Shown here: positions 1 to 64,000 of the stretch, piece by piece
Numbering within the stretch: position 1 is the first letter of the stretch
Layout of the letters: each line of letters opens with the position of its first letter
Origin: Octopus vulgaris
Lineage: Eukaryota
Assembly (NCBI GenBank): GCA_951406725.2
Contig: OX597819.1
Span: forward strand, 57,722,001 to 57,786,000
Length of the DNA: 64,000 nucleotides
Direction: 5' to 3'
Notes under the pieces: model-generated
Told to the model about the DNA's origin: nothing
What the model saw: only the letters and a program-made list of their open reading frames with translations
Database searches by the model: none
Translations under genes and position numbers: made by a program

Positions 1-29
1 TATTATTATCATTGTTATTATTTATTGTG

Positions 30-62
<33 letters not shown>

Positions 63-127
63 TATTATTATCATTGTTATTATTTATTGTTGTTATTATT
101 TATTATTATCATTGTTATTATTTATTG

Positions 128-171
<44 letters not shown>
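1..171. repeat. (TTA)n/(TTG)n microsatellite
   Basis: Directly visible trinucleotide run with interruptions. Confidence 0.97.
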
Positions 172-1375
172 GTATCTATTTCAAATCTTCCCATTATTTC
201 TGAAATCATCCAAACATGAATGCATACGAGAACCTAGGATTGTTGTTTCTAAGATTAAAAAAAAAAAAAAATTATGATTCCGAAATACTGAAACGTAGAA
301 AATTTCTGGCTAGAATCGCAACAACAGCGCTCGTATAGTATGACAATCCGTATTATAAGGAGAATATAATAAGTCAAGTGATATGTAAAACGTTTTTATA
401 CAACTGATGTGAAAACCAATCCACAACACATCAATAGCTGGAATTCATGCCCAGACGATCTTTGAGTGAATGGCAAGACAAGCATCAATCATTTTATAAA
501 TTGTCGCAGGTGGATATCTTCCAATAGAATAATGTTTCTTTCGAACAGTCTTACATAGAAACATTCCTGCTTTATTCTAGAATGAAGAATAAAAATATTC
601 AGATTACGTTTAGATAATCGAAGATAAAATTTTTCATAAATAATCCGAGAGAGGTTTATATGTTCAGTAGATACCTGGGATTATGCAAGAATCAAGAAAA
701 TTTTAAATATGATTAAACTACGACGATCATTATCTTAAAAGAATTTTTTTTACTGTCTTCAAGAAAACTTTTTAGTGTGTCCTTTATATGACAGAATATC
801 AAATAAATCCCTTTCATATAATACTGAACCGTTGTAAAAGAGTAAAGCACATTGGATAATGTAGGTCTAATATTCTGCATTTCAGCGGCAAAGAATGAAT
901 GGTCATGGTTGGATTGTCTTTGGCCATAGAGTTATTTGGCCATCCCTTTATTAATCTCTCTATATATAAAACTGAGAATGTGTGTCTGTCTGTATGTGTT
1001 TTCTCCCTAAACTTGAGAACTACACAGCCAATTTCATTCAAATTTTATACATGCCTTACTTAAGGTCCGGGGAGTGTCATCAGCAAAGAAATCTTAACTT
1101 TTTCCCTAGGGCAACCCCACAGCAATATCATATCTTCTCCACTATTTCAGTATTACGTGTTAAAAGTGAAACAAACACATCTCTCTTTTGTAATGCAGAC
1201 ACTTTCACTATTAAAGTGAAAGTATTATATAACAGGGATGAACCATTAACAATAGTCATCCATTTTGTTATAAGAAGATCCGCTATGGTCTTATATGCTA
1301 CACTACTGGTTTTCAATTCATATTAATCAAATTAATATTCAATTTTTTACCCTTATTATGTGTGTATGTGTGTGT

Positions 1376-2173
1376 GTGTATGACATCGTTTTATTGGACT
1401 TTGCCAAAGCTTTTGACTCGGTAAACCACCGCCTATTACTTGTCAAGCTTCAAGCATATAGTTTCCATCCGGATATTGTACGATGGGTTGGTGCCTTCCT
1501 CTCAGATCGCTCCTTCCAAGTCCAAGTTAATGGTTCGCGGTCCGACGTCTCCAGTGCGAGCAGTGGCGTGCCTCAAGCTTCAGTGCTTGGGCATTTATTG
1601 TTCTTAGTCTTCATAAACGACTTGCCCGACGACCTCACGCAACACACCCTTCTATTTGCCGACGATGTCAAAGTGGTCGCTCTTCGCGGTGATATAGAGG
1701 ATCTTCGTCGATGCCTCTAACAAATTTGGAGATGGTCTAACGAATGGGACTTGTGTCTGAACGTGTCAAAGTGCTGTCATCTGCCTGTTGGCTCTCCTCC
1801 TGCAATTCAACTTGATTTCGAGCCGGGTCGTCTTCTGCTGGAGAGGACCGATCAGGTAAAGGACCTGGGTATCTTGGTGGATTCCTCCTTTTCACCTTCG
1901 GCCCAGTGCGTCCATGCTGCCAACAAAGCACGCGGAGTTCTGTTCTTGATTCGACGGTCATTCCGAATGCTCACGGCAGCCATATTCCTACCGCTCTATG
2001 TCACGCTGGTGAGACCCATATTGGAGTACGGGATTCAAGCCTCTTCTCCTATCTCCTCAAAGACATACAGCATCTCGAAAGAGTCCAGAAGCTGGCTACC
2101 CGCATGGTTCTTGGTCTCAAGAATTTGTCTTATGAAGAAAGGCTGAAGACGCTCGACCTTTATTCTCTAGAAT
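1376..2173 (+). pseudogene. Non-LTR (CR1/L2/Jockey group) reverse transcriptase fragment
   Basis: Motifs LDFAKAFDSVNH, SGVPQASVLGHLLF, LFADD, KDLGILVD, LVRPILEYG and LERVQKLATR...YEERLKTLDLYSLE. In-frame stop at 1718-1720 and a frameshift near 2045. Confidence 0.92.
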
Positions 2174-3914
2174 AATGCAACTTTAGGAGAGGCTGCTTTA
2201 TCACAATCACTTAAAAGTCTCAGGGCTAAATTTGCAGTATTACTACAGGCATGCGAACTGTGTGATCCGGCCACTCTCTGGCTCAAATATAGAGACAACC
2301 TGGCTGAAGACTTTCAGCGCCAAGCTCAACTGCTCTAACCTGACATGACGGGTATCAGCAATGAAATCTATAACAAAACACTCATTGACATTGAAGACAG
2401 AATTGCTAAACTGGGTGGAAATGAATTGTCGACGTATGGCCTGCCACAAGCATTCAGGTCAGGGTCAAATAGCCTTCCCACTACTGTCATTCGTGAAACA
2501 ACCTACGACACTCGAGCTCTTTCAAAGTACATTGTTGAAAACGAGCCTAAATTACTTCCGGACCAGCTGCAGGCCTACAGAACTATTCTTAACAGTGTAC
2601 GCCAACGCGAGACACGAATCTTCTTCCTCGATGCTCCTGGAGGGACAGGAAAAACATTTATTACAAAGCTTCTCCTGGCAGAAGTTAGGCAGCATCGGGA
2701 CATTGCAGTAGTTGTAGCCTCCTCTGGCATTGCAGCTACTTTGTTACCCAGTGGCAGGACAACGCACTCAACTTTTAAACTCCCTCTCAATTTAGCAGCA
2801 TCCGAAATGCCTTCATGCAACATCCACAAAAGCTCAGATCAGGAACAAGTACTTAAAATGTGTCATCTAATTGTCTGGGATGAGTGCACTATGGCTCACA
2901 AGGGAACTTTGGAAGCATTAGATAGAGCCCTGAAAGACATCCCAGACTCTCAGGCTCCAATGAGAGGTGTAACACTTCTGTTGTCAGGTGATTTCAGGCA
3001 AGCTCTTCCTGTCATTCCGAAAGGTACTAGAGCAGATGAATTCCAAGCATGCCTAAAGTCCTCTACCCTGTGGCATCATGTTACAATCCTCAGTCTCACC
3101 ACTAACATGAGAGCTCAGCTACACGGCGACAAAATGTCCACAAAGTTTGCACAGGACATTTTGACACTTGGTTAAGGCGATGCCTCTCGATGCTGCAGGA
3201 CAAATGGAAGTGTGGTGATTTTTCTCTGTTGTTAATTCTGTAGATGACCTCAAAAACAAAGTCTTTCCCAACTTCACACAAAACTACCAAAATCACAATT
3301 GGCTGTGTGAAAGAGCAATATTAGCTCCAAAAAACGTCGCTGTTAACAAAATTAATCAACAGCTAATGCATTCTCTTCCCGGCACTATACACACTTAGAA
3401 GTCTGTTGATACATTTCCGGATATAAATGAAGTTGTGGCCTATCCTCCTGAATTTCTCAATTCACTGGAGCCTCCTGGACTATCTCCACACATATTAGCA
3501 CTTAAAGTTGGAACTCCTGTAATGCTACTCCGCAATCTGGAACCACCAAGACTTTGCAATGGAACACGACTGGTGATAAAGAAAGTGATGTCACACGTTA
3601 TCGAGGCGATCATTCATTCTGGATGTGGAAAAGGGGATGACGTCTTTATTCCAAGAATTCCTTTTACTCCATCAGGAGAATAAATTCCATTAACATTCAG
3701 AAGACTGCAATTCCCCCTTCGTGTAAGCTCTGCCATGTCCATTAACAAATCTCAGGGTCAAACCCTCTCTGTAGCTGGTCTTCTCATAGAAGAGCACTGC
3801 TTCTCGCATGGGCAACTGTATGTTGGCTGCTCAAGAGTAGGGACCAAAAGAAACCTTTTTGTATATGTTCCACAAGGAAAAACAAGGAACATTGTTTACA
3901 ACGAGGTGTTATAA
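2174..3914 (+). pseudogene. Helitron RepHel C-terminal half: Pif1-family (SF1B) DNA helicase, disrupted
   Basis: Linker TLGEAA..LRAKFAVLL.ACE..DPATLW..Y..NLAEDF; Walker A DAPGGTGKT; Walker B IVWDE; GDFRQ; MLLRNL..PRLCNGTR; INKSQGQTL; FSHGQLYVGCSRV; ends KTRNIVYNEVL* at 3914. Several stops and frameshifts. Confidence 0.93.
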
Positions 3915-3996
3915 TCTCAACAGCCAGGAGGTATATACATGATCCCCCTTTTTTTTAACAAACTTCATGTACTTTCATGCATTTATATTAATATAC

Positions 3997-4042
<46 letters not shown>

Positions 4043-4117
4043 CCATATATATATATATAACAGAAAAGTCTAATTCTTCAATTGAATGTAACCGGGTATT
4101 GCCGGGTATCTCTGCTC

Positions 4118-4159
<42 letters not shown>

Positions 4160-5640
4160 GGAAAAATGCAAGCATGAAAAGTAATACTCTTAAGATTATA
4201 AACCTGGAAAAGTACGGGACAAGTTATTACACTTGTAAACGTATAGGACAAACTTGTAAACGTATAGACAAACTACTACTTCAAGTAAAATAAAGAATAA
4301 GAAACTTTTTACTTTTTCCCCAAAATGTTTTTGGAAAAATTTTTGGAAAATTTTCCCCAAAAGTTTTTCAAAAGAATGCCGCTTCTAATTTATCACTCTT
4401 TAGAGTTCTCATCTTTTATTGCGCAAAACTGTTCAGCTAATTTGCAAATTTTTCTAATTAGTCACTATTTTATGTATTTAAAGTAATAAAGTAGCCAAAT
4501 TGTACTTAAATATGTATAGTGTTATTTGAAAACTATAATAAAATAATTTTTAATATTCAAATTTTAATTTTAGCTGCAATATTACAGGTGTAATAACTTT
4601 TCTAGGTTGATTATCTTAAGAATCTTATTTTTCATGCAATCCATGATTTTTCCAGACATTGCTGTTATAAGATAAGTAATAATGTGTCAATAATTTAAGA
4701 ACTTACCTTATAAAATACTGAAAAATAATATTTCAATTTATCCATGTTTAATTTAAATATATGTTGTGATTGATTTATTTGATATTACCCATCTACACCA
4801 AATTTATGGCAGGGATTTTTACCATCTTGTTCGTTGCACCAACAATTACAAACAACAAGATCCCAAAACATTAAGTAGCCTAATTTTGCAATATTAGGAG
4901 GTCACAGGAATTCATTCAACGAAAAAACATTTCCATCGATTCCGGGAATGGGGAGGTGAACCCCACCTAATTTTTTCCGAACCAAAATAAGGGATTTGCA
5001 GCACATTAGGAGGTCAAGGTCTTGATTCCACGCAAAAAAAAATTATTTTCTTAATGAAAATCGTGAGGGTGTTAACATAGAAATTGACTATAACGTTGTT
5101 ATTTAGCCTCAAATCAACCCTGATACTGAAAACGTATAATCAAAGACATTTCAGCCTTCAGCAAACCGTCTTTTTAGGGATAATCTAGGACATTACATAC
5201 AATGGGCGTATGATTTAGGTAGGAGGCTACTTTGGCTGCTATTTTTAACGTGTGGAGCGACCAGGTAGAGGCTCTTTCATTGGTTCGATTGCGTGATAAG
5301 ATTTTTTTCACACATATATGTAATATGTACATATATCATCGGCAGAAGTTAGAGAGTAAGTCGAAAACTGAGAGTTTCGTGTATTGGCACTTATCAAACA
5401 TAAATTTGTCTATTGTCGCTCTGTAACTTCAGACGAAATAACTTCTAAAATACCAAATTGTATTCAAAACGTTAAGAGTAAACCCTGTTCTATGTGACAC
5501 ATTCTACCACTAACGGAAGTTTGAAAGTGTTTAGTTAAGAAAAAAATAATTAAAAGGACACACACAATATGGTGAAAACATCACATTGTGTCAGAGATCG
5601 CTTACATCATTGGATTGTGTCAAAAGGGTTGGGGTATTGT

Positions 5641-6400
5641 CTAATTATGGAAAACAACAGCGATTCAAAAATCTTCGAAAATTTTCTGAAAATTTTCCTC
5701 AAACGTTCTTGAAAATTTTCCTCAAAAATTTTTGAAAATTTTCCCCAAAATTTTTGAGAAACTTTTCGAAAATTTTCCGCAAAAATTTTTGAAAAATTTT
5801 TTTAAAAATTTTTACCCCAAAATTTTTTTAAACTTTTTCGAAAGTTTTCCTCTAAATTCTAATTATGGAAAACAAGAGCGATTCAAAAATTTTCCTCAAA
5901 AATTCTTGAAAATTTTCCCCAAAATTTTTGACAAATTTTTTGAAAATTTTCCCCATAAATAAATGAAAAATTTTTTGAAAATTTTCCCCAAAAACTTTTG
6001 AAAACTTTTTCGAAAATTTTCCTCAAAATTCTAATTTTTTGAAAATTTTCCTTGGAAATTTTCCTCAAAAATTTTTGAAAATTTTCCCTAACATTTTTGA
6101 CAAATTTTTGGAAAATTTTCACCATAAATAACTGAAAAATTTTTTGAAAATTTTCCCCAAAAACTTTTGAAAAATTTTTCGAAAATTTTCCCCAAAAATT
6201 TTTCAAAATTTATTTGAAAATTTTCCGCAAAAATTTTTAAAAAATTTTTTAAATTTTTACCCAAAAACTTTTGAAAACTTTTTCGAAAATTTACCTCAAA
6301 ATTCTAATTATGGAAAACAACAGCGAATCAAAAATTTTTGAAAATTTTATGAAAATTTCCCACAAGAGTTCTTGAAAGTTTTCCTCAAAAATTTTCCCCA
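5641..6400. repeat. Diverged A/T-tract minisatellite (GAAAATTTTCC/CAAAAATTTTT units) with a recurring CTAATTATGGAAAACAA block
   Basis: Visible tandem ~10-22 bp units. The block recurs at ~5641, ~5859 and ~6304. A related short patch lies at ~4310-4373. Confidence 0.9.
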
Positions 6401-6839
6401 CAATATATTTTACAAAATATATTTTACAAAAAATTTTCTCACACAACAATTACAATATATTTATTTTAAATCATTTATTTATTTTAAATCGTTCATCTTT
6501 CTCCCCCCCTCTCTCTCACACACATTATTTTGGGTGCGAAAGAGTTTTGTTTTTATTTTACGCCGAGTAAAAACGTGTTTTGTTGATAATTCATTTATTT
6601 AACAACAAAGAAACAAAGAGGTGAGTAGCAATTTGTCAGTGCTTCCACCACACCCACTCCGTTTCACGGACCACAAAAAGGGTTTTGTTGCATATTATTT
6701 TTCTTAGTGAAAATCGTGCGAGTGTTAATCTACAAATTTAACAACATTTTTCCATTCCTTTCTGTCTATGAACATATATGCATGCACAAAACATGCAATA
6801 GGTGAACGAACTTGATTAGCTTAATAAACGTTACTTTAT

Positions 6840-6867
6840 CCCGGGCAAGGCCGGGTTATACTGCTAG
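6840..6867 (+). mobile_element. Helitron 3' terminus (hairpin + CTAG) of a second or extended element probably including the 5.6-6.4 kb minisatellite
   Basis: CCCGGGCAAGGCCGGG-TTATACTG-CTAG|T, near-identical to the end of the element at 35355-35382. Its own 5' end was not identified. Confidence 0.85.
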
Positions 6868-8353
6868 TTTATGATATTTTCATATTAGTTCAACTTGTAT
6901 CTCATTTCTTCCGTGATAATTTATTGAAAATTCTCTCGCTTCAATTACAATATTTTGCCAGTGTCCTTGCACACACTAATCCTCCCTGCTCACTCACACA
7001 CACACACACACACTCCTTCTCTCTCTCTCAATCTTTCTATCTGTCTCTCTCTCTTTCTCGCATGTTCTTCCTCTCTCTCTCGTGTTCTCTCTCTATTTCT
7101 CTCTCTCTCCCTAAGGTACAAACTTGAATTTACATTAATGGTTGGTTCCAATCACTTCTGTTACACAAGATCCTCGTGATATTAGTAATGCATGTTGTTC
7201 ATCAGCATTACTTGAATTAGAAATTTGAACTTGACAGCAATTTTTTTTTATTAATACTATTTGCTTGTTTCCCGCAATGTTATCAACAGCTTAAATGTGA
7301 AATCAGCCTGTTAATAATTTGAAACAAAAATTGTGCGTTCATTTGCAGCTACGAGGTTTTTACAATTAAAATATAATGATTTCTAATACAGACAAAGCCA
7401 CCAGTGTTCAGGAAATACTACCGTGGAAGAGATGAAAGGAAATGGCCACCACATGGGAACTGGAATTCACAGATTCAAATCAGCAACCAATTATATCGAA
7501 ATAATCTTTTATCGGCGCTCTATTGATCTCACCATTCCGAGCGCTTATTTCAATTGAAATTGGGGATTAAATTTGATTTAATATGTTTTAGAATTAACTG
7601 GACGTAATGGGCACTTTGGGATGCTCATATAAAGAAATTACAAACTCTATTAAAATGACTTTAAGCTAACTTACAAAACCACATACGGAATCCAAAGTTC
7701 CAGTTCAACTACGAATCTCTACTGCAAACTGCTGCGGTTGTTGTAGTTTATCATCATGGTTGTAGCTCAACCATGATGGAAGAGAGCTACTGCTTCATAG
7801 GTATCCACATGGACACTGTTAAAAGAGGCAGCAGCTTATATGCGTACAGTCTTTTCTTTTACCTGTTTAGGTCATTGGGTTGCGTCACTGTTCGAACACA
7901 CACTTGACGTGTTTAGTTATACAAATGGAGCTCAGTACATATTTCAAGTTCGGTATTTATTGCCTCGGTTGGTAGGGAGCTCACCCACACTTTTTAAAGT
8001 ACTTTGACTCGTTCTGAAGATTAATCTCTTGATTTCTGAGCACAAGTGTGTATACATATTTCCATTCATATATATCTTCATGCATTGTATAAATGTTTGA
8101 ATGTTGATGCATACCTATTACAGCGTATTCAAGTTAATTTTGACAATTTGCATAAAAGGAAAATAAAAGACAATATCCATCCCAAAATAAAAGTATTTTT
8201 TAAACATCAAAAGTATCAAATATATTATGAGTGGGAGTTAAGAGTTTACTCGAGGCTCACCAATGCATGAAGTTGTTCCTAAAATAAGAGAACGCAAAAA
8301 GAGATTGTGAAACAGTTCTATATATTCTCTCATCTCACTTCCTTTATATGTTC

Positions 8354-8388
<35 letters not shown>

Positions 8389-8473
8389 CGAGGGGAAAAT
8401 ATATATAGGATATGGTAGGCATATATATATATATAATTCGAGGGGAAATATATATATATAGGATATGGTAGGC

Positions 8474-8529
<56 letters not shown>

Positions 8530-9380
8530 CAAGGGAAAAATTCAATTTAACAATTTTAAATCAAATTTCACTATATATATTATGTGTATATAATTTAGAG
8601 AAAAACCTCTGTTAAACTATTCAAAATGAAAGATGTTATTCACATCATATAGAAAACATATACTAAAAAACCCTTATTCTAAAAATCAATAAAGTACAAT
8701 AAGTAGTAAATAGTAATAAAAGTCTACACGCATATATATATCAAATAAACGAACTTCCAACAGTGTTTCGCAACTAAATATGCTGGCCAGGCATGAATAA
8801 ACCCGAGTCGATGGTAGGAGACACACACTCTCGGTGCCGTGAATGAAGATTGAAGCCGAAATAACGTGGTTACAAAATGAGCATGTTAACCACAGATATA
8901 TTTCAAAGAAATAATACGGTGATTAAATGTATATTGATTAGTTATGTTATTTTGTCTCTAAGTATATATTATTGAAGTTGCTATAAGTCAACTTCTATAT
9001 GATACACGACCGATGTATCCTAATATATTACGTTCCATAATCGGATTGTTGGCAATTAAACCGGCTCCTTCACTTCGTGTTTTTGGCTAAATGAAGTTTC
9101 TGTTTAATTATCAAAATTAAATATAAAACCTGAATATAACGCAGAACTTTCACAGAAATGAATAGTCATTCATAACTAGAGAGGAGCCATACACCATCAG
9201 GTTATGTCTACTGAAGCAGAAATTGCTGCAGCCTATTAGGATATCAAATTCGCATGGGTTATTGTACCGAACTTGATATAGTGTGATATGTCGTTTCAGA
9301 AGTCAAACGACACTGGTAGAGCAGTTTTAATTTTTGCTATAAGAATTGTGGATAGATATTTATTCCACACTAATGGTCAT

Positions 9381-9570
9381 TTCTAATTTTGGCACAAGAC
9401 CTTCAGTTTTGAGAGGAGTGAGCACGTCGATTTCATCCATCCCAATACATGATTGGTATATATTTTTTCAATCCTGAAATGATGAAAAGCAAAGTCGACC
9501 TCGCCGGAATTTGAACTTGGTAATACTGCAAAGCTTTTTCTTTCCGACTCTCTAACAATTCTCCCAGCTC
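9381..9570 (-). mobile_element. SINE family B, diverged copy
   Basis: Contains AAAGTCGACCTCGCCGGAATTTGAACT and the GGCACAAG tail motif shared with 29278-29490 and 62212-62814. Confidence 0.75.
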
Positions 9571-9929
9571 ACATTCATTTTATTCCGCAATAATGATAAC
9601 CTCTTCTTGCTTCTCGCATGCTGCGGTTTCTGTTACCCCATCCACACTGGGTTTGTGAATCCAAATCAGAGTACATACTAGCCACGATAGTTTTAGTCAT
9701 ACAAAGAAATGTTTTTTAGCTCAAATACATTTCTAACGACATATTAATCAATAATGGTGAACCTCCGTTCTGTATTAATGTCTAAGGCACCTAGATATGC
9801 CCAACTTCTGTTGTTTTAGTTTAGAATGTTGTTGCTCGACATATAATTCATGAATATTTACTTACAATGCTCTAGCTTTTCAAGACCCTAATACGTGAAA
9901 GGGAAGAGGAGACTTCTTGTGAAGCGGCA

Positions 9930-10870
9930 GTGTCGCAAGCACCATAAATAATTACCTCTTTAAACTGCTTTTTCCATTCGATAGTCCTCTTATGTGCTAT
10001 TTTTATTGTAGATTGTTTGCTTAGTTCTACATTTTTATGATTCATTCTAGTACCACACAGATACATAGTGGAGTTTGTACTGATATATTAATGGAACATA
10101 TTGTAATTTTGCAATTCAGATGAGTCTTTTGTAATTATTATATTCTGTCGAAATATTCATTTATAGTTTGTCTGCGCTCAGTTCTCACAAACACATCTGC
10201 AATTCTGTTTCTGCTCAAATATTTAGCATAAACGGAATACAACCACGGAAGCTTTTGCGTTTTCTCAGCGCCATGCATTTTCCAGTTTCCGAAGTCGTTC
10301 AAATCAGATATCTTAATAAGTTGACAAAATATTTTTGTTTTAATTTCTACATGTTTGTGGGTTTGTTTTCTCTCTCGTAACTATCTTCTGCCCAAATATC
10401 ATTTTGCTATGATTTCCTTTTCACAAACTGGTTTCCGAAAGGTTTCTCATTTTAAATTTATTTTAGAATATTGTTTACTTCTGTTTTCACTGAATATTTT
10501 TCAAGACACTTTTTGTAGGTAGTTTTGAAAGCCATAGTTTTAAAAGAATACTTTTTTCGTAAATGATATAGCAGTTAATCAATGATTTAAGCTATTTATT
10601 TATTTTTTGTTTTGTATTGTTTAAAAGATTCGGGTGTTCACAGATTCATTCTATATGTTTTTCATTTATTTCTGAAAGGATTATCTGTTATCCAACTTAC
10701 TTTGCTAAGTAAGATATCAATTGTATACTTATATTTACCCATCCAATCATTTATCCCGTGATGAGGATTCTTATCTCTTGTAGCAATACTTATTTATTTA
10801 ACAACGCATTTTCTATTCCTGCCCATGTACAGCAAATCGTTTAGCTCGCTTATATCAGTGGGTGTTGATA
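9930..10870 (-). mobile_element. Highly decayed Penelope-like RT/GIY-YIG relic (tentative)
   Basis: Minus-strand traces KITICS..ISVQT, GTRMNHK and H..IEW resemble the GIY-YIG region. LLYM and NYGF traces resemble RT/thumb motifs. Very degenerate. Confidence 0.3.
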
Positions 10871-11490
10871 TGTTGTGATTTTTTATTTCCCTATTGTGTA
10901 ATCTTTACAGCGTTTATTTATCTTCGTTGATGTTCAAGAATGGGTTTTCTAAATGATTGTCCATAATTCATAAGAACTATAGCGTTTTCTGTTCCTATGC
11001 AAAGCTATTATTAATGCATCCATCATTGAATTCCCGATTTGTCCTTACAGATTATGCCCGATTTTTTGTTACAGCACAGACCATACCTATTGTCACTGAT
11101 TCACGTACGTGGCCACAAGCTATCAAAGCTATCACATGTCCAGTTCACTATATCTACAGTATTATATTTCGTATCATTATTATTATTATTATTATTATCA
11201 TTAAGGCTGCGGTCTGGCAGCCTTAATATAATTTATCGGGATCGATAAATTAAATACCACTGAAGCACCGGGGTCCATGTAATCGACTAGTCCCCTCCCC
11301 CCAAAATAAGTACCACTTTAGCCCTAGTGTCGAAGCATGTGACGTACCTTCTCAGACCGAAACTGCTGACCTTGTACCAACAAAAGCTTGAAACCATTAT
11401 TATTAATATTCCTCGTCTACGTAATGTTCATATGTTTTGTGTTTGGTCGTTACGGCCAATAAAGAAATTATTATTATTATTATTATTATT

Positions 11491-11900
11491 GAGTGAGAGA
11501 GAAGCACTTGCCATCAAAGTGACACTGGAGTAAAATATACGAAGCTCAATATAACCATCATGAGTACCAGTCTGATAAGGGTACACCTGGCAAATACATC
11601 CCATTTTTATGTGCGCGACATAGGGGTCTCATATCACGATAAACAGTGCATGACTTTGCAGGTCGAGTAGCTCATCCCGATCAAAAGGTCCCTGAATAAG
11701 GGTTGTTTAAGGATGTTAAACAAAACGCAGGTGTGGCTGTGTGGTAAGTAGCTTGCTTACCAACCACATGGTTCCGGGTTCAGTCCCACTGCGTGGCACC
11801 TGGCGCCAATGTCTTCTACTATAGCCTCGGGCAGACCAAAGCCTTGTGAGTGAATATTTTAGACGGAAACTGGAAGAGGTCCGTCGTATATAAATATATG

Positions 11901-11939
<39 letters not shown>

Positions 11940-12447
11940 TTGTGTGTCTGTGTTTGTCCCCCAACATTGCTTGACAACCGATGCTGGTGTGTGTACGCAC
12001 CCGTAACTTAGCGGTTCGGCAAAAGAGACCGATAGAATCAGTATTAGGCTTACAAAGAATAAGTTCTGGGGTCGATTTGCTCGACTAAAGGCGATGCTCC
12101 AGCATGGCCGCAGTCAAAGAACTCAAACAAGTAAAAGAGGAAAAGAGTAAAACACCTACGTTTCTAAAGGTGAATTATCCAAACCTCAAAGAATTCCTCT
12201 CAACACATGGCTATGACGCTCCCCTACTACTTACTAATCCTACTCGAGATCAGAGATGCACATATCACCCGCCACCAAATGACATGTTTACAGTCAAGCA
12301 ACTGACAAGCAATTCTGTGGTATTGAGCAGAATATTTGCTTTAGCCCATCTTTGATACCAAGTCAAAACAATGTACTTAGTAACATTTCCAGTCAGTTAA
12401 GATCAGAAGACATGAGAGCCATTGCCTGCTACTGAATCAGGGCATTT
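11491..12447 (-). mobile_element. Interspersed retroposon-like repeat with (TAA)n tail, interrupted by a family A SINE
   Basis: Non-coding block abutting (TTA)n at 11468-11490. The sequence appears to continue across the SINE (…CAAAAC|SINE|AAAACACC…). Recognised as a common repeat from pattern memory only. Confidence 0.55.
11727..12148 (+). mobile_element. tRNA-derived SINE family A, full length
   Basis: A-box-like TGGCTGTGTGG, B-box GGTTCAGTCCC, central (TA)/(TG) microsatellite and GTAAAAGAG tail. Flanked by AAAAC. Highly similar to 45906-46323. Confidence 0.9.
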
Positions 12448-14300
12448 CGAGCGGTGAGTTCATTTTTCTGTCTTGTCCCCCATTTTTGGAGGACAGGTCG
12501 ATTGATTTTGGTTTTTAACCGTAGTTGTTTGCATTATCCCCACCAACATGGAGGAAGCAATAAAACACAGTGGTGCTCATATGCGAGAAATGGACGAGCG
12601 TGAGCAGCGTCACCAAACGTCAATGAGAGCGAGAGAGCGGGCGCGCGAAGCGACTTGGGGCTAAAAAGAAGAACAGACGATAGCTGTATTTGTGTCGAAA
12701 AACAAACGGACTAAAAGGCCGAGCCAATTTTTTCAAGAAGGATCGCTTAGAAGATCTTCGGAAAAGCGAAGGCTCCGTTTTTGACAACACTGTTCCAAAG
12801 AAAAACAGCGATTTTGAAAATGCAAACAATGAGATCCCTTTCGTCAGCAAAGCAACGGACGCGTTGAGGATAAGTAACAATAACAGCAAGAACAACAGCT
12901 GCAGCAACAACAACATCAGCAGCGCCAGCAACAACCAGAACAACAACTGCAGCAACAAAACCGTCAAAAACAATAACAAAACAATGAAGGCGCTGAGACA
13001 TGAATCGGTGCAACGGCTTGGATTAGATCTTCTAAACTGTCATTCGCTGAAGTAACCGAGTCATCTCTCCAGAGAATACACTTCTCCGAAGAGGAACTTA
13101 AAATGCGAAACAGCTAGCCGAGAGTGACGAAATGGCTGAAAAGTTAAATACTTTCACTGAGACAATCCAGGATACGATATGCCGCACAGTGACGTATCGT
13201 ACAATCGGTTTGAAATCAAGGATGGTGGAAAGAGCCACCGAAGCTCAAATACAAAAAGCTTTAGGTTCCTTCTGGAATGGGAAGGAGTAAATACAAAGAG
13301 GAAGGGCCTTAGAAGCTATGACACGTGCCAGATGAACAGAACTCGGAAAGAAAGATGAACAGCAAAGTCCATAGCTACCATATGTATCGCATAGAGTTCC
13401 GCCTGGGTTGGACATCTGGTTATTTTTACCCTGTATCATTTTGGAAGGACATAACACAATCCTTGAAGTCCCACCCGGTCTCCAGGGCCACCAATTGGTT
13501 ACATATCCGGTTTCATTTTCTCCTCGTTAAGTTTCAAGCAACGTGATGACTCAGGGAAAGAAGTGTATTAATGCACATTGCGTCGGGGGGTCACATTAAA
13601 TGCAGTGTCGTCAGCTCATTGACATCTCATCGCTAGATTGGTCGTGCTAGTCATCTGCGAAATCTGGATTTCGAACCTACACAGCTTAACACACATTTTT
13701 GTTGATTTTAAGATCACTTACTCGGCCTGTAAGGGTGATGGGGTAGCGGCACTCTTTCGAAATAACCTGGGCTTGGTGACATTATCGATCTTTCTGGACG
13801 AGGTTGGTGATTCAAGACATGAAGGGTAACGGACTGAAATTCTTTAGATTAGCCGCCGTGTATGCTCTGCCGGATTTCTTCAGGTGTCTGTATGGTTTAC
13901 TGGGATCGTTCCACTTTTGGTGCTTGTGGACAATTCGAATGTTGTCTTTGATGTACATCTGGATTGTCTGATGTTTGCTGATTAGAAAGGTTGATGTAAA
14001 AGCTTTGCAATCCAGCTCAGTCGTTTTCAATTGCTGATAGTGTAGGACTGGATTTCCTGAAGATACCAATGAGGATACCAACACTCTTGATTGCAACATC
14101 CAGATCGATTCAAGGCGGAGTAATTTTTAGGTCACAAGATAAAGATAGCGCAGGTCCCCCCATGCATTTCAAAGTTGTCGGTTATATAGACTACAAAACC
14201 AGATTCAACCAAGATAAGTTCCCTATACAGGGACCAAGTTTCTGGAAACTTAACGCCTATTTCCTGGGGTAATGACTTTACAGAGGTCGAATTAGACAAG
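12448..14300 (+). mobile_element. L1/Tx1-clade LINE, 5' portion (UTR, decayed ORF1 from ATG 12548, decayed APE endonuclease ~13560-14290)
   Basis: GC-richer block. APE traces VLVICEIW, KGDGVAALF, RLAAVYA and VGYIDYK (SDH position), followed by the L1/Tx1 hallmark GPSFWKLN. ORF1 contains a CAA/CAG expansion. Confidence 0.7.
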
Positions 14301-15119
14301 TAAAGAAGAAACGAACATTGTCAATATTTTGAAATACCTATCTTTAAAATTTACTGCTAAAAAACAATTTTAAATTGTGTTTTCTGACGTATCTATTTAA
14401 GTTCCAATCCATATTGATGAATGAAGAAAAAGTAGATGATGATGTTGACGAAGATAAATAGTGGTAGTTGCAGCAGCAGCAGCAGCTGGTCTCCCTTCCG
14501 GATGCTATATAACTATACGCCTATATGGCAACATAATCTTAATTCTCTTTACACACATAGATACATATATATATATATATATATATATAGGGAGGGAGTG
14601 AAGATAAAGGAACAGGAAAACTCGTCACATAAACTTACCAGCTTTCTATGAAGAATATATTCTATAAGACGAATTATTCGATCGTTTTGTCAGAAATGTG
14701 TAAGTTGATGTTCAAATGCGAAAATCAGACGAAAACATACTATCTATTTAGTATTTCTATTATTTTACAATCTATGTAAAGTTAAAACCAAAATGCATAA
14801 TGAAAGGGTTTACCAGTTCCTGCTTATTGACTGGTAGTATTGATTCAGTTGGCGATTTAACATATTGACCTAAGTAATCGACTTCTGCAATATAATTTAG
14901 CACTAGTCAAACGTTATTGCCTATCGGGTGAGTTTTGGGAATAAACTAATAGATACATCACAGAACTCGTGAGTTAATGATGGGTTGGTTACAGTCGGTT
15001 GAATATTAATGAATCTGTACTTTTAAATACGAAAAGCATATGTTGGCTATACCTACCTACCTACCTACCTACATACTACCTACCTACCTATCTACATACA
15101 TACTACGTATATATATATA

Positions 15120-15302
15120 GGGAGAATTCAAAAATAACAAAAGACGAAGACAGGTGGTGCAGACAACAAACAGATGTATTAGTATAACGCTCGGGAAGTG
15201 AAAAAGTCTTTAACATTTCGAGCCTACGCTTTTCCACAGAAAGGAACACAGAAGGAAACAAGGTGAGAAAATAAAGAATGTCTAGTGGCTAGTGATCTAT
15301 CA
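15120..15302 (-). mobile_element. Short Penelope-like terminal-repeat relic between (TA)n tracts
   Basis: Minus strand reads GGAAAAGCGTAGGCTCGAAATGTT, a decayed hammerhead-like stem II + GAAA. Bounded by TA microsatellite on both sides. Confidence 0.4.
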
Positions 15303-15759
15303 TATATATGTATGTATATATATATTTATATATCTGTTATATAGATATGTATGTATGTATGTGTATATGTATGTATGTATGTATGTATGTATAGAATAAA
15401 GAGATAGATAGATAGATAGATAGATAGACAGACACACTTACTGAGTTTAGGATAGTCTTATTCACTCACGAGTTGACTTCCAGCAAATATGTATGTGTAT
15501 GACTGTCAGTCTGTCTGTATCTGTGTGTGAGTGTGATTAAGCGAACGATATGTAGGTATCTATGATTTGTTTACTACTTTCAGCAACACAGCCACTAACC
15601 CTTGTCATGTTAGTGGCACTGTCTGTCTGGAGACCAATTTCCATTTATTTTCTTCTTTTAGCTGTTTTGATGTTATATTGGATCCAATATTCCTTTTGCT
15701 GTCTCAATGGAGGAGACGAACAAATATGCACGTATTTCTTTGTGCATATATATACATAT

Positions 15760-16068
15760 GTAGAAGCGCAATGCCAAGTGGTTAGGGCAGCGGACTCACG
15801 GTCGTAGGATCGCGGTTTCGATTCCCAGACCAGGCGTTATGAGTGTTTATTTTGCGAAAACACCTAAAAGCTCCACGAGGCTCCGACAGGGGGGTGGTGA
15901 CCCCTGCTGTACTCTTTTGCCACAACTTTTTCTCACTCTTTCTTCTGTTGGCCTGCTCGCTTAGTCAGCGGGATGGCGTCACTTGAAGGTTAAAACAATG
16001 CGAAGCGCATTGTGACCAGCGATGTGTGGCAACATCTGACAGCCTGGTCGGTCACGGGGATCACGATG

Positions 16069-16069
<1 letters not shown>
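15760..16069 (+). mobile_element. tRNA-derived SINE family C
   Basis: tRNA-like head AGTGGTTAGGGCAGCGGACTCACGGTCGTAGGATCGCGGTTTCGATTCCC. Homologous heads at 25075-25232, 31619 and 49765. Confidence 0.88.
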
Positions 16070-16099
<30 letters not shown>

Positions 16100-16160
16100 C
16101 AGAGAGAAAGAGAGAGATACATACATACATATATAATTGTGTGTGTATATGTATGTATGT

Positions 16161-16470
16161 GAAGGTGCGTGGCTTAGTGCTTCGGGGTATTCGGCTCGTG
16201 AGTTCAATTCCCGGCGGCGCGTTGTGTCTTTGATCAAGACACTTTATTTCACGTTGCTCCAGTCCACTCAGCTGGCAAAAATGAGTAGTACCTGTATTTC
16301 AAAGGGTCAGCCTTGTCACACCCTGTGTCACGCAGAATCTCCCCAAGAACTACGATAAGGGTACACGTGTCTGCGGAGTGCTCAGCAACTTGCACGGTAA
16401 TTTCACGAGCAAGCTGTTCCGTTGATCGTATCAGCTGGGACCCTCGTCATCGCAACCGAAGAAGTGCTAC
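16161..16470 (+). mobile_element. tRNA-derived SINE family D
   Basis: A box TGGCTTAGTG, B box AGTTCAATTCC and central TTCACGTTGCTCCAGTCCACTCA. A reverse copy of this core lies at ~32920-33042. Confidence 0.8.
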
Positions 16471-17026
16471 TATGTATGTATATATGTATGTATTTATGTA
16501 TGTATGTATATACCGTACGCACAAATACACATATATTTATATATATTTGTATGCATATGAATTGTATATCTATGTATGTGTGTTTGAGTGTTTGTAGATA
16601 TGGCTGTATGTGTAACTGAAATGAAAAAAAAATTTATATCACTTTTGAAGCAGAAAACTGTTTGGTAAAAGACAACCGGAAAATGATTGGCAATTAGTTC
16701 TGCAACGGCCCACTCTTTGTCAATAGTGATTTCGTTATTAGAAAAACGTAAACATACTATGGAGTTCGTGGGTTTGAAAACATTCACCAGGACAGAATCG
16801 TAGGTTTTACTTTGACATATGATGCCTGTATGACATGATAAAGTTTAATATTTTGCCAATAACTTTAGACTAATAATGGTTTGACTTCATTAAACATTGT
16901 ATGGAGTATAATTGATTGAATTAACATCACTTCGTTACAGCCATTTTATCAATTGCTGTCATGTGACAAGTGACAATCAATTCAAGAGCAAATAGTTACT
17001 GTAAAGATATTTGCATTATCTCTTAT

Positions 17027-17059
<33 letters not shown>

Positions 17060-17309
17060 AAGAGAGAGAGAGTGAGAGAGAGAGTGAATACATACTCATA
17101 CAAATTTGTCAGTTTCTGTATTCTTGTTTCACATTTTGGTATCGGGCCAGCAACTTTAAGTTGAAGGATTTAGCTTTATAACCTCTCAGTGGTGGTGGTG
17201 GTGGTGGTGGGTGGAGCAAATTAAGTGCCAGTCAATTATTTAGGTCGACGTTATAAGCCCCTCCCTTTAAAATTCAGCCCTTGTGCCTATAGTAGATATT
17301 ACCATTATT

Positions 17310-17985
17310 ATTGCTTTACTTCTCAGAATGCTCGGTCTTGTTTGTTCTTGTAGATTCTTTGAGAGCGGACAGCAGCCTGCAATCAGAAAGTTCACAAGGT
17401 TGATTCTGCACGTTATTGATTGTTAATTATCGTGGGAGACATGCAAGTACCAATCTCAATATCTTAGCTGGCCCAGCAGAGCAAATTGGTGGGGCTTGCT
17501 CTGCTCTTATGTCACTTCCGATTTTTCTGACACATTTCCCGGATTGGTGTTAGTGATCCGAGTACCCCTACAATTACCGGAATGACAGACACTCTCCTCA
17601 TAGTCCACGTTTTTACAATTCGTAATTTTGTAGTGTGTATTTTTCAATCTTTATTTAGTTCTTTGTCACTTACGCGTGTATGCCAAGGTATTGCAATATC
17701 TATAATCTTGGTTTCGTCTTGCCTTTTATCTACCACAACACTATCTGTTCTCCGAGCCTCGATTTGAGAATCGCACAAGATTGTAAAATCCCACAGTATC
17801 TAATTCTCTTTGTTCTCGGTAACTCCTTCTGGTTCATGTTCGTACCATTTCCGTACTCTGTCCAGGCTGTACTTTACATGTAGCCTCCAGTGGACGAACT
17901 TAGCCACGTTATCGTGCCTCCTTTCGTAGTGGTTTTGGGCCAGATCGCTACACTCACTCACAATATGTGAGATTTTTTTTCGTTT
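17310..17985 (-). mobile_element. Dong/R4-type non-LTR retrotransposon 3' fragment (CCHC finger + restriction-like endonuclease)
   Basis: ISHIVSEC..LAQ..Y.RRHDNVAK.VHW, WYEHEPEGV.EN, ILWDF, IEARRTD, KIIDIAIP, IEKY and VIPVIVGVLG. Confidence 0.88.
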
Positions 17986-18574
17986 CATAATATGGGATTG
18001 TTTCATTTCACATGTGAGACTGTTTCGTTTATTGTTATTATTATCATTATTATTATTCGACATTTGGTAGTTTCAGACATGTTTCTACGGCATGACTCTC
18101 ATTTTTCTGGAGGGTGTGCAGCATTGTATGTTCTTTTTCGTATTTGGAGAGTGCAAACTCTTCCCAGTATAATATTGTGTCAGTTTGTTGTGTTATGGGG
18201 TTTGGTTGCAATCTTTTGTTTTATCAATAGTTGTATTGTGTGTGCATGTAATGCAAGTTGCGCTCTTCTATTGTGTTTCTGGACTGTTATTGTTGTTTAC
18301 TTAATTGGATATTTGCTACATAGAGTGTGCCTTGTGCTTATGGGTGTCTTTCCTTTACCCGAGGTGGCAGAATGGTTAAAATACCGGACAAATCACTTAG
18401 CGATATTTAGCTGTTTCTTATATGCATTTTATGTGCGTTCATAGTTCCGTTTACCCAATCGGTCGATTGCTCGATTGAAAAAAAACTGAGAGGCGAAATG
18501 AAGCAGAAATTCATATAGCATTCTGACGATCATCTGCCTCTAGAGAGATTTCCGTCTGCCTCAAATAAAACACA

Positions 18575-18641
<67 letters not shown>

Positions 18642-21600
18642 TTAGTGGTTTTAAACACTGCATGTCCATATTATCTTATTACGAATGCCACAACAAATTT
18701 CTCCATCAAGATAATTTACCCTTAAGTAAAATACATAAATGGCTCTTTTAATCCTGGACTTCCGTAACGAAATATCAGCCGTCTATTTGTGCTTTGAAGA
18801 AGTTCGTGCCTTGCCTTTTGCTGAACTTAAGTATTTTAGCACGGTTAACAACGTTAATCGCCGATCTTTATATTGTGGACTCGTGGCTGTGAGCCCGTAA
18901 TAGCTAGAAGCATCATATAGATGCAGGAGGATATCTAGATCCTTTTATATGCCGCAATGTGCTCTGCGGTACACGTCCTACAGCAACGTTGGAGGTATCT
19001 TTCTGGTTTTGAAATCTGAGTCATGAAACATGCGCTACCTCCGCACAGCATTCATATACGAGTTTTATAATTATCACCGAACATCAACCGTGGTTAGTTG
19101 GCCTCCCAATACAGATCATAAGAGAGGTAAATACAGAGAATAATAGACAGAAACAACTCCTGTGCATTTAGGACTTCCTTATAAAAAGTTAAACGGTTCA
19201 GACTGTGGGATAGGGGCCAGTTTTAAGCAGTCACCTAGACTATTGCGTAGACATCTTTCATGATTTGTAATATCTCGATTTACCTAAATGTTATGTAATA
19301 GTCATATCGATGAGTATATTGCGATTATACTTTTGTTTTTAGTTTAAGACGACATAAATGGAAGTAGAGAACTATACCTGATAAATTTCTCTGGGTGTCA
19401 GAGACATTTAGCGGGGTGTGGGAAGGGAAAAATATCTACAAATATCTTGTCAACAAATGTTTGAAACTGAGTTGAGTTCATTCAATCAAGCAAAGACACA
19501 AATGGTAGTGTTAAGTCATTTGGAGGATTATGTTCACTGCCATAAAATAGGGGACAATACTTCGATGGGCTCCCTCTAACTTTTGCCTACCAACATTTCA
19601 TTCGTAAGGTTTTGCGTCAATCCGTAACTAAAATCCATTTCATCAAGTTACCGCATAAGAGGGTCAAACACGTAATCGCGTTGCTACTGAGCAAATCTCT
19701 TTGCTAAATATTCATGCTTGCATCCAAGTAAACTTGCTTACTTGAGGAGAAGAAACCTGACGAGAGAGAAGTGCTGAAGAGGAATAAACATTTGTAATAT
19801 ACGCCTTATAATCTGAAAACTAACCAGGAAGGAAATGTAGAGCAATATTATTTAAGGAAAGTGTATTGCTGGGTTCTATACACACTATTAATGTTTCGTG
19901 AGAGAAAACATTTACATTTTGGAACTTTTCAAATTTTACAATTGTCAGCTTTGAATTTATTTTATTGACAACAAAATATAAACAGAAAAGTATTTCGTGC
20001 AGAAAGTTAAACTGAAGGCTGACTACTTTTGGATTCACAAATGGGAATCACTAAATGCGACACTGTAAATCATAACATATAATGTTTTATGTTTTATTGC
20101 CAGTTTCACCGAGAATATAAATTGGCATATATAAATAACCAGCAATAAATTTGTTTAATAATGAGTTTTATTTTAGCACGTTAAGAATAAATAAATATAC
20201 ATGTTAGAATAGAAATTCAAAATAGAAATAAAAGTGTTCAAATATGTCGTTTTTGAATGAGAAAATTGGGAAACGTTATATTTTAATAATGAACGCTTGG
20301 TTGGCTGGCTTGACGGCTGGCTACATGTTGGTTCGTTGTATATTTTCTTTTTACTTTTATGTATTTTGTCTTTAGAAATACTATCAGCAGTGTAGTGGGG
20401 AGCTGATAAAGAATAAATGGTAAATTCCATTAAGATAATTAGTTCTGTTTTTTGTAGCCTTGCAAAGGTAAAGAGCTATTTAACAACTGCAACAGAATAA
20501 ATATCAGCTGACCCAGAAAATTGAAAATAACTCACTATAAAATTTGCTGTACAAAGATACAGCTTTTAGGCATCATAAAGTTTTCTAATGTTCCCAATAA
20601 TTTCATTTTATGTTGAAGTCGAATAAGAACATATCGAAATTAAAGGATATTGTTTAATTATACTTTATTGGCTTGACTCTCCATTGGTTTCGAAGATGAT
20701 TATTCAGCATTCATTGAATTAGTGAGTAAGAAGCTGAGTATTCCGCAGACATTTGTATCCTTAGTGTTACTGTAAGACAGAAAGCGTGATGCAGTGTAAC
20801 AAAATTGTATATTTAGATTATAAATACCATCCATCCACAGTTTCAATAACAAGGGTGGGGCGATTCAAGGAAGATAAAAAGCATCTGTTTAAGATGCCAC
20901 ACTGCGGAATCGAACCCAATAGTTTCTGATTGCGAGGCAAATGTCTCAACTATTCGGTCAAACAATTCAACGTCATGGTTCTTCCTAACATTTGCTCAAG
21001 GCTGTAGATTTCATGAGACGGTGTAATCGATGGCTGTACTTTAACTTGTAAATTATTTTATTAACCCCTGAAGAGGAGAAAGCAAAGTTGGCCTTGGCGG
21101 TATTTGAACTCAAAATATTAAGCTCTAAAACTAAATACTGCGAGCTATTTTGTCCAATGCGTTAACGTTTTGGATTAATCTTGGACTACTCTGTGGCTTG
21201 CTGATTCGGCCCTAATATTCTCTGATCTAGCAAAATCATGATGTAAGACATTTTTCTCACTATTTTTAACCAATGAACCTCTTTCATCTCTTTTTACTCT
21301 AATGGATTTCCATAGCCATTCAATGTTTCACAATCATTTTATATTCTTATAATTATATACTAGAATGAAATGTGTATTGTAAAGTACAACCAATTTATTG
21401 CAAATAAATTTTAATAACAAAATTTGATATAAACACTTAAGAACCATATGGAGCACGGTTGAGTCCATATTGACCCTGGATAGGTATTTCTTCTAGCCAT
21501 TTCATTTTCGTCTCCTTTCTGGTTATAATGATCGCGTTAAATTAATATTCAGAATTTCCTTCTCATCTGCTGTTTGAAGAAGCCAAGCTATCGTATAGAA

Positions 21601-22921
21601 AGCCTATTGTTAAAGTTATAAATATTAGAAATTCTTAAAGTTGGAGCAAAATCACAATATCGGAGGAAGGGTTTTAGCTGAGTATACCAGTCTCATACAC
21701 GATTCATTATTTGCTTCATCCATCCAATAACAAACTTACGATAGAGTCCATCTTGTCGAGTGTTTATTTATGGTTTAACACTCATGTAATCTATCCTAAC
21801 ATCCACTGTGAAGGAGTTAAAACTTTTTCACCATTAAGTCTCCGACCACCACTGTGATCGTATACATCCCATAGCCAATAAGGTGGCCATTTTCAAATCG
21901 CCACATATCGAAAATATATGCACACATATAAGCAATGTTCGGAGTGAAGTTTCTTTCAATGAATTGAATAGATATTTTAATTAGAAAAAACTTCTCCCAA
22001 GCGGAAACTCTTTTGATGGCGTGTTTTATTATGAACATATAATAATAATAATATAAATAATAATAATAATAATAATAATAGTCTTCGGAAACATCTGAAG
22101 ATTGGCCACCCACAAAAATAGAATCAATGGAACACAAATGCGATTGTAAGTAAAGTAGAATATGACAATTGAAGAATTAAACAATAAAATATCTTCCAAC
22201 TGACATTAAGGAATGTATTTACGATAAAACTCAAGAGTATCATAGCAAAACAGTAAAGAATTGTAAACCTGGCAACCAACGACCTAATGAAAACAATGAA
22301 TGAATTTGAATATCGTCAAGTTTTTAGCAGCAGCTATTTTGATTACAACGAAATGTCGGTATTCCTTTAGATCTACTCATATTAACTGCAATGTAAACAG
22401 CATGAGGAACAAGCATATGGAACAGTTTAAAAATGTGAAAAAAGTTCTCAACATTCTATGAAATCAACAACAGAACGACACAAACAGAAATAAATATGCA
22501 GATACAAATATTACAAATATAATATAACAAAAATTAGAAGTATCCGAAATCGGGAATGCCTGAAACAGGTGATTTTTCGATAAATCGCAAAAGTACCGCT
22601 TGCATAGAAAAATATCAGTGAGTCTTTGAACTAAATAAACAGTTCCAGATCAGTTCAAAGTAGAATTGAAATCAATGCAGGGCTAACAGAATGAAGATTA
22701 GAAATCTGGGAGAAGAGAGTTGATAGCGAAGGCCCAACCAAACATAACCTGATGTTTTGCAGTCTAAGGCTTCATAACATCAATATTACAGATAATAAAC
22801 ACATGTAAAAACAAAAATGAAGCCAGAAACCAAAATAAATGCTACAAAGATCCGTTTGGAGGAAAAGATCATCTACTTCTGAACAAAACTCTACCCATAA
22901 CTATAGCAGTCGAACGAAGAG

Positions 22922-23131
22922 TCTAAGTATGGTATATCTTGGTTAGCAGAAACATGAGATATAAACAAGCTAACTGCAATAATATGGAAATAATTAAACA
23001 CATGATGAATAAATGCTAAACAATGCTGCAGATGCAGGTTAAATTGAATTGTTTAAGCTGACAGCATGCGGGTTAAGGAAAAATATTCCTATAGTATACA
23101 TTCAGCTTCTTTTCAAGTGGCGTTAATACCG
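22922..23131 (+). repeat. Left arm of a ~210-bp inverted duplication
   Basis: Its reverse complement aligns colinearly with 27561-27771. Confidence 0.9.
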
Positions 23132-23149
23132 ATAACTAATGCGTTAAAA

Positions 23150-23950
23150 CAGATCGGATTTAGATAAAAAATACTGACAGCTTGATCAGTCAGATATTTT
23201 ATGTGGGCGAACTCGTTCATACGTTTTATTTTATCATACACAATGCTCCAATTACTACTGGTATTGATTTCACCTTCATGCCCCTCATCTTGAATACTTC
23301 AAATTCGAGATCTTTGCACATTGACAATTTCTCTACTTCTCTTTGGGCAATATTTTGGTCAGAAGGGACAGCAATGTGGATCAGTAAGCAGGTGTATTTT
23401 TTCTTACGAATCCTTGATTATTATACCAGAGCGATTAGCTTTGATTTCTTTGCCAGTTTGAACATGGTCGTAGTTATCTACTTGTTAGTTTTCATGTTGT
23501 AGTTTTGGCATATTGACCTGTGGACATAACTCCTTATACAGTCATATCTGTATAAATATTCGGATTACTTCGGCTCACTTCTCTGTCAAACCTTGCAGAG
23601 TATTGGTCATGGGGTGATTTTTTTCTCTTCATTTCATCTTTAGTGTGTTTTGATATTCTGTTTTCATGTTTTTGTCTCTGCTGCGTTGTCATTTGAGATC
23701 AGCATTTCAGCGTAGTTTGTTTCAGCATTGTATTTTGTCACCTCCTTTTTATTTTTTCTTTTGCGCCTCGTTTTATTACATGTAGTAGTCGTCCAGGTTT
23801 TTTTATATGTATTTTTCAAGCTCAACTGCTTTTATTTTACACAAGTCCTCTATCTCTGTCAGACGGCGACCTCCCTCTGAGTAGGGTGAATATATATTCC
23901 GTCTGTGTCTGCTTTGGGGCGGTGACTTAGATAAGCTGTTAATAGTTTTC
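23150..23950 (-). mobile_element. Dong/R4-type LINE relic, internally deleted
   Basis: Minus strand ~23250-23450 encodes TCLLIHIAVPSDQNIAQREVEKLSMCKDLEFEVFKMRGMKVKSIPVVIGAL (RLE domain). Confidence 0.75.
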
Positions 23951-24009
23951 TTGTTTTTCTAAGTTTTCCAGTTCACAAATCTTTCTATTCATTAATCTTA
24001 TCGTTAGCA

Positions 24010-24210
24010 TTATTATATTTATTATTATTATTTTGATTATTATTATTATTATTTTGATTATTATTATTTTTTTTTTTATTGTTGTTATTGTTATTATTGT
24101 TATTATTATTATTGTTATTATTATTATTATTTTTATTATTTTGTTATTATTATTATTATTATTGTTATCATTTTGTTATTATTATTATTATTATTAAGTT
24201 TATTATTATA
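24010..24210. repeat. (TTA)n/(TTG)n microsatellite
   Basis: Directly visible. Confidence 0.95.
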
Positions 24211-25025
24211 AAATTGTTATGAAGAAAAAAAGAACAACAGTTGTATATTCAGCCTTTCCCAAGTGTCCAAAGTAATTAATATACATGGACTGCAATGCTT
24301 CCAAATGGAGAAGATAGATTATGTGAGAGGGAAAAGAAGAAATATGATGCTGGGAGATGTTGAAAATATTGTTGCAGAAACTTTCGGCTAGTGAAAAATG
24401 CTAAGTAAAAAAAAAAAAAAAAAAAAAATGTATGGTTGAGATAAAATACAAGTAATGATGTGAAAATAGAAAGGAATGAAAAGAAACGAAAGGAAAGTGT
24501 CATGCAAAGTGACTGATTGAGAAAATGAAGAAAGCTCCATAGATAAGAACAGCTGGAACAAGCGATGATGATGGAAGAGGCAATGAAAAGAAAGAGTGAG
24601 AACGAACATGCAAGTTAGATTATCGTCTTTCAACGAATTTGTTAATGTAATTCTATATGAGTTGTCGTTTCGTTATTTATTACTTAACGTACTTCGGTAT
24701 TTCAGACATGTTTATCGGATTACGGTGTTAGTGTCGTAGAAATATGGAAGAACACGGCTGGAGTTCATTTTCTGCCATTTGATACGAATATCTCAGCAAC
24801 TATGGATAACGGTTAAATTTAATATTATTTCGGTAGAAATATTGCAGGTTTTCAAAAATATTGCATGTTTTTATTGTATGTTTTCAGTATAAGTCTATAC
24901 TTATATACCTGTGACTTGGAAACCTGCAAATGTTTATCATTTGAGAAATATACTTCATTGAAATTATTATACGAAATATATGAACAATCCAGGGAAGTAT
25001 TGTTATATTTTTTTTTTTTTTTTTG

Positions 25026-25232
25026 TACTTGTTTCAGTCATTTGACTGCGGCCATGCTGGAGCACCGCCTTTTAGAGTGGTGAAAGAGTACAGCAGGGAT
25101 CACCACCATCCCCTGCCGGAGCCTCGTGGAGCTTTTAGGTGTTTTCGCTCAATAAACACACACAACGCCCGGTCTGGGAATCGAAACCGCGATCCTCCGA
25201 CCGCAAGTCCGCTGCCCTAACCACTGGGCCAT
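25026..25232 (-). mobile_element. Chimeric SINE: family C head joined to family A 3' tail
   Basis: 25075-25232 is the reverse complement of the 15760 head. 25026-25074 is the reverse complement of the family A tail (GGCGGTGCTCCAGCATGGCCGCAGTCAAATGACTGAAACAAGTA). Confidence 0.85.
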
Positions 25233-25279
25233 GTTTATAAGTCTTGTGATTTCAGTTTTCAATCTTATACATTTTTATA

Positions 25280-25980
25280 CATTTTAACTATTCCCATAGC
25301 GCCACCCATTTTGAGGACATTTAAATGCTTTCACTTCCATCATTCTGTTATTTCTAATTCCTGATTTTTATAAATTCATAACTGATCTTTAATATACTGT
25401 AATTGATGGTATGAAAAAAAAACAGCCTAGCATATTAGACATACCCCAGTCTCAACGGCACATATTCAAGAAAACGTGAGTATCATGAATACAATTAAAT
25501 GGTAGAAGGTATAACTCCGCATAGAGGATCCAAGGTGACATTTTGAAACAACTTTTTGGAAAAAATTAGTTTCTTATACACCCTCGAATACGGTCCTCTT
25601 TTGTTTGTTGAGACTGGAACCCTGTTTACAAGGTATTTCTTTTCTTGAAATCCTCAGAACAATATCCGGTTTCCCCATCTCTCTGTACCTGTAGATTGGC
25701 AAATGTGATAATATGGCCACATTGAGATTTTGCTGGTATATCATTTCTCGTTAACTAGGGCTTGAAGATTTCTTCATAATTTTTAGTGCATGAAATTTTC
25801 ATTTCTAACCTTTTTACACGTATATGTTCTCTGTTTCACATGATGAATCAAGTTGATTCATTCCTCACAGCCTCGTCATATTCTTCTGATATTTCATGTA
25901 TTTCACTTCAATGCATGCCATTATTAATTTCTAGTGGAAAGACGTTGGTCTTTTACAGGCAGCAAATACCATTTCAACTT
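25280..25980 (-). mobile_element. Decayed non-LTR RT relic (tentative)
   Basis: Traces GPYSRVYKK and an AFDTI-like motif on the minus strand. Confidence 0.3.
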
Positions 25981-26699
25981 AACTTGACTCTTGTGGTTCT
26001 CTTCTTATGCTGATATATTTTATTTACTTTCTTTTAGCTGAAAGAATCATTAGCACATCAGCAAATAACTCAGCAGCATATCTTACGGCTCTTTGAATTC
26101 TTGAATTCAAATACCACCGAGTTCAACTTTGCATTTCATCTTTCCGCAGTTCATAAAATTAAGTCCTAGTCAAACTTGCAGTTGATGTTATCAACTTCCC
26201 TCGGACACTTACACTCCGAACACCTTCCCTACAAACCCCTCCCTCACCTGCTGCTAGCCTTGTGCCAACATTAGAACAGTATTACTATAAAAGATGAAAG
26301 ATTGCCATAATCGTTAGAGATTAAATAAAAAGATTTTTTGCGGTGCTTATTCGCACTGTTTGCGTTCTTCAAATAGCTCTGAATTGAATTTAGTCATTCA
26401 TCCTTCCGCGTTCGATAAAATAGAGTACCATGCCAATACCGGTTTTGATGGTTTCGACTAACACACTCTCCCGAGTGCCTAAATGAAAGTCAATTTTTAT
26501 TATTGTTCTTCTTATTGCTGTTGAAATTCGTGAATGAGATTGATTCTCGGACCGGTAGAGTGCTGTCCAAATTACCTCACTTCACCTTTTAGTGAATTTT
26601 TTTTAATAAATACACTCCAGCATTTTTGGTTGAGTTTGCCTTCATTCGTCGTTACTCGATAAATAATTCCCATTACTCATACCCATGCTCTAAATGATG

Positions 26700-27555
26700 A
26701 TCCCATCTCCTGCAAAAGCTGTGATATACTCGGCGTTACGAACCTGGAGATGGGTATCATTATCTGGGGGTAAGTATGGAGGTCCCTCTGATGAAACTGG
26801 GTTCCAAATTCATTATAAAAACATTATCAAGTGAGCCGGAATTCTGAGTGGAGAGAGAAGGTTTGGCATGTCTTATGCAGGAAGAGGCAAACTCGCAGTA
26901 AGAGTAGGATTCAAGCGGTTTATAGAAATCAGATTTGGAGAGGCTGCGGTTGGGTGACCAACTGTGACACTTATGCCAAAGCAATTCACAGGGAAGGAGG
27001 AGATGAAGGAAATGCCATCATTGGTTAATTATGAAGACGGTGTTGACGACGATGGTGAATATAGTATAGGCGTGAGAGGAAGAAAAATATATGCCTATTA
27101 CATACTTCAAGAAGGGGACTAATGGACTGTGCAATGACTTGAGGCTAGACGTTACCAGCAAAACGTTTAGCATAGCTAGATCCTATCCTACGCGTAATAA
27201 CTATGCCAGTGACGTGCTGGTAAAATTTGCCGTTGAAAAAACAATTAAGTAAGGACAAACCTTAGGAGATTAGAGTTACTGGATTCAAGAATATTGCGAC
27301 GGTCTAAGAAGTACTTGAGTGCAAGACGACAATTATCATGTGGCATGATTGTGCATAGGTGTATATCGGGAGCTTGGTGAAAAGAAGAAGGAGTTGGAAG
27401 AGGTGAGATTGTAGTTATTATCCTGACCGTTCGAGGGAAAAGCGATAACTAAGGGTTGAAGATCCTATTCAAGTTATTTGGAAATGTATGAGACTTAAGG
27501 GAAGTATCATGGTAAAAGGTACGCAGTTTATCTCATCGTAGAATTTGTTCGATTT
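26700..27555 (+). mobile_element. Decayed non-LTR relic (tentative, RLE type)
   Basis: GYHYLGVS trace and purine-rich coding-like composition with many stops. Confidence 0.3.
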
Positions 27556-27560
27556 CACTG

Positions 27561-27771
27561 CGGGTTTGAACGCCACTTGAAAAGAAGCTCAATGTATACT
27601 ATAGAAATATTTTTCCTTAATCCGCATTCTGTTAGTTTAAACAATTCAATTTAGCCTGCATTTGCTGTATTGTTTAGCATTTATTCGTCATGCGTTGAAT
27701 TATTTCCATATTATTGCAGTTAGCTTGTTTATATTTCATGCTTCTGCTAACCAAGATATACCATACTTAGA
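27561..27771 (-). repeat. Right arm of the ~210-bp inverted duplication
   Basis: Reverse complement of 22922-23131 with scattered substitutions. Confidence 0.9.
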
Positions 27772-28450
27772 TGTGAGAGATATGAAGCGGAAGCCTCAAG
27801 AGAGAAGGGATCGTTCATCTTCAGGAAGTAGGTCAAATAATAGGGAGTGAAAATTTAAGAAAGAGCAAGATGTGTGAATGCACAGGGATTGAAAGGGATA
27901 TGAACAGGAGCGTGGTGTTCGAGAAGGTATGAATGAGTGAGTGTAGTTTGTATTCCTTGGTCTGTATGAGGGATTGAAATGGACGTTACCTGAGCTACTG
28001 GATAAAATTCTTGAAGGTTTGTGCAAACAGTAGGGAGTGGGTGGAAGAAAAGAGAAGTCGGGTATAGACCATAGAACGGGTTAGAGTGAAGACGTCGGCT
28101 CACATGAGACGCCTGGAGAGACTGTGAAGGGAAGGGCTGAATATAGAGGTAGCGTAAGAGGTAGTGTGGAAATCATGACATACACTTTTGGGAAGGGGTC
28201 AACAGTTAAAGATGTGGCTAGAAGATAGGGTCTAAGTAAGGATAACTGCTGCTGGGTGTAAATGCTTGTATGGATTAAGGCAAGTTTAAGATCGAGGTGA
28301 AACATATTGAGATAGAATTTTAAATAAGAAATCGTGTAGTGGATTAGTAAGAGGAGTGTAGAGAAAAGGAGAAGAATAAGTTTAGACGAGTAAATTAGAA
28401 GACGAGTAGAGAAAGAACTGAAGAAAGTCAGGGAATAGAGATACAATGAC
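27772..28450 (-). mobile_element. Decayed CR1/Jockey-group LINE 3' fragment
   Basis: Traces SRR...FY and RPRNTNYTHSFIPSRT resemble the C-terminus of this group's ORF2. Confidence 0.45.
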
Positions 28451-29277
28451 GGTTGTTATGAACAATTCGCAAGGTAGCAGCGATCAGTTCTGCGAAAGTG
28501 TAACGATATACGTAGGTAAAATAGTATCAATAACTCCAGTAAGATTATGAAGCAAATGGGAGGTATATAAATACAGATTGTATTTAGACATATGCGATTT
28601 TTGGTGCAATTGATTTTTTCGTATATGCCATTTGACATGCCTTTTGAAAGTAATTGTTATTCGATAATTCATGTTTGGAGGAACTCAGCGGTATTAGTCT
28701 TTCCTATCAATATTGAGGATAGACGTAATTTATCGGTTTACAAATTATTCCTTCGACCATGTCCCTCCACCAATAATGAAAATAAAATAATAATAATAAT
28801 AATAATAATAATAAACAAATAAATAAAATAAAATAAATAAATAAAAACATTCTGTCAAACATGAAAATGTAAGTTTACAAAATCTTTGCAAGTGAATACA
28901 TGAAGCTTAACTAATTAACTGATATACATTGCTCTCTCCAAAACCAATTATTGATAATCGAATATTGGGTTGATAAGAGGGCAGATTCTAATAAGAGCAT
29001 TTGGAGACGGTATTTGCAGTGGGCTCACATTAACTTTGGGTCACCTTAATATCTAACTAGTTTCTAGTATCTTCAAATAAAATCGACTTGATATTTTGAA
29101 CTTCCAATAAATTAATTTGTTCTAAAACGTACTAGCAACACACTACATCCTAGTACCGTGTTCAATCGCAGTGCGCGACACCTTGAGCAAATGTTCTTCA
29201 CTATAGTCCCGAAGTGGTCAATAACTTGTGAGTGAATTTGGTATATGGAGACAACAGGAAGACCGTCATATATATAC

Positions 29278-29490
29278 TTCTCTACTATTGGCACAAGGCC
29301 TGAAATTTAGGGGAGGGGGATAGTCTATTTTCATCGACCCCAGTGCGTAGCCGTTACTTATTTCATTGACCCCGAGAGGATGAAAAGGCAAAGTCGACTT
29401 CGGCGGAATTTGAACTCAGAACGTAGCGACAGAAGAAATACTGCTAAGCATTTCGCCCGGCGTGCTAACGATTCTGCTAACTCGCCGCCT
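29278..29490 (-). mobile_element. tRNA-derived SINE family B, nested in a decayed family A SINE (29140-29275 and 29705-29930)
   Basis: Head AGGCGGCGAGTTAGCAGAATCGTTAGCACGCCGGGCGAAATG and B box GAGTTCAAATTCC. Family A 5' and 3' halves flank it. Confidence 0.9.
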
Positions 29491-29509
29491 AACCGACATA
29501 TACACACAT

Positions 29510-29531
29510 AGATAGATAGATAGACAGACAA

Positions 29532-29616
<85 letters not shown>

Positions 29617-29621
29617 CAGAC

Positions 29622-29682
<61 letters not shown>

Positions 29683-29701
29683 GATAGATAGATAGATAGA
29701 T
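29510..29701. repeat. (GATA)n microsatellite
   Basis: Directly visible. Confidence 0.98.
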
Positions 29702-31618
29702 GTGAGTATATATGTGTATTTGTATGTTCTTGTCTCTGTGTGTGTTTGCCTCTGTGATTGATAATCGGTACTGGTTTGTTTATACCCTTGTACCTTGTAC
29801 AGTGCGATAAAATAAGATGGTTAAAATGAGTACCAAATTTTAAAAAAAGGAACATGGCCAATTTCATCTGCAAAGTCTTTCAAGGTGGTACTCTAGTATG
29901 GCCGCAATCCGATGGTTGAAACGGAGAAAATAATACTCATGCACTGATAACACCACACAGTACCTGATATAGTCATGTAGATCAAACCATTCTCATCAAG
30001 AAAGAGAATTCGAAAATATATTACAATGAGTATAGAACTATCTTGTTGCATTAAGCTTTGACAGTACGGTTTTCAAAAAAGACTCAACAATACAACATCC
30101 TCATACTTGGAAATAACAGACGGAATATGGGGTTACAACCAAATTCTGAGTTGTACAATCGTTGATGACTATATTTAATATTTTGTCTATTTGTCTATTG
30201 ATGTGAATATGTGCTGTCGCGTTCGTATGCATGCTTCTTTGGCACAATCAGGCTAATTAAAAATGTAAATAAATGCTTCCATTTCAAGTGTAAAATATTG
30301 TTGAGCTCTAAACAGTTTTTATGCCCTCCAAGGCCAAGTTATTATTCTAATATGATGATGCTTCATATCTCGTAACAACTGCATTCGCCAAACATTTGCG
30401 CGAATAACAAATCCTTGATACAGGCAACTGCTTATGAAGATTACGTACCAGAAAACCTCTAACTTTTTCTTCTATATAATTATGTGTATTTCTTTTGGAT
30501 AGTTTCTTGCTATATCTTTGTTCTCATTTCTTTATGTTTGCTTGTGTCCACGTTTTCAAAACAGGAAATAATTAAGACCAGAATCTTAGACTAATAACCA
30601 AATCAGAGAAATATAAATTTGATAAATCTATCAATATTTATATACATTTAAGTTTCACTATGAAACCCTTTCATAAAGGAATACCAAAAGTAAATGCAAG
30701 TTTGGCCACTATAGAAATACGTTGTATATCAACGTTCAGTAAATCCTATCAGCTTTGCTTCAGGATTTGCTGTATATCGTATACAAGTATAATCGCCCAC
30801 ACAATATTTCACTGACTCAAGACTAGAGCTACGCTAAGAATCGCTAAGACTTAAGACGTAATGGATTAGATTGTAACTGTTGAAGCTATACTTCTCTCAT
30901 TTCTGTGAGTTATATGTAAGAAGCACTTTCACTGACAAAGTGAAACTTCTTGAAATGAAATTAAATTATATCTGTTTACACGCATAGAACTAAATTTAAT
31001 TTAAAAGTCCACGCACCGTATTGGGATTTCTAGAATTAACCAAATTAAAATTTTCATCTAATTCAACTTGGTACGATTTATGAAAAGCGAAAAGCAAAAA
31101 TGTGTTACTAGCTACTTAGTGCTTAAACAGATTAGAAGCGTTTTTGCTATGTGTGATTTTTTCATTCACCTCAGGCTGTTCCTGAAGCATAATTAATTAT
31201 TTCAAATAATATTACAAACAATTTCTCTGATTCATTTATCTGTAATGTGATTGCTCGTAAATCTGCAGTCAGTAATATTCTCAATTAACAAAGAACAAGT
31301 CTTTTCCAACACTGACGCTCCTCTCGTATTGAAGCACATCTTTGTCACACGAGAAATAGTAGCGACAGTGAAACAAGAATCATGGCTGGGGTTATGAAAA
31401 CGACATAATATGAATTAATCTCCCGTTAAAACGCAGTATAATAGAAACAGGGAAGAAACAGCACAGAGAAATAATAATTGTAGAATTGCAGACTATAAAA
31501 TAGCAGCTGTGTCACCGCTTGTAAATTGTATCAGTTTCCTTCTTCAAAAAAAAAAAAAAAGGTTTTATGCTTCTAGGCTAAAATAATTTCACGCTTTATA
31601 AGTGTATATCCATATATG

Positions 31619-31865
31619 TGGAGGCACATAGCCTAGTTGTTAGAGCAGCGGACTCGCAGTCGAGGGATCGTGGATTCGAATCTCAGACCTGGCGATGTGT
31701 GTGTTTATGAGCGAAACACCTAAGCTCCATGCGGTTCCGGCAGAAGGTAATGGCGAACTTCTACTGATTCTTTCGCCACAACTTTCTCTCACTCTTTCTT
31801 CGTGCATCTTGCAGCTCACCTGCGACGGACCGGCATCTCGTCCAGGTATGGCTCGAGACAGAACA

Positions 31866-31868
<3 letters not shown>
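31619..31868 (+). mobile_element. tRNA-derived SINE family C (second body type)
   Basis: Head as at 15760; body similar to 49765-50051. Confidence 0.88.
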
Positions 31869-31905
<37 letters not shown>

Positions 31906-31908
<3 letters not shown>

Positions 31909-32410
31909 AAATTGCAATAGGGTGCGCATAATACACCTACTTGTTGGAGAGAGAAAACCTCAATTAAACCGCTGAATTACACTGAAATATACAACACACC
32001 AATAGAAATCAGTCTAGTGAGTAAGGATTCCACAGATTCATCAAAGACCAAAGCTGTAGAAAGAAAAAATGGACATGTTTATATCATGATTTCGAGTTCT
32101 GGCTAAAGCCTTAACTCTCCTCAGTAAATATTGCCATATGAGAGAAATGAACTCACCTCGTTGGAGTCTGTGTCGCTACTGAACTGTCCCGCGCAAATTC
32201 AATAACGACTTCAGTGTATAATACATATATAAGGAGTAAATATTCAAATGAATATTAATAAAAATATTTTTATTGTTATCATTACCGGCGGTAAACTTAA
32301 ATAATTAATAATAATAACAACAAAAATATAAGTGGTTGCAAGCAATAATAGCTTTCGAAAGCTAGAGAAAAAACATTATAATTAAGTATAATTGCAACAG
32401 AGGGCGCATA
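31906..32410 (-). mobile_element. Non-coding hammerhead-bearing unit (Penelope-like pLTR / retrozyme-like)
   Basis: Starts at a (TA)n tract. Direct repeat AATTGCAATAGGGTGCGCATA (31910-31930) / AATTGCAACAGAGGGCGCATA (32390-32410), 18/21 identical. Contains the hammerhead at 32069-32137. Confidence 0.55.
32069..32137 (-). ncRNA. Type I hammerhead ribozyme, core intact
   Basis: Minus strand AUGGCAAUAUUUA-CUGAGGA-GAGUU-AA-GGCUUUAGCC-AG-AACUC-GAA-AUCAUGAU-A-UAAACAUGUCCAU. CUGANGA and GAAA core, stem II GAGUU/AACUC, palindromic stem III AUCAUGAU, AUA triplet, stem I UUUA/UAAA extended by AU/AU and AUGG/CCAU. Confidence 0.85.
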
Positions 32411-33489
32411 TCTTTCGTCTGTGACCCAAAAGTAGGTTTACAGTTATCACGTAGGCACTCTAAATTTCTTTTAAACATTTTATTACATTTAAAACTCTAT
32501 CTTACAAACTGAAAAGGGAGCTTGGCAAAATAAATTGAATTAGCATAGAATGGTTTCATGATATTTTTTATAATTAAGATCTAAACAGTTAATAATGAAT
32601 GTGCAAGAGATAGTTGAATAACTGTAAACCTACTTGTGAGCTGCTTGAATGAAGACATTCCAGCTCCTTTTTCTATCCCACCCAGATCTCACTTGCTGCG
32701 TCCAGCCACACAACTCACACATTCCAGTAATCACTAATCCCAGTCCTTCCATCCTAGGACCTCTTACTTCTGGAGTAACATCATTGTTTCTTTCTTTCCC
32801 GCGAGAGTTTGTTAGTTTACTTTACTTCATAAGGATCATAGTCCCAACTCTCAGTTTCCCTGGAATACCCATTCCTCCCTGGAAGGCTGGTCAAGCCAAC
32901 ACAGGATTATTCATTTTAAAAGTTGAGTGGACTGGAGCAACGTGAAATGAAGTGTTTTGCTTAAGAACCCAACGCAACGCCCTGTGCTGGAAGAAAGCAC
33001 AATTACGAGCCTAGCCGTCTAACCACTAAGCCACGCGTCTCCACATTCACAGAGACGTTGACTAAGAATAATAGAATTAATCTCAGATGTTTAGAAAGGC
33101 ATGCAAAGGGCATAGAGAATCCCTAATCTATCGCACACTGCCAATAAAATTAAAAATTAGAATTAAAATATCCTTTCTTTAGTCAGAAACTTTTACAGAA
33201 AGGATTGTTTTCGCCATTTAATTTCCTCCACCATATATATTCTATTATAATAATACATAGAAAACACGTGATTTTAGTTATATCTCTTCATTCAGCTTGT
33301 TTATCATCCAAATAAATGGGCCTCATTATTAAATATTTGGATATGATTATTTTAAATTAATACAATAAATTATCTTGGAGAGTTCTAGAAATTATCATAT
33401 AGATTCTTAATTATAATATCCTAAGCAATAATTTATATTTTATTCTAATTTATTGTATGTCTTATGTATTCCTTCCTCCATTATATACC

Positions 33490-34997
<1,508 letters not shown>

Positions 34998-35382
34998 TCT
35001 CTCTCTATATAAACGGCAGTTTGTCTGTCTGCGTGTCTGTGTGTCTGTTAGGTTGTACCCTCACCCTGACCACGGCTTTCAACCGATTCTGATGAAACTT
35101 GACACACTCGTAGCCCAATGTCATAATTCAAAACTAACGCAGCGAAAATTTTGAAAAGTTCCCCCAGTTCTGACAAAAATCGATAAATTCGACATGGGGT
35201 CGAGAATCAGAAACACAAACCACAGACTGTCTAGGGGACGCAACTCGACCTTTTTAACTCTCAAACAAAAATTTACTATCATTTTTTTTCCCATTTTTTG
35301 CTATTTTTTGGCTATAACTCTCTAAAAATGCTTTATAGTTATTTCCCTTACAAACCCGAGCAACGCCGGGCGATACTGCTAG
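34998..35382 (+). mobile_element. Complete non-autonomous Helitron (385 bp)
   Basis: a|TCTCTCTCTATATAAAC...GTCTGTCTG at the 5' end and CCCGAGCAACGCCGGG-CGATACTG-CTAG|t at the 3' end. Inserted between A and T with no TSD. Confidence 0.92.
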
Positions 35383-35479
35383 TATGTATATATACATGTG
35401 TATATATATATATGTATGTATATATATAGATGTATATATATATGTATGTATATATATAGATGTATATATATATGTATAC

Positions 35480-35510
<31 letters not shown>

Positions 35511-35795
35511 TATGTATACATATATGTATATATATATATATATATATTTAATCTTACTCCCATATCGAACACGTTATTCCTCCATTAATTTGAAAAGTTT
35601 TAAGGTGGTGAAACTTTACAGAAATGAATATTTAAATGACAATAGGAATTTTCATTGATTTCATAAGTCAAACAAAGAAAGCTTAAGGTACACACACGCA
35701 AATGTTAAATATTCACGTATGCATACACACAGATACGCGCACGTATATATCTATCTATTTATCTATTATCTATCTATCTGTCCTCTTAACATCCC

Positions 35796-35834
<39 letters not shown>

Positions 35835-35955
35835 CGTGTATGTGTGTATGAATGTGTGTGTGAATGTGTGTGTGTGAGAGTTTACATATCGATATGCATA
35901 CATATTATATACACACATATATATACAAACATAATATAATATATATATATAAAGA

Positions 35956-36000
<45 letters not shown>

Positions 36001-36606
36001 TATATAAATGCGTACATATATGATATAGGGAGCGCAAATGTTCACATATCCACATGCAGGCCTATGCATAAAGGCAAATATACAGAGAGATACATAAAGA
36101 AAAATTCAATAACGTGGACGAAATACGAATTCTCGGAAGTTTCCTTTGTTCTCCAAAAACCGTATTAATCGCTCTTTGAAAAGGAATATTCTATGTTATT
36201 CTTCAATTATTAATATTAAGCATATTTTCATCAACGTAAATTTCTCTTCACCGACTACTTGTCAAATAATGGCTATTGCAAATAACATTCAACTCAATTG
36301 CTATAAAGATTTACACAGCAATAACAGCAACCGCTCTCATCATTCATGCGTTTTCTTTTGAAATTTCGCAGCATTACGTATTCATATATGCATCGTGTCT
36401 TAGGATCCATTCATCTACCTACCTATCTAGATGCTTATATATATCTACCTACTTGCCTATCTCTCAATCTTTCTATTATTTCTTATTTCTGTCTTTAGAT
36501 GTAATTATCGACTTTTACATGCGCCTTACTATCTAACTGTCTGTCTATTTATCTAACCAACACTATATCTATTACCTGTCAATCGATTTCCATTTTCCTA
36601 TTGTTA

Positions 36607-36638
<32 letters not shown>

Positions 36639-36691
36639 CGTATATATACATATATATATATATATATACGTATATATATATATATATATAC

Positions 36692-36744
<53 letters not shown>

Positions 36745-37237
36745 TATATATATGCATTGATTGAATCTTTCATGCGTTAACACGTACCTCCTTGCGCCTA
36801 TATATATATATATATGCATACATACGTATGCATCCATGTATATATGCATGTATGTCTCTGAGTGTATCGCTGTGTGACTGTGTTTGTGTGTGTGCGTGTG
36901 TGCGTGTGTGGGGGTGACTGGATATCGAATGTTGCTGCCTTACAAACACTCTTCAATTGTTTTATCTATCGATCTATCTACAAATCGATTTCTTACACCG
37001 GCACACACATTAAGGTTATATGAAGCTAAATGCACCTAATTTTATTACTGATATTCTTTTATGAAACTTGGTACAATGTTGAGAGTTGATCCTAGATCAT
37101 TAAAAATATACCATGTGGTACGTCATTTAATCATCTATCTGGAAACTTCTACCATATTCTCTCAAACTCAGTTTATAATACTGATAACTGATTTGGTCCC
37201 AAGGACATGATTATTATGACTGGGCTTAGGTCAGCAT

Positions 37238-37428
37238 GATGGCAGAATTTTTAGCACTCATTACAAAATGCTGAGCGGTATCTCTTAAAGCTCTTTACAT
37301 TCTGAGTTTCAATGACTTTGAACTTTGCTTTTAATCCCTCCGAGGTCAATGAAATAAGGTACACATCAAGTACTTGAGTCACTGTAACTGATTTGTCCCC
37401 CCACCTATCAAAATTACTGGCCTGGAAA
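37238..37428 (+). mobile_element. SINE family B, diverged copy
   Basis: TGGCAGAATTTTTAGCAC...AAATGCTGAGCGGTAT...ACATTCTGAGTT...ACTTTGCTTTTAATCC matches the family B layout. Confidence 0.65.
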
Positions 37429-38526
37429 CTGCAACGGACCCGCATCCTGTTCTGGTGTATTGCTGCGATGCTTGTTTGCATATACAATTTGGAAACCAGG
37501 TAACCGGCCTGATGAATCCTAAAACATGAGAAACTCAGGACTTTGTTGCTCATTTTATAATCTTAACTGTAAGTTGATCACATATGGAGACCGTGCGGAA
37601 CATAGCACTATGCGCACAGCAGAGCACTCCTGTCTATCTGTGCATGTGTTAATCTATCTGTGTGTTCATCTAATTGAATGTTTATGTATGCGTATGTGTG
37701 GTGTGATTAACAGAAATAGTTAGGTAATCCTAATTTTATAGAAGGCAGCTTAGAGTACACCAGAGTTCATAGAATATACGTGGAAAAGAAAGACGAATTG
37801 AGGAAATGTTGTGAGAAATAAAAGATTAATAAAGTCTATCATCAGAAGGTAACTTTTTTTGCAACAGACCGTCATGTCGGCTAATCATGCTAATAGATTT
37901 GGTGATATGATTAGCGAAGTTATTAGGGTATCAGAGAGAATACGTTGATAGTCTGACATTGGTTCAGGATCTCTGTGTTGCAAGTTCAAATCCCGGCGGA
38001 TTCAATTTTGTCCTTTATCCCTTCAGGATCAATAATTAAAACAACAGCTTACTGTTGATGCAACCTCATTTCCCGTTAACCGTCTCATGGCAGTTGCTTG
38101 AAACTCAGGCGGCTGAAGGGTTAAGCATGTTGCTTTGGGAAAAGGATATCACAAGTTCAATCACACTCTGTAGCTTATTAGTAAGCATGTTTTAACGGAG
38201 CTTCGGGTCAGCCCAAGACTTAAAAAGCAGAAATACTTAGACGAAAAGTGTAGTAACCAGTCAGACGGATTGTTAATAGAATTCGAAAGTCCAACCTCAT
38301 CATATATTGCGTCGTATCACTTCTGCGTTAGGCTTAAGTGAGAGGGGACACATGTTTATAGAATATTCAACCAGTTACACGTTAATTGAAAGAAATCTTG
38401 ATCGGAGAAAGTGAATGTATATTGTGGAAACCGACGGAGATCCATTTTATTTGCATGCGTCAATGAGAGTGAAAGAAAGATTTAAAAAGAATATATACAT
38501 TCGCAGCACACACACATCATATATAC

Positions 38527-38557
<31 letters not shown>

Positions 38558-39099
38558 TTGCGTGTGTATGTATGCATGTATGTATGTATGTCTATACGGG
38601 GGTAGTTACGTACAAAGTTACAGAGAGACAAAAGAAGTGATAGGCAGATAAATCTAAAGATAATAAGTCATTGATTGTTCGGTTAGATATTCACGCGATG
38701 TAAATATTTTCATTCCAGTAGACGTAAATAAATAAAAATAATAATGGAATTCCTACAGCACCATAATACAAATTAACAATAAAACTAAAAGCATATCAAA
38801 TAAAAGAATGCTGAAATCTTATCAGTTTGATACTATTTTCAGTGTGATTCTGAAAGTTCGCCAAATCATTTTGAAAGGTGACGGAAAGATTAGAATTTGT
38901 CGAATACGTTGACAAAGAGAAAAGTAAAACAATGATACTTCGAAACCAATATGTTTTTTAAGCATTACATGATTATACTGTTTGATGTTTTGTATGTGTT
39001 TTTCTTTTTAATATTTTTAGTTCATATTTTAATCTGCAAGTATAATACATTCGTTAGAAGACCAGCGTCTGTATATCTACGATATTATTTTCCTCACTT

Positions 39100-40170
39100 C
39101 ACGCTTGCTAAGTTCAAATCAGGTTATACCATAAGCATTTGAAAGCAATGTCTGGCACACTATTGACGGAAGCTTTCTTTTATATATCACTATCGAATGT
39201 AGCTGGTTGTTTTTAGTTATTTCAGTAATACCTCCATGCATCGCCCAGCCCGAACTACAGTCGATTATTTTGACCCATTATCAGAAAGGATCCTTTCCAC
39301 TTTTGCAACGTCGACATCTTAATCATTATAGTTCAGAAAGCACTACATTCAGAGAGAACGTCCCCAAAATATTCTACCGCTTTGCATTAAATGCTACATT
39401 GAATGCAATTGATAAATATCCCCAAGAAATATCTTTTTTACTAATTGCCATACTTACTATTAGCTACATATATAAGTCCAGTGCGAAAACAAATCTGGTC
39501 TCTTCAAACCACCAATGCCACCAGCACTAACAATATCCTTAATATAAGCTACATGCAATGCGCCCTCGAACTAGTTCCCATTCTCTCTAAATTAAATCTT
39601 TCCCTCACACAAAACTATATCCTAATCATGTTTATCATTTCCAAGAAAGGCAAAACCTTGCGGCTTGCTAACTATCATCCTCTGGCGCTCATCTCTCGCA
39701 TCTTAAAAGTAACCGAGACATATATAATAACATCCTTTTCCAACACTTTCGATCTATTTTCCATTTGAATGCCTCCAGTACGGAGTTTGCATACTAAGAT
39801 CTAATGACGTAAATGTTTCTATCACTTAACAGCAGAGTATTCGATTGTGTCTAGCACATGAATTACCAAACCAAACTGCCCGGCTATCGATTATTGGTAG
39901 TTTGTTAGATTTGCAACACGTAATGAGGCAGACCTCTCAAACCAACACTCTTATTACTGGTGTTTGCCAAGTTTCGGCATTACAGAGACTCATCCATCCA
40001 CAAGTTTATGACGTGGTTGTTGTCAATGACACCCACTTCTATGCAATTTTCAAGCTTCATTCCTGCTTCATCTTCCGCACACAAGCGTCATCCATATAAA
40101 ACCTCAGCATACCAAGTTAAACCAACACTGACTCCAAAAAGATAGACCAACTGATGTTCTAGTGTGCTTA
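39100..40170 (+). pseudogene. Decayed CR1/Jockey-group LINE reverse transcriptase
   Basis: IISKKGK...ANYHPLALISRILKVTETYI (NYRPISL motif), QYG...RS, TGVCQVSAL (GVPQGSVL) and VVNDT (YADD position). Confidence 0.7.
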
Positions 40171-40279
40171 AACTAAATCCAGATATTGTCGTACGGGTTT
40201 TGTTATATATGACTGAAGTCGTAAGAGGTAGTTGGTGTTCAACATTATTATCTACTTGGTACTAGGCTAGCACTTCCTT

Positions 40280-40314
<35 letters not shown>

Positions 40315-40411
40315 TGATAAAAATGGTAAGACCACAAAAGAATGAAAGAGACCTCGATATTATGTAAATAGAGGAATTTATCTGTAAAAGTAATATGTAA
40401 CAATTAATCAG

Positions 40412-40484
40412 GAGCCATGATAAAACTCTGAGTTTCAGATGCCGAGGCGGAGATCCACGCCCCAATCACTTCAGTTATCTGGCC
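40412..40484 (-). ncRNA. Type I hammerhead-like fold with two core deviations
   Basis: GGCCAGAUAA-CUGAAGU-[GAUUGGGGCG…CGCCUCGGCAUC]-U-GAA-ACUC-A-GAGU-U-UUAUC-A-UGGCU. Stems I, II and III all pair. U replaces A9 and there is an extra U before G12. GUU triplet. Confidence 0.6.
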
Positions 40485-40499
40485 GTCGGAAAATTATTT

Positions 40500-42315
40500 T
40501 CCCAATGGCGAGATATTTCGGAGGATTCTCTAACTTCCGGGATATTTCGTCGAAAATTTGCTGGAAAGTTCCGAGGATTTTATAACTTCCGAGAAAGTTG
40601 GTCAAAAACTTCCTGGGAAGTTCCGAGGATATTCTAACTTCCGGCTAATTTCGTCGAAAATTTAATGGGAAGTTCCGAAGATTTTATGACTTCCGGGAAG
40701 TTTCGTCGAAAATTTCATGGGAAGTTCCGAAGATTTTCTAACTTCCGGGAAGTTTCGTCGAAAAATTATGGGAACTTTCGAGGATTTTATAACTCACGGG
40801 AAGTTTCGTCGAAAACTTCCTGGGAAATTCCGAGGAATTTCTAACTTCCGTGAAGTTTCATCGAAAACTTCCTGAGAAGTTCCGGAGATTTTCATTGAAA
40901 CCTACCAGGGAAGTTCCGAGGATTTTCTAACTTCCGGGGAGTTTCGGCGAAAATTTCCTGAGAAATTCCGAAGATTTTCTAACTTCCGGGAAGTTTTGTC
41001 GAAAAAATCATGCGAAGTTCCGAGGATTTTCTAATTACCGGGAAGTTTCCTCGAAAACTTCCTGGGAATTTCTGAGGATTTTCTGACTTCCGCAAAGGTT
41101 CCCCGAAAACTTCCTGGGATGTGCTGAGGATTTTCTAACTTCCACGGAGTTTCGTTGAAACCTTCCTGGGAAGTTCCGAGGATTCTCTAATTTCAGGCGA
41201 GTTTCGGCGAAAATTTCCTGGGAAGCTCCGAAGATTTCCTAACTTCCGGGAAATTTCGACGAAAAAACATGCGAAGTTCCGAGGATTTTCTAATTACCGG
41301 AAGTTTCCTCGAAAACTTCCTGGGAATTTCTGAGGATTTTCTGACTTCCGCAAAGGTTCCCCGAAAACTTCCTGGGATGTGCTGAGGATTTTCTAACTTC
41401 CGCGAAGTTTCGTTGAAACCTTCCTGGGAAGTTCCGAGGATTTTCTAATTTCAGGCGAGTTTCGGCGAAAATTTCCTGGGAAGCTCCGAAGATTTCCTAA
41501 CTTCCGGGAAATTTCGACGAAAAAACATGCGAAGTTCCGAGGATTTTTTAATTACCGGGAAGTTTCCTCGAAAACTTCCTCGGAATTTCTGAGGATTTTC
41601 TGACTTCCGCAAAGGTTCCCCGAAAACTTCCTGGGATGTGCTGAGGATTTTCTAACTTCCGCGAAGTTTCGTTGAAACCTTCCTGGGAAGTTCCGAGGAT
41701 TTTCTAATTTCAGGCGAGTTTCGGCGAAAATTTCCTGGGAAGCTCCGAAGATTTCCTAACTTCCGGGAAATTTCGACGAAAAAACATGCGAAGTTCCGAG
41801 GATTTTCTAACTTCCGAGATATTTCGTCGAGAACTTCCTGGGATATTCCGAGGATTTTCTAACTTCCTGGAAGTTTCTTCGAAAACTTCCTGAGAAATTC
41901 CGAAGATTTTCAAACTTCCGGGAAATTTTGTCGAAAACTTCCTGGGAAGTTCCAATGACTTTCTGACTTCCGGGAAATCTGGTCGAAAAGTTCCTGGAAA
42001 ATTCCGATTACTTTTAATTTCCGGGAAGTTTCGAAGATTTTCTAACTTCCGGGAAGTTTCGTCGAAAACTTCCTGGGAAGTTCCGAAGATTTTCTAACTT
42101 TCGGGAAGTTTCGTTGAAAACTTCCTTTGAAGTTCCGAGTATTTTCTAAGTTCCGTGAAATTTTGTCGAAAACTTCCTGGGAAGTTTCGAGGATTTCCTA
42201 ACTTGTGGGATGTTTCGTCGAAAACTTCCTGGGAAGTTCCGATGATTTTTAACTTCCGGGAAGTCTCATCGTAAACTTCCTGGGGAGTTCCGAGGATTTT
42301 CTAGCTTCCAGGATA
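40500..42315. repeat. Satellite, 52-bp monomer (~35 copies) with a 258-259 bp higher-order repeat
   Basis: Consensus GAGGATTTTCTAACTTCCGGGAAGTTTCGTCGAAAACTTCCTGGGAAGTTCC (GAAGATTTTC at 42033 and 42085). Diagnostic variant GCAAAGGTTCCCCG at 41092, 41350 and 41609. Confidence 0.95.
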
Positions 42316-42788
42316 TTTGGGGGCGTGGATTTCCACATCGGCATCTGAAACTCGGAGTTTTATCATAGCTACCGAAGAATTGTCACATATTACTTATATA
42401 TATTTATATATAACTGCGTACGTATAAAGGTAAAAGATTAAAATATTTTATTACCAGTGGTTCGCATGCGTGATAAAATTCATAAGACAAAATATTTTAT
42501 ATATGAGTGTATAAAGATTTATATACGCAGAGATACTTGACAGGACTTCTCACATGCTAAAGAGGGAAGTTAAATCCAAACCACGAAAAAGGAATACTTA
42601 AGTCATGCTGCTAATAGGCACAAGAGTGAATATATGCATATATTTATGTATATGTATGTGTGTGCGCACGTGTACGTATGCGTGTCTGTATAGTTTTTAA
42701 TTAGAAATTAAATTTAAAATTATGAACATGTAGGACTGAACCCGGAACTAAGTATGTGGTAAGTAGGCATCAGATCACACAACCACGC

Positions 42789-42855
<67 letters not shown>

Positions 42856-43028
42856 AACAAACTCTAAAATCAGAGCAGTAATTATTACATATTATAAAAT
42901 TTTATTGCGGGTATATATATATATATACATATAAATATATGTATAAATTGGAAATATTATCTTTTTGTACACTGCCATGCATGTTCTTGTGATTGTCTCT
43001 AAATACTGTTTCCAGAACGATGAGAATC

Positions 43029-43253
43029 CTTTCTACTATAGGCACAAGGCCTGAAATTTGTAGGGAGAAGAATAGTCGATTACCTCACCTCACTCCCCAC
43101 CCCCGGTGTTGAATTCGTACTTATTTTATCAACCCCGAAGGAAAGAAAGGCAAGGAGTCCTCGCCGGAATTTGAACTCAGAACGTAAGGACTAACGAAAT
43201 GTCGATACACATTATGCCCGGCATGCTTAACGATGTGGCCAACTCTTCGCCTT
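43029..43253 (-). mobile_element. SINE family B
   Basis: Colinear with 29278-29490. Confidence 0.85.
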
Positions 43254-44229
43254 TGTTTCATAGACGGTTAACTGAACATCTAGGTACTCTCTGCAATATC
43301 GAATATATGTAAATCCGACTGTAGTGTTTTTTTTTCTTCTATGGACTGTTTATTCAATTAATACGTAAATACTGCCCATGCCATTATTGCCTGAGCAAAA
43401 TATTATGGACTGTTTATTCAGTTAATATACATAGACTCGTCTTGCAATAATTTCATGAACAAAATGTATGCCGTATTATTGACATCCTTATGCTGTGTTA
43501 TTGAAGTTAATATTGTATTATTGATATACGTATTATATTCGATTGTATCCCATTGTATCCCTCCCATGCATCCGCATATATTATTAACCCAGACAATGAA
43601 CATAACGGAGTCTATTCGTGCGGAAGTGTGTCTATGTGTCCGACCTAGCTCTGGTTGTTAGTACGGGAGTGTGTGCATGTTCGTATTTATGTCTCTGCCT
43701 TAGAGAATATGTGCGGGTGTGTATATATGGGAATGTAAATGTATGTATGTATGTATGTATGCGTGTGTGTGAGGGCGTGTATACATAGATATACATGTAT
43801 GTGGACACTAGTATCGAGACATACATACGCAGACAAGGCTTAGGCTCCAGTTACTGACAGGCCAGCTCATACATCAACAACGAACGGCCGACGAAACAGG
43901 CTGGCTCCGTCGTTTGTAGCTACTGTAATCTGACTGCACAGAGGGCCATCTGCAAAATGTAGATGTCAACACACCAAATACTACTCAATAACCAGAGTGT
44001 GTCGCTGGTCTTTGTCTCCTTGTCTCTTACGAGATTGAATTATCTTTGGTTGTGTTTAATGACATATCCTTATCTGTGACCAAGGGGATACATGTCTGTC
44101 CGTCACAACACTATGGGTATGTGCATGCATATCTCTATGTGCATGTTTACGAGAACAAGTGTATATTTATCAAAATAATATTTTTCTTATTCTTTTATTA
44201 TTTGTATTATATTTACTATTAACTATATA

Positions 44230-44662
44230 AGATCTTTTCGGTTTGAACGGCAGTTTTTTCTAGCGGTGTCATATGAAATTGTCACCCATAATTATGACCC
44301 TAGTATCGATCTATTGCATTTTAATCTGTTTTAGGGTTAAGGTTAGTTAGTGTTAGGTTTAGGGGTGGGAGAAGGGTATCTTTTTTTCTTCAGAAATGTA
44401 AATAAACCCAATCTGTTTCTTAAACGAGGGAATATTCATACGGCACAGAATGTTTTCACCCCCAATAGCCGTCTTTGATTGGTTGAATTTGCAGAAATTG
44501 AGGAAAAAAACAACAAATATCTTACAAACTATAGAATATTTTCTCAATAAAACCAAGAGAAAAAGATGTTTTATAAACACATTCTACCAGTATACGAAGT
44601 TTAAAAGTGTTTAGTTACCTAGAAATTATTTTTATAAACTGCCGTTCAAACCGAAAAGATCC
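44230..44662. mobile_element. MITE with ~27-bp TIRs and 8-bp TSD (Merlin-like)
   Basis: TIR (A/G)GATCTTTTCGGTTTGAACGGCAGTTT at both ends. TSD ACTATATA at 44222-44229 and 44663-44670. A GG terminus with an 8-bp TSD fits Merlin. Confidence 0.9.
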
Positions 44663-45905
44663 ACTATATATAGACGCATTAAGGGTATATAAAAAAAATA
44701 AAATGTATCTATTCCATGTCATTCCAACCCACGGAACCTGAAGGCAACCAACTACAAGCAAATAATGACATGCATTATAACAGAACAAAGCGAATCCGAG
44801 TTTAGTGAGTGAGGTACCTTTTGAAAATTCCCCTGATGAAAAACATCTGAACCGAAAGATGCAACATAACCAGCTGTATAGTATCTTAGCCGCGAGGGAC
44901 CGATGCAAAATAGGTCGAAACAGTCATTGTGATGAATAAAGAGTCTTGTGAGTTCCATTCTCTTTCTCTCAGCAAATCGGAAAAATCGTGAAAAATATCA
45001 GGAGACAAGGGTTTCATGACAAAAATATGCGAATAAGCAACGAGTAATTTAAATAATTATAAAATAGTTTGAATTTAGATTTACAGAAAGTTGAAAAGCT
45101 TGTTTTATATTTTTTCTTCCCATAGTTCAAATTTATTATTGAATAAGCAAAGAGGTATATAGTGGGTCCTATCTGGTAAACAGAGATGGTAAAGGAAGTT
45201 GTGTAATATATCAAGCAGAATAAGATTTGTTTGAAGTAACATCATGATGTATACACGACTGCATGGAAACACGCAGAGAAAAGCAAGTGTACAAATAAAA
45301 GGAAAATGATGTGCAACATAAAACGTCAAACCCTATAGAAATTCGACAGTAACGAAAGAAAATCTATTTTTATATTGTTACTTAGAGGAATTAATTCCAC
45401 CTTTTGATAAATTTTAAGCAAGTAAATTTTCGATAACTCGCATTCGACCAATCCTAATATCACATTTCGATTTTTTATTTTTCATTGGATCTCCATATTC
45501 TTTATAACTCATGCAAATATTGTCACGGAACGACAAAAAATGGAAATTAAATATTCCTCATAAGATATTCAGTAGATAGATTGTTTTTTTAATGTATCTT
45601 TGCTCTTAAATGTTTGAGGATCACGAAATTACACAAGCAGCCACACACTGCGCTTATACATACACAGCGCACACGCAGGTACAGACAAACGCAGAGTGAT
45701 TTATGTATACCACTGGGTGTATCATTATTAAACTTAGCGAAGTGTATTTCACAAAAACGGCTTAACAACAAATGTCTATATGAATTTTGAATTATCCACA
45801 GCGACGACAAAAGCCTAAACAGTAAAAGAAACATATTGGAAAAAATATTTTCTACAATAGGTTCAATGTCTGATAATATCTAACTACAACAACCCCAATA
45901 TCGAT

Positions 45906-46323
45906 TGGCTGTGTGGTAAGTAGCTTGCTTACCAACCACATGGTTCCGGGTTCAGTCCCACTACGTGGCACCTTGGGCAGGTGTCTTCTACTATAGCCTC
46001 GGGCCGAACAAAGCCTTGTAAGTGGATGTGGTTGACGGAAACTGAAAGAAGCCCGTCGTATATATGTGTGTGTGTCTGTGTGTGTGTGTGTGTCTGTATA
46101 TGTTTGTGTGTCTGTGTTGTTCCCCCCCACCAACATCGCTTGACAACTGGTGCTGGTGTATTTACGTCTCCGTAAATTAGCGGTTCGACAAGAGAGACCG
46201 ATAGAATAAGTACTAGACTTACAAAGAATAAGTCCTGGGGTCGATTTGCTCGACTAAATGCGGTGCTCCCGCATGGCCGCAGTCAAGTGACTAAAACAAA
46301 GAAAAGAATAAAAGAAAAAAGAA
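45906..46323 (+). mobile_element. tRNA-derived SINE family A
   Basis: Colinear with 11727-12148; AAAAG-type tail. Confidence 0.92.
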
Positions 46324-47325
46324 CTAGGCCAACTGGCATTTATTTTCACGCGAACGAAAGAAAAACTTGACTTCGACAGAAGTTGAACTCAAAACGTAAA
46401 GCCAGAAGAAACACGACAAACCAGTCTCTTCGTTGTGCTAATTATTTTGATAATCAACCTTTTCAAAAGCCTGTAAAATAAACAACCTATAAAAGGCAAG
46501 GCATAATAGAACATCAATAATTTTTTATTCCCATATCTAAAGTGTAGGTAGCGAAAATATGTCAAGCTGAGACCTTTATTTGATCTACCGGTGACTCAGT
46601 ATCGTATTTCTCCAGTCTAAATTCTCAACTTCTCATTTACATTCAAAATATCACTAGATGTTGTCTAACATTTTTTGTTGGAATCCACAGCTTTGCAATA
46701 CTTTTATTTCTTTTACTTATTTCTCCATCTTTGTTTTGCCACCTTTTTATATTTATTTCGATATGTATACCCCATTATACAACAATTTAAGAAAGTATTT
46801 ATTTTTACCGTTCACGAATTAGTTCTTTTTATTTTTTACTTTCAAAAACTATTTGAAAGAAAAGTTAGTTAATCGAATGATATAAATGACCATTTTTGCT
46901 TCTTGGAGAATGACCCCAATATCAGAAAAGTGACTAACGCTCTATGTTCCATGGATTTCTTCCGAAAGGCAAGGATTAGGTCATTAACGAAATTACTAGT
47001 CAGAGGAAACTTATCCCAAACGAACAAAAACTGAGCAATGCTGCCAAAGTAATAGGGGTCGAAAAACTCATATTAATGCTTACTGCTTAACATCGAATTT
47101 CTGATTGGTTGATACAATCGTTCATCCAACAGTGTCTCTATTACAATATTCGTTTCATACTTACCTCAGTGTCATTATGAACACGGACCAGCGAATTTAA
47201 CATTGCAGATGAGTAAACGGGAACAGAAACGCGCCAATAATGCATATCAAAAATAGGTGTAGGTCAAAGTTGCATAAATTAAGAAATAAAGATCATTATC
47301 TATGCATTTATATATGCAGGAGTAG

Positions 47326-47468
47326 CTGTGTGATAAGTAGCTTGGTTGAAGGCGGCGAGCTGGCAGAAACGTAAGCACGCCGGGCGAAATGCGTAGCCGT
47401 ATTTCGTCTGTCGTTACGTTGTGAGTTCAAATTCTGCCGAGGTCTACTTTGCCTTTCATCCTTTCGGA
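47326..47468 (+). mobile_element. Family A SINE head (47326-47347) followed by a 3'-truncated family B SINE (47349-47468)
   Basis: GCAGGAGTAGCTGTGTGATAAGTAGCTTG then AAGGCGGCGAGCTGGCAGAA... Confidence 0.85.
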
Positions 47469-48546
47469 TGTGTGCATGCGTGTATGTGTGTATGTGTGTG
47501 TATGTACGTATGTATGTATCTATGTATGTATGTATGTGTGTATGCATGTGTGTGTATGTATGTATGTGTGTATGTGTTTATGTGTGTGTGTGTATGTGTG
47601 TGTATGTGTGTATGTAAGTATGTGTGTATGTATGTGTGTATGTATGTATGTATGTGTGTATGTGTGTGCGTATGTGTATGTGTGTATGTATGTATGTATG
47701 TATGTATGTATAAATGTATGTATGTATGTGTATGTACGAATGTATGTGTGTGTGTGAATGTATGCGTGTGTTTGTGGGTTTTTTCTGGAGTTGTGTGGGC
47801 GTAATGTACATGCGCGTGCTTGTGTGCGTATGTGCGCTTACGTGCGTGTATGTGTGTATGTGTCTCTGCTAGGTGTTTACAAGAGTGTGCGTATCTGTAT
47901 GAGTATTGTTTGCTGGTGAGTGTGCACGGGCATGTGTGTGTGTGCGCGTGGGGGTGTGGGGGTGGGTGTATAGGTGTGGAAGTAAGTGTGCGTACATGTG
48001 CATGTAGGTTGTATGAGTGTGGTGTGTTGGAAGTAGGTGTGTTCGTGGATACGTGAGTATGTGTGTGTGTGTGTAACTGTATAAGGACAAAATATTTTTT
48101 TTAAAAAGTTGCTAGTAGGGTGAGGTGGAGCGCAGTCAGTAAGAGGAGGGGCTGTGTTGAGCCCGTGTGGGGTATTGGTCTGTAGAGTGAAAATGAAATG
48201 TTGCTCCAAGTGAAGCCTGGATTGTGGAGGACCGTTGTGTGGGGGCGAGACCAAACACAGAGATGTCATCGGGGAAATGGCTATATATATACGTACATAT
48301 ATATATATATATACATATGTCTGTATATATATACATACATATATCTGTATATGTACATACATATATCTGTATATATACATAAATATATGTGTATATGCGC
48401 ATACATATATCTGTATATATACATACATATATCTGTATATATACATATATATATCTGTATATATACATACATACATATATCTGTATATATACATACATAT
48501 ATCTGTATGTATATACATGCATATATCTGTATATATATATACATAC

Positions 48547-48595
<49 letters not shown>

Positions 48596-48688
48596 TTATA
48601 CATTTGTATATACCTACATATATAAAAATATATATATATATATATATTTGTATATACCTACATATATAAAAATATATATATATATATT

Positions 48689-48759
<71 letters not shown>

Positions 48760-48793
48760 ATACATACATATATATATATATATATATATTTGT

Positions 48794-48830
<37 letters not shown>
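47469..48830. repeat. Compound (TG)/(TATG)/(TA) microsatellite field with a short unique spacer (~48075-48280)
   Basis: Directly visible. Confidence 0.9.
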
Positions 48831-48832
<2 letters not shown>

Positions 48833-48998
48833 ACAGAGGAAGATAGAGAGACCCAGGAGGAGAAAGAAACGTTTGCTTGATAAGTTAACAGCTACGAGGA
48901 AATACGAAACAAAAGAGACGGCAGCAGCAGCTGCAGCAATAGAGCCACCATCACCAGCAGAACCAGAAGCAACAGAAACGGCAGCAGCAGCAACAGCT

Positions 48999-49061
<63 letters not shown>
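48999..49061. repeat. (GTA)n microsatellite preceded by (GCA)n
   Basis: Directly visible. Confidence 0.97.
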
Positions 49062-49764
49062 TAGTTCATCATTGAATGAGATGAAGTAGATAACAATTTG
49101 ATGATGCAATCACTGCGTGCTTATGTTCCTGGCTGGATTACACCAAGTGTAAAATGACCAGAGTTCATTCCAGCAATTATTTTAAGCACGTTTGTTGTGC
49201 TTAATTTCTATACAAGTGAAACTAATTAGTTACTCAGCTCAGTCAGAGTAGATTAGTTATCTGAAACCTCAAGTAGAAGGAATTCAACTTAATAATTGAT
49301 ATGCCTATGGTGCCAAATCAAGGTTACCGCTATGAATGTCTTTCAATTAATAAATCGTGGTTGAACAATCATAAAACTAACACTCTGGAGCAGTCATTTG
49401 GGTGTAATTAACCAGCGAACACCATCCACTAAATAGCTTTTGGTATCCCATGTGTGAACTAGAGTTCATATTGCCTTTGAGGTCAATATTGATTTCTAAT
49501 GTTAACACACAGTCCTATATTCTTGAATACAGGCTGTAAATACAAACCAGCAATGATTGACACTGTCTGTGAAATCCGTTTCACCATATCCACGCAAAAA
49601 TGCATTGTAAGTAATATCTCTTGAGATGATGAATCTTTGGACAGTTGAAGGATTAACACGGTTTCGATTACTGGTTGATATAAATTCATTAACTTCATGA
49701 TATTAATTTCCTTGAGAAAAGCTGTTTCACAACTACACTCTTAGGATGAAACACATTTCTGTGT

Positions 49765-50051
49765 GTGGAGCTACATGGACTAGTGGTTAGAGCAGCGGAC
49801 TGGCGGTCTAGGACTGGCGATCTGTGTGTTTATGAGCGAGACACCTAAGCACCACACGGCTCCAGTAGAAGGTAATGGCGAACTTTTGCTGAGGCTTTCG
49901 CCACAACTTTCTCTCACTTTTTCCTCCTGCATCTCGCAGCTCACCTGCAACGGACTTGCATCCCGTCCAGGTGGGGGAACCTATACGCCAATAAACCCGA
50001 GAAACCAGCCCTTATGAGCCAGGCATGGCTCGAGAAAGAACAAACAACAAC
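49765..50051 (+). mobile_element. SINE family C with 14-bp TSD
   Basis: TSD ACACATTTCTGTGT at 49751-49764 and 50052-50065; (CAA)n tail. Confidence 0.92.
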
Positions 50052-51088
50052 ACACATTTCTGTGTAGAAAAGATAAATTAAAAAGTATAATAGCAGTTCA
50101 AAAATTTGTAAGCTATTAACATTTCACGAATGCAAGGCAGGTTCGAATCTCGGTGCAGGATTATTTCATTAATATCGCTTAATTATTTCGTGAAAGCATA
50201 AAATTTGTAGCAAGCATTTTTCATGACCCCTATCTATATAAATATATCTATTATTAGCTTGTAAAATTCGCTTATTTTCCCTCGGTAGAATCGTAAAATA
50301 CTTATCTTGGATATCGTTACATGGATATCGTATAATACTTATCTTGTTCCAATAATTTCCAATATTAAATCTAACCTATGTTAACATTGAATTTCATCCC
50401 ACCATGCGGCGATTACATTTATACTAATAAAATAATAAATTAGCTTTAACACTACACCACAAAAGTAACCGAAATATGGAAAAAAATCAGCATGTATTCA
50501 GCTTCAGATTTTTTGTTTCGTTTATGTAAGACATTCTAATCTGAAATCTATAATATATTCCAACTTTGTGTTGATGAATAAAATACCACAGATACTACAT
50601 TACAAGTGAGAATTATTTTTAAAATTCGACGTTGTAATTATCATATGAATGCAAACAACATTTAAGCAACTTACCGTAATAAAATATTTTCGGAAAATTG
50701 TTCGTAGCAAGCTTTACCTTATGCGCATATAATGCATATATCGGCAGGAAGTTCCAGCATGGAATCATTTTAAAACGAATACCTTATAGTTACTGAAATA
50801 TATTACTGCGTGACAGTGAGTCTAATGTAAATAAACAGTAACGCTTACCTCGGTTTCATTCAGGTTTTATGGCAACAACAACTAATTCACCGGATACGTT
50901 TGCATGTGGCTGTAAAATTTTTAATATATAAAGTAGCGTACTCTTTTCTTTGTAGACTGCAGTATAATAGATTCTCATAAACAGGTGATGTGTCAAATAT
51001 TTTGCTACAATATCCGCCGCATATTCTGGTGCATAAAACCTCATTCAAAGTCGGCTCAGAATAATGGAAGAATATAAGTGGTAGAATA

Positions 51089-51289
51089 TTCTTTTATTCT
51101 GTTACTTATTTCAGTTATTTGACTGCGGCCATGCTGTAGCACCGCCATGAAAGGTTTTAGTCGAACAAGTCGACTCCGAAACTTACTTTTTTAAGCTTAG
51201 TCCTTAGACTGTCGGTTGTGAAGCGGTGATGGAGGGGACAAACACAGATACACACACACACACACACATATATATATAAGAAGTCCATC

Positions 51290-51330
<41 letters not shown>

Positions 51331-51499
51331 CATATACGATGGGCTTCTTCAGTTTTTATCTACCAAATCCATCCTCAAGGCTGTGGTCGGCCTGAGGCTA
51401 TAGTAGAAAACATTTGCTCAAGGTGCCATGAAGTGAGACTGAATCCGGGACCATGTGGTTGGGAATCAAGCCTCTTACCACCCAGCCACGCATTCGCCT
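51089..51499 (-). mobile_element. SINE family A
   Basis: Reverse complement of the 11727/45906 layout. Confidence 0.85.
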
Positions 51500-52106
51500 A
51501 AAATATCACATGACAACAGAGATTGAAAAATAGACCCTTAACTTAGCTGATTTCAGTTCTGGCTAGTTCCACGATTTCCTTCCTTCTCACCTCTATTCCT
51601 CCTAACACTTCCCTCCACTTAGATTTTTTGCTTGCAGCTATTCACGTGTATCAGTTAAAAGTACATCAATAGTTTCAAACGTTACCTGTTTCAGAATATC
51701 TACAAGCGGCGCATGAGTCCTGCTTGTTCCTCCAGATTCAGCAAATAAGATACTTATAAACACACGCGTGTGTGTATATATATATACATTGTGTGACTAT
51801 ACATATCTATATTCCTACTCACGTGTGTGTGTATGTTTATATCATAAAAATTTATAAACCTTCGGGGAATCATGAAATAGTTTTTTTCTGTTTTTCTTTG
51901 AAATGTCTCTCGAAACACAGTGGCATTGAACCCCGAACCATGTGGTTGGCAAGCAATGCATACACTTATAGATTTGCATACATATGCATTTATGTGTATG
52001 TGTGTGTGCGCATCGTCCGCACATACATGCATAGTGAGAGAGAGGAGAAGAGAAATAAATAGACAGACAGACAAACAGACTAACTGACAGACAGACATAC
52101 AGTTAA

Positions 52107-52107
<1 letters not shown>

Positions 52108-52191
<84 letters not shown>
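52108..52191. repeat. (GATA)n microsatellite
   Basis: Directly visible. Confidence 0.97.
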
Positions 52192-53186
52192 CATGCAGGC
52201 TGATATTTGCTTGAGAGTAAAGTGTTATTTTGCTAATTAGAAACAGATATTGAATGTTTATGGATCTGTATGCAGTGTGTGTTAATGGGCATTAGTTATA
52301 TATTTGCTAAGTACTCTACTGAAAATGATTTCTATAATCGAGTTTTAATGTTCTACTTTTTGATAAATTCATCTCAAATGTGATATGTGACTGCCTCATC
52401 CATCTATGTTCTTAATTTGATATAAATGGAAGGGAAGTTATGAATATTGAAAATTATTATAAGTATGCCTTAATGTGTAGCAATAATTGTAAAATCTCTA
52501 TCGTTGATTTATTGCTTCGATATGGGAACGAATTACGAAATTGCTCATTAGTTTTAATTCATAAATAAGGCAAGAATGTACGTGAATTGAATACGTGGGG
52601 TATAAAGGCGTATTATATGTGACAGTAACAGCTTAGAATTGATTGTTTCTGTCTCCTGAAATATATTAACTGTTGTTATTATGAATGTTCCTCGAATAAA
52701 AGCACTAAGCTTTAGGAGAATATAAAATGAGAATTCGAATGTAAGAAATGTGTTATTTCTAAGAGTAATACCCAAATTAAAGGCATATGATATTTTACAA
52801 CGGACTGAGAATAGCTGGGATTTAGCTCGTAGGCAACGCGGAGTGTACGACGTTACTCAATTTTCTTTCTCTATTATTTACTCCCGGTATCTTATATTAT
52901 AGGAGAAAAGCTATCAGGGATATCAGCCAGTTTGCACCCCCTTCTCTAATAACACCCGGGGCGTTTGTGAACGTAACTTCCATTAATCTTAGCCTTGCAT
53001 TAACTAATATCGATTTGACACATTAAGCATTTGGTAACACAAATTGATTTGTACATTACTCGATACATATTCATAAATATGCATGTGCGTATGTATATGT
53101 GTATATATATATATGTATGTTTATGTACATCTATATTTATATGTATACAATATGGTTACATATATTTATACATACATGCAAGTGTG

Positions 53187-53486
<300 letters not shown>

Positions 53487-53569
53487 TACAGACACATGTA
53501 TATATGTATCCACATACAATCTACGTTAGGGGCAACGTATGCACGTTAGGAGTAACGTATAGCAGAAAG

Positions 53570-54240
53570 AATATTCCGTATGGGGAAATTGCAGCCGCAG
53601 CAATTGCTTCTGGAATTTACAGAAATTGTGGTTACGTGTTTCGTCAGAAAATCAGCGTAGTGTTCTCGGTGTGTTGCTAGTCTTCGTCCGGAATAAATCT
53701 ACTGGGAACTTCTATACGCTTGCAGTAACGACCAGCAGAGTGCCTAACCAACAGCGCACCCTTTCGCCAACCCAACGAATGCTAGGAAATTCTACTTGCT
53801 ATCGGCATGCCATCTTAATTTGGGGAGCAAGAGAGTTACAGCAAAGGATCTCATGGGCGGACTGTCTTAAGTAGCTGCACGACATCAACCTTTGACATGT
53901 ATTAAGAGAAGAACAGACGGTGTGCTGATCTGAAGGAATATGCAAGCGAACAGTCGAGCGAAATAAGCTAGTAAGGGTGCTGGCAATACGGCCACATGCA
54001 CCCTAGCTATAAAGGGAACAAAGAGCGGAGCGCAAAGTCTCAGATGCCATAGGTTTGGGAAGCTGATTCTATCAAAATTCTATGAAAGTCATCATTCTTT
54101 TCTTCTGCTAGTGGGTGCTGTCACAACCCCCACTCAAGGTAGAAAGCTATTGTTTTGTCAATGCTGAGCTAAAGCTAGTATCGTTTGCCAAGCCATCTTC
54201 ACTAATATGCTGACAACAGTAGAAGCCTGGAACATCGTTA
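53570..54240 (-). mobile_element. Decayed CRE-like non-LTR 3' fragment (tentative)
   Basis: GC-richer block. Minus-strand ISVNSRSN../AAAI resembles the CRE C-terminal ISVA.QRGNAA.I motif. Confidence 0.35.
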
Positions 54241-54339
54241 TGTTCAGCTGGATACTGTGCTAGTTTCGGAAGCCTCCAAACAGGTTAATTTATAAATCAA
54301 TTTCAATACTCTATGATGTCTGAGCTGCAAAAGGTTGAC

Positions 54340-55200
54340 GGTAGTACGGAACTGCAGAAATAATGGAGAAAAAACATGTATAAATGCAGTACATTGTATG
54401 GAGAAGTGTAATGTATAATTGTAATACAGTGTTTTAAATATAATGTAAAATTGCAATACAAAGGGAGAAGTATAACGCAAAACTCTAATACATTGTCTGG
54501 AGAACTCTAACATGAAAATGTAAAATATTATACGGTGTAGCGCAATGTTAAAGTGTAATACACGTTATGGGAGTGCAATATTAAATCATAATCCGCTGTG
54601 TAACGAGGCGAAATGCAACGTGCAAAGTGTTGAATGGAGAAATGGGATGTAAAAGCGCAATACAATGAAAAATAAAAAGGTAATGAAATTTATAGAAGAG
54701 CAAAGGGAGAGTATAACACACTGTATAGAGAAGTGTAATGCAAAAGAGATATCCTTTTCGATATTGTACATACACTGTGTGGAGAGGTGCGATGTAACAG
54801 TGAAATATAGTTTATGGGGAAATGTAATGTAAAAAATGTAATACACTCTTCGTGAATTTAATATGCAACAGTGTTTAGAAAAAGTGAAATATGGTATATT
54901 GTAAACTGCGATGTGAAAGTATAATACATTGTGGAGAAGTGTATTTTAACAGTGTAAAACAATGTGAAGAGGAGTCTAATACAAAAGTGTAGTACATAGT
55001 GTAGATAAGTGTAATGTGAAAGTCTGGTGAACTGAATTGACAAATGTGATGTAATCGCGCAACACACAGTATAGGGCGGTTTAATTTAAAAGTACACTGC
55101 AGTGTATGGAGACATAATGTAAGCAGTGTAACATACTGTTTGGAGCAGTGTAATGTAAAAGTATGATACATGTGTAAAGACGAAGTGCCATGTTATATGA
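54340..55200. repeat. Old, diverged minisatellite (~33-36 bp; ATACAYTGTATGGAGAAGTGTAATGTAAAAGTGTA)
   Basis: Recurrent GGAGAAGTGTAATG / TAATACA motifs at roughly regular spacing. Confidence 0.75.
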
Positions 55201-55928
55201 CAATGAAACGATTTAATCCGAGGAAAATAGTTATCCGGGGAAATAGTAATAGTCTCTACATTGGCAATTATTAATTACAAAGAAAAAATTAATAACATGA
55301 AATAGAATACTTTGCCGTGAGGATGAAAAGAAATTTTAAGTTTCATGCAGGCTGCCTCGTCGGAGGAACATTCAACTAATAATATGCTTCTCGCCTTCAT
55401 TCACACTAAATTAATTCATTCCAGTTTATCTTTTTTTGTGAACATTTTATGTGGTTGAATGAAGATTTTAATTAATTTTCTGTGACGTAGATGGAGTGGA
55501 TTCCAGTTGATAATGATCATTTTAATCTTAAACATAGTATCAAATATGTCCACACCAGTACTTTACTGCGAGCAATTGTGGTATGATAAAAATAAAACTA
55601 TACATAACCACCTAATTGTGATTTATACTCATTGCATATTATACTTAAAATAATTTACCCATTGCTCCATGGATACTACTGTCCACTGAACTTGCTAAAC
55701 AGGTAATTATAAACCGAAAATCCTATAGTTTCATACGGTTTTTTTTTTTTTTTTGCCTCTTATTCTTCTATTAGTTTCAGTGGTTTTCTTTTGGGTGCAT
55801 TTTTTTCACTGCAGTTTTATTGAACAGCAAATGCAGGGCTCTGTTACTTTTTGGGGGTTACCTCAAAACATTGTCGGATACGTATTTCCTTTATCACCCA
55901 TCACTGTCTATAATCAAGCTTATACTCT

Positions 55929-56318
55929 CTCTTTACTCTTTTACTCTTTTACCTGTTTCAGTCATTTGACTGCGGTCATGCTGGAACACTGCCTTTAGCT
56001 GACCAAATCGATCCCAGGACTTATTCTTTGTAAGTATTTATTCCATCGGTCTCTTTTGTCGAGCCGCTAAGTTATGGTGAGGTAAAAACACCAGCATTGG
56101 TTGTTAAGCGATGTTGGGGGGACAAATGCAGACACACAAACATACACACACACATACATATACATATATATATATATATACGATACGACGGGCTTCTTTC
56201 AGTTTCCGTCTACCAAATCCACTCACAAGGTTTTGGTCGCCCCGAGACTATAGTAGAAGATCCTTGCCCAAGGTGCCACGCAGTGCGAATGAACCCGGAA
56301 ACATGTGATTGGACGGGA
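55929..56318 (-). mobile_element. SINE family A
   Basis: Reverse complement of 45906-46323; (CTCTTTTA) tail. Confidence 0.9.
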
Positions 56319-56379
56319 ATGATATAACTCAGTTCCAAAAGCAAGGTACTATATTTCTCTTCGATGCAGAGCAATATGA

Positions 56380-56443
<64 letters not shown>

Positions 56444-56821
56444 ACACACACACGTATATACTCATACATTTGCCTTTACGTTTTCTCTCTGACAGTCGCT
56501 AAGAATCAACTAATATATTTGTTCGATTTTTTTCTCTGTTTTAGGTTTCCTTTCCGCAGTATTACTTCTCTCACAACCATATTAAATATATGTTGACACT
56601 CCTGAAACATTTTGTCTCAAAGCATCGAAAATGCCACAGTTGTTTATGTGATAATGATGCATCTATCTGTTTATTTGTTTTCACCCGTTCCTTTCTTCTG
56701 ATCAATATTATCCATAAATTTCAAGTGACTCATGCATGTACCCCACCATCAGAAGATATTTTCTGGTATCTGATCAAGTTAATGAACAATATCAAGTAAT
56801 ACGCACACAAATACATGCACA

Positions 56822-56892
<71 letters not shown>

Positions 56893-56895
<3 letters not shown>

Positions 56896-57030
56896 CGTAC
56901 TTGCTGTGTAGTAAGTAGCTTGGTTATGAACCACATCGTTCCGGGTTCAGTCTGCTATAGCCTCGGGCCGACCAAAGCATTGTGAGTGGATTTGGTAGAT
57001 GGAAACTGAAAGAAGCTCATCGTGTGTGTC
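56893..57030 (+). mobile_element. SINE family A, 5' part with internal deletion
   Basis: Head and CTATAGCCTCGGGCCGACCAAAGC core. Confidence 0.85.
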
Positions 57031-58632
57031 AGTATACGATGAATTCCCTACACTAAATGCTTGCTTCTACCAGATTCTTCAAAAGATGACGTAGTGTGTG
57101 ATCAAACTCGGAACCATGGAGTCTGCAAAAATACTTCAATACTTCTGGGCTACACATCCACACCTGCAGCCCATATACAGGTAAACTGACGTGTATAATC
57201 GTGTAACGGATTTTATGTATTGTGTGCGTGTCCGCTGAGTCAGCAGAATTCAGGAATGTTGATTTCAATTAAAGGTTTTAATAGACTCTGATAAAGACAT
57301 TCCATCCTTAATAGACTCTGATAAAAGACATTCCATCCTTGACCATCCCATATTTTTTGTAATTTTAGTGCGGTAGCTCTCGGTTTGATTTTCCTCGCAG
57401 CATACTTTGGAATTAGTAAATATAATCGGGGAACTCTTCATGAATAAGATGTACAAACATATTAAAACAAGTATTTATATATTTCAACCAACAGAAAGCA
57501 ATCAAAGTTACAGAAAACCAGGTCTTCATTTGTTAAATGAAGCGCGGATTCTAAAATATTCTGCGTATTCTTTTAGTATACATTTTTTCTCATATTTTAT
57601 AAATAAAATTTCACTTCCACAATGCAGGCACACCGTTTAGGAAGCATTGATGGAGAGTGTAGACTGTCCAGTATTATTGTTATTCTTGTATTAACATAGC
57701 AGAATGTGATCTATGGGGATTTTATTGTTATTTCTTGTATTTAGATCGCCTGTTTAGGCGCCTCTGTTTTTGGTTTTATATCAGTGAAAGATAAACTGGA
57801 AGAAAAATTATAATATGGTTTGTAAACTAAACTATTCACATAATTTCAAGTGGAGAAATTATTTAAACATCAATTAAATGCGCTATGATGGTGACACAAT
57901 AGGGCATTATCTATGAAGTCGCAGGTGGTTCTCTCAAATTATTCCAACAAATAACATTCAGATGTGATTTACCAGCAGTTTCTTTCAACCGTTAAGACAG
58001 ATGCAATTATTGCTAGCAGCTTAACAGTGAAGCCATTTACTCTGCAAGAGTCAGAATTTGTTTCCTTAAAACTAAGTTTATTTGAGCCAATGTTCTTTGA
58101 AAGAGTCTCTTAAAAATTTGGTAATTGATACAAATAGCAGTGAAATGCTGTCTATAAACATTGCTGTTAAACTACTAATTTGCCTGTCTTTGGGATTGAG
58201 GTTTGGTAACTAAATGTAACTACCAGCTGGAGAAGCCTTTTCTCTACGTCGTACATATCGGCGTTTTCGTTTCTATACATTTCGATGTTCTCCGGCATAT
58301 CTAAGTTGTCTTGTAAATTTTAACTTTGTGCATTATCAATATACTAGTCATTTAAGTGCAATGATATTTGTTTCAAATTTTAGCACAAGACTCGCAATTT
58401 GAAAAGGCATGAACGATTACATGGACCCCAGTACTTGACTGGTATTTTATCCACCCAAAAGGATCGAATGCAAAACTGATCTTGATACAGTAAGTGATCT
58501 TGCATTCACGAATTTGAGCCATCAACCCCTTAGTTTGTCTACCAATCTACCAGTATACCAAGTCCTCTAAATAATAAATACATATAAAACACATACACAC
58601 GCGCACAAACACATACACACATCACATATATG

Positions 58633-58841
58633 TATGATAGCTGACAGAATCGTCAGCACACCGGGCTAAATGTTTAGCAGTATTTCGTCTGTCGCTACGT
58701 TCTGAGTTCGAATTCCACTGAGGTCTACTTTGCCTTTCATCCTTTCGGAGTCGATTAAATAAGTACCAGTTACGAACTGGGGTCGATGCAATCAACTTAA
58801 TTCCTTCCCCCAAATTTGAGGCCTCGTGCTTCCAGTAGAAA

Positions 58842-58845
<4 letters not shown>
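58633..58845 (+). mobile_element. SINE family B
   Basis: Colinear with other family B copies. Confidence 0.9.
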
Positions 58846-58897
<52 letters not shown>

Positions 58898-59541
58898 GTA
58901 TGTACATATGCATGTATGTATATCTGCGTGTGTGTGTGTTTAATACTGTATTTTAATAATATCGTTGAATGTGTGTCTGATGAATATAAGTTTGTGTTTG
59001 TGTCTGTGTAGAAGCCTTAAGCTTTTGCTGTTAACACAAAAGTACAAGTGGAAGCAATTTATATAGAAGTGAACACAAATTATTTTGAAACACATCCAAT
59101 GCCGTGCCAACACCATCGTTAAATCAAGATGTGGTAAGTTGATAATGATGAAAAGTGTCATTTTAAAATAGGCATTTGGTCTCTGGTGTAAGGCCGCGGT
59201 ACATGATAAAATCGATTGCCAGTGAAAATGAAGCGAAGCAGAATATAAAGCAATCGAATAAGAGATTAGTGCATTGTCAATACAAGTGTGTTTGAAATGT
59301 GATCAGAGTTATATTGCAAACTAGTGGTCAGATCGCTAATAAGTTTCCTGTCATCGCTAATTTGACATCATTTATGCAACTGTTTGAGAAAGTTTTACAG
59401 ATGTTTCCCATAATTCTTGCTGCTTCCCTAGTCACCAGGGAGGTCTAATGATATAGTAGCATGACTTTATATGTACGTACGTACATATATACATACACAC
59501 ATACGTAAATGTATCTAAGATGCATATAAATATACTAAGAA

Positions 59542-59580
<39 letters not shown>

Positions 59581-59903
59581 ATGTAATACGGAGTATAAGA
59601 GCATGTACGCATATACGAGCATCTTACATCTATAAATATTACGTTAATATTAATGTTCGGTTATGAAAAGGTGATGAGCTTGGCAGAATCATTAGCACGT
59701 CGGGAAAATGTCTTGAGTTCCTATTTCGCCGCCGTGGTCGACTTGGTCTTTCATACTTTCGATGTCGATAAAAGGGCACCAGTTGAGCACCGGATTCGAT
59801 GTTGTCGACTTAACCCTTACCCGAAGTCGCTGGCATTGTGCCAAAATTTGAAACTAATGTTACTGTTACGAATGCCTTTCTGTAAACTCATACACATGAG
59901 TGC

Positions 59904-59937
<34 letters not shown>

Positions 59938-60161
59938 TACCTCACAAAAGTATCTACACCCCTAAAAAATTTCAGTAAAATTGGTATTATTCTGATAATA
60001 TCGAAGGAAATCAAATGAAATTTATACTGAATAAAATATATTATACATGAAAACATTATTTGGAACACAAAACAATAAACATTTTCAAAGATGTGAAAGA
60101 AATATTAATTTTCAAACGTTACAAAAATACGTACATCCTAAAGGATTATTTATTACATTCA

Positions 60162-61426
60162 CTAATTGGTGTGACCGCCCTTGCCTGCAATGATTGCATT
60201 AAGACTTCTTGGCATGGAGTCGACTAAATTTCCGTACATTGCCGATGTAATCGACCTTCATTCATTCTGAATGATGTCTTTCAATTGTGTTACATTCCGG
60301 GGTTTTTCTCCTCAGCCTTCATTTTCAAAACACCCACATATGTTCTCTTGGGTTTAAATCAGGTGACATGGTAGGCCAAGCCTATACATTTACCGTTTTA
60401 TCTGATAGAAACTTAGTCGTCATCTTTGAAGTGTGTTCAGGTTCATTATCATGTTGGAACACCGAATATCTTCCTAGTTCCTTGGTGTTTTTCAACATTG
60501 TTTTCAGCAATATGTCACAATAAAGCCTTGAATCCATTGTTCTCTCAATAAATGTGAGTCCTCCCCCACCAGTCACACTCATGCATCCCCAAAGCATAAA
60601 ACTTTTGCCGCCGGTGCATTTGTCGCTATTATTTTCACCTAGTTGTCACCATACTCGTTTAATACTCTCTGACCCAAACAAGTCGATTTTAGTCTCGTCA
60701 AAACAAAAAATTTATTCCAAAACATCCTTCTCCTTACTCACGTAGGTTTCAGTAAAAGAAAGATGGCTCGATTTATGCCTAGGAGTGACGAGAGGCTTCC
60801 TACGAGAAATGCGTCTATGAAAACCACATTGGTTCAAATGTCTGCGAACTTTTGCGCGGATACACTCTTTCCACTGACGGAAGACACTTCTTGGGCGAAG
60901 TGTCTTCTGTTAAGGCGGCGAGCTGGCGGACACGTTAGCACGCCGGGCGAAATGCGTAGCCGTATTTCTTCTGCCGTTACGTTCTGAGTTCAAATTCCTC
61001 TGAGGTCGACTTTGCTTTTCATCCTTTCGGGGTCGATAAATTAAGTGCCACTTACGCACTGGGGTCGATGTAATTGACTTAATCCCTTTATCTGTCCTTG
61101 TTGGTCCCCTATATGTTTGACCCCTTGTGGGCAATAAAGAAATAAGAAGACACTTCTTGGGCCAAAGATAAAGAGGTACTTTGCCTGTCGTCCATCACGC
61201 AACCTTCGATGTGTTGAATATCGCGTACAGTTAAAATAGAAGAACGACCTGGATGATATTTATTACTTAGCCGTCCAGTAGCTTTGTACTTCTGAATTAC
61301 TTAGGCATCAGCGTTGACGCTAATATGTATTAGTTTGCTAATTAAGCTGTATCCTAAGCCATTCTTGTACAAATTAAAAATAATTTTCTTCAAATCTTCA
61401 GACAATTCGTTTCCTTTTGGTGCCAT
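60162..61426 (-). pseudogene. Tc1 transposase (DD34E), disrupted by stops, deletions and a SINE
   Basis: MAPKGNELSEDLKKII..., FDETKIDLFG, MLWGCMS, VFQHDNEPEH, WPTMSPDLNPREH (34 positions between D and E) and LVDSMPRSLNAIIAGKGGHTN*. Confidence 0.93.
60912..61145 (+). mobile_element. SINE family B inserted in the Tc1 transposase, 17-bp TSD
   Basis: TSD GAAGACACTTCTTGGGC at 60880-60896 and 61146-61162. Confidence 0.95.
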
Positions 61427-62211
61427 TTTAATCACAAAGAAGAAGATTTTCACCATGGTACACAAATCAGAATTCCTGAAGTTGCAATAACAATGACCAG
61501 TGCAAAATGCCAGGAGGAATAATTTATTAGAATTGAAATTATCAGCAATATCTGAATTTAGTAAAAAGAAGTGGATAAAATATTGAATATAGCAAATTTT
61601 CTTTAAGGTGTACATATTTTTGTAAAGTTTGAAAATTGATATTTCGTTCACATCTTTGAAAAAGTTTATTGCTTTGTGTTCTAAATTTGTATAATGTTTG
61701 CATGTATAATATATTTTATTCAGTATAAATTTCGTTTGATTTCCTTCTATATTATCAGAGTAATGGAAATTTTACTGAAATTTTTTAAGGGGTGTATATA
61801 CTTGTGTGAGAAACTGTGTGTATGCATGTATACACTCACATATATAAATATATTGATACTATAATATAGATATGCGTGTTCACATGTGAGAGTGCGTTTG
61901 TGTATCAGTATTTCTATATGGAAATTATAAAACATTACTTTATAAAAATTATAAGTTACAAAATTTCTCAAAGTTTCTCTCCCCATAAAAATGTTATAAT
62001 TAAGTTTGTCTTAAATCAATGGATGCAGACATCAAGGGCTATGTAAAAATCATTATGTGGTGAGAAAATGCCGCAGTTACTCCAATGTCGAATATTATTT
62101 TCCTTTCTTCAGCTTATAGGAATGACAATTATCATTATGTTCCATAATTATTTGACCAATTCAGTTGTCAGAGTATTAACAAGTGTATTGCTTGGTGAAT
62201 GTGTAATATTC

Positions 62212-62814
62212 TTTTCTACTCTAGGTACAAAGCCAGAGATTTTCAGGAAAGGGCAGTCGATTAGATCGGCCCCACTCCCCAGTACGCAACTGGTACTTAA
62301 TTTATAGACCCTGAAAGGATAAAAGGCGAAATCGACCTCCGCGGAATTTGAACTTAAAACGTGAAGACAGACGAAATACCGCGAAGAATTTCGCCCTGCG
62401 TGCTAACGCTTCTTTTTTACTCTAGGCACAAGGCCGAAAAATTGGGGTGGGGGTGGACGCTCAGTCTATTAGATTGCCTCCAGTATGCAACTAGTACTTA
62501 ATTTATCGACCCCGAAAGGATGAAAGGCAAAGTCGACCTCGGCGGAATTTGAACTCGGAAGGTAAAGACAGACGAAATATCTATTTCTTTACTACCCACA
62601 AGGGGCTAAACACAGAGAAGACAAACAAGGACAGACAAACGGATTAAGTCGATTACATCGACACCAGTGCGTAACTGGTACTTAATTTGTCGACCCCGAA
62701 AGGATGAAAGGCAAAGTCGACCTCGGCGGAATTTGAACTCAGAACGTAATGGTAAACGAAATAAGGCTACGCATTTCGCCCGGTGTGCTAATGATTCTGC
62801 CAGCTCGCCGCCTT
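62212..62814 (-). mobile_element. Three head-to-tail family B SINE copies (62212-62413, 62414-62579, 62580-62814)
   Basis: The core AAAGTCGACCTCGGCGGAATTTGAACT occurs three times. Only the last copy has the full head. Confidence 0.92.
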
Positions 62815-63379
62815 GGAGAATATACAATATTGTAATCGTGTGTGCATGGAAATCACCGAGTTAAATACTTTGAGAATCCATGGAAATTAAGAAAATAATA
62901 TGAGTCATTCAGCAAATGGTGTCTTTTCTACATATAATAACACAACTCCTTTCAGGTATTATGGAGCTACTCAGCATACGATTGGTACTTCGGAAGTATG
63001 CTTTTGAAACCATTTGTAATGTCCCGAAATTTTGGATACATACAAAGTTTATAATTTACCTTATGTCAAATTTGTTGCTGACGAAACGAATAGCTTTCTT
63101 CAGAAAAATATTTATTACCTGGAAATGAAATTAAATAAAACAAATTTTTCATTCGTATATTTCCAATAAATATGTTATCATTTTCCTTAAATTTTTCAAC
63201 GTAAGCGCAATCTACTCCTTGAAAATGTTGTCTCTGCAAATTTTTATAAAACAGAAATTGGTATTTTTCAAAGTTTTGAGACGTTTATCCTGGACGCCTT
63301 ATGTAAACTCTCTCATTCTTTCCTTTTACCTCCTCCTCTCCTCCTCAGTTCAATGTTAAGAGTAATTGGAGAGTCAATT

Positions 63380-63690
63380 CATCTTTTATCTTTTACTAGT
63401 CTCTATCATTAGATTGCAGCCATGCTACAGCATCGCCTTCAAAATTTTTAAATGAAAGTATCGTTCCCAGTACTTACTTTTTTATACCTGGTACTTATAA
63501 TATCGGTGTCTTTTGAAGAGGAGGTAAACACACGAATACCGGTTGTCAAGTGGTGTGGGGGAGACAGACAGAAAGGAACAAACACACACACACACACACA
63601 AACACACACATACATACACATACAAGCATACACACACACACATGAACCCATGCAAATTCTTTGGCTGCTGAGGAACCGAAAATCTGAAAG
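63380..63690 (-). mobile_element. SINE family A, diverged and partly deleted
   Basis: TGCAGCCATGCTACAGCATCGCCTT tail, CCGGTTGTCAAG motif and (CA)n core. Confidence 0.65.
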
Positions 63691-64000
63691 GAACATTCCA
63701 AAATGTGAGCACAGGTATCATTCATTGATATCTCAACCCTAGATGCACTAATTTGTCAGGATTTTTGTTACATATCTCCCTAGCTATGTCATCATATAAT
63801 TTTACGATTAATTAAACATTTAAGAATATTACATTATTATTTTCAGCCCTATTGTTAACATTGAACAATGTTAAGTTATATTGAATAATATTAAATAATA
63901 ATCAATAATGCATTGGACGTTATTTTATTTCATAATGAAAATCAAAGCCCATTTGCATTTATAATTAACCAGTTATTTATGGTTCATTTTAATCGACTGT

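What the first reader, a model, noticed from the sequence alone, without database searches (positions are those of the whole stretch)
40315..42395. Satellite array enclosed by inverted hammerhead-containing arms, inserted in (TA)n
Seen: ~77-bp inverted arms bracket the entire 1.8-kb array. The left arm carries a whole hammerhead fold on the minus strand. The right arm carries only its 3' half (stem II 3' side, GAAACUC-G-GAGU-U-UUAUC) on the plus strand and is cut off by the array. Known: Penelope-like elements can have inverted partial pLTRs bearing hammerheads, and some satellites in newts, crickets and schistosomes are hammerhead-associated. Inference: a non-autonomous ribozyme-bearing retroelement or foldback element whose interior expanded into, or carries, a satellite. 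This would be a possible RNA-mediated route for satellite dispersal that may be undescribed in this lineage.
Basis: partly seen in the sequence, partly recalled or inferred. Interest (0 to 1): 0.75.

Follow-up and report, generated by a model that had tools for sequence, protein, structure and literature searches.

The report
Satellite patch inside Penelope retrotransposon end
The two arms are the ordinary head-to-head footprint of a Penelope-type jumping gene, and the satellite sits inside one arm in place of the ribozyme's catalytic letters, likely as a one-off repair patch; elsewhere in this genome the same satellite often rides inside a likely cut-and-paste DNA transposon and was never seen with these arms.

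Summary
The arms and the array are real, but they are not one travelling unit. The left arm (40315-40493) is the hammerhead-bearing 3' end of an abundant Penelope-like element (PLE) with Hydra-clade motifs, inserted in (TA)n; 40 of 69 other copies carry the same inverted partial copy, 0 of 69 carry the satellite. The inverted arm really starts at 40494, so the 1.8-kb array lies inside it, 22 bp off the fold-back axis, replacing 10 letters that include the CUGAAGA core; the left core is mutated (A9U). The 52-bp unit has no hammerhead. Of 46 other arrays, 0 have the arm within 500 bp; 24 abut pieces of a non-coding hAT-like element (YARNG ends; 8-bp target duplications at 16 of 17 loci with both ends). 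Best reading: an ordinary PLE insertion later patched with satellite DNA at a break, then expanded in place; capture during integration is the rival (~0.25). The scan noted hammerhead-per-unit arrays with Penelope footprints elsewhere in this genome; look-ups with this array found nothing.

The parts
40279..40314 (.). (TA)n target, left side
   Evidence: TRF period 2, 18.5 copies; family copies end at the same letter next to (TA)n
40315..40493 (-). Left arm: 179-bp 3' end of a 5'-truncated Penelope-like element (sense = minus strand)
   Evidence: 88-92% identical to dispersed copies, 1971 candidates; 165/179 to the family majority; copies L012, L002, L010 run on into a GIY-YIG/RT frame
40315..40389 (-). 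Terminal 'tail' present on the left arm only (about 62-75 bp)
   Evidence: the shorter arm of family pairs stops at reference position 62-71 in most loci, 76 here; tail at one end only is described for PLEs (PMC8557442 passages)
40419..40479 (-). Type-I minimal hammerhead layout with core change A9U (position 40468)
   Evidence: stem I GAUAA/UUAUC, long stem II, palindromic stem III; passes only with A9 relaxed
40494..40515 (+). First 22 bp of the inverted (right) arm, left of the array
   Evidence: 18/22 to family copy L022; run X1 reads the family letter at 40494 and 40510 (20/22)
40516..42317 (+). 52-bp satellite array, 34 units, replacing 10 letters of the arm that include the CUGAAGA core; bounded by a 7-bp direct repeat GATATTT (40512-40518, 42312-42318)
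   Evidence: no hammerhead in the unit (0 of 26 core-like candidates pass)
41018..41793 (+). Three copies of a five-monomer (259-bp) higher-order repeat: recent expansion in place
   Evidence: matching monomers 94-100% identical against an 80% array mean
42318..42395 (+). Rest of the inverted arm: stem II, GAAA (42347-42350), stem III, cleavage-site region, stem I 3' strand
   Evidence: blast to family copy 42318-42393, 89%; shares the rare GGGGGCG variant with the left arm (3 of the 62 copies tallied)
42396..42412 (.). Short degenerate (TA)n, right side of the target
   Evidence: sequence

Best explanation
The arms are one ordinary 5'-truncated insertion of a Penelope-like retrotransposon (Hydra-type motifs) into (TA)n with its usual head-to-head inverted partial copy, and the satellite sits inside the inverted arm in place of the 10 letters holding the hammerhead core, likely copied in later as a one-off patch at a DNA break and then expanded in place. 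Steps: (1) shown: a common element end, two arms from one template, tail on one arm only; inferred: both nicked strands primed reverse transcription and the two cDNAs were joined head to head. (2) shown: 10 letters lost, short homologies at both joints, no transposon ends on the array; inferred: the ~100-bp near-palindrome broke 22 bp off its axis and repair synthesis copied about 1.3 kb from one of the dispersed arrays. (3) shown: a five-monomer block was triplicated after arrival. The ribozyme is predicted dead here (left core A9U, right core gone, arms on opposite strands). The satellite's main carrier elsewhere is a likely non-autonomous hAT DNA transposon.
For: 0 of 46 other arrays have the arm within 500 bp, 24 of 46 abut the hAT-like element, 22 are flanked by unrelated DNA, so the satellite lands on its own at many sites. 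40 of 69 other arm loci have the inverted copy and 0 of 69 the satellite; 21 of those 40 inverted arms reach as far 5' as this one would without the array. All 7 fillers of >=48 bp seen in the 40 pairs lie at the joint between the arms, whereas the array lies 22 bp inside the arm with the template resumed 10 letters on. Both junctions are single among 40 scored candidates each. Higher-order repeat 94-100% identical. Carrier: 16 loci with both ends have 8-bp duplications (10 exact, 5 at 7/8, 1 at 6/8). In vitro a PLE cuts and extends both strands and starts internally, giving the tail (PMC11167929, passages and half of the main text).
Against: The family does switch template while integrating: 4 of the 7 fillers are other parts of the same PLE and 1 is a copy of nearby host DNA, and PLE ends can capture host DNA (PMC3846280 passages), so capture at integration is possible. 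No allele with the arms but without the array was seen. The donor array was not found (best colinear match 80-83%), and arm divergence (77/91; family median 92%) is of the same order, so dating does not order the events. The 7-bp repeat GATATTT at both joints could be a target-site duplication in an arm that had already lost the core; it is also a satellite variant (2 more times inside this array; 0.08 per monomer elsewhere). Loci were the best-scoring hits, not a random sample.
Confidence: 0.62

Rival explanations
1. Capture during integration: while copying the second (inverted) cDNA the PLE reverse transcriptase stalled at hammerhead stem II, jumped to a satellite template (RNA or DNA), copied about 1.3 kb, and returned to the PLE RNA 10 letters further on; arms and array arrived in one event.
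For: Template jumps at the 5' joint are real in this family (L008, L134, L136, L139 to other PLE parts; L005 to flanking host DNA); several inverted arms stop within stem II or the core, near this joint (L102, L128, L130, L135); the array lies only 22 bp from the axis; left arm and right arm share template variants.
Against: All 7 fillers seen lie between the arms, none inside one; needs two jumps with near in-register return; 0 of 69 other loci hold this satellite; 22 of 46 arrays sit in unrelated DNA with no PLE, so a PLE-free route exists.
Confidence: 0.25
2. The array was inserted by a staggered-cut mechanism (retroposed satellite transcript or re-integrated circle) into an arm that had already lost its core; GATATTT is a 7-bp target-site duplication.
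For: Exact 7-bp (7/8 over 8 bp) direct repeat at both joints; inverted arms of this family do show internal skips (L026).
Against: The motif is a satellite variant; no poly(A) or terminal inverted repeat on the array; 15 orphan arrays checked show no comparable joint repeat outside tandem hosts (boundaries approximate).
Confidence: 0.09
3. One reading: a non-autonomous hammerhead retroelement or foldback element whose interior is the satellite and which disperses it through RNA.
For: Arms bracket the array in (TA)n; an intact-frame sister PLE family exists that could act in trans (717-aa frames).
Against: 0 of 46 arrays and 0 of 69 arm loci repeat the arrangement; junctions single; array destroys one core and the other is mutated.
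Confidence: 0.03

Closest known systems
Hydra clade of C-terminal EN+ Penelope-like elements (Craig et al. 2021, PMC8557442; passages and section 11 read)
   Same: RWK, DKT, CxCX5C linker, CxxC and CxH, no CCHH, hammerhead in the end repeat, (TA)n target, inverted 5'-truncated copy and one-sided tail
   Different: Tail here about 62-75 bp rather than 30-40; very high copy number with many intact sister frames (21463 candidates); this copy is interrupted by a foreign satellite. Clade placement is by motif, no tree.
[quoted passage not shown]
   Same: Long helix II, 5-bp helix I, extra unpaired letter beside stem II, palindromic helix III suited to dimers; pairs 100-700 bp apart on opposite strands are described
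   Different: Both motifs at this locus are broken
Non-LTR retrozymes / hammerhead satellites (Li, Clavereau, Pollet, 10.64898/2026.07.22.740005; part 1 of 5 read)
   Same: Tandem array associated with a PLE end and hammerhead
   Different: Retrozymes carry a hammerhead in each unit; the 52-bp unit has none and is unrelated to the PLE end
Host-DNA capture by Penelope pLTRs in Adineta vaga (PMC3846280; passages read)
   Same: Unrelated DNA framed by pLTR copies
   Different: There cargo lies between whole pLTRs with target duplications; here it interrupts one arm and removes the core
Satellite arrays as central repeats of non-autonomous DNA transposons (Cg_HINE Helentrons, PMC7492417 abstract; Xstir and miDNA4 MITEs, PMC9659126 passages)
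   Same: Short dispersed arrays of variable length inside a non-coding mobile element (the carrier found at other loci)
   Different: Carrier here has hAT-type ends and 8-bp duplications, is 2.7-9.3 kb long and is stuffed with decayed LINE reverse-transcriptase, SINE-like and mariner-like pieces

Membership tests
EN+ Penelope-like element (arms) | End repeat linked to an RT plus C-terminal GIY-YIG frame | tested here: met
   L012/L097 runs from the arm into thumb, linker and nuclease frames, 74-90% identical to an intact 708-aa sister frame that also ends in a relative of the arm. Pfam support is weak: GIY-YIG E=0.037 for the piece, nothing for the whole frame.
EN+ Penelope-like element (arms) | Hammerhead motif in the end repeat | tested here: met
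   52 of 69 loci pass a core-plus-stems descriptor; 71 of 89 arm copies keep both core words. No Rfam hit; no compensatory change between subfamilies; cleavage untested.
EN+ Penelope-like element (arms) | Adjacent inverted 5'-truncated copy and one-sided tail | tested here: met
   40 of 69 loci; ends at reference 62-71 in most
Hydra clade | RWK, DKT, CxCX5C, CxxC, CxH present; CCHH between GIY and YIG absent; (TA)n target | tested here: met
   All found in the intact sister frame L164 (definitions); the arm family's own decayed frame shows CxCX5C and CxxC
Hydra clade | Groups with Hydra elements in an RT tree | not tested
   No named reference sequences were available (homologue search gave unnamed hits)
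Non-LTR retrozyme (array) | Hammerhead in every tandem unit | tested here: not met
   0 of 26 core-like candidates in this array and 0 of 619 in 36 others pass stems I and II
Foldback / non-autonomous cargo element (arms plus array) | Same ends around the same cargo at several loci | tested here: not met
   0 of 46 arrays, 0 of 69 arm loci, single junctions
hAT non-autonomous element (carrier at other loci) | 8-bp target-site duplication | tested here: met
   16 loci: 10 exact, 5 at 7/8, 1 at 6/8; L072 has a decayed left end and no duplication; definition PMC3014272 passage
hAT non-autonomous element (carrier at other loci) | Short terminal inverted repeats starting YARNG | tested here: met
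   Ends CAAGG and CAGTG, 11 of 15 letters alike
hAT non-autonomous element (carrier at other loci) | A hAT transposase gene with the same ends somewhere in the genome | tested here: inconclusive
   Frames of 7 end-selected loci read by eye (output partly cut); none tied to these ends; no family scan run

The most novel reading that the evidence does not exclude
A Penelope-like reverse transcriptase stalled at its own hammerhead, copied more than a kilobase of an unrelated satellite and returned to its RNA, so that PLE integration events seed foreign satellites at new (TA)n sites; together with the hAT carrier this satellite would hitch-hike on both a DNA transposon and a retroelement.
Probability: 0.22. 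Interest if true: 0.6.

Novelty: new member of a known kind. Interest (0 to 1): 0.3.

Why it matters
As it stands the locus is a chance nesting of two mobile repeats and does not show an RNA route for satellite spread. Its use is as a clean record: the two-armed PLE footprint with a one-sided tail at 40 loci fits priming from both nicked strands, fillers show template jumps at the joint, and the follow-up exposed how this 52-bp satellite really moves: inside a multi-kilobase hAT-like element built of fossil LINE pieces, with further arrays dropped at unrelated sites. If the array proved to have been captured during PLE integration, it would be direct genomic evidence that PLE enzymes can disperse unrelated satellites.

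Tried and rejected
Rfam at gathering score on the window and at E<=10 on 4 loci: no hammerhead family. Covariation between the arm family and its young sister subfamily: only one-sided or breaking changes in stem II (read by eye), so no structural proof. Hammerhead in the 52-mer (it has CCGAGGA...GAAA and two hairpins): no stem I, 0 pass. Search for the donor array: best 80-83% colinear, none stands out. Foldback reading of L142 (arrays inside long inverted flanks): a local inverted duplication, not an element. Runs X3, X5, X6 (three other species labels) cover the unique left flank but give no cover at 40475-40505; no contig joins across, so this says nothing on presence or absence. No RNA holder listed. 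Pfam gave nothing for the intact PLE frame; homologue search gave 928 unnamed relatives. Paper searches for octopus + satellite DNA + Penelope (4 papers), satellite + hAT + non-autonomous + internal tandem + mollusc, Penelope-like + satellite + pLTR (15 of 16 listed), templated insertion + satellite + palindrome and octopus + hAT + satellite showed, by title and abstract start, no description of this locus, satellite or carrier; Repbase/Dfam and the supplements of PMC8557442 (which list Hydra families and their hammerheads) were not seen and may hold the PLE family. Look-ups of earlier scan findings by relatives and by sequence found nothing.

Full report
Observation. The window shows (TA)n at 40279-40314, an inverted pair of 84 nt at 40380-40463 and 42320-42403 (85% complementary), and a 52-bp array between them. 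The array has 34 units of 80% mean identity, with a five-unit block repeated three times at 41018-41793 whose matching units are 94-100% identical. The window lies at G000:C6:57722001-57786000 in a 2.8-Gb genome; earlier notes of the scan call this genome an octopus, which I did not test. A contig of run X1 bridges 40419-40554, so the left junction exists outside this assembly.

The arms are a common element end. A search with 40315-40515 gave 1971 candidates, 40 scored, at 87-92% identity, nearly all beginning at the same letter beside (TA)n. Copies L012, L002 and L010 run on through about 900 bp of non-coding DNA into a nuclease frame on the same strand as the hammerhead. A protein search with that frame gave 21463 candidates, including a young sister subfamily with open frames of 717 codons whose 3' end is 82-85% identical to the arm. 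The intact frame has RWK, DKT, a CxCX5C linker, CxxC and CxH, and no cysteines between the two halves of the GIY-YIG motif: the list that defines the Hydra clade of Penelope-like elements, which also targets (TA)n and carries hammerheads (PMC8557442, section 11 read whole). Pfam support is weak and no tree was built.

The two-armed form is the family's normal footprint. Of 69 other loci (29, 40 fetched from the lists; best-scoring hits, not a random sample), 40 have a partial inverted copy next to the 5'-truncated end and none holds the satellite. The shorter arm usually stops 62-71 letters before the element's end, leaving a tail on one arm only. Inverted 5'-truncated copies and one-sided tails are described for PLEs (PMC8557442 passages), and a purified PLE protein cuts and extends both strands and starts inside the RNA (PMC11167929, passages and second half of the main text). 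I infer priming from both nicks and a head-to-head join.

The hammerhead. The family majority reads as a type-I minimal hammerhead: 5-bp stem I, CUGAAGA, long stem II with one extra letter, GAAA, a palindromic stem III and a GUU site (folding z = -2.5; a dimer in hammerhead form scores -42.9 against 2 x -14.5 kcal/mol). This matches the PLE type described in PMC4209133 (part 1 of 4 read). 71 of 89 arm copies keep both core words and 52 of 69 loci pass a descriptor. Rfam has no matching model, no compensatory change was seen, and cleavage is untested. In the window the left core reads CUGAAGU and the right core is absent; neither passes.

Where the array really sits. The 22 letters left of the array (40494-40515) are the start of the inverted arm: 18/22 to a family copy, 20/22 with the two letters that run X1 reads there. 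The arm resumes at 42318, ten template letters later; the lost letters hold the core. Both arms share a variant seen in 3 of 62 tallied copies, so they come from one template. A 7-bp repeat GATATTT stands at both joints; it overlaps PLE letters in part and is a satellite variant found twice more inside the array, so I read it as microhomology but cannot exclude a target duplication.

Does the satellite travel with the arms? No. I fetched 46 other arrays (36 from the 150 listed rows, 10 more from the listed rows; 140-5195 bp). None has the arm within 500 bp; the nearest is 3.5 kb away. Searches with each junction found only the window among 40 scored candidates. The 52-mer holds no hammerhead (0 of 26 candidates here, 0 of 619 in 36 arrays), so this is not a retrozyme as defined in 10.64898/2026.07.22.740005 (part 1 of 5 read).

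What does carry it. 24 of the 46 arrays abut pieces of one shared element (two of these, L081 and L151, rest on a short or more distant piece). It has sharp ends that begin CAAGG and CAGTG (11/15 alike) and 8-bp target duplications at 16 loci with both ends (10 exact, 5 at 7/8, 1 at 6/8); a 17th, L072, has a decayed left end and none. These are the hAT marks given in PMC3014272 (passage). Its interior is decayed LINE reverse-transcriptase pieces, a SINE-like and a mariner-like piece (read from translations; names recalled) around an array of variable length. Exact 32-letter end patterns occur 22 and 42 times, controls 0. Of 18 loci picked by the left end alone, 3 hit the 52-mer by blast and 2 show a related 26-bp repeat by TRF, so many copies have lost or never had it. 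Satellite arrays inside non-autonomous DNA transposons are known (PMC7492417 abstract; PMC9659126 passages). The other 22 arrays sit in unrelated DNA, other repeats or (TA)n; the window's array is one such orphan (one search found no carrier piece within 36001-47000).

How the array got in. Best reading (0.62): a later break in the near-palindrome was patched by copying satellite DNA, with loss of 10 letters, and the five-unit block then triplicated, so about 1.3 kb arrived. For: a PLE-free route exists (22 orphans); 21 of 40 inverted arms reach as far as this one without an insert; all 7 fillers of 48 bp or more lie between the arms, not inside one. Against: 4 of those fillers are other parts of the same PLE and 1 copies nearby host DNA, so the enzyme does jump, PLE ends can capture host DNA (PMC3846280 passages), several arms stop near this same spot, no array-free allele was seen, and neither arm divergence (77/91) nor the nearest array (80-83%) orders the events.

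Verdict. Real anatomy, ordinary parts: a Hydra-type PLE end interrupted by a dispersed satellite. The proposed RNA route for satellite dispersal is not supported; the hAT-like carrier is a new member of a known kind. Searches of the paper library (titles and abstract starts) did not show this satellite or carrier; repeat databases and the Hydra supplements were not seen. Interest 0.3.

Noticed in passing
L071, L077, L086, L090, L091, L093, L095, L147, L149, L178, L179, L181-L183, L188, L189: A 2.7-9.3-kb non-coding hAT-like element (8-bp duplications, YARNG ends) stuffed with fossil LINE, SINE-like and mariner-like pieces; it carries the 52-bp array at variable length, and internal deletions often end at the array.
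   Followed up: yes
L164-L167 and one search list: A young sister PLE subfamily with many intact 717-codon frames and Hydra-clade motifs; its hammerhead core reads CCGAAGA or CCGAUGA (U4C) in the three copies read.
   Followed up: partly
L005, L008, L106, L134, L136, L139, L141: Fillers of 48-739 bp at the head-to-head joint: four are other parts of the same PLE, one copies host DNA about 350 bp away, one holds a young dispersed repeat, one is unexplained.
   Followed up: yes
window 40516-42317: The unit is built of short palindromes; TTCCNGGAA occurs 13 times and TTCCNNGGAA 16 times, resembling STAT-type sites (recalled, binding untested).
   Followed up: no
L142:5280-7866; also L073, L091, L149: Arrays that switch orientation; at L142 a local inverted duplication (94%) is centred on the satellite, suggesting it promotes fold-back rearrangements.
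   Followed up: partly
L063, L079, L080, L088, L094, L096, L143: The 52-bp array joins directly to a second, ~34-bp satellite; L076, L148, L151, L177, L179, L181 show a related ~26-bp repeat that may be the half-unit ancestor.
   Followed up: no
window 1274-2143 and 2339-3172: A decayed LINE reverse-transcriptase piece followed by a 278-codon helicase-like frame of Helitron type (read from translation; names recalled).
   Followed up: no
window 5664-6303 and 33492-34998: A second AT-rich array (35-bp period) and a 1.5-kb (AT)n tract.
   Followed up: no
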